From contig CM039005.1 of the NCBI GenBank assembly GCA_017499595.2, positions 496,001 to 560,000 of the forward strand: a stretch of DNA of 64,000 nt, read 5' to 3'. The translations under genes and the position numbers were made by a program. This DNA comes from Psilocybe cubensis. Lineage: Eukaryota. Under the pieces are notes generated by a model. That model worked only from the letters and a program-made list of their open reading frames with translations, ran no database searches and was not told the origin of the DNA. Of the stretch, positions 1 through 64,000 are shown piece by piece. How positions within the stretch are numbered: the first letter of the stretch is position 1; each line of letters starts with the position of its first letter.

Positions 1-1057
1 TTTTTTGGTGGATCCATTGGCTTCCACAAAGGGGTCAGAATAAGCGGCGGCATCAACCTTGCATTGTTTGTCATCGCCATAATCATAATGCGTACCAGAC
101 TCCCCCCAAAGAGCGCCCAAAAGTTCCCAATTTTATCTTGGATGAAAGAGCCCGCCTACCTAGCGCTGTTTATCGGGTATTTGTTCCTCCAGACTGAGCA
201 TACATATCAAAATTGAATGAGCTTGACTAGATCATGGTTCGTCTTCTTGGGGCTTTTCTATCCCATATTTTATATACAGCTCTCAGCTATCAAACATGGG
301 ATTGATCACACGTTTGCGTTTTACTCAGTAGGTTCTTTTCTCATTACGTTCACAAGGTGCTTATCAAATAATCAGCTCTCTATTCTCAATGGAGCAAGCG
401 TTCTTGGACGAATACTTCCAGGCGTCCTTGCCCCTCGGCTAGGAGCGTACAATCTTCTTTCGTTCTGCGGGATTGTGGCGGGAGTTGTTGTTATATTTAT
501 GGTCTTTGCTAACGACGTTACCTCTGTAACACTGGTTGCAATATTCTATGGCCTGTTTTCAGGATCCTCTATTGCGTTGGTTCCATCTGTTGTCGGTGAG
601 TTGTCGCGTTGTACACTAAGTTAGTTCAAATCCATGGTAATATCATGAACTGCAGGAAGTCTATGTGCAAACATGAATGAGTTTGGAACAAGGATGGGGA
701 TTATGTTCTTTTGTGCAGGTAAGCATACGATTCTAATCGGTTCCAACTACTTTCTGACGAAAAGGGATTAAAGGTATATTGGGTCTTTTCGGTGAGGAAT
801 CCATGGTCTCATAGTCTGAAGTAAACTCAAAAGCATGGGTTCTAAAAATAGCGACTCCGATATCTGGTGCCTTGCTCACGAGCGATTACCATTGGATTAG
901 AGCGGATCTCTTTTCGGGGGTGAGTAGTCATACTATGAATGTGACACTCTGTAAAATATAACTTGATCAACTTTAGATCTCGCTTATTGTTGCGGGGATA
1001 TTCTTTTTGATTTCTAGATATTTTGTATCCAAGCAGCGTAACACTCAAATTCTGTAG
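1..1057 (+). CDS. MFS transporter, monocarboxylate (MCT/Mch-like) family; 5'-truncated by the window edge, spliced
   Basis: Hand-spliced exons give ...GFHKGVRISGGINLALFVIAIIIMRTRLPPK...LGLFYPIFYIQLSA...LNGASVLGRILPG...EFGTRMGIMFF...TPISGALL...; hydrophobic TM pattern; GT-AG introns; TAG at 1055-1057. Confidence 0.85.
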
Positions 1058-1113
1058 CAAATCTTCATTATACATTCAGTAAATTATGCGAACTTGTATA
1101 GCCTACTAAATCT

Positions 1114-2246
1114 TTATTCTAGCATCTTTTCTACTGGTACTATGACCAGCTCCGGAACGAGCACGTTTACCTCCCAGCGTTTGAACAGTAGGTCACCGAC
1201 CCAAATGTCTACATATACTAGAGACGGACTTGCTTTAAAAAGCGCTGCAACCTCGCTTTGGATTTCTTCTGACCGATATATTTTTTCGACAACAGTGGGA
1301 TACGGAAACGGGACCTTGGAAACATCCGGCCTGATTATGAAACGCTTGAGACAAGGGAACTTCTTAGTTATGTTGATTAGCTAGCACATTCTATCAGTTT
1401 GCGAGTGGAACGAAGAATTTCTATACTCACATTTGACATAGCTTGATTGGTGCATATTTCCAAGACCTCCACATTCTGTAGCCTTCGTAAACCGTTCTGG
1501 AGCTGACTGGAGAATAGACGCGAAAGGGTTTCCATTGATATAGAAAGTCCTCTTATGCCTGATAATTCCTCAAGCTGAGAGGCATGAAAAAGTATATTGA
1601 AATACGACCATGGACGATGTGCACGCCACGGATACTCCCTCCAGTACAGTTTGCTGATTGAACGTCCAGGAAGGGCTGCGCATATGAGGTCGACGTCACC
1701 GTCCAAGGTGTGTAAGTCCGGTACAATGTCTGAAGGAATGTTTTGGTTAAGTTGGCAGCTCAGTTGGAGAAATTTGAGCTTGTGCTGAGTCCTGAGAAAT
1801 TGCGTGACACCGTCCTGACGATGGCGACCTTCGACTGCCCAAACAAATCTCTCCAACTGGAATGGTATTTCTTCACCCTCGCTTACTTGAGGAAACGGAT
1901 TCTCGGATTTGGCGAAAAGGCTGAGGTACACCAATTCCTTGAGATTAGTCATTTGCTTGATGCAGCAAAGAACAAGCTGCCAGCTAAGCGACCCATCCGA
2001 TACGTCATGTGTGGGAATATGATAGACACGTACGAGCGTGGCGAGTTGTGGATTATCTCGTAATGTGGCCAGGAACTTGACTTGTGCTGCTCCTTGGTAG
2101 GTCATTGATCTATAAAGTAGGGGCATGGCTTCCCAATAAAATATCTTGCAGCTCAGTGTCAGTGAATGAAGCTCTGATCGATGCGTCGTTAGATGTTCGA
2201 ATATTGGCCGAATCAATTCAGGTGGTACAAAGAGGCCCGTAGACAT
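1114..2246 (-). CDS. F-box-like hypothetical protein (2 exons)
   Basis: 289-aa ORF starting MSTGLFVPPELIRPIFEHL...LHSLTLSCKIFYWEAMPLLY (F-box-like). A GTGAGT...TAG intron at about 1381-1430 joins an in-frame last exon ending KMLE-stop at 1114. Confidence 0.7.
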
Positions 2247-2997
2247 CTAATGATTTTGTTAGGTTAATCTGAGAGAAAATTTACATACTCAATGAGCGTG
2301 GATAATACGCTTACACTTGAAGAGACGATGTGAACGCGCGATGAACTATCGAGAGACGGAAAAGGTCACTGTGCCACGGGTAGTCAATCGGATACCCTGT
2401 GTTCTCTGTTCACTCGGGTCTGGAATATGCCGGTTCTGTAAGATACCTCAATGTATGTGTTTACTTACCGTTATATATCGCGTAGCTAATAGGTATCTGA
2501 CAGCTATTTGCCTCTCCTAGCCTCTTTCTAAGTTGCGGGTTTATTTTTAGCGCAGAAGAGTCCCTATTTCACGCGGTTCTATTTTTAGATGCATGAACAA
2601 GCGCCGCCCATATCACAGGCTCGCTGCCCGAAAGCATAAATTGAACAAAGTGCGTCTACAAAATTAAAGAATACAACTCTTTACAGCTCTATGGACTTAC
2701 ATTTTTGCAGATATACACAATTCATCCGACGACAGATTGATTGATTCTACGAATTGAAGTTTTGAGTTGTCTGAGACTCGATAGGAGATTCGAGAGAAAC
2801 GTATTGGTATAGGAGACTCAACTTCGCGTATAGGAGTCGGAAGATAGGAGTGTTTCAAGTTCAATATGTATAAAATATGCTCTTGTCACCGCCCTTTGTT
2901 GTCCATTCACACACCCATTCTTACCATCAACTGCGAATTCTTCTCACTCCCAATAACACTCACCACTGGAAAATTAAATTTTACTCCACCTGCGACC

Positions 2998-3645
2998 ATG
3001 TCGACGATCAAGTCCATCAGCCCAAACTCAAAGGTCACAGGACCAGTACACCACATCTATCCCAAAACATCTCCACCGAAACGCTATTATTTCGGTGCCC
3101 CCACTCCGGAGATGACGCCCGAATCCTCAGAGGCTGGCGATTCCGTCAAGCTAGCGGAGGTAAAAGCCCCTCCACCTCTGGATCTTCCTTTGCGTTTGTC
3201 CTTAACACGGTCACAGGAGTCGAATCACGGTTCAGCTATCACATCGACTTCTCCCCACACCGGGGCGTCTACGTCTTCCGAGGAGTCGGCCTTAGTCCAA
3301 CAGCTACACAACCGTATTCCTAAAGGACCAGCTCCAGATGTTCGAAGGAAAAAGCACATCTTCGGTTCTGGCCGCGCTCTTCCTTACTCCATACGGGAAG
3401 AGGACGAGCGCGACGCAGCTTCGTCATCTCACTCTATCAGGTCCATTCTCAAAAATGCACATCAGAAGAGTGCAGCGTCCAGCTCGACCCTCTTTGCATC
3501 TGAACACGTTTCGCGGCCAAACGTAATGACGAGAGCCTCAAGAGACAGGTCGTTCAAGAAGCGCCAGTCATTCCGGAAGCGTGTCCGCCGCATCTTCGGA
3601 GGCGGAAAGGGTGGTATCAAAGGCGGGGATAGGATGCGTCATTAA
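2998..3645 (+). CDS. Hypothetical Ser/Pro/Arg-rich, probably disordered protein
   Basis: Long uninterrupted ORF; ACCATG start context at 2998; no recognisable domain. Confidence 0.55.
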   Translation: MSTIKSISPNSKVTGPVHHIYPKTSPPKRYYFGAPTPEMTPESSEAGDSVKLAEVKAPPPLDLPLRLSLTRSQESNHGSAITSTSPHTGASTSSEESALVQQLHNRIPKGPAPDVRRKKHIFGSGRALPYSIREEDERDAASSSHSIRSILKNAHQKSAASSSTLFASEHVSRPNVMTRASRDRSFKKRQSFRKRVRRIFGGGKGGIKGGDRMRH

Positions 3646-3763
3646 ATTTCACCAGTCGTTTGCATTCTGTTTCCTAAATGAACGATATATTTCATAGCAT
3701 TCTTTGTGAAAAAATGAAATGATATCAAGAATCAGTATTGAATATCCTACTAGATCAATAAAG

Positions 3764-5160
3764 TCAGAACGGGCTAGTGTCAATTAGTGGGTTTAACCCA
3801 AATATGTTCGTGTGCTCGAACACAAGTTGACAGTATTGGTATTCTGGTGTCAACTCCCAGGTCCGGCTCACTGGTCCTTGAAGTCCTCCTTGTCTCCACT
3901 CCGTGAAGAAATTCCATTCATATGGATGCCAGTTGGATTCCCGTCGAATATTGACATGGCGGATAAATAGATTGCACTTAAACACATATTCAACTTTCTT
4001 CTTGACTTGGGTTACGTCGTTGTGCTCTGAAACGTTCGAAAAGAAAATTTGTCGCAGTGCTGGAAACGTTTGACCCAAATTCATATCCTATGTGAAGATC
4101 CCAAGTCGACATTAGCCTGGGTCAAATACCGGTTCAAAAAGCACTTACAAAAGCAAACTTAATATCCCCCAATACAAGGCCGATCATTTGGGGAAACGAT
4201 TCAGCCGTGGAACACAGGTATTGGAGTGCCGCTTCCTCATACCCATGCGCGAGACTGAGAAAAGTCAGGTTGAGGAACTTATCCATCCGGCAAAGTTTGC
4301 GGCAGAGATCTGCGATGTCCGCTGTAGAAAGATGGTTCAAAAGTTCTGGTCTGTGCATCCGCCATCGCACTCCCTCAATGCTATCACGCTCTGGGAGAAC
4401 AGCGACGAGAACTTCCACAGAGGAGTCCAGGTAACGAAGATTGAGGGGTATCTTCTCCTTGTAGCTTGGAGGGAGGGGCCTTGTTGATATCCATCTCAAG
4501 TAAACCAAGCTGTTTTGGGTAGTGAGAAACTCGAGCGCCTTTTCATCTTCCTCAGGGCGCCTTGCGTCCGAGTGCCATGTAAAATTAATGAGTTGAAATG
4601 GTCTCTTCCTGGTCTTCAAGTTGGGGAAATGTCGGGGAAGAGGTTGTCGCTCAGAACTTCCAGGTACGAGAGGGTTTTCAATCGTTCGATAAACCAAGTC
4701 ATTTAGGCCAGTCATGAGGGGAAGACACTGTTTGATGTATTTATAGACGTGACCAGTGCGGGTTTCCGATGTTGGTGTAGAGTAAATGCGTACATGGCGC
4801 GCCAGGCGACGATTTTTTAACAGAGTGCGCAGAAACATAGAATGCGTTCGCCCTGATTTGGAGAGCATTTGGCGAAACAACACGCGCGACGCCGCCTCGT
4901 TGAAACTTTGCGACACACGTCTCAATTTACATAGTATAAATCGTACGGCAGTCCAGTCTTCGTTGTCTGGGTCGAGATTATCTGGCACACGGAGTTGCTC
5001 GATTATCATATCGAGCATTTCTTGAGGAAGGATACGTATGATTCCTGAAATCGAGTGGCGTTTAGCACGAACCACGAACCGTAAGGCGACGGACTCAAGA
5101 TTGCACACCTTCGGCGGAACGAAATTGCAATCCGACAATTGCACGCACCGACCTCGACAT
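3764..5160 (-). CDS. F-box-like hypothetical protein (3 coding exons)
   Basis: ATG at 5160. An intron at about 5046-5108 joins to GIIRILPQEMLDMIIEQL...LRRVSQSFNEAASRVLF (F-box-like). A second GTAAGT intron joins the 3764-4084 ORF. Architecture resembles the 1114-2246 gene. Confidence 0.7.
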
Positions 5161-5844
5161 GACAGAAACAATGTTCGCGGTGGTGATGGGGTTGAAGACA
5201 GTTGGGGTCGTATAACGAACGTTTAGCCTTAGATCGATAAAGACTGAAGTCAAGGTGGGTGTCGGGGCATATCGCTATCAATATAGGGATTTGAGAACAA
5301 AGGAATTGAAAGATTAGTCAATCACACTTCACATCAATGACAAGGTTAAATTACATACCTTGTCGAGTGGCACTGTAACCGTGACGGTCTACTGCCAAGA
5401 GTTTAGAATCCCGCCCAAAAAATAAGGGGTGTAAGTGGTATACATAACAAAAACAATCGAAAGGAAGCGCTTCTCAGCACGTATAGTACACTTGCTGGAT
5501 TTTGATTTGCATCGGCCTGCGACAAAAAGAAATTAGAAACGCAACTAGTGAAGGGAAGGAACGTCGATGGGGCAACTACAGTCCACAAAAAGGGAACTAT
5601 CGCTTTCACCAATTTATCAACATGAGAAGTACTGCCCAAGTAATAAACATCGTGAGAGGAGATAGGGACGCCGTGTATCAATTACATCAAGTAACGTTCG
5701 CAGAGTTCCTGTAACACGATCTCCAAGTAGACATATCAAAACCTTCACAAATGCATAACACTTATATTGCGCATAAAGTCATGTATACCGACGCATGTAT
5801 AATATTGACCAACTCATACATCCATAAGACCAGAAGTACAGTGT

Positions 5845-6477
5845 TTAAGCAACGAGGGTAGAAGCGGTAGCAGAGTCGTATTTGAAGGTAGGGGGGATCT
5901 GCTGCTTGGTCTTGTAGTAACGGGCGAGTCTGTGAATTCTGGACTCGATCAAGATAAGACGGAACTTGGAGTCCTTGTCTTTCCTGTTGACCTCAAGGTG
6001 CTTGCGCACAGAGACCGCCTTTTTGATGAGGTGCCAAAGGTCCTCAGGGATGGAAGGCCCAAGTCCTATCCCCAAACAAAAAGTGTGTGTATAATGTTAC
6101 ACATGGACAAGACGAGAGGAAAGAGTGATGAGAAGATAAAGAAAAATTGCACATGAGCAGTAGCTGAGGATAGATCATTCCAACACGTACCTTGGGACTT
6201 GAGGATACGGAGGATCTTGTTTCCGGTGACGAAGCGGACCTGGGGGATTCCGTGCGAGTCACGGAGAGTAACACCAATCTGGGATGGGGTCAAACCCTTG
6301 CGGGCAAGCTTGACGATCTGATCAACGACATCCTCAGGAGTGGTCTTGAGCCACGAAGGAGGAGTGCGGCGGTAGGGGAGAGCAGAGGACGCTAAAATGC
6401 GTGTTAGATAAATTTGGGGAGAAAAAAAAATTCCATGACATACAAATGCCCTTGCCCGGTGCGTGCATACGACCCAT
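5845..6477 (-). CDS. RPS13: 40S ribosomal protein S13 (uS15)
   Basis: [20 protein letters not shown]...[16 protein letters not shown]...[47 protein letters not shown]; introns 6392-6443 and 6066-6190; probable 5'UTR intron 6485-6536. Confidence 0.98.
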
Positions 6478-6856
6478 TTTGACTCTAAAGCTGAGTGAGC
6501 TGGAAGTTGCAAGTAGATATGGACGCTGCGGCTCACGATGAAGAAAGGTTGGACGGTCTTGAGGAGGTTTTGTTGTCGGTCGGTACGTCGAGGACGAATG
6601 GTGAGGAGCAAAACAACAGTGCCGCACGTTGCCGAGCGGTGGCTGAAAGGACTATACAGAACCAAACCTTAATTGTGCCGAGGAAATATTGTTTGTTCGT
6701 GTTACTTGTGCACCCAGCAGGCCCCCCACTCACATCCTACCCTCCTCATCGCCCATTGCAAGAGGTACGTTGCCGCCGACGGTGACCATCAACTTTTGCC
6801 GCAAGGTGCGCCGTGTATTGCCATCACTATGGAGAAATGCTGACCTTGCCTGTAGT

Positions 6857-7800
6857 ATGAAGCTCAATATTGCCAGTGAGCATTGTTCATCAACAGCCAG
6901 CTTGGCTATGGTTTATTGACCAAGTTCATCATCGTAGACCCCGCCACAGGGGCACAAAAACTTGTCGACCTCGACGATGAGAAACGCTAGTGCGTTTGAA
7001 GCATGCAATTCTGATGGATTCGTTTACTCAATTTTGTAACAGCCGTGTTTTCTTCGACAAGAAAATCGCACAAGAGGTTCCCGGAGACTCTATTGGCGAC
7101 GAGTGGAAGGGCTACATTTTCCGCATTACCGGTGGAAACGACAAGCAAGGTTTCCCCATGAAGCAGGGTGTCCTCCTCCCCCACCGTGTCCGACTCCTCC
7201 TCTCCGACGGACACTCGTGCTACCGTATCCGCCGCACTGGTGAACGCCGCCGCAAATCCGTTCGTGGCTGCATCGTCGGCCCCGATATCGCTGTTCTCTC
7301 CTTGATCATTGTTAAGCAGGGAGAGTCAGATATCCCCGGACTTACAGATGTCGTTCTCCCCAAGAGACTCGGTCCCAAGCGTGCCACCAAGATCAGGAAA
7401 TTCTTCAACTTGACCAAGGAGGACGATGTTAGGAAATACGTTGTGCGAAGAGAGGTCGTCAGCAAGAAGAAAGAGGGTGCTAAGCCATACACCAAGGCGT
7501 AAGTCCCCTTTACTTCATTTCTCGCGCTGCGTTGACTCCAACTTGATTTATCTTTAGTCCCAAGATCCAGAGACTGGTTACCCCCATCCGTCTCCAGCGC
7601 CGCCGTCACCTCCTCTCCCTCAAGCGCCGAAAGATCGAGCAACAGAAGGAGCAGAAGAGCGAATACGAGTATGTTTCTCTCAGTCTACTTCATCTGCAAC
7701 ATATTCTCAAAGAATTTATAGTGTCCTCATTGCCAAGCGCGTCGCAGAAAAGAAGGCCAAGGTTGCCGCTATCAAGGCCGCTCACCACAAGACAGCTTAA
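6857..7800 (+). CDS. RPS6: 40S ribosomal protein S6 (eS6)
   Basis: MKLNIANPATGAQK...[24 protein letters not shown]...[11 protein letters not shown]...[13 protein letters not shown]...[10 protein letters not shown]; four coding introns; probable 5'UTR intron 6806-6855. Confidence 0.98.
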
Positions 7801-9021
7801 TTGTATTTCCACTGTTTGCTGTGTTGTTACCCACGGTGACTTCATGAGGAGGATGGTTGCGGTTGTGTGGGGGTTTGTGCAAGCACCGCTTTTTTTTTCT
7901 CTTTACACCTCATGTGCTCCCACATCGCTCTCAATCGTTTTCTTTGTCATCCTCGTTTGATTACGATATGCTCTATGGTTATAAGAATACTGTAAGCTAT
8001 GTTGTTCTTTTGACAGGGATGTCTGGAGTCCGGACATAAACTCTTGAAATCTCATCGGTTAGTACGCCATGACTTGAAAAATTTTTAAATGTTCAGACAC
8101 TCAGCAACCATGTGTGTGGTGTCTACTCACGTTTTTGTGCCTGAGCTATAAAAACAAACTTTCATGTATTTTCTCCGCAGGCACGTTGTTATAAGTGTTA
8201 AATCCGTTCTGTTATCGCTGCATTTACCTTGTAGAATGTCAATGTTTTCATACCGTAGCACTTCCTTGGGAAACGTCGAGGTTTATTCTCATTGCATATT
8301 AGCGAGGTTCGTACTTGTCAGGAAGGCATCTTTTCTGAGTAGAGTTTATAATAAGTCTGACTTACCCGATTGGCTTTCACTATCACAGACTCAGATTTGT
8401 AGGCGTCTATTGATAGATAGACTTCAATTGCCTTTTATAGTGTGTCACCTTCCGTATTAGGTTTTCCGGATCTTCCAAGTCACTCTAGCCATGAGTAAAA
8501 GCCTAGCAGTCATTAATCGTCAAAGCCGGCATAGCTTTATCACAGTAGGCCCTATACATACAAGGCACTGCTTCAAGGACAGCGCGATGTTGAAGCCGCA
8601 TCTACTCCATTCTATGACGGCACGTCCGGCAGTAATTGGACACTATGTTTAAGTGAGAATTTACTGCAGCTACAGTACGAACCTAAAAACTCTTTGCAAG
8701 TCAAAGCACGGAAAAATGACACCGCACATGTCAGAAATTTTTCAAGATAACGAAAGGCATATCCGTAAACGGGTTTATTGAGAGCATCCGGGATCTGGGA
8801 TGGCCACTCAATCGACGCTTTCGGTGTCTGCCTTAGCAACGTTCAATATTTAGATTTCTACAGGTGACCGGATATAGTCTAAAAATACAAGCGTACTTGG
8901 TCATTGAGATTATCACGGTTGGTCAATTATCCTGAAGCATAAAAGGGATAGACTCCAGCTATTGACAAGAAGTCATCCAACACCCTCCATCTGCTCCGAG
9001 TTTCTCTTCTTGCCTGCATCA

Positions 9022-11550
9022 ATGTCTACTGCACTAGAGAAACATCGAGCAATGACAGAGAACAGAATGAACGAGAAATTTCCTTCTTCTTCCAACGAGT
9101 CAGAGAGGCCTGCTGACGCACTGGAATACGAACTCGACGGGATACACGATGGACTCGTCTTCCCCACAGAGGAAGAGCGAGCTACATTGCGACGCGTACC
9201 GGATACCATTCCTTGGAGCTCCTACTGTAAGCCAAATCTAATCTATCCAGAACGAGATGTTCGTTGATATCTTTAACCCATACAGTAATAGCATTTGTTG
9301 AAGGAGCAGAACGGTTTTCGGTACGTACGACCGTACTATATTGCTATCACGAGCTGACAGAAATTAGTTTTACGGGTCTAGCGTCGTCTTTGTAAGTGGA
9401 TGCCACTTTGATACAGAAAGTGAAATAACAGTCTGCAGACGAATTTCATTCAACGCTCGTTACCTCCTGGCTCGAAAACAGGAGCAGGTGGGCTTCACGG
9501 ACAGGCCGGTGCACTGGGAAAAGGACAACGGGCATCCACAGGGCTGACTACGTTCTTTCTCTTTTGGTAGGTCAAATCATCCATTAGTGATTTTTACCAA
9601 TCTCACAATACCAGGTGTTATGTTACGCCATTAATCGGAGCTTACATTGCCGATGGTCATTGGGGGCGGTTCAAGACGATTTGGGTTGCAGTATTCATTG
9701 CCTTCATCGGTCACATCGTTCTCATTGTATCTGCCCTTCCTGGAGTAATTGAGACTAACGGGGCAATTGGCGCCTTCATCGTTGCCATTATTACCATTGG
9801 ACTCGGTACGATTTGCCTCTTGCCGTTATCTTAATACTCATATTAATAAATTCAGGTGCCGGCATGTTCAAGGCAAATATCGCTCCTCTGGTTGCCGAGC
9901 AGTATAAGCGCACTAAACTCTTTGTCGTAACAACCTCTTCCGGTGAAAGGGTCGTCGTTGATCCGTCGTTGACTGTCTTACGAATTTACATGGTACGTCT
10001 CAGGAACGATCCTTTATCACCGTCGCTGACGCGAAATATACATCCAGTACTACTATTTAATGATAAACGTCGGTGCCCTGATCGGATCTATTGCTATGCC
10101 ATATGCTGAGAAGGTGCATCTTCCTCCAAGCCCCGATCGATGATGTACAGCACTAATTGCCTCGTCGGTCCCTACAGTTTATTGGATTTTATTTGGCTTT
10201 CACTCTGCCTACGGCCATCTTTTTAATTTGCCCGATTGTCTTGTACGTGTCGCGGAACAAGTACACCAGATCCCCTCCAACTACCTCCGTACTTGGAACA
10301 TCCATTCGTCTTTGGAGACACGCAGCACGCGGAAAATGGACTTTAAACCCAATCCAGCTCTACAAAAATTTTAATGCACCGGGATTCTGGGAAAATGCAA
10401 AGCCCAGCAAGCAGATCGGCGAAAAGCCAACATGGATGGTCTTTGATGATTTATGGGTGGACGAGGTTCGCCGAGGGGTAAAAGCTTGTTCCGTGTTCCT
10501 GTGGTACCCAATTTACTGTACGTATAATGCGGCACATCTCGTCGAGTCTGATTATACGGGAACTAACAGCGACCCCCATCTTAAGGGCTCGCATACAATC
10601 AGTTCAGCGGTAATTTGACATCCCAAGCCGCCACCATGACGCTCCACGGTATCCCCAACGACGTTGTATTGAATCTAGATCCTCTCGTCTTGATCGTTTG
10701 TATCGTGCTTTGCGACCTTTTCGTAAGTGCTCTTCAAATTTGACGGGATCAAGCACTAAATAAATCAATCACCGACTTAGATATATCCAGCACTTCGTAG
10801 AATGGGGATTAACTTCAGTGCCTTGAAGAAAATAACAGCCGGCTTCATGGCTGGCGGTGCAGGAATGCTGTGGGCGGCAGGTGAGCTATTTTTATCTCGG
10901 AACAAAGTACTTAGACTGAGGTATTGACGTGTATTTCAGTTGTTCAACATTACATTTACAAGGTATATATCATGTTTCTAAGAAACCCGATACTTTAGGT
11001 GTGCTGACTCTACTGCCGTACAGACAAACCCATGTGGAAACCATGCCTCCGAATGTGATGGGGTCTCCCCATTGAGCGTATGGATCCAATCTGGATCGTA
11101 AGTACAATATCATATAGGCTGGAAGAGCGGCTCCATGCTCATGAACAAATTACTAGATACGTTTTTCTGGCTATCAGTGAAGTGCTTGCATCCATCACGG
11201 GTCTTGAGTACGCTTTTACGAAAGCACCTAAAAACATGCGGTCTCTCGTTATGTCTGTGTTTCTATTCATGACTGCGATATCCTCCGCTTTGAGCGAGGC
11301 TTTTGTTTGTGAGTCCTAAAATTCGAATCACTATATATGTGTCTTCTCATACTGCGCTCTTATCCCAGCCTTATCCGGAGACCCCTTGCTCGTGTGGAAC
11401 TACGGAGTTATCAGCGTAATGATTTTTGTCACAGGAAGCCTATTTTGGTGGTCTGTTAGAGATCTTGACGCGAAGGAAGACGAACTCAACAATATTCCTG
11501 AGGGACACATGGGTGCCCCTATTAATGAGGCGTCTAAGCAAAATGCCTGA
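9022..11550 (+). CDS. PTR2: POT/PTR family di/tripeptide transporter (Ptr2-like), many short exons
   Basis: Spliced motifs IAFVEGAERFSFYG (ExxER), YVTPLIGAYIADGHWGRFKTI, GMFKANIAPLVAEQY, SEVLASITGLEYAFTKAPKNMRS. Confidence 0.92.
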
Positions 11551-11970
11551 TGCAACCAAATGATTTTTTTTACTTCAATATCTTGCTCATCGTGTAGTTT
11601 ATTGTCTAGTGTGCTGGTCACTCACTAATTAATGTAATCATTGCTTTCTTCTCAAAATACGACTCCGAAAAACAGAGACACTTTACCCTACTTAATGGGG
11701 ATTGTCTTTCTGATATCAACTGATGAAATAAGCGCCCATAATGCTGCTAGATCTGGCAGCCTTTTGCCCCATGTTAAACACAATTAATCGTAGACAGTGC
11801 GTGCTTTTGCGATTATTATGTTATCATCTCCGTCAACGCATAATAAATTGATAATGCATGTAGGGCCTACATCTGGAATTGAACTGACATCTGGAATTGA
11901 ACTGTTGCTATCAACAAGTGAATTACGAAAATTTCTGGGATTTAAACTTGAATCAAGTCAAACATCACTC

Positions 11971-12889
11971 TTATTGCGGCACGGGAGTATGCTTCTTGCA
12001 TTTTGCATACCCAATTGTTCGATACGGCAGTTGCATCTGGTTACACAGTTTCCGATTGCAGTCTTCGCACACCGGTGATTCCGCAACACCCAAATCCACC
12101 ATTCTTTGCAAGCGAGTCTTCCAATGATCATCCCAAGGTGGAAGGTTCTTTGGTGGGGGACTAAGACCTAACGGGGCCATCATACACATATCAAACTCCG
12201 GCATAGCAATGTATACGAGAGCGAGTGGCCCACGTCGTGCCTCAGGGGTCTTGTCCATTTCGGAGATCATTTTGATGCTATATGCCATCTCAGGATTAAT
12301 CTCGATGATTTCGGCAATGGGGACCACTACTGCGTCCGCGACGCCAAACGCTGTCCAGATGTCCTTGGTTTTCTGTGGGGCATTCAGTTTGGTAAATTTG
12401 GGTACCACATATACTACGAGAAGGTGGGTTTGGTATGCATTCGGTGCGCCATGCCATAACTTGAGCGCTTCAGTATAGGAATGAGCAAGCAACACTGAAT
12501 AATGCTAACGACCTCGGTCACCAACTGAGCAAATGCACTTGAAAAACTACCGCTTACCTGTGACCATTTTTTAATTTTACTTGCCGTATCGCTTAAAGTC
12601 AGTCCGTAGATGGTGGGTGATTCATTAGACGCCTGATTCAGCAAGTCGATTTGCTCCTTTAGACGCCCGCAGAGCTCCTTGTGTTCACGCCAATCTTTCT
12701 TTTGACACTCCCGCGACTAAAATGTTAACAATTGGCATAGAACAAAGAATTAAGCAAAACGGGTCCACATACGCAGTACGAAGAGCGTTGGCATTGTGCA
12801 CACGTTTTGAGTGGGAAACGTTTGCTGTTTTCTTTGTGGCAATATTGGCATTTTTGCCTTCCAAGCGCTCGTGGTAGCAGTGGTGGCAT
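11971..12889 (-). CDS. MYND-type zinc-finger protein, paralog 1
   Basis: Exon 1 MPPLLPRALGRQKCQYCHKENSKRFPLKTCAQCQRSSYC, intron, SRECQKKDWREHKELC (MYND Cys/His pattern); the third exon is the 11971-12495 ORF. Confidence 0.8.
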
Positions 12890-13121
12890 GGTGATAAGAA
12901 GTGTTCAAATATTCTGCGCTGTTTCAGAAACAAGAACCCAATAAACCTGCCCCAATTTGGTACTGGGTACCGATCACTTCGTTAGACGGATGCGGGATTT
13001 TGTCAGGGCAGTTGGTAACCGTACGCCAGGTGAGAATAGGAAGGTGGCGCCCGTAATAATTATATACAGTAGACTGGCACTATTATAACCAGACATAAAC
13101 CTCGATGAAATTAGGCACCTC

Positions 13122-13948
13122 TCAGATTGCGATTCCTCGTTCGATTACCATCTTAAGCTTTGCCTGCCATTGAGGATCCCAACGCTCCAAATCCTCAGGG
13201 ATTCCATACGGCACAAATCTGGTCGTATAGATGCAGGGAATTTCTATCAACACAATCCCAAACCCAATAGCGTTGAAATTCTCCTTTCTGGCATTTTTAG
13301 TTCTCGATGCGATCTCGTCAAACTTGACTTTGAGCTGAGGTTTTTCCGCTATACAATCTGCGAATGAGAGGACCTGAATATTGTCCACTCTGAAGGCTGT
13401 CCAGATATCTTTGTCTCGGATAGGCGGGTTGGCAGCGGTAAACTTCGGGATTAGGGTGAATGAGAGGAGATGGGTAAGGCATGCCTCAGGCGTCATTTGC
13501 AACTTCAAGGCGTGGACAACAGTGCTTCCAATGATAGATTTATAATACTAAGAGAAGATGCAGTAGCATATATTACTGTAAAAGAAAGGGATTTTCTCGT
13601 ACCTGTACCCATTTCTTGAGTTTGGTCTCTGCGTCTGCCAATGCCATTCCGATCGTCGCCAGTGTATTGTTGTTAAGAGTTTCATCCGACTTCATCTCTG
13701 CTCTAGTTTCCCTGTTCGATGCGCAAAGCGGTTTGTGGTCCTTCCAGTCCTGAACTTGACATTCCCTTGACTGTGTCCTCCGTCAACATGCAGGTACAGT
13801 ATGACTTGAAGTAGTTTTGGACACATACACAATAATGAGCGCGTTTGCATTTAGAGCAAGTTTGAAGAGGGGTGTTCTTGGAGTCCGACTTGAAGCATTT
13901 CTGGCATTGTTTTAGATGGCGAGATTGTTTCGGAAGTGATTGAGGCAT
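13122..13948 (-). CDS. MYND-type zinc-finger protein, paralog 2
   Basis: MPQSLPKQSRHLKQCQKCFKSDSKNTPLQTCSKCKRAHYC, intron, SRECQVQDWKDHKPLC; C-terminal exon shares PKFT..N.P...KDIWTAF.V and W...W...L..(M)V/I..G with paralog 1. Confidence 0.8.
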
Positions 13949-14304
13949 ATTATTTCTTAATTGAATTCCACTGTGACTCTTTGCAGATTGAAGAAACTCG
14001 GAGTAGGGTCGATCAAAGTTTATCAAATGTATTTCCCACGATCTTCAGGTTGACTTTATGAAAACTGCTTGGGATTACTTCACAGCGAAACTTTTGGCGT
14101 ATTGAGTACATCGCCTTATCTCAATCAATTATTCCGTAGACTTTCCAACAGTTCGTTGTGCTTCATTGAAATTGCAAGACTCGGCAAGACTGCTCCTTTT
14201 TGCGGACCAAAAAGTAGTCACGTGCCAGGCGCGCGACGCGTTGATTTTGATTGCAGGCGACTTGAACCGAACCTTCACCGTCGTCGCCGCCACGGCTTTC
14301 GATA

Positions 14305-17300
14305 ATGAACTCTTTTGAGCTGCAGGATGAGCTGCAATCTCTGCAAGAAATAGAAGAGTACGAAATACCCAATGATGAATATCTCTCTTCACAAGACCCA
14401 GAAACGTTGTTGGAAGGTATGTTTTTGTGGCTTTTTCAAGCCTTTGCTTATCAAGTCTGGTAGCCGCCGTCGAGTCGATTGCAGAATCAAGCGACTCAAT
14501 ACGAGATCCAGACATCTTTAATGCCTATCGAAGTCTTTTGAAGCATCCAAACGCGGTGCCGGGGCCTGTGATGAGCAAGTTGCTCGACTCAATATCCTCA
14601 GCTCTTCAAGCAGAATTGGAGGCGACCCAACGCGACGTGGAAACAGGAGACCCACAAGTCTGTGCAAACCACAAGATGCCGTTGGAGATGTACGCGTTTT
14701 TACTCTACTGGTTCGTTATCGCTTCAGAAAAGGTCAAAGCGTCAGAAGAGACAGAGGCTGCTCCAGCAAAGGGAAGGAAAGGAAAGGGAACAAAGGCGAC
14801 ATCACGAGCGGCGGCAAACAAGAAGACAGACACAGTGTGGACGTGGAAAGACCAGATTGTGCCAACTCTCAATCTCATCAGCAAGATTCTCCGCCATCTT
14901 CAAACCCAGCGCATCTGGACAACAACAGCTGAAAGGGACACTTTTATCAAGTGCGTCCTTGTTCATTGCCAGTCATTTCTCTTGCTCACACTCCCGCAGC
15001 TGCATCACGCGCCCCGCGTACCATGTCATGGAAAGCGAAGCTTACATGAAAAACCAGGACATCAAGATGTCGGTGTTCAAAGTCATATGTCTCTCCGTCA
15101 AGCATCACAACCAAGCCATGGCGGTTCAAATCACCATCATGCAGTCTCTTCAGTTCTACGAGCACCTTTCTGAACCCCTGGCGGAATGCCTCATCATTCT
15201 CTCGAACGAATTCGCGTCTACCCAGCTGGCGGACGAGGTTTTGCGCGAAATTGCGGGCAAGACGTTTGGCAGTCAAGAGACTAAAGGACCGCGAGCGTTT
15301 GCTAAATTCCTGATTAAGTATGCGGAGGCATGCCCTCGGCCGGTGTTGAAGCAGCTGAGTCTACTTTTGGGTCAATTGGATTCCGAGGTACACCATACAC
15401 GCTCTCTTTGCAAATCATACACTAACTTTACCAGTCTTATCCCATTCGTCAAGCAATTATCGAAGTCCTAGGCTTCATCATCGCCGACCTAGCAGGTATT
15501 GACCCACAAGACGCCGACCGGAAACAGACCCAAAAGCAAATTAATAACCTCTTCAATGTACTTCTTGACCGGCTCCTCGACGTATCGGGCTATGTCCGTA
15601 CGAGGGTCTTTGTCGTCCTCGGCAAGCTAGCCCAGCACAAGAGCATCAAGTTCCCGAAGCAGCGGCTGGCAATTGCAAGCAACGCTGTAGAGTCGTTGGA
15701 CGACAAGATTGCGTCTGTGCGCAAATCTGCCATAGCGTTGCTCACGCAGTTGATCTTGACCCACCCGTATGGAACAATTCACGGTGGAACTCTTCAGCGA
15801 GAAATTTTTGCGGAAGAGTACCAAAAGATTGTGGACCAGCTTGATAAGTATGAGAGTGCCGTGGGCAACGCTGTGCAAGGTGCTGCCGACGAGGAAGAAG
15901 ACGAAGACGAAGACGGGGATGAAGATGACGCTGAAGGCGAAGATGGCGAAGAGGAAGAAGTCGATGAGGATGGACAGCCCAAGAACAAACGGTCGAAAAA
16001 GTAGGTTTCGCTCTCTTGTCAAAGTTTACTGGCTAACTTCGGATAGGTCTAAGAAACAACGGGATGGTGATGACGCCACAATGGACGTTGACGATGACGG
16101 AGGCGACACTGAACCAGACGAGATGTCCGTCGACGGGGACGACGAGAATACTACTCCTAAAAAGTCCAAGAAGAAAAAGGGCTCGAAGCTCAAGCGTCGC
16201 AAATCGCAGATCGACATCGAGGCACTGAATAAGGAGCAAGAAGTCCTAGCGACATTCGATGAGCAGGAGATCAACACACTGAGGTTGCAAAAGAAATACT
16301 ACGCTGATGCGTTGACATTCATTGACCAGATTGAGAACGCCATGGAGCCAATGTGCAAGCTTCTCGGGTCAACAAGTAAAGCTGAAGTGTTGGAAGTGAT
16401 GGATTTCTTCCGCGTTGCATTTGAATATAAATTCGACAGCGCACACGTAGGCCAATCTTATTCTTTTATGTACAGATACCCTAACCGATGATTACAGGAA
16501 GGAATCAGGAAGATGTTGCATCTCATCTGGACCAAGGACAACACCACAACTTCCGAAGACGGAAAGGAGCTCAAGGGAATCCGCCAACGTCTGTTGGAGA
16601 CCTACCAAAGCCTGTACCTTGACCCCACGGCTGATGACAAACCAAAAGAACAAGTCAACCGTATCACAAAGAACCTCGTGGAGTATGCGACTCCTTATTA
16701 GTTTTTGGTGTAATTGCTCATGAACATCTTATTTTCTTTTTCTTGTAGACTTACGTACGAGTCAACATTGGCAGAACTTACCAGTTTAGAGGAAATGATG
16801 CGTATTATGATGGAATCGAACCGGATACACCACGACGTTATTGCACGATTGTGGCAGGTTTACGGTAGGTTCCGACTACTTCCTAACTTCGAGATTTGTC
16901 TCATCAAATTCGGTTTGAGCTAGGCAGAGACAAACATCTACCAAAGCCTCAACGACGAGGCGCTATCATGATCATTGGCATGCTTGCCTTGTCTGATCAG
17001 AGCATCCTTACCGAAAAGGTTGACCTTATGCTGAAAGTCGGCCTTGGACGTCTCGGAAAGGTCGGTTATCATCGCATGTGTGCTCTGCGTTCATATTTGT
17101 TGACATGAATCAGACGGATCCAACTTTAGCACGCTATACCTGCATCGCTCTACAACGTCTAAATGGAAGTGCTAAGAAAGTTAAAGGTGTGTTCAGCAGC
17201 TCATTGCCTTTGAACAACAATGTGTTGAACAACACTTTTAGGTTCTCTCGAGGACAAAGTTCATCGCATCGACATGGACAACGTCATCTTCCGCAAGCTT

Positions 17301-19302
17301 CAAGACGCTATACTCTATCCGTCACGAACCAAGGAATGGTTCGGTATGGCTGAGCAAGCTATCAACACCGTCTATGCGCTGGGCGAGCACCCCGACCTTT
17401 TTTGCAACGAAGTCATCAAGAAGCTGACCATCAGAGCTTTCAGTCGACCTCAGAAAGAGAAAGACATGACTGAGGCAACGGATGACAAGGATAAGGAAGC
17501 AGATGCGGCAATGAACGAGGATCAGGCTGGGGATGTAACAATGGCTGATATTACGATGCAAGATGCGACTCAGGCTACCCAAGCAACACAGGATGACCAA
17601 GATAAACAGTTCGGCGAGGCTTTCGAACTGAGCCAACTTCTTTTTGTTGTGGGTCACGTCGCTATCAAGCATGTCGTCTTCTTAGAGTTGGTGGAGAGGG
17701 AGTGGAAGAGACAGAAGGATGAGAAGCAAGCTGGTGCGCCATTTCAAATAATTTCAATGGATTGTTTCAAGTCTGACTGTAAAGCATATTTGCAGCCGAA
17801 AAACTCGCGAATGGAAACCTGAAAGGCAATAAAGACGGCGAAGAGTTGGACCAGGTTGCTGGCAATGCCGAAGACGAGATCGGCGAGCGCATCCATGCCA
17901 TCAGAGAAACCGAACTACTCTATGGTCCTCATTCTCTGTTGGCGATGTATGGTCCTATGATCGTACACATATGTGGTAGCCCGCACAAGTTCAAGGTCAG
18001 CCCTATTCTTTCAGAAGAATATTTCATCTGAACTGTATCACGAAGAACCGTACGCTCCGAGCAGCTGCCACACTGGCATTCAGCAAGTTCCTGTGCGTGA
18101 GCTCGCAATTCTGCGACGCACACCACCGCCTGCTGTTCAAGATCCTCGAAACGTCCAAGGACTCTAACATCCGGAGCAACATCGTCATTGCGCTTGGTGA
18201 CGTAGCAGTGTCATTCAGCAATATCATCGATGAGAACAGCAATGAGCTCTACAAGGGTCTCTCTGACAAGCACTTTGTCGTCAAGAAGAACACGCTGATG
18301 GTGCTCACGCATTTGATTCTGAACGGCATGATTAAAGTGAAGGGTCAGTTGGGCGAGATGGCGAAGTGTTTGGAGGATCCAGAGCCGCGCATTTCGGACC
18401 TGGCGAAACTGTTCTTTAATGAACTATCAACGAAGGAAAATGCGATTTACAACAATTTGCCTGATGGTTTGTCCCTTCGTTTGATCATTTTTGTGAATAA
18501 TCGCCCTGACACCTTCTATAGTCATCAGTCATCTTTCGACGGGCGAGCATGCAGTGGACGAAGAGACCTTCCAAAGCACATTGCGATTCATATTTGGCTT
18601 TATCGAGAAGGTATATTCAGTCTACTCAGCAATGGTTCAACCCTACTCACCCTGCTCAACACTAGGAAAAACAAGCCGAATCACTCGTCGAAAAGTTGTG
18701 TCAGCGTTTCCGACTGACCGAAGAACCTCGTCAATGGCGCAACATTGCCTTCTGCTTGTCGCTACTACCATTCAAATCCGAGCGCTCCGTGAAGAAGCTT
18801 ATCGAGGGCCTGCAGTTCTATCGCGACAAGCTGCACGAGCCGGCGGTATTCGAGCGCTTTACCGAGATTCTGGCAAAGGTAAGAGGCATCGTGGATACGA
18901 GTTTGAAATATTTGTAGACTGTAAGGCTCATTGGACTTTGTGATACAGGCTAGGGCGAACAAGTCGAAGGATAAACCTGATTCGGAACTGAACGAGTTCG
19001 AAAAGGTAAACATCCGCCTTCAAAATCTTTCGCTAGAACACATACCTAAGTCCTTTTTGTATAGATTCTGGAAGAACATAAAGCGCAAGGCCAGGAAGAC
19101 CAAGCACTCGAGAAGCGCGTCGAAGGCAAGAAAGCCGCTGCTCGGAAAAAGGCCGCGAAACGATGTAAGCAGCTATATGCGTTCTTCAAACAATTTCTCT
19201 CCAGATGTTGATTGATGGGTTTCTTTTGTTCCAGCCGCTCGCACGAAAAAGGCCGCTCCTGCGCCTGTGGCGCAAGACGACGATATGTACGAGAGCGATT
19301 GA
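14305..19302 (+). CDS. CND1: Condensin complex non-SMC subunit 1 (Cnd1/Ycs4/CAP-D2)
   Basis: Multi-exon HEAT-repeat protein with LDDKIASVRKSAIALL, IRSNIVIALGDVAVSF, VKKNTLMVLTHLILNGMIKVKGQLGEMAKCLED, KENAIYNNLPD (Cnd1 C-terminal region); acidic insert near 15.9-16.2 kb. Confidence 0.95.
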
Positions 19303-21015
19303 TTCCGGCACTCAGTTCTCCACCCACCCGTTTTCATATTGCGCTTTTGTTTTCGATCCTTGATGGCTCAGAGGTTCATGGGATGTAACACAGACCGAAC
19401 TAAATATACACTGATACTGTTCTTGCTTTTTTATTCCATTTGTGTATCCTATATGTATTTTTATAGTAATTCTATCCAATGTATCAATGAAAAGATCAGA
19501 CTGATCCAGGTCTTGAACGTCAATAATATGTCAATCAACTCATCCGGTACGAATTCTCTAAACGAGATCTAAACGGAGATGAAATTCACTTTTTACACGA
19601 CACGCAGAAAACTAGCAAAAGAAGAGAGAGAGAGAGAAAATTCAAAGTCCCACGAATTGATACAGAGATGGACGATCGATAGACAGGCGAAACGAAGCTT
19701 TTACTGACTGTGAACAGAAAGTAGTGAAGAAAAAGAACGAAAAACAAAAGGGGAAGAATTAAAGCTCGAAAGCTTTGATAGGAGGTATGTAAGACGTGTA
19801 TAGAATAAATAATGGGTGTATACTGAGGAGATACTGAACGGGAGAAAGAAAAAAAAATATAAAAATGGGCCAATATAAAAGGCGGAGAAAGACAGAGTAC
19901 GGTAGGGTAGGAGGTGGTCAAAAAGGTAGGTAGGGTACGGGTAAAAAGGTAGGGGTGCAACCGGACAGACACCACAGCAGGACAAGAATACAGGTGATGA
20001 TTGTTTGTACATTTTAAAAGAACTTTGTTCGATTGAAAGAGCCGAGGACCCATGATGGTGTGTAGATGACGTCGACGAAAATGAAGATGCAGGAGATCGT
20101 CTATGAAGGAGATATGAAGGTAGGAAAAAGGGTGCCGATTCCGCAACACCATCGTCGCGATGTATGATGCAGACTTCCGAAGTAGAGCCGGTGAAGCGCG
20201 TAAAAGGAAGAAAAAAAAAGAGTAAATAAAAAAAGGAGCGTGTGTGTCGTGTCAGATGGGTATGTGTCCCGAATAATGATGTGTATAATGTACTACTAAA
20301 TTGACTTGGTATAAGGGTATGATTGGTGTTTGATATGACAAAAGAGAGAAATAAACTAAACCCGGGAAACATGAATGCAATGCTAAAGAGTGTGTAAATA
20401 TGCGCGAATAAAAAAAGGGGGGTTCTAGAAGAAAGAAAGAAAGAGTGTGTGTCCCGAAAGTATGAAAAGTACACGGGGTGTAAATGTATAAAAATGGAGG
20501 AGTAAAGGTGTTTGACCACGGATATTGTAAAAGGGAGTCGGAATGACGTGAGGGGTATGCGAGCGACCAGGGAAGAGATGGTCGGTTACATCGACAGGAG
20601 GATGCCTGGAGGAATATACAGTGAGGTTAAAGTTTACAACCTCCGACATCCTTGTTAGCATAAGAGCAGAAATGCAAGGCCAGTCGTGCACATGCGTATA
20701 ACTGAGGGCATATATATCTGCATAGCGTAGCTAACAACGGCGAGGCATGATGTGAACAGCCCGCGAAGCTGCGAAGGGGTCGGTTCAAGAGATGCAAGCA
20801 GCGGAGGTCCGTTTGTTCTTGACCGAGCGAAGATACAGAGGTGTTAGTTAAAGAGCGTGAATGTTGGCGTCGATGCACAAGGCATGTAGACCGGGATGAG
20901 GCAGGGAAACGGAGGAGTGCCCACGCTACAGCTCCAGGGTCGGGCTATCGTAAGGACGGGACGGAGCAAGAGGGGCGAAGATTCAGGTGAGGAAGGGGCG
21001 AAGAACTTGAAGATC

Positions 21016-23684
21016 TTATTCCTCCTTCTCTTTCTCCCTTTTTACGTGCTCTTTGAACTTTTCTCCGCCTTCTCCACCTCGCATGACGGCTTTCATGAAC
21101 GCAAAGAACCGATTGCCATACTCTACAGGTGGAACAGGACTGATTTTATGCTATGACAGACAAAATGTCAATCAAACCAACACCTATTTGAAATGTATTG
21201 CAGCAAAAGAAACTCACCCGATCCGCACTCATCCCCTTCCAACAATGCTCTAGCTTCTTCACAAAGGTATACGGCGTCAGAATATCAATAACGCCCAAAT
21301 AATAGATAACGTTCATCGGCTCGTTGTTGTCGTCCGTCGCCCTGAGCCCACCTTCGTCTTGGTAAAACACGAATTCCTGGCGGTCCCCTGTGTCTTCTTC
21401 TGGAAGGCGCACGGTGTGCTTGCCGAGACGTTTTGGGTCGGACGAACGCATGGCTCGGCGCATGGCAATGGCTTCGGGAGATTTGCTACCTGCTTGTGAA
21501 GCCTTGCTGCGCCGTGGTTCAGGGAGATCAGGCTATATTTCAATGTAAAAATTGTTCATTAAAACACGAACATATGAAACAAATAAAGAGGAAACGCACC
21601 GAAAACACTTTAAGCGTGTTCTTCCGCACATTCTCCCTGTTCCCTCGCTGCATGTTGTGTATGCCCACCAACAGACTATAATCCATCACCTGTATACTCT
21701 TCAAAAACTCCTCGTCCCGCCTTAACTGCTCTGTCAATAGCGCGCGCTTCTCCGGGCCGAGCTCGAGCATATTTCCGCGATTAATCCAGTTGAGATCCTT
21801 CAGCACCGCTCGAGGGTTCTTTGCAGCCTTCTCCTCGGGATACTCCCTCCCCACCGTACTCCCCTTCAAATCATACGTCTCATGCACATCCTTATGAGCC
21901 GGAAACAGGTTATTCATAATCACGAAATGTATCTTCCTGCCCCTGGGTAGCTTCACACGATGGAGCCCATAAAAGCGGCTCAGCAGCGTGTGAGGGTTCG
22001 CCTTGACATGTTCATAGTAGCGCTCGAGGATGCTCAGCAGAAACTTGTGCTCCGAGTGCCGGATGGTCTTGATGATGAACCGGTAGTCGCGCGAGAAGTA
22101 GAAAAAGGACCCGGATTTGCCGGGTGAGCCGAGTTCGGAGAGGATGTATTTGGCGGTAAGAGAGAGTAAGTAGTCGGCGGGGTCGAGATGGAAGATGTCT
22201 TCACGCAGGTAACGGAACACCCAGGGAGCGTAGTCTTTGAACTTGAAGTCGTATTTTGCAGACGGTGTCAGCTCGTTTCCAACGCTATTTGAAAAATAAA
22301 TGGTCGTTTCCTTGCAGAATAGAAACCACATACATATCAAAAGAAAACTTATGTCGAGCCATAAAATCCTCAGGTGTCAACGGCCTCTTGATCTTTGCGC
22401 CGCATCGAGAAACCTACAAAAGCATAAAAACAGTGAGCGCATAATCTCCCGAGGAGAGCGAGTCCCATGACGTACGCCGATCCGAATGCCTGTCAGCATG
22501 TTATACATGAGCACATAATTCACATGGTCCTCGCCGATAAGATTCCCCACGAGGGGCGCATCCTGCGCGGCAGCGACGCCAGACGACTCGGCCCTCGTCA
22601 GCGCCGCCTCCGCCTCCTGCTGCTGCTTCGCCCGCTTGCTCATGCGCTCCCGCCGGATACGCTCCGCATGAATCTCAATATCCGACGCCAGCTCCAGCCC
22701 ACCCTCGCCCAGCACCGCGTTGTCATCCACAGACGCAAACGGCTGCGAGGCGCCTTTCCCGTGTGCGCTCCCACCTACGCCCGGCGCCGCAACCCCGCGC
22801 TTGGACATCAGCGGCGTCGATCCCGTGGTATTCCGTCGGGCAGGCCGCTGCGCAGCGGTGAGCACCGGGGGCTGGAGGTACCCGTCCACGGAGAGATGTC
22901 CGTTCGCCCGTGACGGAGACGGTGTCGAGGAGGACGCTTCGGCATTAGTGTTGATTGACGGCTGCTGCTGCGGGGGTGACGACGTGACGAGGTTCCGGAG
23001 ACCGCTGTACGATGCCTTGGTGTCGGTTGACGACCGTTGTAACGCTTCTGGCGGGACCAGAGGGAGCTGCGAGGGCAATGACGAGGCGGGGGGCTCAATA
23101 CTCGACCTTCGCTGCTGGTGCTGGGTGACACTGCCGTTTTGGTGGGCAGGCAAAGGGGGGCCCAGCATGCGGGGGTGTGGCGGCTTTGTCTCGAGCTGCT
23201 CCTCTTCCCTTTGTTGTTGGTCTGCACTGGGAGGAAGAGGATAAGGCAGAGGGGGAGGGGGCGGCGAACCAGCATGGTCCGAGTCTGGCTTGACGGTGCG
23301 GAGGACGGCTCTTCCGACTTTTTCCAGGTACGAGTCTGGCACGGGGCCCGACTCGATCTCAACTTTGTCGTTCGTCACTTTCACGATATGCATCTCCTGC
23401 TGTCCTCCAAGCGCATATATCGGGTTTATCATGTTGGTCGTCGTAGCGGGTGTGTCGCGCGGCGTGTCCTTGTTCGCATGTACGGTATGCACGGACGAGT
23501 GCGACGAGTTGTTGCCGTTGGTGAAATTGCTGTTGGCGAGCGACGAGTGCGAGCCGGCGAGGAGCGGTGCTGTGCGGTAGGACGCCCCCGAGACGGACGA
23601 GGAAGCGATGCTCTGTCGGTGGGAGTCGTTCCTGGCCACTGGTGGCGGCGACGGCGAACGATTGTAAATGGCTGCACTCGCCAT
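21016..23684 (-). CDS. MSS4: Phosphatidylinositol-4-phosphate 5-kinase (Mss4/Its3)
   Basis: HVNYVLMYNMLTGIRIG, FKFKDYAPWVF, ELGSPGKSGSFFYFSRDYRFIIKT, YDLKGS, LKDLN, MDYSLLVG, YYLGVIDILT, KISPVPP; long disordered N-terminus; TAA at 21016-21018. Confidence 0.96.
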
Positions 23685-24727
23685 CGTTGGGTTTTGGTGT
23701 TTGCAAGGTTTCAAGGCAGGCAACCGTTTCTCTGCGAAAATGCTCCCAAGATATCAGTGGCTGTGCTCACCAGCAACACGTGTGCCTGGTTGCCGACGGC
23801 TGACGCTGCCCCAAGCCAACAAACTTGAGTTCCAACGTCCATGTCGACCTCTCAATTCCTACCAGATGTCCTACTAGTCGTTGCATCTAGAGCTGTTCAG
23901 TGATATCTGATGCCGAAACACACACATACTTTAATTCAGGGGGTTGCGTGACGGCAATTGTGTGGCGGATCTAATCTCTAAATATGTTTAACAGATTCAG
24001 ATCATTTGTGGACAAAAGGAATCAAATTATCACACTCCTTTCCAAGGAGAATGCTTGCTATGTTCCAAAAACCAAGGAAAGGAGGTGCGTTCAACAGTTT
24101 ATCATTTGACTTTGAAAAGCGTAGCTCAAGTCGGGCAGGCAAGGCTAGAAACCACCCAAGCAGACCATGTCTGAGCCCACGAGTTCATCTTGATACTTTG
24201 TGCAAGGTAGAAAGCCTCGAGGACACGGAGATCCCGGTTCTAAGTGCGGGTGTATGCGCCAACTTCCTTGCAGTGAGTCTTCACGATGAATGCCGTATAC
24301 CTGCTTGTGGAACTCATGCCAATGTAGTTTTCATCATGAAGCGCAAAGCAGTACGACATTATCTCGCCAATAAGCACCGAAGATGCATACGACGCCGTAA
24401 TCCCCACCAGTGAGCATAACCGCACGGGCCCGAACACTCATAAATGCCACTAAATATAACTCAAAAGACATAACTAATCATCAATCAATGTGCGTAGTCC
24501 AGTTCTTTGTTTGACTGCTATCACAGCTGTTTAACAATGTTCATTTGATGATCAGCACTAGCTAGATCAGGAAAACGATTTTCCAAACTACCAGATGTAA
24601 CTGAGCCGCGGGGGCCGGCTTGCTTATAAGAAGATGCCGCCTGTCCTGCAAGCTCTTTCCTCGAACGCAACAAATAGACCTAACGCGATTACAGGCGCTC
24701 GTGACGCAAATCCAAAACAATCCCTAA

Positions 24728-25329
24728 GCGACTCGAAATCGCGTTCAACCCGACCTCGGTATTCGGATTTATGCATTGCGAGAGCAACCTTGGAAAAATA
24801 GCATTAACAGCGTTCGAACCGGACACATTCCATCCACATATCTCCATCCTATCGCTCATACACTCCAAGGTCCCGATTTACGGACTGGATTTCATCTTAA
24901 CTTATACAAGGTCTGTGGTATCTCTGCACCTCTGACCCCTTCAAGCTTCAGTACGAAGCACAGTTGGCTCAAGAAAAGTTATGCAATACCATGTTGGATC
25001 GTTCCAACACGTTTGATTCATGCTTTTGGTCTCCTGGCTCGTTGGAGGTGTTGAAGAAATGTGTAGCAGAACTAAGCTTCATAACTGAGTCTGGTTGGTA
25101 TCCACCCCATATTGTTTACTGGAGGGTATTTGGCAGACGTGCACGTAGAGCAGATAGGCGTACTTTCCATCTGCGCATCTTAGGTGGGTCTCAGAACTTC
25201 GATTACTTGTTGCACGCTCATCCGAAATTATTCCAAGATATACAAATTTATCATGCTACAAGTGAACACCACAGTAGTTATATTACAGCCCTTGGTGGGC
25301 GTGGTATATTACTATTAAGAATCGAATAA
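24728..25329 (+). pseudogene. Possible orphan gene remnant (two ORF segments joined in frame by a 41-nt intron)
   Basis: GTCTGT...CTGAC...TTCAG intron 24911-24951 joins ...FHLNLYK to YEAQLAQEKLCNT... in frame. The upstream frame is interrupted by TAA at 24725-24727, and there is no in-frame ATG before the intron. Confidence 0.25.
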
Positions 25330-25342
25330 GAGTAAGTGGTCT

Positions 25343-25792
25343 TTAAGCATTCTTGTTGATGTCTTGTTGGGCCTCGCCCTTGTCGTGACGGGCATTTCCT
25401 GAAAACCGAGGTGAGTACTTGCAAAAACTAAGAAGGGACGAAACCTAATATTTACCTGCAGCCTGCTGAGACTTGTCGCCGGTGATGGCACCGACCACAG
25501 AGTCCTTCTTTCCGGTGATTCGGTCAGCGGTGCCCTCAGCGTAACCTTTAGCCTGGGCGGCCTTGTACTCGGCCTCGCCAGCAGCGTGCTCCTCTTTTCC
25601 GGACTGTTTCCATGAGGTGGCACCGGTTACGTTGCCAATGGCTTCGACGATGTTGCCCTTGGTAGAGTGGAATTGACCGGTGGTCTTGCTATACATTGAT
25701 TCGCATTAAAATGTGTTTATCACATAGATTGCATACAGAGGAACGTACTTGGGCTCGCCGGATGTGGTGTTGTTGAATGATGAAGATGCCAT
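25343..25792 (-). CDS. Hmp1/CsbD-like small protein (mismatched base pair and cruciform DNA recognition protein-like), copy 1
   Basis: [110 protein letters not shown]; family assignment from recalled resemblance. Confidence 0.85.
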
Positions 25793-25880
25793 TATTATCA
25801 AAAACTGTTGTTGAGTTGCTTTGTGTTTATAAAAAGTTGGGATGTGAAATTGATGCCTTATCCCTTGCATCCTAAGCTCT

Positions 25881-25889
25881 CTTATATAG
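25881..25889 (-). promoter_or_regulatory. Putative TATA box of Hmp1-like copy 1
   Basis: TATATAAG on the minus strand about 90 bp upstream of the ATG at 25792. Confidence 0.5.
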
Positions 25890-26220
25890 CATTTCGAGCA
25901 CCCATTCAAACTCTCCACTTCAGGTAAATTTCCATTGTGTTCCGCAAACTCCGTTCATTTTTCACGAGAAAGCAGTCAGAGTGTCGTCGACGTACTCGAG
26001 CTCCAACCTGGCGTCATACATAAAGTAATCCAAATATGGACATGTGGGGCGCTTATGATGTCCGCGATCGTCACCAAAAACGTCATCGCAATAAATTCTC
26101 AATTGGCGCGCATCGTCAATAAAATGATGTCATCGTCTATTTTTGGCTTTCACCGCTAACCATTGATGCATCTTCGTTTTCGCGATCTTTCCAGAGCATA
26201 TGCATTGCATGTTGGATGAT

Positions 26221-26227
26221 TATAAAA
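26221..26227 (+). promoter_or_regulatory. Putative TATA box of Hmp1-like copy 2
   Basis: TATAAAA about 90 bp upstream of the ATG at 26313. Confidence 0.55.
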
Positions 26228-26312
26228 GGGATACCGCAGATCGCTTTTTACTCCAGCAAACACCAGTTTACCACCCCACAGCAGTATCAATCCAACCACA
26301 CTTCAATTACCA

Positions 26313-26751
26313 ATGGCATCCCAATCAGTTGACAATACCGCCTCTGGAGAGCCAAGGTTAGTGACTGATCGCCACCTCAACTCATATGTATATTTATTGA
26401 CCATGTTTATACAGCAAGCTCAATGGCCAATTTCACTCTGTGAAGGGCACCGTCGTTGAGGCTATCGGAAACGCTACCGGCGCAACGTCCTGGCAGCAAT
26501 CCGGCAAAGAGGAGCATGCTGCCGGCGAAGCTGAATACAACGCCGCCCAAGCTAAAGCCTACGTTGAGGGCACAGCAGACCGCATTGCTGGAAAGAAAGA
26601 CGCGGTTGTCGGTGCTATTACCGGTGATAGAACACAGGAGATTTCAGGTGTGTAACTTAGCTTGTGCTATGGATTCGTTGTTCATAATATTTATTTAGGA
26701 AATGTACAACATGACAAAGGTCAAGCTCAACAAGAAGCAAATAAATTTTAA
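26313..26751 (+). CDS. Hmp1/CsbD-like small protein, copy 2
   Basis: [109 protein letters not shown]; same two intron positions as copy 1. Confidence 0.85.
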
Positions 26752-27183
26752 ATCCTGCGATTTTATCTGTTGACGTCGATACACAATTTTAACCTGGGGG
26801 ACATGTTTTATTCTTGGTCGTGGCCTCTTTTTTTGGGCAATAATTTTTTTGGGATGTAATTTTAAATTCTATATTGTATACAATACCTTTATTTTGCTTC
26901 ATTTGGCGAGTCCTAAGTTTATTCGGTGATATTTCTCATTGAACCAGTTGCAAGTTTTGAGACCAACCAAACAGATAGTGAATCGTCAATTATAATTAAA
27001 AATTATATTCAACACATTTTGACCTATCAACGAATCAACGCGCAGCGCATATTACAGAAGAGATTTAATCGATTTTAAGCTAAGGATCGAAACGAACCGA
27101 TATTTTGACTTCAAGAAACACTAACATGGTACGGGAAAGACAAAAATAAGAAAACGAAGTGTGTTGGACCGCGATACAGCAAT

Positions 27184-28520
27184 TTATTGATCGAAGTTGA
27201 AGAATTCGTTGAAAAGGGCCTCATGGTATTTTTCTAGGTCGCCGTGCTTATAACAATCATTGGGGAAAGAATTAGCCTGATCTTCCGCTTTCGAAGTGGA
27301 GGTTCCATTCCCTTCGGATATGCCTCCCAGAAGGTCTGTACAATTGGCATTGGGATCATCGAACGAGAACGCCGCGGAGGGGAAGTCGAATTGAGTATTC
27401 AAACTTGGAATGGAAGAAATATCAATAGCGTTGTCAATCGCCTCGTATGGTGTCGTATGTATGTGCGGAAGAGTGGGGAGAGAGTCAGCCATGAAATCGT
27501 GGCTGTAATCCTGATACGCAAATTGACCTGTTACGGGATCAAGATGGGGGTGGAAAGGCGGAGGAGGGTCTCTTTCAACCTCCATTTGATGATCCTATTC
27601 GACAGGTTAGCAAGTATAAACCGTATGATCTGTTGGTACATACATGTGGCTCCATCGAGGTACAGGGATTAGGTGCAGTGCTTTGCGCGACCGAGTTGTA
27701 GAGGCGAGACAGAGATGAGCATACGCCTTGCTCATCAGACAATACGTATTGCGCCCCATCAAATACATTTGCATTCTGATCATACGCAGCTTGTTCATCT
27801 GCCGCTTTCACGGGAAAGAAAGGGGGAGTGTGGACAGGGGACTCCGAGGGCGTAGTAGACGAAGATCCCGACGAACTAAAAGACAAAGGCGAACAATCGT
27901 CCAACTTCCTCCCACGCTTCGCCTTGGAAGTAGATTTCTTCGCCGCCGTTGCACTTTTTGTCCTCTCAACGCGCCCGGGATTATACCTATATCCCGGATT
28001 TTTCGCTTTATGCTCCATCTTCTGAATCTCAGCGGCCGCGCGATACGGCTCCTTCTCCTCCTTTGACATGCTATTCCACACTTTCCCTGCGCTCCTGCTG
28101 AGTTCATTTTGATGCTCGTCTTTGCCGAAATACGCGCTGCTGACGAATTTGGAGCGGAAGAGGATGAATGCGTTGCACGGGCGGGGGATGTGGCCTGGCT
28201 CACGACGACGAGCGTGGCTGGGCCGTTTTGTTCGTCCAGTCGCCGCTGTGCTATTTATATCATCAAAGAGCGAAGGCAGTGGCTGTGGATTATGGGCTCT
28301 ATGAGATGTATCCTCGAGTCCATTCGTCGACGGTGCTAAAGACAAAGGAAGAGAAATATCGGGCGCCTCGTTCTTGATGGTATGCCCTGCCGCTGCGGAG
28401 GCAAATAGGTTCAATATAATCGAAGCACATTTCATTGAGCGTACCGTCACTGATTGCCGGAATGTGATTTACAAGACGAGCAGAGTGTCGGATAGGCGCG
28501 ATATTGCGAAACGCAGGCAT
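27184..28520 (-). CDS. HMG-box transcription factor (SOX/MATA_HMG type)
   Basis: HIPRPCNAFILFRS...NELSRSAGKVWNSMSKEEKEPYRAAAEIQKMEHKAKNPGYRYNP; first exon MPAFRNIAPIRHSARL; a GTATGT...GCTAAC...TAG intron joins the acidic C-terminal exon (27184-27585 ORF). Confidence 0.9.
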
Positions 28521-29530
28521 CCTGGAGTACTACGCAAAATGTGGGAGGGAGAGAGATGGGTTGGTTGTGTTGATTATGGTCAACAGAGAGCATGAAAGGT
28601 CGCTTAATTTGTCCATTTTGAACGGTTCCGGGGGTGTAAACCTTTGAGATATCTGAGCGGCCTAAGATGTAGCGCAGGAATTTATACCTCATTATGAGAA
28701 CACTGTGGTTGCTGCGAGGCAGAACCCTTTGATATAATCACATTCGTTATCCTTTTTGAGCCAGACATCAGTGGTGGCGATTTAGCCGGAGGCAGCACTC
28801 TTTCAGCCACAGGAGCCGAATAAAAAAACCAAGTCATGCGTTATCGGAAAAGTCCCTCCCTCGCTTTCATGTAAAAAACTTTGATGGTCCAAATCTGGTA
28901 AAGCTGCAAGTCGACACTTTAAAGAATCAAAGGTAAGGCTGTGCGTAGGTGAAATGCATACCAGAGAGAGCGTCTGCATAGCCAGGCGAGTGTCAAAAAA
29001 CAAACGAAATGTCGTCGCGATCGGATTGTACCGGAACATAGACGACAAAGACGGTCTCTTGTTGGTGCCGATTGCCATAATCCTCGCCATTGCAGAGAAG
29101 TTATCCAAGGAAATTGTACAGCCAGATATGTTGTGAAGTCTGAGTTGGCAATTGTGGAAGAGCAGGCCATTCTCACCCACAGCTCCCATCATTGTATTGT
29201 TGATCTTTTGCACCTTTAAACAACATGCATAGCGAAGGGGCCAGCGAATTTGCGCCGTGCAATGTCACAACAAGGTGGAAGTTGGAACATAAACGTGCGA
29301 AGCCTTGGATGATACAGTGCTAGAAATCAAAGATTGGACACGCCGAAGATCATTCATTCATGGTCGATTGATTCAGATAGACGTTTCAGCGGGAGAAAGA
29401 AGAACTATAGCAACTGAGCGCAGGCAAACACGGAAGATAAACGAGGAGTAAGGGAGACCATGGATAGGAAAATCAGAAAATCGCTCGAGTGCGGATTCGC
29501 GGAAGGCAAGCCTAGGTGGGGCACTGGAAA

Positions 29531-29615
29531 ATGTCAGTGCAATGTCAGTGCGGTCAGTGCATGTCAGTGCATACCACAGTAATGTCAGTGCAATTTAAGT
29601 GCAATGTAAGTGCAT
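29531..29615. repeat. Degenerate tandem repeat of (AT)GTCAGTGCA-like 9-11 bp units
   Basis: ATGTCAGTGC AATGTCAGTGC GGTCAGTGC ATGTCAGTGC ... ATGTCAGTGC AATTTAAGTGC AATGTAAGTGC. Confidence 0.85.
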
Positions 29616-30748
29616 GTTTCCAATAATCTATATGTTGGTCAAGGTGTGTCAGTACATGCCTGCCAGTGTGCGTGCAGGGTTATGTTAGTGCATTGGTTAG
29701 TTCATCGTGACGGTGTGGTGGCAAAATTTGTACGTAATTGGGGCCGTGAGAAAGTTAACTTAGTGGAGGATTAAAGCATACGGTCTCGGAGTTTCTGGGT
29801 CAGGCATGGCTAAATAACAAGATATAGAAGTAGATATATATTCTCTACATTTTCGAGTAACAATCTGGTGTACTAAATCAAGCATAAATGTGGGAAAAAT
29901 GAATGAATTGTGTTGGAATCATTCGATAGGCGCCTCAGAGTATTCTTGTGTATAACTGATCCAACATGCTCGTTTGCCAATGATTTGGGAGCATCCTTGG
30001 CTGCAGGCGCAACAATGCTTGGGTATTGGCCTTGGGTTTGGGTGCGGATTTCTAGTAGGGATTTCGATGTCCCCATGTCACAGCTGAAAGGGCAAGGGAA
30101 TCACAAAGTCCCATTGGAGCCCCTAGTCAAGCGGGTATTGGGAACAGCTGATGGACCAGAGGGAATTCATACAGTCTACCTACTTACTATTGTGTTCTTT
30201 GTTGAAATAAAAGATAACATGATTAAGAGGTGAAAACAATGTCAGTGCATGTGAGTGCACCTTACGACACCTTCCGAGGCAGCGCGCGTCCCATTCGTGA
30301 GCTTCCCAGTACCCGATTTGCAGCCATCTGCCGACCCGAGCGTGCCGGCAGTAATTCGCTCAAGCGTGCTCTCATTTTCCCTGAGCGACTTTTTGTTGCA
30401 CAGAATGAGCTTTTGTCTGGTTACCAAGTGCGCATATTTGATTACTTGTAATACGAAATAATAGTGTATTCTATGTTTTGGTGTGTGGTTTTCATTGATA
30501 TCATTCCCATCAGCTGAACCTGCGCAAATTTGGGGTTTGTAGGCACTGTCGTTCTCAAGGTCTGAATAGTGTTGTGCAAATAAGAGGCAAATTCAGGCGC
30601 ATTTACTATCCAGGAGACAATCCAAAGCGGTCCGGATTCTGGGTGAAAACTGTAACAAATTCCATTTTTTTGTCATAGCATCACAAATTTAAAGAGTTTC
30701 CTCTGCATCAAACGACTAAAACCTTTCGCCTCAATGACTTGCCAGCCA

Positions 30749-31060
30749 CTACAGGAACAAGCAGCAACTCCAGCAGGGTCCATCCTTCTTAGCATTGAAT
30801 GTGAACAAATCCCCACCACATTTAAGTGGGGTAGGGGAACAATTCATTGTGCACAACATTGTGCGCTCGGGGTCAGGGACTTTGCAGCATCCCACGTTAG
30901 CCCAGCATCCAGGGCCGCCGGCGGGAGCCAAACCCGCAGGGCAGGTGGGCGGGGACGATCGACACTCCGCTGTGCAAATTCCGTTGGCTACAGAGGCACC
31001 AATGACAGTTGTGGTGGAAGCGCCGATAACAACCGTGGTGAAAATAGCTGAGTATTTCAT
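30749..31060 (-). CDS. Small secreted cysteine-rich protein (103 aa, 12 Cys in two 6-Cys repeats)
   Basis: Signal-peptide-like MKYSAIFTTVVIGASTTTVIGASVA, then ICTAECRSSPPTC...GCWANVGCC and LCTMNCSPTPLKC...PCWSCC; intronless. Confidence 0.8.
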   Translation of the reverse strand: MKYSAIFTTVVIGASTTTVIGASVANGICTAECRSSPPTCPAGLAPAGGPGCWANVGCCKVPDPERTMLCTMNCSPTPLKCGGDLFTFNAKKDGPCWSCCLFL

Positions 31061-32705
31061 TGCTGCTTTTGAAATATCGATTTTCAACAATCTGTGGTAA
31101 GAGGGTCAGCGTAAGCATCGTGTTAAAGATGGAGTAAGGTGTGCTCACCGAAGTCGGTAGTACTTGAGGTAAGGACTGGGGTATGCACTTACAATCTCTC
31201 CGGATTTTATACGAGATGAAGCGAGATGGTATCTCTATCATTGTGCGCTATTTTCTTTAGTTTTTCTTAGTTGCTGTAGGCATGACTGAAATTAACCGTT
31301 CACTGCGACTAATCTAGGGCCCCGTGGATTCTAAAGAATGGTGCTGGGTTCTAATGATGTCAAGCAACAGTTTTCAGTGTTCGTTGGTTGACCACACACA
31401 GTGAAGTACACAGTGAGTGTTCTTAAAATACAAAGAATGTCCTAGTTGACCTGAAATATCCGGTTTAGCTCTGTAGAACCTCTAGGTTAGCCATCTATCG
31501 TCCGTGCAAGATATATTTGGATGTCCTCTTCGACGTCGGTGGCTTGCACCTCCGACGTTTACTTGTTTGGATATGGCCGATAGATTATACGAATGGCAGT
31601 CAAACGGCTAGATGCCGCATTCTGCTGGCTCCAACTTCAAGTGTGTACCTTCTCGATTGTACATCTGGTCTGCTTCTATGTTTACTCTGTTTCAGAAGAG
31701 TAATCTTCTGCTCCAAATACCAAGTTATCGCCCATAGCTCTCATTCTTTCCATTCCCGCCAAATGTCCGCTGTTGGCTCTTATTCAAGATCTCTTGTTCC
31801 CCCGCAATTTGTAGCTTACTAGTGTAAGACCCAATGGGTGAGCCTCACTTTAAGGTTCTTCTGGGAAAATGGTACTTTTTCTTTCCACGCTCAGGCCTCT
31901 TCATTCATCCAATCTATTAGGGAACCTTACTTACCTCAAAAGACTCTCACCTCAAGTTTGGAATTGGAAATGTTCGTGCTTCAATTTTCTTCCCAAAATT
32001 TCCAATTGGGAATTTACTCGACTTGCTGTCATCTCACCCATGGCGTTCGCGGAATGGGAGAAGAAGTATAACAATGCATCGTCGTCTAGTCTGGGTGCGC
32101 TAGACGAAGAGGAAGAGGAAGAGGGAAAACAGGAAAAGAAAGAAGGAGATATTGTTCGCGTTGGGTTGGATTGGATTCGAGTCGACTCGGACTGGACTCC
32201 GGCGTGGACTTCGACTTGGATGTGGACTTTGCGAGGAACCGTGCGACGTGCAACGGACAACGGGCAATGAGGGGCGTTCTGTGCAGCAGCTTGGGTGTCG
32301 GTCACCAATCGTCGATCCTCGTTCATCGATCATTGTGTATCGTGAAATGGTCTACGAGAACCCACTAAATCCCGAATAACTCGAAAACTTTGTATTGCCA
32401 TTGGTATTCAATGGAGGCGTTCGTGCGGATTCACGAAAGGCAAGCCAGTTGTAAAAGGTGGCTGACTCAGCCGGTGGGATCGCGTCAAAATTAGTCAGCC
32501 AGTAGAGGGCTATTAATAGGTCTGTTCCTACCACTGCCACAGTGCCAGTGGGTGGAAATGGGTCTCTTTTGCAGTGTCAGTGTAGTGCATCCTGGTATGA
32601 CTTTTGTTGGGATATCAATTCTGCGCTGTTAATAAGGCATTAGGCTACTTTTGTTTGCATGGAGGACATATTAGATATCTACTGCAGCGCCATCATAGAG
32701 AACCC

Positions 32706-32754
32706 GGCGCCAAGTTGACGCTCGGTAGGGTCTACCGAGCGTCAACTTGGCGCC
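32706..32754. repeat. Perfect 23-bp inverted repeat with a 3-nt loop
   Basis: GGCGCCAAGTTGACGCTCGGTAG-GGT-CTACCGAGCGTCAACTTGGCGCC. Confidence 0.97.
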
Positions 32755-32889
32755 CGCCGGAGCGCCTGCGAGGGTAGAGTTTGTAAGCAAGACGCTAAGA
32801 ATTGTTGACATGTAGCACTGGTCAAATGTTCGTCTTTTTATAAGCGCGCGTCTGCGTCTGTTAATATTGTTATCTCGCTTTAACTACTA

Positions 32890-33588
32890 CTAGTATAGTT
32901 CGGACATGGGTGGCGATATATCTCTTATCGTGTAAAAAACACCATAATCCGTCGATTGAGTATGCGACGATGCAATGGAACAAGGCTCAGAGGTTGTAGA
33001 TCCTATAGAGTTTGAAAGCCGTGGGGGATAGGATATAACGTCCCTTTCCTCGGATACCAGCGCGCAAAGAGATGAGGAATCATTAAAATGACTATCTTTC
33101 AATGTTGAGACTGTAGGCTGATCTATGTCCTGTAAAATGATCCTGGAGGACCGGTTGCGAAGAGCTCTTAAGCACTTCCGCCATTGTCGGCTGAGCCGCT
33201 GAAACATGGCTTTCGCTGATTCGATTTTTGATTCAATTCTGATCAATGCACTGTTGTAAACACAGGATGTTTAAGCCCTTAGAAGGTCAGGCTTGGATGT
33301 CTCTTCTTTTGGAACTCACCTTTGACGATTGAATTTTTCAGTTGCTTGGATTATTGTTCTAGACAATTTGCTTTTGCCTCTCAAAACGTTTTGGTCTTCG
33401 TCAAGGATTCCGGGGGAGGGGTGGGTATTATTTGGGACGGGCGTTTTTCTCTTCATCTGGTCGAGTCTGACATATTTAGGTAGTTTGGGTTGAGGTTTCG
33501 TGGAGGAGGGAGGGGGGATTGTAAGATATAACGATGCAGCGTGTATATCCTTTTTCCAAAATTTTGCTTGAAAGTTCTGAAGAGGCAT
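32890..33588 (-). CDS. Hypothetical protein (2 exons)
   Basis: ORF 33316-33588 ends at a GTGAGT donor; splicing to ACAACAG restores the frame into ORF 32890-33246 (..KFNRQS-ALIRIESK..); no recognisable domain. Confidence 0.45.
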
Positions 33589-34345
33589 GATCGTCTTGTG
33601 TGTTATTCAGCAATAGAGCGCATTGACTAAACAATGATGATATTACCAGAATTGTAGATTTTTCACGAAACAGTGTGGTCGATCAGTGAATACGCGACAT
33701 CATGACAATGTTCAGGGCAGTGTAGAAAACTATAAGACGAGCAGGCTGGCACTCTTTAAAGCACACAATAGGTACAACAAAAATAAATCTCAAAGCTGTG
33801 TTAAACGCATGTACGGTAAATGGATGCTGTACGATGTTTACCCCACATTTTCCAGAACACTCGGCAGGAATCTTCATTCCGAACTTTGCTGTATTGTAAA
33901 CCTTCGAGACAGGAAAAGATAAACCTGGCACAGGAAGGACTCATAAGGTTGTATTAGACCGGTGTCAGAATCATATGGAGGCAGGAAAGACATCCAATTC
34001 ATCTGCTCTCTCCGATATATGGTTGGTCATGATGGTGTAGTAATACGTGCTTCGAAGCAGTTGGTGCATCAGGGGAGGAGGGCGGGGTGTTCCATCAGAG
34101 TCCCTCATAAAAGTTTACCGCGACTCATTCATCTGGAATTGACTGGCAATAGACAAGATCATAAAAGTTTCCCGAAACGACTTACACCGACGACCTGATA
34201 TTGCAAAGAGTTCCATAGTTGGAAGGTTTCAAGTGACTTGGTAGCATGTTTGTCCTGAACTCAATTCAGGTCTATACCCCATATCAACGTATGAATGCAT
34301 TCAAAGGTATCATGTATCCAGGATAGGGAGGAAGACATATGAAAA

Positions 34346-36305
34346 TCATGATTGTTCCTCCTCAGCTTCATCTTCTCCGGCTCCGAGAGTCATTTCATCG
34401 AAGCCCTCCAACAGCTCATCTAGTTTCACATCAGGGAAATCGGGTTCCTCTTCGTCGTCGTCCTCTTCAGTAGTGTTCGCTGGAATAACTTCCGCTGGAG
34501 CCTCATCAACGTCCATCGCGAACTGCGCCCTCTTCCTCGGCTTGCGTTCACCCTCAGGCGCAGACATCGTGACTTCAGGCGCCTTATACAAGTTGATACC
34601 CGACCGGAGCTCGGGGTCTTCCTCTAAATCTCGCAGGAAGATCTCGTAGTCCTGCTCGACCTTCTTGAGGTCGCGGCCACCCATGCGACCGATGGCACCG
34701 CGAGCATTGCTCGTCTCGCCCTCCTCGCCCGCTTCCTTCGCGATACTGCGCAGCTTCCAGTTCCTGACCTTGCTCTTCTTCCGCCTGTTCGGGTACGTCT
34801 TCTTCACGAGAATAATGTCCGGAATCCGTGACACAGGCAAGGAAGCAAAGTTATCGGAGTTGAAGTTGGCATTGGTGAGGAAGTAGCCTAGCGCGGTGTC
34901 TCCTGGCTGAAGGATCGCGCCGAGATGTGTGCGCGTGTGGAAGACCTGTGTTGTCAGACCAGAGGATTCAAAGTCCATGCTATCCTCATCATCAGCCTGT
35001 TTTCCAGAGGAATGGAACGCGCCTGCAAGGGCGACTTGTGCGTCTGCCATGAGGAATTTACCCTTTTGGCGAGAGTGATCGGGGTCGATGTCAAGGATGG
35101 TGAATTCTTTGAGGTCGGTAACAGAGGCTAAAGAGTCAAAAGGTGCTCTCCAGTATATCTGGGAAGGGATCTCGCATGTTTGGAGGGTTTGTGGGTCTAG
35201 GAGTTGTAAAGAGTTCCCAACGCGGATGCAGACAGTCAAAGGATTGATGTTACTGAATGTCCGTGCCTGCTTCAGAGGCATGCAGACAAGGTCGTCTTTG
35301 CATATAGGAACGATCTCGACAGAGTAGGTATATTTGAAGTTTGCGGTACTGCTGTGAACGTCTGAGGATAGCAGTTGCTCAGATGCTTTTGATCTAATTG
35401 CGTTGAGGCACAATTGAGACACGGCAACAACAAAAATTGTGAGACACAGACATACTTGATAGGTGCTACACTGGCCAAAAATTCAACCATCTTCAGTGCA
35501 TGGCTTTTGGAGCTGTAGAAAAAGTCCAGTCCATCCCTGACCTCCTTGATCGAAATGGTATCTTTTTGTGCGTTGTGCTTAAGAATGAGTTGTTCTAGGT
35601 AGAGGAAAGTACGCTTGTGGGGAACCTTTTGTCGTACTTGCACGAGTGCCTTCCATGTGTTTTTGGCCGCAAGCTTAGCACAGTCGGGGCACTGGCCATG
35701 CTGTACTAGATATTCGATTTCGAATGTTTGCTCAAGGATGGTATTCGTCAATACCTGCCGGAAGTTAGAACCATTTCGTTCGATAGAAATGCATTGCACA
35801 CCTCTTTTTGTACCGTCATAGATACTCGTAGTCGCTTCGAGTGAGGTTCTGTCCAGATGAAGTGTGCCTCCGTTAACCGTACTTTGTTCAATCCCTTCAA
35901 CTTTTTAAGACAGATCGAGAGAAGTTCTGCAGATTCCGGTTTTGCAAGTGTCCATGATGAAGGTGGAGCCAAGAATCGTTCGCAGTTTCGACAGAAAGAT
36001 ACAGCAGCTAAAAGATTTCATTCAACAGGATTGTTGGGTGATTACTGAAAATCGTACGCACCTTGTTTAGGGATTCCTTCCGTAATATCGACACTAGAAA
36101 AATTCAGAACATGAATGATGCAGAAACTCAGATGACACACGTATTCCTCAGGCAAGAAACGCAGAGATTGGCAGAATTTGGCACGATGGGTGTTCCTAAA
36201 GATGGAGATCAGCTCATGAACATTTTCGTTTTGAGATCAAAGAAAGATCGTACCGCAATCAGCACACAGCACACGATGCACAGCAGGGCCTGCCACAAAT
36301 TCCAT
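34346..36305 (-). CDS. NMD3: 60S ribosomal export adaptor Nmd3
   Basis: MEFV...VLCADCG|TPIVPNSANLCVSCL, VDITEGIPKQ, FCRNCERFL, AHFIWTEPHSKRL, QCPDCAK...TWKALVQVRQKVPHKRTFLYLEQLILKH, YSVEIVPICKDDLVC, RTHLGAILQPGD. Confidence 0.97.
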
Positions 36306-36608
36306 GGCAGTACAGACGGAAAGCAACTATGGTTTTGTAAAAGTAAAAAAGAGCTATATAAGCCTGCGATTTAGTCAGCTACAAAAGCTGCAAAAGCGGC
36401 ACCGAGGAGGAAAGATGAAAAATCTGAGTCACGTGAAGCAGCTATATCTAAATGTCGAATTATCTTATCTGATAGCTGGACTTTGAATGCAATTGGTTGA
36501 CGTGTCGAGGTCGCGCCTGTCATTGCCCAAAAGATTCCGTCCCCCATCTTTAAATATTTCGACCACGTTGACCCTATGCACTAAAGCTACTGACTAGAGG
36601 AGACCACC

Positions 36609-39600
36609 ATGAAACGAGTCTTTGCCTTGCTTGGAGCGGCTATCCCCGTTCTCCAGGTGGTTGGGAGCCCGCCTGTTAAAGTCGGACTGAGGTCATCGTG
36701 GCCTGCCCCGCCATTTCTAGCAGAGATTCTGTGAGTCGTAAAAACACATTCCCAGATCAGCGTTAATGTCTGCTAACGCACTGTGCAGAGAGACAGTATC
36801 ATTAGAGAACCCAGATGCATTCTTTACATATTTGGACCGTCTCACCGACCCCGAATTATTGCGGTTACCCAATAGCCTGAAACCTGAGGCCATTCATCAA
36901 GCTGCACTCCAGATAGCCATTGACAATGGAATTCTGCACGAGGAAGGCTCCCTGTCGCTAGTTGAAATGAATCTAGCCATGCACGCTGCGACACCGAAGC
37001 TGGAGGCTTTCTATAACTACTATGCTGACAACCACAATCGCAGTCCCGGAACACAGTGCGGGTCATGGGTAGACTGGTATGGCGAGGTTATATGCGATGT
37101 TGAGACCTTGGCGCAACTTGCTGGAGTTGAAGCTATTGATCCTCCTCGAGATCCCAAGACAGACACGTAAGTCATTTCGCTCTCTGATTCAAGGTTGCTC
37201 ATTTCATATATGTTTATACAAAAGGTTCCAACCTAAACCCAAAATTCTCACTTTTGATCATATCTACCCTCCTCCAGATCTTATTCTAGAGAGGCCTCCT
37301 CGGACTGCCATTTTGTACGCGTCATTAACCTCACCCAACTTCCGTGAGCTGCACACATACCTATTGAAGCTAACAAATCGACTGGACCCTCATGTGGAAT
37401 ACGTATTCCGACATATACCCCCCACTTCTCAGTCAGAGGAGAAGACGTACTTATCAGGGTATGGTGTAGGACTTGACTTGAAGAAGATGGACTACCTTGC
37501 GCTTGATGATCGAACCAATTCAGCAGGTAAGAGTCGCTGGTCAAGAGAAGTCTCTCCAACTCACGCGTTATCTTCTAGCAAGCAATGCAGAGTCAAAATC
37601 TGACATCAGCAGCGATACTCAAAGAGTGGACCCTGTGATGCCTCTGATTTTGGCGCACCCTGAAAACGTCACCGCTCCTGGCGCGGACGTTCCATTGTCA
37701 GAGGAAGAACTTGAAGGCATGCATCATGATTTCTTCGGAAATGGATTGTTCTCACATATGATACACAGGCCTTGGCGCAAAAGCAGCCCAAATTATCTCA
37801 GAATCCCTCGACCCGCTCGAAACTCTCACTCACCTCTCCCAAAACTTTCCAAAATATGCCACTTCTCTAGCTCGCAGGGTAGTTGTGAACGAGAGCATTG
37901 CTGAAGAACTGCACAACAATTCTCTCAAAGCTCAGCGCGGCATCAACGCTCTTTGGTTTAATGGTTTGCAAATAGAACCAAAAGATGTCAATCCATTTGG
38001 TCTCATCCGGACTGTCAGGAAGGAGAGGAACGTCATGAAATCCCTGACCTCGTTAGGTCTCGAGCGATCAGAGGCGTTGCAGTTGCTAACTCATTCAGCC
38101 ATTGCTATAGCACAAAAGGACAGCGCTTCAATGGAAGCCATCTTCGATGCGAGCGATCGACCTGAAGGAGGTGATGTCATTGTCTGGTGGAACGACATGG
38201 AAAAAGACAGCCGGTATGTACTTGGTCCCGCCTTCAATATCTGCCGCCTGATGTCCAGTCCTTGCATCGTAGATACGCAAAATGGAACCCATCACTCTAT
38301 GCAGTATGTATTGCGATTTATTGTTTTAATAGTATCTTACAAGTACACTAGCTCCTCCGTCCCATGTACCCCGGTTCTCTGCCCAGTATCAAAGCCAACT
38401 TGTTCAACATTGTTCTGATCCTCGACCTATCTCAAACAACGAGCCTGAATTTCCTCGCTGGTGGCGTCACCAATATCATCAACCGCGATATTCCTTTAAG
38501 ATTCGGCCTAGTTCCTTTGGTTGAGACTGAAGACGGTGAGTCAACCATGTGTACAATTATATACTTTCTGCTAAGTTTATGTTTAGGAAAGAAGATGGCT
38601 AGGCTTTTCTATCATCTCGTTAAGAATTACGGACGTAGAAAGACCCTCCAATTCATACACTCGGTAAGCACCCGGTTCAACACAACTTTTCATTTATAGG
38701 CTGACAAAATCGCAGATATCGCAAATTCGACTGCCAGCTCACCTCCAGACAGCCGATCTTGATTGGACGACTGTCGGCGCCGCTTACGACGAACTAGTAG
38801 CGCGCGAGCATGAAGAGAACCCTGACGTCGTAACCCCATCTCTGGATGCAATTTTCAACGGCGAGGTGGATGTTGACGATTCACGCCTCGATAAAATTAA
38901 TGCGTATTCCGAACGTTTGGCATCAACTTTAGCCTCATCAGAAACTGGACATGCATTCTTCAATGGGAAGCACTTCGATGTAAATGAGGTACGAAATCAT
39001 CAGAATAGTATCCTTTTCCCATAATTATCTCATTTCATTGAAGAACTTTATGCGCCAACTTCAAGGCGAAGTTGCGATGCAAATGGCATACCTTCAGGAG
39101 AAGGTTCGATTGCAAAATCTTATCCCTTTTGTCCCATACTGAAGTATTTATATATATAGGTGTATGCAGGTGTCTTGGCTGACGACGCTGAACGCGAAAC
39201 AATGAGCAACTACTTCTACGACCTTCCGACTACCAGCAAGCGGCGTAACAAGTACATTTACCCTGCGGCGGGGTCGAAGTCTGTTCATATTGTTAACCTC
39301 CCTGAGGTATTTGCAAAGTCGCGTTTCCGGCTTTCTTCATCGGCGTATCTTTATCCTCGTAAGTGGACCTTGTTCCTCCATTTTGAATGTATATTTATCG
39401 CTTTTTGTTTCTTTTATTCTAGCCGCCGATGCCCAGTCTATCTCTGAAAGTCTTTACGTTGTTGCTGATTTCGACACGGAGGACGGTCTCGCCCTGGTGA
39501 AAGATGCTGTATCGTCTTTGGTCTGTCTTATACTCCATTTTCTATGCGAACTTTCTATCTGACCAAACGTTTGTAGAACGAGGAAAGCAAAACTCGAATC

Positions 39601-42600
39601 TCTTTCATTCATAACCCATCCTTTGTCAAATCTCCTGACAATGCATCCAGATCACCCGCAACCTGGCTCTTTGCCCACCTTCACACCCGCGAGCTGCTCG
39701 CCAAAGCTTCGCCAGAATCTCTTTTAACTGCTCTTGGCTTCGATGGACTTTCTATTCCCACAGAGGGGACCCAGATCCCGATTAAGAAGTACAATGCCTT
39801 CGAAGAACTGACTGGCGGTGTTTCTTTGGGCAGCATTATGGAGGAGGAGTACATTGACTATGTGAAAACTAGCCGGCTTGTGTCAAGGGAGCTGCATCTT
39901 TTGCCTGGGCAGTCAGCATTGGTGGTTAATGGCCGTGTACGTCCAATCCCTTAAGCGCATATATGTGTACTTCAGGGTAATTTATTAACATGATGTAATT
40001 GTCCAGGTTGTTGGTCCCATTGCTGCTAACGATTTCCATGTCGCGGATTTCAAGACCTTGGAAGACCATGAATTCAGGGGACGCACTGAGCCTGTTGTGA
40101 AGGCTCTGCAAGACGTGGTTCCACAGCTGTCTGAAGATAGGTGAGTCGCATTCATGTCTGCATTTTTCTCTTCTTTGAGTTAAACCCTTCTTCAGAAACA
40201 AATTTGCAAACGTCGTGTCTTTGGCTTCTTCGGTAATCGCAGCGACGCAACAACCTGATCCAAGTGAGGCTGGTCTATTTGATAAACCACTTATAGTTAG
40301 ACAGCGAGGCTATCAGCTGCTGGACTCAGAATATACGTACGTCCTCTCTGATCATGCAGAAGGAATGTAAAATCTTACATTCTGCACAAGATCGTTTCAA
40401 TATGGCGACAATTCGACGGCGCTACATCATGTAGCAGTGCTTGTCGATCCTTTGAGCGAAACAGGTCAAAGGTGGTCTAGTCTTGTCAAGGTGTGTGTTG
40501 CAATATTTGCGGAAGATACAATCTGACGCAGCAGTCGATCCAAAGTGGTTGTCGAATATCCCAGACATATTTATTTCAATCCATCTCAATCCTGCTGGAT
40601 ATAAAGATGTAAGCAGATCGATGAGCATGTTGGATGAGTTTTAATGCCAATCTCGTTGTAGGTTCCATTGAAGAGGTTTTATCGCTACAATCTTATCCCT
40701 CAACTTTCTTTCGACGAAGAGGGGTCCGTTTTTCTTTGTTCACTATATTACATGAAAGTCATTTTTATTTTATTTTCAGGCGCGAAGTTGCCTCCCAGGC
40801 TATCTTTGAGGATATACCTGTGGATCCTATATACACTCTCGCCATGGATGTCCCTACAGCCTGGCTTGTCCGACCGCGCGAGGCTCTCTACGACCTCGAC
40901 AACATCCAGCTTGGCAAACTTTACCCAGGCGATACAGCCGTTGAAGCGGTCTTCGCTCTCGACTATATCGTCATCGAAGGCCACGCGCGCGAAGTTGCCA
41001 ATCAAGTGCCACGTGGTGTGCAGCTGCAGCTCGCCGCAGGTGATGGGGTCCCTGTAGACGACACACAGGTCGTCGCTAATCTAGGGTACTTCCAATTCAA
41101 GGCCAAACCAGGTGTTTTCAAGTTGGAGATCAGAGAGGGTAGAGGGCGCAAGATTTTCAACCTTGATAGTGCTGGCAATGAGGGTTGGGATAGTCCGACT
41201 GTGGAAGAAGCTGGTGCAGAAATTACAGTGACGAGTTTCGAGGGCTTAACGCTGTATCCTCGGTTGTCGAGAAATCCTGGTATGGAACTGGCAGAAGTAC
41301 TGCAAGAAGAGGAAAAGGATGATGAGCCGAAGGGGATCTTTGAGGATATTTCATCTCGGTGTGTCGCTGTCGCTTTTGCTTTTCTGATTTATTATTAATT
41401 GCGTTGAAGGGTCATGTCTATCTTCAAATCATCTCCGAAGAAAGAACTTTCGACCGAGGTTGCGACTGTGAAACCTCAGGCAGATATCAATATCTTTACT
41501 GTCGCATCTGGTCTCCTTTACGAGGTGCGCATGGTCTATGAAGCTTTGAGCGTACTGTTGACATGATGTACCTGTTCTGTTATAGCGCTTCGTCGGCATT
41601 ATGATTCTCAGTGTACTCCGTAACACCAACAGTACAGTCAAATTTTGGTTCATCGAGAACTTCCTCTCCCCTTCATTCCTGGTTTGTATTCCATGCGCGT
41701 ATCGTGTGCCGTACCCGAGCTTACTCCGCCCCGTAGGAATTTATACCCCACATGGCCGAGAGGTATAACTTCCAATACGAGCTCGTCACATACAAGTGGC
41801 CATCATGGCTTCGTGCTCAGACGGAGAAGCAGCGTATCATTTGGGCGTACAAGATTCTCTTCCTCGACGTCCTATTCCCCATGGACTTAAAGAAGGTTAT
41901 CTTCGTGGACGCTGACCAGATCGTCCGCGCTGATCTCAAGGAGTTGGTCGACCTTGACCTTCATGGCGCACCGTATGGCTACACACCAATGGGTGACGAC
42001 AACACAGAGATGGAAGGTTTCCGTTTCTGGAAAACGGGATACTGGAAGGAGTTCTTGCAGGGCAAACCTTACCACATCAGGTTCGCAACTTTTCCCCGGA
42101 CTCATCTTCGTGGCATAACTGATGACCTGTCACTTTTTTCCATAGTGCTCTGTATGTCATCGACCTCGTCCGGTTCAGACAGGCGAGTTCTCATTTTTCG
42201 ACCATAACATTTCAACCTCTCATACTGTCGTTTTTTGATTTAGTTGGCAGCCGGAGTTAGTGACATGATAACCCGTTACTTCATGCGCTAATGATGTCAT
42301 TAGGATATTCTCCGGGGCTCATACCACTCGCTTTCTGCGGATCCTAACTCGCTTGCTAACTTGGACCAAGGTCATTTCCGTCGCGTCCGATTCAGTTACA
42401 CTTTTGCTGATCTTCTGGCTTGCCGGTATAGACTTACCTAATAATCTTCAGGCCCAGGTTCCGATTGTGAGTTGATAAGTCTATTTATATACGACTGTTA
42501 CTAAATCGTTTAATCTAGTATTCGTTGAGTGAAGATTGGCTATGGGTGCGTGTACATGTTACATGATAAAGGGTAACGGAAATTAATGAGCTCGTGCAGT

Positions 42601-42977
42601 GTGAAACGTGGTGCAGCAAAGATCGCCTGCACAGAGCTAAAACTATTGATCTGTGCCAAAATCCCATGACTGTACGTTCTCTTTACGAGTTGCAAACGAC
42701 TCTTATCACAGCTTTTAACCCCATCAAATCATAGAAAGAACCGAAGCTCGCGCGTGCGCGTCAAATTCCAGAGTGGGACGAGTACGATACGGAGATTGCA
42801 CGCTTTACACGAGAGCTGGCCGAAGCTGGTAAATTACATTCAAGAATTGCTACTGCCGACGCGAATGTTCTGGCTGGCGGTGGTGCCGACGGCAAGAAAG
42901 ATGCCAGCGCCGAGGTCGTTGAAGAGGAAATCAAAGACGAGTCACATGCGGAGGAGCCTACGCGGGACGAGCTTTGA
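36609..42977 (+). CDS. GPT1: UDP-glucose:glycoprotein glucosyltransferase (UGGT, GT24)
   Basis: Signal peptide; [94 protein letters not shown]-terminal ER retrieval signal RDEL. Confidence 0.97.
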
Positions 42978-45900
42978 AACGTTGTTGGCATGTGTATATT
43001 TATTTGGGATAATAATCACTTATATGAGTTATGGCAGCCTTGAAGTTTGAAGTTTACAACAAGGTAACCTTGTGCTCTGTAGATGCAGACTCGGAACGCT
43101 CGCTTTTCTTTTATTCCACCTCGGTCTTCTATGTTGGAAATTCTAATCGCAAGCGATCGATCCCAATTGCATTCTGTATGGAACCCGGTCCTTTTGAGCA
43201 TTTTGAACAGAAAGCCGATGCCATTCTTCAAGAATAGACACCTCCGCGATGTGACTGAATGAAATCATGATTAAACTCTATGGCATATGGTCTGCTGTGG
43301 TTTTAGCACACTAGTAAGGATTAACTGTGATCCCTGTATTTGTGGCATTTATGGGTATGTGGGAGCCACTGGTTAACTGTGAATCCGACTTTATTAATAA
43401 GTGCACAACTTGATTAATACGTCTCAGCCACCTTCACAGTCCGGCATATTGTTCCTAGCGAGGCACATACAGGCTCAAAGTTAAGAACGAGACTGACAGT
43501 CAGCTGCAGGTTCGCAATCCGCGTAGAAATCGAGCCGATGAATTGCAGAATATATCTGTAATGCAATGCATTTGTTATCATGATTGACAGAGTTACGACG
43601 ACATTTCCAGTGTAAGATACGCCACAAGATATCTCAGGAATGAAATGACATTCAAAATAACAAAACGGATGGAAAGCCTGGCCGCTTAGGGGGGATAAAG
43701 CGGCGCGTCTGCTTTCGTTCCGTGGAAGTAAGACCTTGAGAGAGTTCCCCTGGGTAAGAGAACGCCTCGAGGGGTCAAAGGGCGTATATGCACACAAAGA
43801 GAAATCACAATGGTGCCTTTACAGTGCGAGCAGCACATGCTCCCGGACTAGTAGCTAGATAGAAAAACGTCCCGGAAATTTACATGACATATAAGCCATT
43901 GGCTAGATTGCTCCATTTTTACCCTGTGGCCGCGGGACGGAGATGGTTATTTGCAAAGCATGTAAACAAGCGTCTACAGTGCTATTAATGCTACTGGCTG
44001 AGCAGTTTGAAGGCCATCCGTTGCACGATCATGTCGCGGTCGCGCAGACATTTGCCTCTTACAAGCCGAGAAAAGGCGAGTTCTTTATTTCCGAGATTCC
44101 GCATTCCTCTACTCTGCTCACCTACAGTTTTCCCAGTTTTCCATACAGAGAGGACGGAGCCATGAGGTATTTTGCTCACATCCGACCTTGACGAGGATTT
44201 GCGGTCTCGGGCGGATATTCCGACACGGGATGTCAAAGTTAGAACTCGAACAATCGTCAATGACTAACGACTGTACAAGAAATGAGAGATGAAAAGAGGG
44301 GATCGTTTAGACGAGCGTCAACCAGTTTTGAGCAAGTTGATTGAAGCTACAAATTGCCCTGACCTATTTATTATCATGGCTCTTCGGTGTATCAAGAGAC
44401 GATACAAGTACGTATGTAGTTGGTACGACTGAATAGCACTGTGGTCATGCATTGAATCATCGAGCTATGAATAGGCCGGTTATGACGGTTAGTTATGTCG
44501 TCGAGCGGATTCCCTTGACCCAAATTTTGGGCCCCAAAAACAACAGCCGTTCAGCCGCCCCAGTAAGAGGCTCCACCATCGGAGGAGGAGCATCGTAATT
44601 CACCAGTAGACTCAAGACCCCCCTCCGGAAGTCGCACGGAATATATGAATACTGCGCGAGAAAAAAAAATAACAATGTCCATCATATCATGAAGACATAT
44701 TCACGGCTTCTTTCCCTGGTTGCCCCCGGTGCGGCATTGCTTCCAGTGTGCTTCACATGGCCGTCACACCGAAAGCACCAAAAATGGCCCATCGCCGTTT
44801 CCCCAGAGCTGAGGGTTTCTGGGGGCAAGGCCCTTCGTCATGTTGATAAACAAGTTGACCGTGGCAAAAATACAGCACTGTCGAGAACGCGAGATTGCCA
44901 GCTATTAGATAAGAACCTGACGTCGTCGTTGAACCGCCGGCGTAATCTTCAACCTCTGATGCCTGGATGGACAGTTGCATTGTAGACGAGATGGATGGTT
45001 GGGTCAAGGTTTTATCCCTTCCCCCCCATCGTCGAAGGGGCCAACCAGAAATCGCGAAATTGTAAGGTGACAAAACTACACTCTTCAAAGGAATCAATTT
45101 CTGATTGGCAGGAAAGCAAGCCGCCGTGCGGCACTTCAAACAAAAACAGCCCATTGCATGTGCAACATTTGGCAACATTCTGTTCTGCTTCTGTTAGATG
45201 TGTTAGATGTTAGCACAGCGCGTCGAAATATTCATGATAGCTCCATACCCGATACTCGGGGCCCTCTTTAGCTTCCCATGATGGGCAAATGCAGTAAGGA
45301 AACTGATGTAAGTTCGACTTTGCAAGTGTGAAGTTGTGGAAAAAACAGGCCTTGCACGGCAAACGCTCAGCAACAGGTCGGGACACCCCAGAGTCAAAAC
45401 GCCCACACGCCCGTCATCCGAAGCCTTTAATTTTGGAACATCATAGAAGCATTCTTCTCGCGCGCTAGCGAGGACCCCTCTTGGTTACCATGACCTCAAA
45501 TTCTGATTGTCCAATCAGAACCGCCCGCTATCTCGTCGTCGTCGTCGTCGGGCAGTGGGCTGATTTGATTTTTTTGAACAATTAAAATGATGAATCCAAG
45601 AATACGCCACGAAAAGCAACTTCTCATCGTGCGCACACCTCCTAAATATAAAGCATCTCGACGCGGTGGCACACAACTATTGGGCAAGCACATACCTGCA
45701 CTGATTGCAACGTCTTCGATACTGACTAAACGTCTAACCCGCTCCTGTGATGTGAGTAGCACGCGTACGAGTCTCGAGAAGGAGGGAAACCGGAGCGCGG
45801 CGCGGCGCCGACGCAGCGGATTGGGAAAACTGGGAAACTTTGAAGCGGTTTTTTTGACGGTGTGGGCTTGACTGCGGGGGTTCTCAAAGTTCATCCATCC

Positions 45901-48707
45901 CATCCATCACAACTTTGCAGAATGTTCGAAATCCGCGCCGCTGCGCATCCAACCATCAATACCTCCTTTACCCAGAGCCCACAAATACCACAGTTCAAGG
46001 TGCTTATCATCTGAAAGGGCAGAGTTAGGTACACAAAATGCAGTCCAGGGTCTGTCTTCAGAATTGTCAATAAATCATCAATATCAGGCACCTCGTCCGA
46101 GGTGCCCATCCAACCCAAGGTTCGCAATCTGATCACGGTTCTTCCTCTCCCTTGGTCCAAGCTTGAGTTGGTCTTGAGCAAAGGACCACTTGACTCGTTC
46201 TGTTTTTCCTTTCCATACCACACTAATTTCGAAATTTACGCGGGATCAGATGCCTGCGATAATGATTATGAACGTAATATAATCAGTAAGTCCAATGGGT
46301 CGCGTGCGCCGGCTCTGGCTCTGGCTCTGGCTGAAAGGGCCTGAGGGAGGGGGGGGTGATGTGTAGCGAGCGGGTGTACTATACATGAGCAACGATGACG
46401 TGCCGCCCATTGCCCAATCGTACCTTGCCATATCGCATTTATACTAAAACAATTCATCAATAGCAATAAATTATAAACCGAGAGATAAGGATAGGATAAT
46501 TAAACTCGTACGTTTTTTTAAATCCGCGATGTGATGTAGGAGGCCGGGGTCGGGGAGGGAGCGGGTGCGACGTCTAGAAGTTGAACGATGAACGTTGATG
46601 AGGAAAGTCGACTTGATACTGGACAGGGGGCGACATAGCATTGACCTATACACCTCTTGACGTGAAATTTTAAAATCAGTAGCATTAGCATATATATAAC
46701 AGAATAAAATCGCATCTATGAACATACGTACTAGTACTGTACTCTACAGACTATAATACGGAATTGCATGCAAGAGTAAGTAAGAGATACAGCAAGCAAA
46801 AAAAAGGAATTAAAACAAACAAGAAGAAAATCGACTATGTATGTAGTAGCGACGATAGACGATAGGCGATAGGACATGGACTTGATAATGAGACAGCAAA
46901 GAAAGGAATAGAGAAATGGGAAAAGAAAAGGGAAAAGAGAATAGAAATAGAAAAAAAGACCAAACGATCAGTCTACAACAAGGATAACCAAATCCACAAT
47001 TCACCGACCTCAAGCTCCTAGCTCCTCCTCTCAAATCTCAAATCTCATACCCAAGGTCCCCCTGCTCAACTCAACTCAACTCACCACCACTCACCTCAAA
47101 TCACAACAAACACTCAAAAAAAAGGACACAGACGCATAATCCAACAAAGTGTTTGTTGTTGTGTAGTAGTAGTGTGTTCGCATACAAAAATCGTCATTCA
47201 TCATCCTAAAAGGTCATCATCATCCAGTCCAAATCCAAAGGGTAATCCGTCCATGGGGTGTGGGGTATGTGTAAGAGAGAAGAGATAGAGGGAGGGAGAG
47301 AGAGGATGAGGGAGGGAGGGAGGGAAGAACAGAAAAACGAGAATTCCAAAAAGTCCACGTTCGTAACCCTCAAACACCCCTCTAACCACTTCTCTTCTCT
47401 TCTCTTCTCCTCCTCATCGCCATCATCATCATCAACACCACCATCGCCATCGCCATCGCTCGCGTCGTCGACGTCATCGCAGAGATACCGAAACCATCCC
47501 GGAAGACAAGGCAAGGACAAGACAAAGGGCCAAAAAACTCGCTCGCAAAGACATAAAAAATCCTGGAAAACTCCCAGACTCCCACTCCGAAATCTATTAA
47601 GCCTATTAACATTAAAAGAAGAGAAAAGAAACAGAACGGGAAAAAAGGGGATAATGAAAATAGAAAGAAAAAAAGAATATTCCATCCCTCTTAATCAACT
47701 CAACCTCGACCCAACTTCCACATATCCACAACGACATCCAGACCGTCCTACGTGTTCCATTCCACATCCACATCCACAATCCATCCAAAATAAAACGGTA
47801 TGAGAGGGGCGGGGGGTAAAAAGCGCGCGAATGGGAGTAAGTGGGTAAAAAGCGTGCAAAAGGGAGTAAGTGGGTAAAAGCAAAGCAACAAGAAGGGACG
47901 GAACAATAATTAATCATGAAAAAACAAAATTTTGTCAAACACAAAAAAGAAAAAAGAAAAGATGAAAAGGGTAGGGTGGCGGGGTAAACCAGAGTGGAAA
48001 GCCAATGGGAGTGAGAAGATGCGGTAAATGCGAGCGGAGCGTGGTGGGTTTTTTTCTATTACATGATGGCGTGATGCGGTATACGGGATGCAGTACGATG
48101 CGATGCGATACGATGCGGGGGGTCCTTGAGGTACGCGCAAAGTGCGCTCACGACGACGACAACGACGACGAGAGGCAAAGCGAGCGAGCCAGCGAGGAGG
48201 GAAAGGGTAAAAAAGGACCACGGATTGGACGGGGACGGACAGACAAACAAATATCCGACGAACAGCGGAGGAGCAAGCGAACAACGTCTATAATAGCTTC
48301 TCTTTTTTAAAAACTTCTTCATCAAACAGACGGGGTGCAGGGGGGCGGGCGGGCGGGAATAAGTGTATTGGTATGTTATGTGTAGGGTAGGGTAGAAAGG
48401 GCGATTGATGGGGTAAAGGGGTAAAGGGTGTTCGGAGGAGGAGGACGAGGAGGGGCACGCATGGACAGGCACATCGTCAGCGGCGCACCTAACAATGGTG
48501 GGCGGCGGCGATGGCGACGAGCGGCATATGTCGGTGTCGGGTGGGTACGACGAGGACACGACGGAGGAGGAGGACAGGGGCGGCGGAAACAGGGGCAGGG
48601 GGACAGAGGCATCGAAAAAAAACAGACACAAACAACAGACAGAGGGAGGAACGAAAACAAACGCATGAAACCAAAAAAACAATAAGAGTCATGGACCAAC
48701 AAGCTGC

Positions 48708-51700
48708 TCACGCAGCAGTCCGACTCGGGTTTCTCGCGAGCGTCGCACCGACCCTCTGCGCCTGGATACTGCTGAATCGCTGGAGCTCCTCGGGCTTCAT
48801 CGAGATCTTCTGTCCAAAGCCGACCTTGCGCGCCGCGCGCTTGATGAACGACACACGGTTCGAGTACAGACTCTCGTGGATCGACGCTGCGCGGGATTGG
48901 GTGCGGGTCATGGGTACACCTGTCTGCGCCTCCTGTGCGACCTTGGCCTCGTGGCGCTGGCGCAAGCGTTTGATGACGGTCGCCTTCATCGCGAACTTGA
49001 TCCAGTCGAGAGGGATGAACCACACAATGTTCTAAAGATAAGATATCCAGATTAACATCGATGCAATGAAAGGCAGAAACGAAACAAAAATGACATACCC
49101 AGACCCAGACAATACCGATCCATCCACCGCTGATAGCCCTAATCTTAGTGAATCCCCAGTCACCGTAGGCAGCAATGATCGACGAGATCAGCTGGGCAAT
49201 GCAGAACGCGACCATGAGCGCAGTCGAAGGGCGCTCCATGAAGAAGAACGAGTGGGAACGGGTGACGAAGATGAGCGCCTGCGAGATGATGGCGACCTGG
49301 AGGTAGATAACCATGTGCAGTTGAGGGTCGTTGGAGGCGATGGGGAAGTCGGTGTCGAGGCGCACGCCGAAGGTGTCCTGGAAGAAAGTGGTCTCCTTGA
49401 TGATGCAGACGAGGGCAACGCTGAGAGAGGGAAGTAATTTTAGTATAAATGTGTTAAAGAATAGAAAGAAAAGAACATACGTAGAGGCAGTCAAGTAGAT
49501 ACCATAAGCAACAGCATAACTGAAAATCTCCGCAAGATCCCAACTGTCCGGTGTCATAGAGGGCAACACACGGTCAACAGAGAGAGTCATGATAGTACCA
49601 TCGTTCAACAGCGCAATAATCAGAATCATAAACGGCGGGAAGTCAAACTTGTACGTGAACGCCAAAATGGCAAAGCACACGACAATACGGATGGTAACAG
49701 CACAAGCGTAGATGGAGTAGTTGCGCATACGTTGGAAGATGACACGGGACTGGCGGATGGCGTGGACGATGGTGGACAGACCGGGTTCCGTCAAGACAAT
49801 GTCAGCAGCACCACGGGCAGCGTCCGTGGCACCCTCGACAGCGATACCGACGTTGGCGCGGGACAAGGCAGGGGCGTCGTTCGCACCGTCACCAGTCATA
49901 GCGCAGAGATGTCCGAGACCCTGGAGACGCTTGACGATCTCGTACTTGTGCTCGGGGAAGACTCCAGCGAAACCGTCGGCGTCCATGATCATCTCGTCGA
50001 GCGAACCGTGCTTGCTTCCGGGGGCGGGGCCGTCCTTGAGAACCTTGGCGGGGTACATGTGGTCGCCGAGTCCAAGACGACGGCCAGTCTCCTTTGCAAT
50101 AGCCAGCTGATCACCAGTGACCATCTTGACTTTAACACCGAGGGCGAGAGCATCGTCGATAGTCTGCTTGGTGTCGTCACGGGGAGGATCGTAGATGGCC
50201 AGAAGACCGATGAGTTCAAATCCGTTACCCTCAGCCTCAAAGTCGTCGCCGTCAACCTCCTCATAAGCAACAGCGAGCGCACGCAGACCACGGGCGGCGT
50301 ACTCCTCGACGTCCTTCTCGAGACGGTTCTCGATCTCCTCGGTCTTGTTGCGCGAGCAGAGTTCGATGATGATACCGGTCATACCCTTGGTGACACGCTT
50401 GAGCTTGCCAGTGGCCTCCTCGCGGTAAGTGATCTCCGTGCGCTTGTCAACGGGGTTGAAAGGCTTGAAGTCGAGGAGCTTGATGCCAGCACGGGCGCGC
50501 GAGGGATCACCAATAGCCTGGACGACGGAAGCGTCGATGGCGTCCTGGTTCTCCGTGCGCGAAGCGTAGGCGGCGAGGAGGATGACGTCCTCGGCGGAGA
50601 AGGGGCCATAGGTCTGGATGGTGTTGCGGTCGATGGTGAGCTTGTTGGTGGTCAAAGTACCGGTCTTGTCAGAGCACAGAATGGTGACACCAGCCAACTC
50701 CTCAATAGCGGTGATACGGGTAACGATAGCCTTGTACTTGGCGAGCTGCTGGGCACCGACGGCGAGGGTGACAGACAAGACAGTGGGCATGGCAATGGGG
50801 ATACCACCTATGAGGAGGACAAGGATGTTGTCGAGACCGCGGCGGTAGCTGTAGCGGAAACCGGCGTAGAGGGTGAAAATTTCAGCGAGAACGAAGATAC
50901 CGATGGTGATAAGGCAGAAGGAGCCAATCTGGGCGAGAATCTTCTGCAAGTGACCAGTGGTGTCATCGTCCTGTCCGACGAGGGAGGCAGCGCGACCGAA
51001 GAAAGTGTTGGAGCCAGTGGAGATAACAACACCCTCGGCTTCACCCTGCTTGCAGGTAGAACCCCTAAGTAACGGAAATTTTCGGTAAGTAACGAGAAAA
51101 ATTTCGTCATCACAGAAAAAGGACACTCACGAGAAGCACTGATCGCCGTTCTTCTTGGACTGGGGGAGAGATTCACCGGTGAGGGCAGCCTGGTCGATAG
51201 AAACGTTGATAGCTTCAGTAAGACGGCAGTCGGCGGGGACGATGTCTCCAATTTTGAAAGAGATCATGTCACCGGGGACAAGAGTAGCCGACTCGATTTC
51301 TGACCAGTTGCCAGCACGCTTGACCTTGGCCTTGGGGGCGAGGGAGTCCATGAGGGCTTTGACAGCGTTTCCGGCGTTGCGTTCCTCATAGAAACCGATA
51401 GCAGAGTTGATGAAAAGCAGGAGGACGATACCGACAAAATCGGGCCAGTCAGGAGGTTGGCCCTGTCCGTTGGAGAGGACGATAGCGACGAGGGCAGCAG
51501 CTTCCATGACCCAGGAGAGGGGATTCCACATGAAGGACAAGAACTTGGGACCGAGGTAAGCATGCGAACGCAGGAAAGAGGGGGAAAAAGCGACACGTAC
51601 TTGGAGGAAAGGATTCTGCTCATCCACCTCCAACTTGTTGGGACCAAAGAGCTCGAGACGGCGGGCGGCCTCCTCCTCTGAGAGACCGTTCTCGTCGCAC

Positions 51701-52040
51701 TGGAGGAGCTTGAAGACGTCGTCGATGACGATAGTCTCCAAGTCTACCTTTTCCTTGTCGTAGAGATCCTCGGCCTTGAGTTCGATCTGGGAGGGGGAAA
51801 AATGAGTGCCACGCAGGAAGAAACCGGGAAAAGACGGAATCGCACAGTGTCCATATCGACGAGAGCGCCTGGAAAGAGGTGAGCTGGGTGTATGCGACGA
51901 CGAAAAAGAGGAAACGTACGGGTAGGGCCCTCTTCCTCATGGCCGAAATCCTTGTACTCTCTTTTGCGTTTCTCTGGCTCTGCGCTGTCTGGCGCAGGAG
52001 AGGGTGGTTGGGGACCAGGCTCTTTCTCGACGTTGCTCAT
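48708..52040 (-). CDS. PMA1: Plasma-membrane P3A-type H+-ATPase
   Basis: [83 protein letters not shown]; includes a 23-nt exon near 51846-51868; TATA-like TATAAAA near 52162-52168. Confidence 0.98.
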
Positions 52041-55000
52041 CGCTGTGGTAGATACGCAGCAGCAGCTGGCAGGCGGATTGTCGAAATAGCAGCAAGGAGA
52101 GGGATGGAGGAGGGAGGGAGAGAAGGGATGAGAAGGGACAAAAGGGAAAATTGGAATATGCTTTTATAAAGGTGGCAAGGGGGTCTCTTATCTCCCGAAT
52201 AAAATTTAGCACGGATGTTGTTACGGAAGAAATGAACCGATCCTCATCGGACTCTCCATGCGACTCGCTGTCACGCCCATTGTCATATCACTCTGCTCAT
52301 CGTTGGCCCCCCGCAGAATCCCCACCAATGCGTATTTCCGCCAAAGAGGTGTCCGGTGTCCTCCCCTTCTCCTTGGCTCCCAAGCTTCGCTTTGGCCAAG
52401 TCCCACTTGACCATCTATACAAAAAACTATACTCATTACGGTACTTACATACAACAATCTCGTCGTCGCCATCATCTTCCTAGCTGTTTCGAATTTTAAT
52501 GCCCCAAGTACTACCAATAAATACGAAATTAATACAACGTTACTTAATGATCGACATTCGACCGACAACGATCATCATCTACGACTCGTACAACTCCAAC
52601 TAATTGTAATACTCAGAAGGCGCTTGACTCCTAGAAAGGTAACAATAAACCTGAACCTATAAATGCGCCGCTTAAACTTGCTTCGCGAGCACGTTCGATC
52701 TACACGATCATTCAGATCCTCTGCAATTCCATAATCGATAACCTCGCTTTTCCCAGCTATACCAGGCACAATTAAGCAGCGTCATCCAACCTCTCGACGC
52801 TGCACAGTTTATGGTCGAGGTATGATCTGTATTTCCCGGTACCGCCATCTGCAGCGCAATCATCAAAACATCAATTAAAACGCCAAGTTTTAACTTTTAT
52901 GAACCGCGCGAACGGATGATCGATGGATGCGTGGCCTTTCTTCCTTCTTCCTTCAAGTTCTTCCTTCTTCATTTTTTCTTCTTCCTCTTTCTTCAAGCCA
53001 TACCTAAACCCAAAAAATCAACCCACATCTAATACAAGTGAGCACCTTACCACATTCCCACCCGAGCCTTATCTCCAACCCGTATAAACCATTCTATCAA
53101 CCCTTCTTCGTAAGCCAATCAAGCAAATCGCCGAATTATCCAAATAATCCATAAATTAGCAGTATACACTAGCTCCAGCTTGACTGTACTGGTACATTCC
53201 CAACCCACCATAACATAATATACCATGCCATACCATACCATACCATACATACGCATAACCCAGCACAAGCTTACAACCACCACCGACAATGGGCTGCAGC
53301 ACCAGCGCTAATCTAAGCGCTAACTTAAGCTAAGCTAAGCTTCCATTAAACACAATGACAGGGACGGGGGGGCGGGAAGGCCCAGACTCTCCAAGTGGGC
53401 TTCGCGCATTGACAGCGACGCCAGGCTTAACTAGGCAATCGCATTACCTCATTAATCCACTCACACTCGGACTCGGACTCGGACTCGGGCTTGGACTTGG
53501 ATTTGCAATGCATTTACACAATTACAACGCTAGCGCTACGTTTGACGATCGACATGAACCAGCTGTGTACCGAGTCCCGACGTTACAGTAGCGAGCTTTA
53601 ATTTAGTAGACAAAAGATATCTATAGTAAATCTAAAAAAATGAGAAACATACTCTGATATAATCCCCCAACATAATCTCGTTAGAAATCTCATCTAATTT
53701 CTCGTTTCTCGCCAAAGTCTCGCCCGAAAGTTTAAGTTGAAGTTGATAAAATAGAATAGAATAGAATAGAATAAAAGAACCGATGTCGATGATATTTGAT
53801 TGATACTGCTCAACTTCACACTTCAAACTTGAACACCACAAGCTCAAAATCAGCTTCTTCCTTCAGCTTCCCTCTTGCTTCCCTCCCCGCATGGTACCAC
53901 GCTTCCTTACTTCCTTACTTCCTTACTTCCTTACTTCCGAGACAATCGATCGATCGATCGATCATCTTCCCAACGCCCAAGCGCCCAGCGCAAGCTCAAG
54001 TAGCCGCTCAACGATAATCATTATATCAATACCCAACACCCAATACACAATCACATATTACACAGTACAGACAGACCCAATCTCAGCTCAAACTAAGTAA
54101 GCAGAACGGGACGCATCGGGTAACCATCCAGCAACCCATCTACTACCCTTCCGAGTTCCCAGTCTACCATTAACTTAACTGTAATTTGCATCTCACTACG
54201 TCACCGCAACGCCCTCGCATTCGTAGAGGTGGCGGTGTCAGTATCATTACCAGTGTCAGTGTCAGTGTCAGTGTCAAAATGTTACATATTAGAGTGTAGA
54301 CTAGTAGCTTGATGGAGCGCATGTGGATGGTTAAAATGTTCTTAATAAATAACTTGAAATCCAGTGTTATCTTCTTAATACGTAACTCTCGAAACTTCTC
54401 TGATTCAGATAATGACGATTCAGCTACTACCGACGCCACTCCTCCTCTCCTCTCCTCTCCTCTCATCGACTAGACTAGGACACGACTAGGACACGACACG
54501 ACTCGACTCGTCGATTCGGACTGCCGAATTTTCAAACCCACGCACTGAACCACCTTCGTCAATCATAAATGCAGGCTGAACAAGATTTGGAATCACAACT
54601 CGATCGTGCTACCCGGGATATTTCGATATTTCATGTTAATGATATAATGATATAGCTTTGACACTGGCAATTCAGAATCAGAGGCGATGCCGGGGACCGT
54701 GATCATGACCGACTTTGACGCACCGCACGGACGCTGAGGCTGCGGCTGAGGCTGATGACGCTGATACCTATCCAATAACAATCACAACTCCCTAGAACTT
54801 AAAACTTAGCGCTGATGCTATTGTACTACTGATAATGACAATGATACATAATGATATCATGCTATCGTACCGAGAATAACTTGTCCCAGCTTGTCCCCAT
54901 ACGCATAACGCGCCATAATGAAATGCTTCCTACTTCCTGCTTCCTGCTTCTCAACTTCAACTTCACGTTAGCGTGGTATCTGCCAACAAGTACTGACACT

Positions 55001-57214
55001 GATAAAATATTAAAAATACTGCGAACGAAAGATACTGATGTCGATGTTGACGTTGACGTTGAATCCTGATATTATAATTTATATATAATACTTACTTAGT
55101 GCTGATTGTTCAAGTTGATACCTCACACTGCCATACCTATGAAACTGATACTGACTTGATACTGATTTTGATTTTGATTCTGATATTGATATTGATACTG
55201 CCATTGACATCGATACCGTCATCTTCTCGTCGTCACCGTGACCCATGGTCGTCGTCGTCGTCGTCGTCGTTTCGGCTGTCATCTACTACACTAGTACTCA
55301 ACCACGGTCCACGACGAAACAGGTGAGAAAATTCAAAGTAAAAATAAAAAGAAAGTTGAAACATTGATTGACTAGAATTGAAATAGCCTTTACTACGCCT
55401 AAAATATCATAAAATCAAACAATATTGTATTAGCGTAGTTGGTATGGTACTGTAGTCTAAGTAAGTACCTCCCGCTCGCGTGGGGCGTGGCGCCGCCGGG
55501 CCCGCCGCGTGCTCAGGCTAGACTGCTGGTGCGCGAAGCGCCCGTACCTCATCTCATCTCATCTGATTTCATTTCATTTCATCCACCGTGACAAACCCAA
55601 TTAATCTAATCTAATCTACCCAACACACATTCATATACATCCCAATTCATTCAGGCGCCAACCCTCCCACCCGACGCCAACCCTCGCCTAGCCTAAAGGC
55701 AAATAAAAATAAGACTACTGCACCAACGCAAGCACCAACGCGGCGCGGTCCTACTAGTACCTCTTCAATCGGGTCCTACGGGATTTGATCAATGATTAAT
55801 CACTGCTCAAAGACATCTTGATCAATTCACCATCCGTTGTCCTCGTCCCGTTGTCCGTTGTCTCGCCCATTATTCACTGGCAAGTAGGTCCACGTAGGTC
55901 CTCACAAGTCCACGTCCGGCATATAACCTACTAGACTAACGATCATGCACATCACAAAAGCATAACATTACGTTTGCGGTATATAACTCATCATTTAAAA
56001 AAATACTGGATATATGTGCGGTATACCATGACTCGGACACGTCGCGATGGTATATAATCCAATTATAAGTCGCCCAAAGACGAATTCTCCAAAGTTCAAC
56101 CCAACCAACCCATCCACAAAAAAACCCACCCATTGTACGTATGGCCGTTATCACCCCCAGCCAACCCTTCTCCCATGGCACCTTCCTTTAATAGCCTATC
56201 TCCACCATGGCACCTTCAACATCCTTACAAGTACAAGTAACTACACCATCCTGACCTCAAAATCTATTAATATTCGAATGAAGCGCTTCAAATTAATACA
56301 AATAGCGTACGTGCGTCGGAAGCCTGAAGGCACATATATACATACGTCTTGGAAATTGTAGGGCTGGGCTACTTATCAAGAAGGTATCAGGTATCAGGTA
56401 TCAATTTAAAGTACTCGCTGTCGTATATAGGTATGCAGGTATGCAGGTACACTGGCGACCGGTATACAGATATACAGATATACAGGTATACAGGTAGGGT
56501 GGCAGTGCGAGGGAGGAGGTGCCGGTGAGGGTACATGTAGAAATATACAATTTTATTCATTTGTTTGCGTGCTTGTAGACTAGTATATATGTGTGTACGG
56601 GATAAGAGTCTCAGGATAAGAGTCTCGGGATAATTGAGGAGAGGGGGGGAAGGGAAAGGGTATGTGTGTGTTTATGATGGTGGGATGGGATGGGATGGGG
56701 TGTATGCAGTGATCTCATAGAAAAAAGAAACATATATAAAGACAGAAAAAGGGAAAGAAACAGAAACAGAGAAAAGGAAGAAGAATCTTAAGCAGGGCTA
56801 AAACGTGAACGTTACGTTGAAAAGTGAAAAGTAAAAAGTGAAATAGAATGTATGCATGCTAATATCGATTCCAAAAAAAAAAATGAAAATAAAATGAAAA
56901 GAAGAGAAAAGAAAAAGAAAATGAAGAGAAAAGAAGAGACGAGACGAGAATACAAGAGAGAAGATTCACTAATTCCTCGTTAAAAGATGAAATCAGGAAT
57001 TCACAGAGTCAGAAGAGGATGAGAAAGAGAAAGAGAAAAGGAAGAGAAGATCTCGCACTGGATTCATATTCCTGTATACAAAAGAACAAAAAAGAGAAAA
57101 GAGGAAGAGGAAGAAGAAGGAGAGGAAAAGAAAAGAAAGAAAGAAACAACAAGTATGTCCCTCAAAAGCCGCGCAAAAAGCGCGCCTGCACCCTCTGCTC
57201 CCGTGCATTCGCCT

Positions 57215-57874
57215 TCAAACACGCTCAGACGCAGCTCCGCCCGCGTGCTGTCCCTCCATCGGCTCCCCCCCCTCCCTCCCCACCTCACCCATCTCCACCT
57301 CCCCTCCCTCCCCCTCCTGCTCTCCCTCATTCTCCCCCTCCCCCTCATTCTCGCCCAACCCCCCCTCCTCCGGATCCAACCAACTCTCCTCAACCGTCAC
57401 CTTGACCCTCCTCACATACTCCTTCATATTCTCCCGATACAACTGCGCCGCCTCCGCATTCGCCGGGCTATTCGGGTTCGGATCATGCAGCAAACTCTGT
57501 ATACTCGTCAGAATCGCCGCGACGTCGTACGTCGGCGACCACCGGTTCTGCAGGATGTCGAGGCAGAGCTCGCCGTTCGCGTAGACGTTGGGGTGGAACA
57601 TCCGCGAGAGGAATTTGACGGTGGGCGGTTTGTTGGGGTAGGACTCGTCGAATGTGAGGAGGAGCTTGAATGTGCCGTCTTCGAAGGGGGTGTCGCCTGT
57701 TGGTAGGTGAGTGCGTGGGGGTGAGTGGGGGAGAGAAAACACACCTGGGCCGAAGATGACAGCGTTCCAGAGCATAATATTGTCGGGGAGCGGACTGCCC
57801 GAGATCCCGCCTGGCGGGTCGGACGAGAGGCGCTTAAAGTCGCGGATCAGCCGTTTCTTGCAGTTCGTCGACAT
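57215..57874 (-). CDS. RAD6: Ubiquitin-conjugating enzyme E2 Rad6/Ubc2 with a Glu/Gly-rich tail
   Basis: [16 protein letters not shown]...[18 protein letters not shown]...[46 protein letters not shown]; intron 57697-57744. Confidence 0.97.
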
Positions 57875-59115
57875 TGCTTGCTGAGTAAGATGGGTCAAGT
57901 AAGTCGGGTGGCTTTGGTTAAAGTGAGGGAGAGTGAGACAGGAGGAGAGGTGTGGTCGTGTCTGAATCGCGTGCTGTTAATGAGGGCACTGCGACTGTCG
58001 TCGTACACGTCGTCTCGTATGTGGTATGCGGTATGCTAATGATGGTATGCGATATGGATTGTAGAATCTGCAAACCCAACTTTAATTGTAGCTTCCTGTA
58101 CCAAACCACCCACAAAACATACCTTTGTACGTGCGTATATGCAAGCGTAAAGTCGTCTCAGGCGGCTGGTATGAAGAAACAAGCAAGTCAGTCTAACTCA
58201 GAAGCAGTGGCAGTGGCAGGCCTCCTCATGTCACACCCACTGACCGTGACCTGACTCCGCCGCATCTAATCTGGAAACAAACAATAGCAAAAACAATCAC
58301 TCTGCCGAAATGCCGCAAGTTGACTTTGTCGTTGTAAGTACTTCATCATTCATGTACCATGCACCATCGATTCATCCACAAGTGTTGCCCTGAACGATGT
58401 GCATGCTCTTTCACTCGAAATGGCGCTTGTTCAATTCCCCGCCCAGGTACCCGTCCCCGCCGTGCCCCGCCGTATCCTTCCGGCCCCAATGATTGCGCTC
58501 GCCGCCTATTACTGTAACCACGACACACGGTCTGACTCCCGTCGCCCGTCGCCGCTCAACGATGACAACACGCATCGTCCCGAATCCCGATACCACACGC
58601 TATACACTACCAGTTCTATGTAGACCACCCGACACGGACGCAATCGCAATTGCGCCTCCAACTACATCCATTTACCACCGTACTCATGAGTTTACCGCAG
58701 CTTTGCAATATATTTTTGTTGTGCCTATTGTGTACTTGAAATATTGTTTACCCCAGTGCCTTCAAGGTTTGTCATGATGCTGCGTGTTTACTATTTACTG
58801 ATCGACGGGACAATTCTCGTGATATCATGGTTTATTCAATGCACTCTATTCGTCATGATTGTAATGAATTTCGTAAAATTCTAACCAAAACAGGCAAAAT
58901 CTATTTATAACTGAAAAAAACAGCCTTGTTCAAAACTTCCAACCCTCTTCTGGTAACAAACTTCAAGGGTTTCCCCTCCCCCGAAGGGCAGAGAAACAAA
59001 GTGACGGGGTGAGGTACCCCGACACAAGGTGGGTTAGTAGCATACAAGGTGAGAAACGGCATAAAAAGTCAGTGGGGCAAGTCCATAGCCCTACCGTAAA
59101 GCTCCGAAAACATAC

Positions 59116-60520
59116 CTAAGCAGGTTTCTAGATAAATACAAGTCTGCGAGAGATTCAGAATACAACTTACTTGGTAAAGTTTTTGTCATTCAATGGATGC
59201 AACGGCAGCAGGCGGCATCGGTGTCAACTACAATCAAAGTCAGTCACAGTCTATTCAAAGTACAATTCTACAGACTTACCATTCCGAATCTCGCTCGACG
59301 GACGGAAATACATAGCGTCGAGGGTTTTTGCTTGTAAGAAATTTCTAGAGTCAAAGTTAGCAGTAGTTTAGGGAAAGTAAAATCAAGCCCACGTACCAAC
59401 TATCGTGTCAAAGCACTCGTGCAGATGCCCCATCCTGCTCGTCGGACGTCGATATATGGTCTCAAGGTAAATCTAGAGCCAAGGTCAGTAAAAATCCAAT
59501 AAATGAATGCCATACATACATACCTCAACGGGCACACAGCTAACAACGCCTGCTCGGCGGACGGCGATACGTCGTGTCAAGGCAAAATCTAGGGTCACGG
59601 GTCAGTGATAATTAATGCAAACCAAGTTGAAGTACACTTACCACTTGGTGTAGATCCTCACACTCGGTCGGCGGACGTCGATACATCATGTCAAAGCAAA
59701 ATCTAGGGTCACGGTCAGCTTTAATTAATGCAAAGCATGTCGAAGTACACATACCACGGGTTTTAGATCCCCACACTCGGTCGGCGGACGTCGATACATT
59801 GTGTCAAAGCGAATCTAGGGTCAAGGTCAGTCTTTGTACATTAAATAAAACTAAAACACACATACCTATGCACCAGAGGTCCAATCCCGGTCAGCGGACG
59901 GCGATACGTCGTGTCAAAGTCTAGAGTCAGAGTCAGTCTCTGTACATTAAATAAAAGTAAACCACACATACCTGTACACCAGAGGTCCAACCCCGCTTGG
60001 CGGACGTCGATACGTCATGTCAGAGCAAATCGGGGTCACCCAGACATCCAATCCCACTCGGCGGACGTCGATACGTTGTGTCAGAGCAAATCTGAGGTCA
60101 AGGTCAGTGTGAGTACATATCATAAAAGTAATACACACATACCTGAAGACCAGAGGTCCAATCCCGCTCGCCGGACGTCGATACGTCGTGTCAGAGCAAT
60201 ATCTAAGGCCAGGGTTAGTCACAACTTGTTCAACGAATGCTACAGCACACTTACCACAATAGTGAGGAGGCAGGTAACAGGCGCGCTCGGCGGACGGCGA
60301 TACGTCGTGTCAGGACTAAATCTTGGGATAAAATCAGTCTCCGTTTGGTAAATAAATGATACACAACTTACCAGCTCGCCGGAACGCGATACATAGCGTC
60401 GGGCTATGTTAACAGGGCATAAATCCTTGGATCAAAGTCAGTCTCACTTCTTCAACAAACATCACAGCACATACCAGGTCGGCGGAACACGATATATAGT
60501 GTCGAAGCAATTCCATGTCG
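59116..60520 (-). ncRNA. Candidate multi-exon repetitive non-coding transcript (tandem exon+intron array)
   Basis: 11 introns of 49-53 nt, each with a GTA(T/A/C)GT donor, CTRA(C/T) branch and AG acceptor, separate exons that share the core GACACGACGTATCG(A/C)CGTCCGCCGA. Exon lengths break the frame. The repeat array is seen directly; transcription is inferred. Confidence 0.55.
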
Positions 60521-61053
60521 AGAGGGGTAGCACACCACCATACTGACAGCATGGGTACAAAGTAGATGGATAAAAAAAACCCAATATCAGAGTTCTCTTT
60601 ATACCTTTTTCACCCCAAACTTTTTCAAAGCCCGCTCTCAGTCACGTAGCAACACTTCTTTCTAGCTTCATCATTTTTACTAGCTTCGCTTCCGAATATT
60701 TCCTCATGCCATAACTTTGCATAATAGGAGACCTTTACATCCCTTTCTCCACTCCCTCAAACGTGGAATATCAAGCCACAGTGCACCACAAGGCACAAAA
60801 CTCACTCGCCAAGTCGCAATTGGCTCAAATTCATGTCCCGTGCAGTAAAAAACCTCACTCCTATCAAGTGAAAATTGTTACGCCATTTTGTAATACCACG
60901 TACTAATCTTTGGTAAAGGTCCTCGTTTCAATTTCTACAGCACATCTAGCTCTGATTTCAATGCAGTAATAGCGTTATCTTCTCCCCAAAGTATTTTTTG
61001 GGATTACTTGCTGCAGACCGGTCAATTCGAAAGCTATGTCATCACATTCAGAC

Positions 61054-61207
61054 ACTCTGCACAGGATGCGCTGACGCTGATGCTGCAGACTCTGCGCAAA
61101 CGATGTGCTTACGCTAACGCTACAGAGTCTGCGCACACAATGCGCTGACGCTGACTCTGTGCACAGGATGCGCTGCCGCTGACTCTGTACACACGATGCG
61201 CTGGCAC
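61054..61207. repeat. Minisatellite, about 5 degenerate units of 26-37 bp
   Basis: Units resemble ACTCTG(T/C)GCACA(G/C)GATGCGCTGACGCTG. Confidence 0.85.
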
Positions 61208-64000
61208 TTGGTATTACAACATCGGCTCGCCGGCGTTCACAAGCCCAGGAACGAGATCACAACTTCCGACGCTCTAGCCTCGTTTAACTAATCGTTAAAT
61301 CTACGACAAATCGCCCACAGGATCACGATCTACGCGTGTTCATTAGGACCCTGCCCTAATTCCCCACAGGTGCGTCATCATTCCACTCTAGGTTTAGTTT
61401 GCATCTCAGGAACACAAATTCGACTGTAAAGTCTATTTTTCACCTCCGTTCCAAGTCGACGTCATTCACGACAACAACAGTTGGTTCGACTTTGCGAGAG
61501 ATGTTGGTATTTCGGATATGTTTACAACAGTACGTCCTTTGAGTCCTGGTTACTAATCTCACGGGTGACGGAATCATTCGAAAATTAGACACTTCCTTCA
61601 AACGCAGGTGCGTGCCAAAGCCGACATCCCACTCTATCGATACATCTCGTCTTACTCGTAACCCACTATTTTGAAGTGTTCCGTTCCATTTGACTTTGAG
61701 ACTAGCGCGTCAGATAATCGGGAGTTGCTATATTCGAGTGCGCCCGAAAACACATCTATGCAACAACGTCAAGGCCAGTACTCTGACGTACCGCATTTGT
61801 TATCTCACCTTTTGCTTGTGTAGACGTGCTATGACCTCAACGTAGACATTCAGGAGGTGATTTACGGTGACAACTCACCTTCATTCCAACATTTCCCCAG
61901 TTCAAATTCGCATGTCAACCACGGCGCGGATACCTCCTCGTCTCCCGATTCGTCATTCTAGCGCGTTGCAACCGTCTCATATACCTCGCTTCCAAGAATA
62001 GGCTAGTCTAGACTAGTCGGTAACGACAGCCGGAAGCTCGCAAAACTGAGCAACCAATATGAATGTGCTGCAGAACACACATACGTGGCAGCCGTTCCCG
62101 CGCCGTTTATCACTTTTTCGAGGTTTCAGGGCTTTCTGGGTACTGTATAATGTAGTATATCCCACGCCAAGCGTGTTTGTAGGTCCTTTGGCAGCGTGAA
62201 GTTGAGATAATCAAAAATACATCCGGGGCATCTCAGGAGAGATTCAAACACAAAAACAAGCGTTTGCGAGGCTTTGAAATCACCGTGAAGATCGATAATG
62301 ACTACCTAGATAATCTATAATGTGTATACGTCATGACGAATGCAGTAAACTAAGAGTACGGGTAACATTTCAAGCCACAGATGTTAAGCGCCCAAGCAAA
62401 CAGCTTCACGCAGACTGTAAATTAGCAAAACACATCGATTCCAATGCTCTATAGACACACCTCGCATACCATACATATCTCAGAGTACACTATAAGACAT
62501 ACATACACTCACATATCTCGTCAACGAACCGTCAAGTCCACAACCTCACACTCACGTACCTCCTCCGGCCCCCAATCCGCATTCCAGCCCATTTCCACTG
62601 CTTCCTTTCATTTCGGGGCATCATCCCCACTAGCATAAGACTACTCGGCTGCGGCACGGAGCGTTCCGAGACCTAGAAGCAGGACAGAAATGAGTTGCAG
62701 TGTAATGCGTCTCGAGGGAGGATATGTACGTGGCATGCGATTCTGCGTCGTTTGCGCGTTTTAAGCGGGTTGGGGTGCTTTTACTGGGTGATATGGGTTA
62801 GGTGTGTATGGGGTAAAGCTTGAAAGTACATCAGGGAACCTACAATTGAGTTTATGCGTGTATGTGATGTCGTTGTTCAAATTCGCTTTAGGAAACGTAC
62901 ATTTGCGAATTGGGCCGTTTTGAGGTATTCAGATGCTACAGTACTGTTTAAAATAGGGGTATATATTCATATTTATGCTTACCTGAGTAAGTACAAAGTG
63001 GAAATTTCAAAGATTTGCAGCGATGAACCCTTAAGCGCCGAAAGCGTTGAATCGCAAATACAACAAATAAACGCACCAAACACACGATGGTGGACCACTA
63101 ACACGCATGATACACTCACCCCTATACCATACAGCCCATTCTTCGACTCCAAAACTCCAACATCGCAAACCCAACTCACCGGACACAACACTCCTCCTCC
63201 TCGTCCGAATCTCCATTCAACCTCATTCCAACCACCTTCTTTCTCTTCACCCCTGCACGCCCACTAGCTCCAGACCCCTCGGCTATCCTAACGTAACGTA
63301 CTAACGGCGATTACTGAATTTTTTCTGCCAGTAGAAGAAGAAGCATTCTGTAGAGTCCGAGAGACGTTATACGTTGTTTTAATGCAAATTCGATGGAATA
63401 CGTACATTGGGGGGGTTGTAATGGTGCATAGGAGCCCCTGAGTAATCGAACTGAAAGTGAGTGAACGTTGGAACCAAGTCTGAACGTCGACGAAAGTTTG
63501 TGCAAGTCGGATTTCACATCAAGACAAGAAAACACAGAAACGCACAAAAGTACTATTACCATCTTCAACAAACGGACACCAGCATTGCTCTGCACCACTA
63601 ACATTGTCTTAAAGTACATTCTTCACGAAACAAAATCCTAGATATTCCACACACAAAGACAGAGCGTTGACCCGATACACACCCAAGAACCCCCTCCTCC
63701 TCCCCAAAATCGCAAAATCACCTCATCCCAATACGTTTTCCTGGCTCTTCGGCTCCGGAACGGTATTCAAATCCAAATTGCGTAAACCAACTAAAAAGCG
63801 GCGTCTCATTTGAGAAGAATTAGAATGCCTGTGTTGCAACGCGAAATCAGAACAAACCATTGGAGAGATAACGGGTATGCGTACGTACGTTTGCTGTTCC
63901 CGAGTCAATTACTAGTTTATGCAATTCGATTAATGCATGGGTGAATGTGTGTTGACGATCTACGATACGAGTTGGAATTCACTTGATGCAAGGTAGATGA

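Follow-up and report, generated by a model that had tools for sequence, protein, structure and literature searches.

A tandem exon-plus-intron array upstream of RAD6: a probably noncoding, spliced RNA with a repeated 27-nt element in its exons

What is made from a locus that keeps a dozen spliceable introns and carries no reading frame? This question is raised by an array of short exons and introns located upstream of RAD6, within the 64,000-nt stretch of DNA that was analyzed as a whole (referred to as the window; positions are counted from its first nucleotide). The array forms a minus-strand transcription unit extending from about 60554 to 58962 and is composed of 13 short exons and 12 introns of 49–55 nt (Table 1). 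It adjoins RAD6 and is situated between this gene and a divergently transcribed unit, and a second spliced, apparently noncoding transcript lies back to back with the array locus. An earlier note, made from the sequence alone, had proposed 11 minus-strand introns of 49–53 nt, and all 11 were found, with GT at the start and AG at the end, exactly where they had been placed (introns 1–11). The donors described in that note (GTATGT, GTAAGT or GTACGT) and the lengths of the intervening exons (exons 2–12 in Table 1) were reproduced, and the branch motif was identified as CTGAC in eight introns, CTAAC in two and CTGAT in one, located about 11–12 nt before the AG.

Table 1. Positions of the predicted elements of the array locus, in order of transcription. 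X1 and X2 are contig sets from RNA-like runs; remarks on joints and contig ends refer to the matches listed.
Feature	Positions	Strand	Length	Remarks
TATAAAG, TATA-like box	60597..60603	-		putative promoter element, read in the sequence; some 45 nt upstream of 60554, the 5'-most end listed for an RNA-like contig
Exon 1	60475..60554	-		diverged core copy and first ATG at 60551; 60554 is the 5'-most contig end listed
Intron 1	60426..60474	-	49 nt	GTATGT..CTGAC..AG; donor boundary is the end of a contig piece
Exon 2	60372..60425	-	54 nt	diverged core
Intron 2	60322..60371	-	50 nt	GTAAGT..CTGAT..AG; no RNA joint among the matches listed
Exon 3	60255..60321	-	67 nt	core
Intron 3	60203..60254	-	52 nt	GTAAGT..CTAAC..AG; no RNA joint among the matches listed
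Exon 4	60143..60202	-	60 nt	core
Intron 4	60092..60142	-	51 nt	GTATGT..CTGAC..AG; acceptor side is the end of the exact exon 5 contig piece
Exon 5	59972..60091	-	120 nt	two units (61 + 59 nt) with two cores, from the unit alignment
Intron 5	59921..59971	-	51 nt	donor side is the end of the exon 5 contig piece
Exon 6	59866..59920	-	55 nt	core
Intron 6	59815..59865	-	51 nt	no RNA joint among the matches listed
Exon 7	59755..59814	-	60 nt	core
Intron 7	59703..59754	-	52 nt	no RNA joint among the matches listed
Exon 8	59642..59702	-	61 nt	core
Intron 8	59589..59641	-	53 nt	X1 loose-end letters at 59589 and 59642 are the neighboring exon ends
Exon 9	59524..59588	-	65 nt	core
Intron 9	59473..59523	-	51 nt	acceptor side is the end of the exon 10 contig piece
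Exon 10	59397..59472	-	76 nt	core and partial second core
Intron 10	59345..59396	-	52 nt	GTACGT..CTAAC..AG; donor side is the end of the exon 10 contig piece
Exon 11	59280..59344	-	65 nt	diverged core
Intron 11	59228..59279	-	52 nt	joint 59227->59280 in X1 and X2
Exon 12	59171..59227	-	57 nt	decayed 13th core
Intron 12	59116..59170	-	55 nt	GTAAGT..AG; joint 59112->59168, cut movable by +3
Last exon	58962..59115	-		X1 contig pieces 58986-59112 and 58962-59040; 58962 is the 3'-most contig end listed

Transcription and splicing were examined using two sets of contigs from RNA-like runs (X1 and X2, for which the label "RNA?" is a guess) and two from DNA-like runs (X3 and X4). All four runs consist of contigs, which cannot reveal strand, transcript ends or expression level; the interval 58296-58871 has no covering contig in X1 or X2. 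The array transcript is spliced at the predicted sites. For introns 11 and 12, joints with CT..AC ends were detected in both X1 and X2, and the depth of these joints was 0 in both X3 and X4; the intron 11 joint, from 59227 to 59280, skips 52 nt. Intron 12, which the earlier note had listed as a weaker 12th intron, is real, because an RNA-like contig joins 59112 to 59168, giving an intron of 55 nt at 59116-59170. The RAD6 intron at 57697-57744 was likewise present in the joined form in X1 and X2 and at depth 0 in X3 and X4. At intron 8, the letters at loose ends of X1 contigs match, as judged by eye, the ends of exons 9 and 8, and give a precise 59588|59642 junction. The contig pieces for exons 1, 5 and 10 end exactly at exon boundaries, inside X1 and X2 contigs that continue. 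The X1 piece for exon 1 (60474-60554, with 0 other letters) belongs to a contig continuing 144 letters past the donor side, the X1 piece for exon 5 (59972-60091, with 0 other letters) occupies positions 67–186 of a 378-letter contig, and the X2 piece for exon 10 (59397-59472) occupies positions 430–505 of a 550-letter contig. Among the matches listed for the RNA-like runs, at least eight of the 12 introns have one or more boundaries supported, and at least three of the 12 have both. X3 and X4 hold the unjoined, continuous DNA, one of their contigs matching 59468-61300 with 0 differences, and the splicing that had been anticipated from the sequence is thus observed, with joints exactly at predicted introns in X1 and X2 and the unjoined form in X3 and X4.

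The spliced units are repeats of each other. Tandem Repeats Finder gave periods of 113, 106, 61 and 171 nt at 80–86% matches across 59554-60199; neighboring units are 80–86% alike, and even the closest pairs of units still differ by 1-nt indels. The array arose through the tandem duplication of a module about 110 nt long, consisting of one exon and one intron. In exon 5, the unit alignment indicates that the intron between its two units was mostly deleted, with the last few bases left. No similar array was found in 1-57000, for which Tandem Repeats Finder gave four rows with periods of 21–29 nt.

Each exon carries, 9–25 nt into its sequence, a linear and CpG-rich core of about 27 nt with the skeleton GAC...A..TATCG.CGTCCG.CGA.C. 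A search with the 27-nt core allowing up to three mismatches gave eight matches (0.00 expected), and a search of the 64 kb with the 16-nt invariant skeleton TATCGNCGTCCGNCGA allowing up to two mismatches gave 12 matches (0.39 expected). The count of 12 core copies given earlier was thereby recovered in full: all 12 skeleton matches are located inside the array, at 59295-60494 in exons 1–11, and all are on the minus strand, the sense strand of the spliced RNA. Outside the array, 0 further copies of the skeleton were found in the 64 kb. The observed/expected ratio of CpG is 1.35 for exon sequence and 0.32 for intron sequence; since the ratio for the window is 0.99, the richness of the core in CpG is not that of an island within a genome depleted of this dinucleotide. 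Core-like stretches of 20–33 nt with flanks unrelated to the array were seen in contigs of both the RNA-like and the DNA-like runs, and one loose end of a contig suggests an inverted copy of the core.

Comparison between the units indicates what stays fixed and what drifts. The mean pairwise identity is 0.90 at the 5' splice site, 0.90 at the branch motif and 1.0 at the AG, and reaches 0.80 in the exon core, whereas it is 0.48 in the intron interior and 0.27 in the exon tail. Invariant columns make up 10 of 13 in the splice signals against 2 of 30 in the intron interior (Fisher p = 8e-6), and 11 of 27 in the core against the same 2 of 30 (p = 0.0035). The signals fixed across units are GTANGT, CTRAY and AG, the CTRAY branch being present in all 11 aligned introns. 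Within the core, the column entropy at codon positions 1, 2 and 3 of frame a, the sole frame open through every core, is 0.54, 0.62 and 0.55, respectively, and no codon periodicity is detected. Both the divergence of the intron interiors with persistence of signals and core, and the constraint at the nucleotide rather than the protein level, had been suggested by the earlier note, and both are upheld by these values. This pattern of variation points to constraint on nucleotides, and not on codons or a protein. Comparing the 12 old copies with one another separates the parts that appear to be constrained, namely the splice signals and the 27-nt element, from those that appear to be free: the interiors of the introns, the tails and lengths of the exons, and the reading frame.

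The array RNA is very probably noncoding as well as spliced. In the spliced model of 997 nt (about 1 kb), every frame carries stops, and the longest ATG-led ORFs are 47, 45 and 34 aa. The lengths of the internal exons are mixed with respect to the codon (0,1,0,0,1,0,1,2,1,2,0 modulo 3), being divisible by three in five of 11, in agreement with the previous conclusion that no reading frame runs through the array. The single ATG-led frame recognized at that time was also found, starting at the first ATG (60551) and extending for 45 codons over exons 1–3 up to a stop at the second codon of exon 3. An RNA with this 45-codon upstream frame and 10 downstream exon junctions is an expected target of nonsense-mediated decay.

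No Pfam hit was obtained. For the protein searches, a 120-aa read-through frame at 59947-60309 (minus strand), which contains the core in all three frames, was used as the query. A word-based search among proteins of 66–210 aa gave four candidates, none of which scored, and with phmmer none of 1.84 billion representatives was hit at E <= 1e-10. Four weak phmmer hits (E 2.8e-6 to 7.7e-4, 31–35% identity) are unrelated proteins, namely a Gly-rich repeat protein, a 148-aa duplicate, a long repeat protein and a multiply duplicated membrane protein, and were rejected as chance sums over repeats. Against Rfam 15, no family reached the threshold, and the only match was SNORD45 (23.7 bits vs a gathering score of 42, E = 0.44). 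The statement that the array belongs to no described class therefore holds for Rfam families, for Pfam and for credible protein relatives among the 1.84 billion representatives. The RNAalifold consensus over the units contains 0 pairs, and the folds of single exons vary between units. A candidate two-helix hairpin (GACGU/ACGUC and GCUC/GAGC) was rejected, as 70.4% of its cells are paired, compared with 71.2% on average after shuffling, and the units show 0 compensatory pairs. Metagenome scans detected 0 loci either with a 22-nt degenerate core or with two 16-nt skeletons placed 85–115 nt apart.

The main rival explanation holds that the array is a transcribed and spliced relic of a gene for a tandem-repeat protein or peptide precursor, in which each exon carried a repeat of about 20 aa in frame a; the frame was then lost, and the conserved signals and core are leftovers of past selection on the protein. 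Frame a is indeed without a stop in the core of all 12 units and in the whole exon of 10 of the 12, compared with a mean of 5.5 stop-free exons after shuffling, 10 being reached in 0.65% of shuffles. Columns 31 and 40, which vary most within the core, fall on the third positions of four-fold codons in this frame, exons 1, 2 and 3 are mutually in phase in it, and an Arg-Arg pair is found in frame a of nine of the 12 units. Arg-Arg pairs resemble the dibasic processing sites in repeat-peptide precursors. As a sign of past coding, however, the openness of frame a was rejected: outside the core, frame a has three stops, no fewer than the three of frame b, and its openness therefore comes from the fixed sequence of the core. 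The core also shows no overall excess of variation at third positions in the entropy values given above, and the four-fold-degenerate sites at columns 43 and 46 of frame a are invariant in 12 of the 12 units. Since the exons vary in length modulo 3 and 1-nt indels separate even the units duplicated last, the frame no longer mattered when the units were diverging. Moreover, the first core is not preceded by any ATG in frame a, which is also interrupted by stops in exons 2 and 9 and at the exon 2/3 junction; the word-based search, phmmer and Pfam gave no protein relative; and the splice signals of all 12 introns have stayed intact through six or more frame-breaking changes of length. A relic of this kind is considered unlikely.

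Another explanation places the function, if any, in the DNA. The core would be a binding site for a protein on the DNA, or else the repeat of a dispersed family derived from a transposon; the array would act as DNA or do nothing, the spliced RNA being a by-product. Core-like stretches of about 33 nt with unrelated flanks are present in X3 and X4 contigs, some of which hold two core copies 31–38 letters apart, one loose end looking inverted; such dispersed stretches would fit a DNA-level element as well as an RNA element. The location of the array between RAD6 and the divergently transcribed unit agrees with this explanation, as does the variation of array structure between contigs, an X4 joint (59686->60058) skipping 371 nt, but joints with short sides at a likeness below 95 often stem from repeats or other organisms. 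An element acting in the DNA leaves unexplained why GTANGT, CTRAY and AG are fixed in units with interiors only 48% identical, and why all 12 cores point in a single orientation, that of the sense strand of the spliced RNA. Around the array, the hallmarks of a transposon were also not detected: 58000-64000 contains 0 pairs of inverted repeats, the 64 kb contains no further copy of the core, and the only ORFs of at least 130 aa at 58–64 kb are 59845-60351 (plus strand), which was scanned and has no Pfam hit, and 62824-63267 (plus strand). We regard this explanation as distinctly improbable.

Only slight credence is given to the locus being a gene for a small peptide, with the 45-codon frame from 60551 as its product and the repeat exons as a long and much-spliced 3' untranslated region. 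The first ATG does open a 45-aa frame across exons 1–3, but it has C at position -3, and the neighboring frames, which the searches covered, have no family match or relative; furthermore, the frame crosses two diverged copies of the repeat, the same frame has a stop in nine of 10 other units, and the conservation of the 10 downstream units would remain unexplained. That the array is a neutral minisatellite, the splice-like signals of which are common only because the copies are young, as the 80–86% likeness of neighboring units might suggest, is very unlikely, and deserves the least credence, in view of the low identity of intron interiors (48%) and exon tails (27%) against that of the signals (90–100%) and of the contig joints, which show that the splice sites are actually used.

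Instead, the locus probably represents a polyexonic lncRNA that displays 12–13 copies of a linear 27-nt element, in a manner analogous to FIRRE. Splicing would remove the AT-rich spacers and bring the 12–13 cores to a spacing of about 55–75 nt, and the likeliest way for the spliced RNA to act would be as a platform or decoy that offers many binding sites to a factor recognizing the core in single-stranded form, either a protein that binds RNA or an RNA complementary to the core. This arrangement would be paralleled most closely by FIRRE, a mammalian lncRNA in which RRD repeats within the exons bind hnRNPU. That the array RNA is under selection today, and is therefore functional, is held to be slightly more likely than not; its action as a platform or decoy in particular is tentative.

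The comparison with known systems supports a likeness of this kind in some respects and sets the array apart in others. FIRRE carries a 156-nt repeat. Its RRD repeat overlaps seven of the 13 exons in human and 11 of the 23 in mouse, and works in the RNA itself as an hnRNPU-dependent nuclear retention signal (PMC4820808). The array resembles FIRRE in being a spliced noncoding RNA with one locus-specific repeat in many separate exons: it has many spliced exons, no coding capacity, and the core in exons 1–11, locus-specificity being judged in the 64 kb. FIRRE is mammalian and has long introns with other repeats, whereas the array is fungal, has a 27-nt core, exons of 55–76 nt and introns of about 51 nt, and repeats exon and intron together as one tandem unit. 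The two have no sequence relationship, and the likeness lies in a putative working mode, not in family membership. Another mammalian RNA, NORAD, has about a dozen repeat units of about 300 nt each and is essentially unspliced. Its noncoding repeat units are reported to sequester Pumilio proteins and to form a multivalent decoy (PMC7617650). The array shares with NORAD about a dozen repeat units in a noncoding RNA, and a decoy role of the array would follow by inference, but its core is not a Pumilio-type element.

Three further systems differ more clearly from the array. The snoRNA host genes of the GAS5/UHG type are spliced noncoding multi-intron transcripts and are expected targets of nonsense-mediated decay. 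They contain conserved snoRNAs in introns, and their exons drift, whereas in the array the exons are conserved and the intron interiors drift; no snoRNA was found in the array at threshold (SNORD45, 23.7 bits vs 42). In the spliced-leader RNA arrays of kinetoplastids, nematodes and others, a unit of about 100 nt is repeated in tandem, and each copy holds a mini-exon with a GT donor behind it. Their units are transcribed one by one and trans-spliced, whereas consecutive units of the array are joined in cis, in contigs, via complete GT..AG introns. The Kex2-processed repeat proteins and RiPP precursors of fungi, to which the relic considered above would belong by its tandem short repeats and by the Arg-Arg pair in frame a, have one open frame with a signal peptide at the start and constraint at the codon level. 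The array has no frame, no ATG for frame a and no relative, no ATG-led open frame passes through its repeats, and neither codon periodicity nor codon-level constraint is apparent.

To our knowledge, functional lncRNAs are poorly documented in filamentous and mushroom-forming fungi. No exon-intron tandem-repeat RNA of fungi was found in the literature at the level of titles and the starts of abstracts, and a noncoding RNA built of repeats, a kind familiar in mammals, has apparently not yet been described in fungi. The 27-nt core provides a concrete and mutable element for finding the factor that binds it, and the array offers a case in which to ask why splicing is required of a noncoding RNA. 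Because the array lies directly upstream of RAD6 and back to back with the second transcript, a cis-regulatory role is open to a test by deletion. A more far-reaching and rather doubtful proposal is that the array encodes a fungal decoy or scaffold lncRNA that grew by duplication of exon-plus-intron modules, each module adding one single-stranded 27-nt element; the element would also be present in other, more abundant transcripts, the array would titrate or concentrate the factor reading it, and selection would keep the modules spliceable. If this proposal is true, the array would represent the first fungal counterpart of the repeat lncRNAs of the FIRRE/NORAD type, and a clean natural case of purifying selection on the splice signals of a noncoding RNA.

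On the minus strand, from about 60554 to 58962, the array was resolved into 13 short exons and 12 introns. All 11 introns listed in an earlier note were recovered exactly where it had placed them, each 49-53 nt in length and ending in AG, with GTATGT, GTAAGT or GTACGT as the donor, and re-extraction from the sequence returned exactly the exon lengths it had given. The expected branch motif was likewise identified, being CTGAC in eight introns, CTAAC in two and CTGAT in one, and located about 11-12 nt 5' of the AG. An intron size near 50 nt and a CTRAY branch motif are in keeping with mushroom-forming basidiomycetes. The exons share a CpG-rich core of about 27 nt. Its 16-nt skeleton, TATCGNCGTCCGNCGA, was found with up to two mismatches at 12 positions of the 64-kb window against 0.39 expected, all within exons 1-11 and all on the minus strand, while the full 27-mer with up to three mismatches gave eight matches against 0.00 expected. 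No second array of comparable kind was detected elsewhere within the window. Unit alignment indicated that exon 5 (120 nt) consists of two exon-plus-intron units, of which the intervening intron has been mostly deleted, leaving a 61-nt unit without an intron.

Transcription was examined by comparison of positions 57000-61300 with Logan contigs of four sequencing runs, none on record as RNA, of which two (X1 and X2) were labelled 'RNA?' by the contig tool and two (X3 and X4) were DNA-like; the contigs carry no strand, ends or expression level. In the joined forms of X1 and X2, the skipped parts have CT..AC ends, corresponding to GT..AG on the minus strand and thus indicating that the spliced RNA is of this strand. 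The joint 59227->59280 corresponds exactly to intron 11, and 59112->59168 (cut +3) to 59116-59170, the intron that had been proposed as a weaker 12th. By-eye comparison of the loose-end letters at 59589 and 59642 identified them with the terminal letters of exons 8 and 9, indicating a precise junction across intron 8. Exon 5 (59972-60091) was found at positions 67-186 of a 378-letter contig with 0 differences, and exon 10 (59397-59472) at positions 430-505 of a 550-letter contig, both contigs continuing past the exon boundaries; the piece 60474-60554 stops at the 3' boundary of exon 1 and its contig also continues. On either side of the pieces of exon 5 and exon 1, the unplaced letters amount to the summed lengths of the neighbouring exons, in agreement with the splicing model. 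Among the joints and pieces listed, at least eight of the 12 introns have one or more boundaries supported and at least three have both, introns 2, 3, 6 and 7 having none. In X3 and X4, the depth at the array joints and at that of the RAD6 intron was 0 and continuous sequence was present instead, indicating that the joined forms are absent from the DNA-like runs; over 59468-61300, the X3 contig is continuous with 0 differences.

The persistence of splice signals and core over diverged intron interiors, as the earlier note had described it, was borne out by alignment of 11 introns and 12 exon units (see table for identities). Invariant columns amounted to 10 of 13 in the splice signals against two of 30 in the intron interior (Fisher p = 8e-6), and to 11 of 27 in the core against the same two of 30 (p = 0.0035). 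This contrast indicates that the units are old and that splice signals and core are both held; recent copying cannot explain it. The CpG observed/expected ratio was 0.99 for the window, which is not depleted, 1.35 for the array exons and 0.32 for the array introns, and the differences between core copies are in large part CpG transitions in type.

Features of the array and its surroundings, with window positions and mean pairwise identity between units
Feature	Position	Strand	Identity	Remark
5' splice site			0.90	
Branch motif			0.90	
Terminal AG			1.0	
Intron interior			0.48	
Exon head			0.48	
Exon core			0.80	
Exon tail			0.27	
TATAAAG	60597-60603	minus		read in sequence
Core stretches	59790-59809, 60166-60199, 60373-60394, 59549-59580			core-like pieces in other contigs
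RAD6 intron	57697-57744	minus		48 nt; GT..AG checked
Divergent-transcript intron	60868-60918	plus		GT..AG
Divergent-transcript tandem repeats	61065-61203			28 and 37 nt
Simple repeats	56875-57360			purine-rich and C-rich

The main rival explanation, which we consider unlikely, sees the array as the still-transcribed relic of a gene for a repeat protein. In frame a, the only frame of the repeat unit open through every core, the core is stop-free in all 12 units and the whole exon in 10, against a mean of 5.5 open in shuffled exons, 10 being reached in 0.65% of shuffles. This resembled a coding relic, but outside the core three stops fall in frame a and three in a second frame (frame b), so that the lack of stops stems from the fixed sequence of the core. 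Core column entropy at frame-a codon positions 1, 2 and 3 was 0.54, 0.62 and 0.55, and two four-fold-degenerate core positions are invariant in 12 of 12 units. These flat values, the invariant four-fold sites and the lack of a frame-a stop deficit outside the core altogether indicate constraint on nucleotides and not on amino acids. As had been claimed, exon lengths are mixed (internal exons modulo 3: 0,1,0,0,1,0,1,2,1,2,0), and even the closest units differ by 1-nt indels in the alignment. The read-through frames of the array had no Pfam match, the word-based protein search found no relative among proteins of 66-210 aa, and among 1.84 billion representatives phmmer detected no match at E <= 1e-10; four weak phmmer matches were to unrelated repeat proteins and were set aside. 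No relative of the locus was retrieved, metagenome scans were without match, and a literature search on Kex2-processed repeat proteins yielded nothing relevant to it. These results show that the array gives rise to a spliced transcript of many exons that lacks coding capacity and derives from a duplicated exon-plus-intron unit, and that its constraint acts at the nucleotide level, on splice signals and a linear 27-nt element.

RNA structure does not account for the conservation of the core. Single-exon folds differ between units, the RNAalifold consensus of the units contained 0 pairs, and a proposed two-helix hairpin was discarded (70.4% paired against 71.2% in shuffles, 0 compensatory changes). 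The only Rfam match, to SNORD45, is below threshold (23.7 bits, gathering score 42, E = 0.44). It lies at 59456-59524 minus, over intron 9 and the first part of exon 10, is confined to a single unit and in all likelihood arose by chance.

A DNA-level or transposon-derived element, for which core-like stretches in other contigs (see below) could speak, is less likely than the repeat-protein relic and in our view improbable, the locus showing no local sign of a transposon. No inverted repeats were detected in 58000-64000, and the only ORFs of at least 130 aa at 58-64 kb are 59845-60351 and 62824-63267, both on the plus strand. The former is a 168-aa stop-free antisense read-through of about four and a half units, intron complements included, with no Pfam match. 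RAD6 aside, the last 11.5 kb (52500-64000) contain no ORF of at least 130 aa of obvious identity. RAD6 itself (UQ_con family, E = 2.5e-44) lies downstream of the array on the same strand, its intron appearing in X1 and X2 as the joint 57695->57744 (cut +1). Upstream of its coding region, the leader shows RNA-like joints with letters replaced (57891->58020, 58041->58123 and 58065->58122). In 57200-58300, X3 and X4 show many differences from the window, among them 57276->57338, where seven other letters replace a 61-nt stretch; for X3, this is in contrast to the 0 differences over 59468-61300. Upstream of the array, a divergent plus-strand transcript runs from about 60637, represented by two RNA-like contigs (1028 and 1039 letters), and its longest ORF is 31 aa, provided there is no further intron up to about 61726. 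The array and this transcript would then stand back to back, separated by about 80 nt, as two spliced and apparently noncoding RNAs.

A 45-aa peptide gene, again less likely than the relic, is very improbable. The spliced model of 997 nt (ends taken as 60575 and 58960) has longest ATG-led ORFs of 47, 45 and 34 aa, and the first ATG (60551) opens 45 codons closed by the second codon of exon 3, in agreement with the earlier note on its only ATG-led frame. Tandem Repeats Finder reported periods of 113, 106, 61 and 171 nt with 80-86% matches in the array middle, and a neutral minisatellite, also ranked below the relic, is scarcely credible beside the invariant columns of splice signals and core.

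We infer that the array product is a functional lncRNA, whose spliced form would display 12-13 evenly spaced core copies to a factor of matching sequence specificity. Among described systems, mammalian FIRRE comes closest, with which the array shares architecture and possibly mode of action but no sequence relationship. The FIRRE RRD repeat, present in seven of 13 exons in human and 11 of 23 in mouse, is bound by hnRNPU and keeps the RNA nuclear (PMC4820808). The titles and abstract openings of the literature searched contained no fungal counterpart of the array.

The X4 joint 59686->60058 skips 371 nt, about three units, and in the X2 550-letter contig the exon-5-like and exon-10 pieces are separated by about 190 letters against 241 nt for window exons 6-9, which suggests that unit number varies between alleles or strains. 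Loose ends were also present at 59056 and 59225 in X3 and X4.

Core-like stretches of 20-33 nt were observed amid long unrelated flanks in contigs of both RNA-like and DNA-like runs, although the contig tool warns that joints with short sides and a likeness below 95 frequently stem from repeats or from foreign organisms. One of the contigs with such a stretch reaches a depth of 786 in X1 and 670 in X2, roughly tenfold that of the contigs of the array itself; in the DNA-like runs, some contigs carry two cores 31-38 letters apart, and at 60084 a loose end resembles an inverted core. The core motif may be present at further loci. Should these stretches be real, the core extends beyond the array locus, which would fit a dispersed DNA element, favouring the DNA-level alternative, and would equally fit a cis-element common to other transcripts, favouring a role of the array RNA as a decoy.
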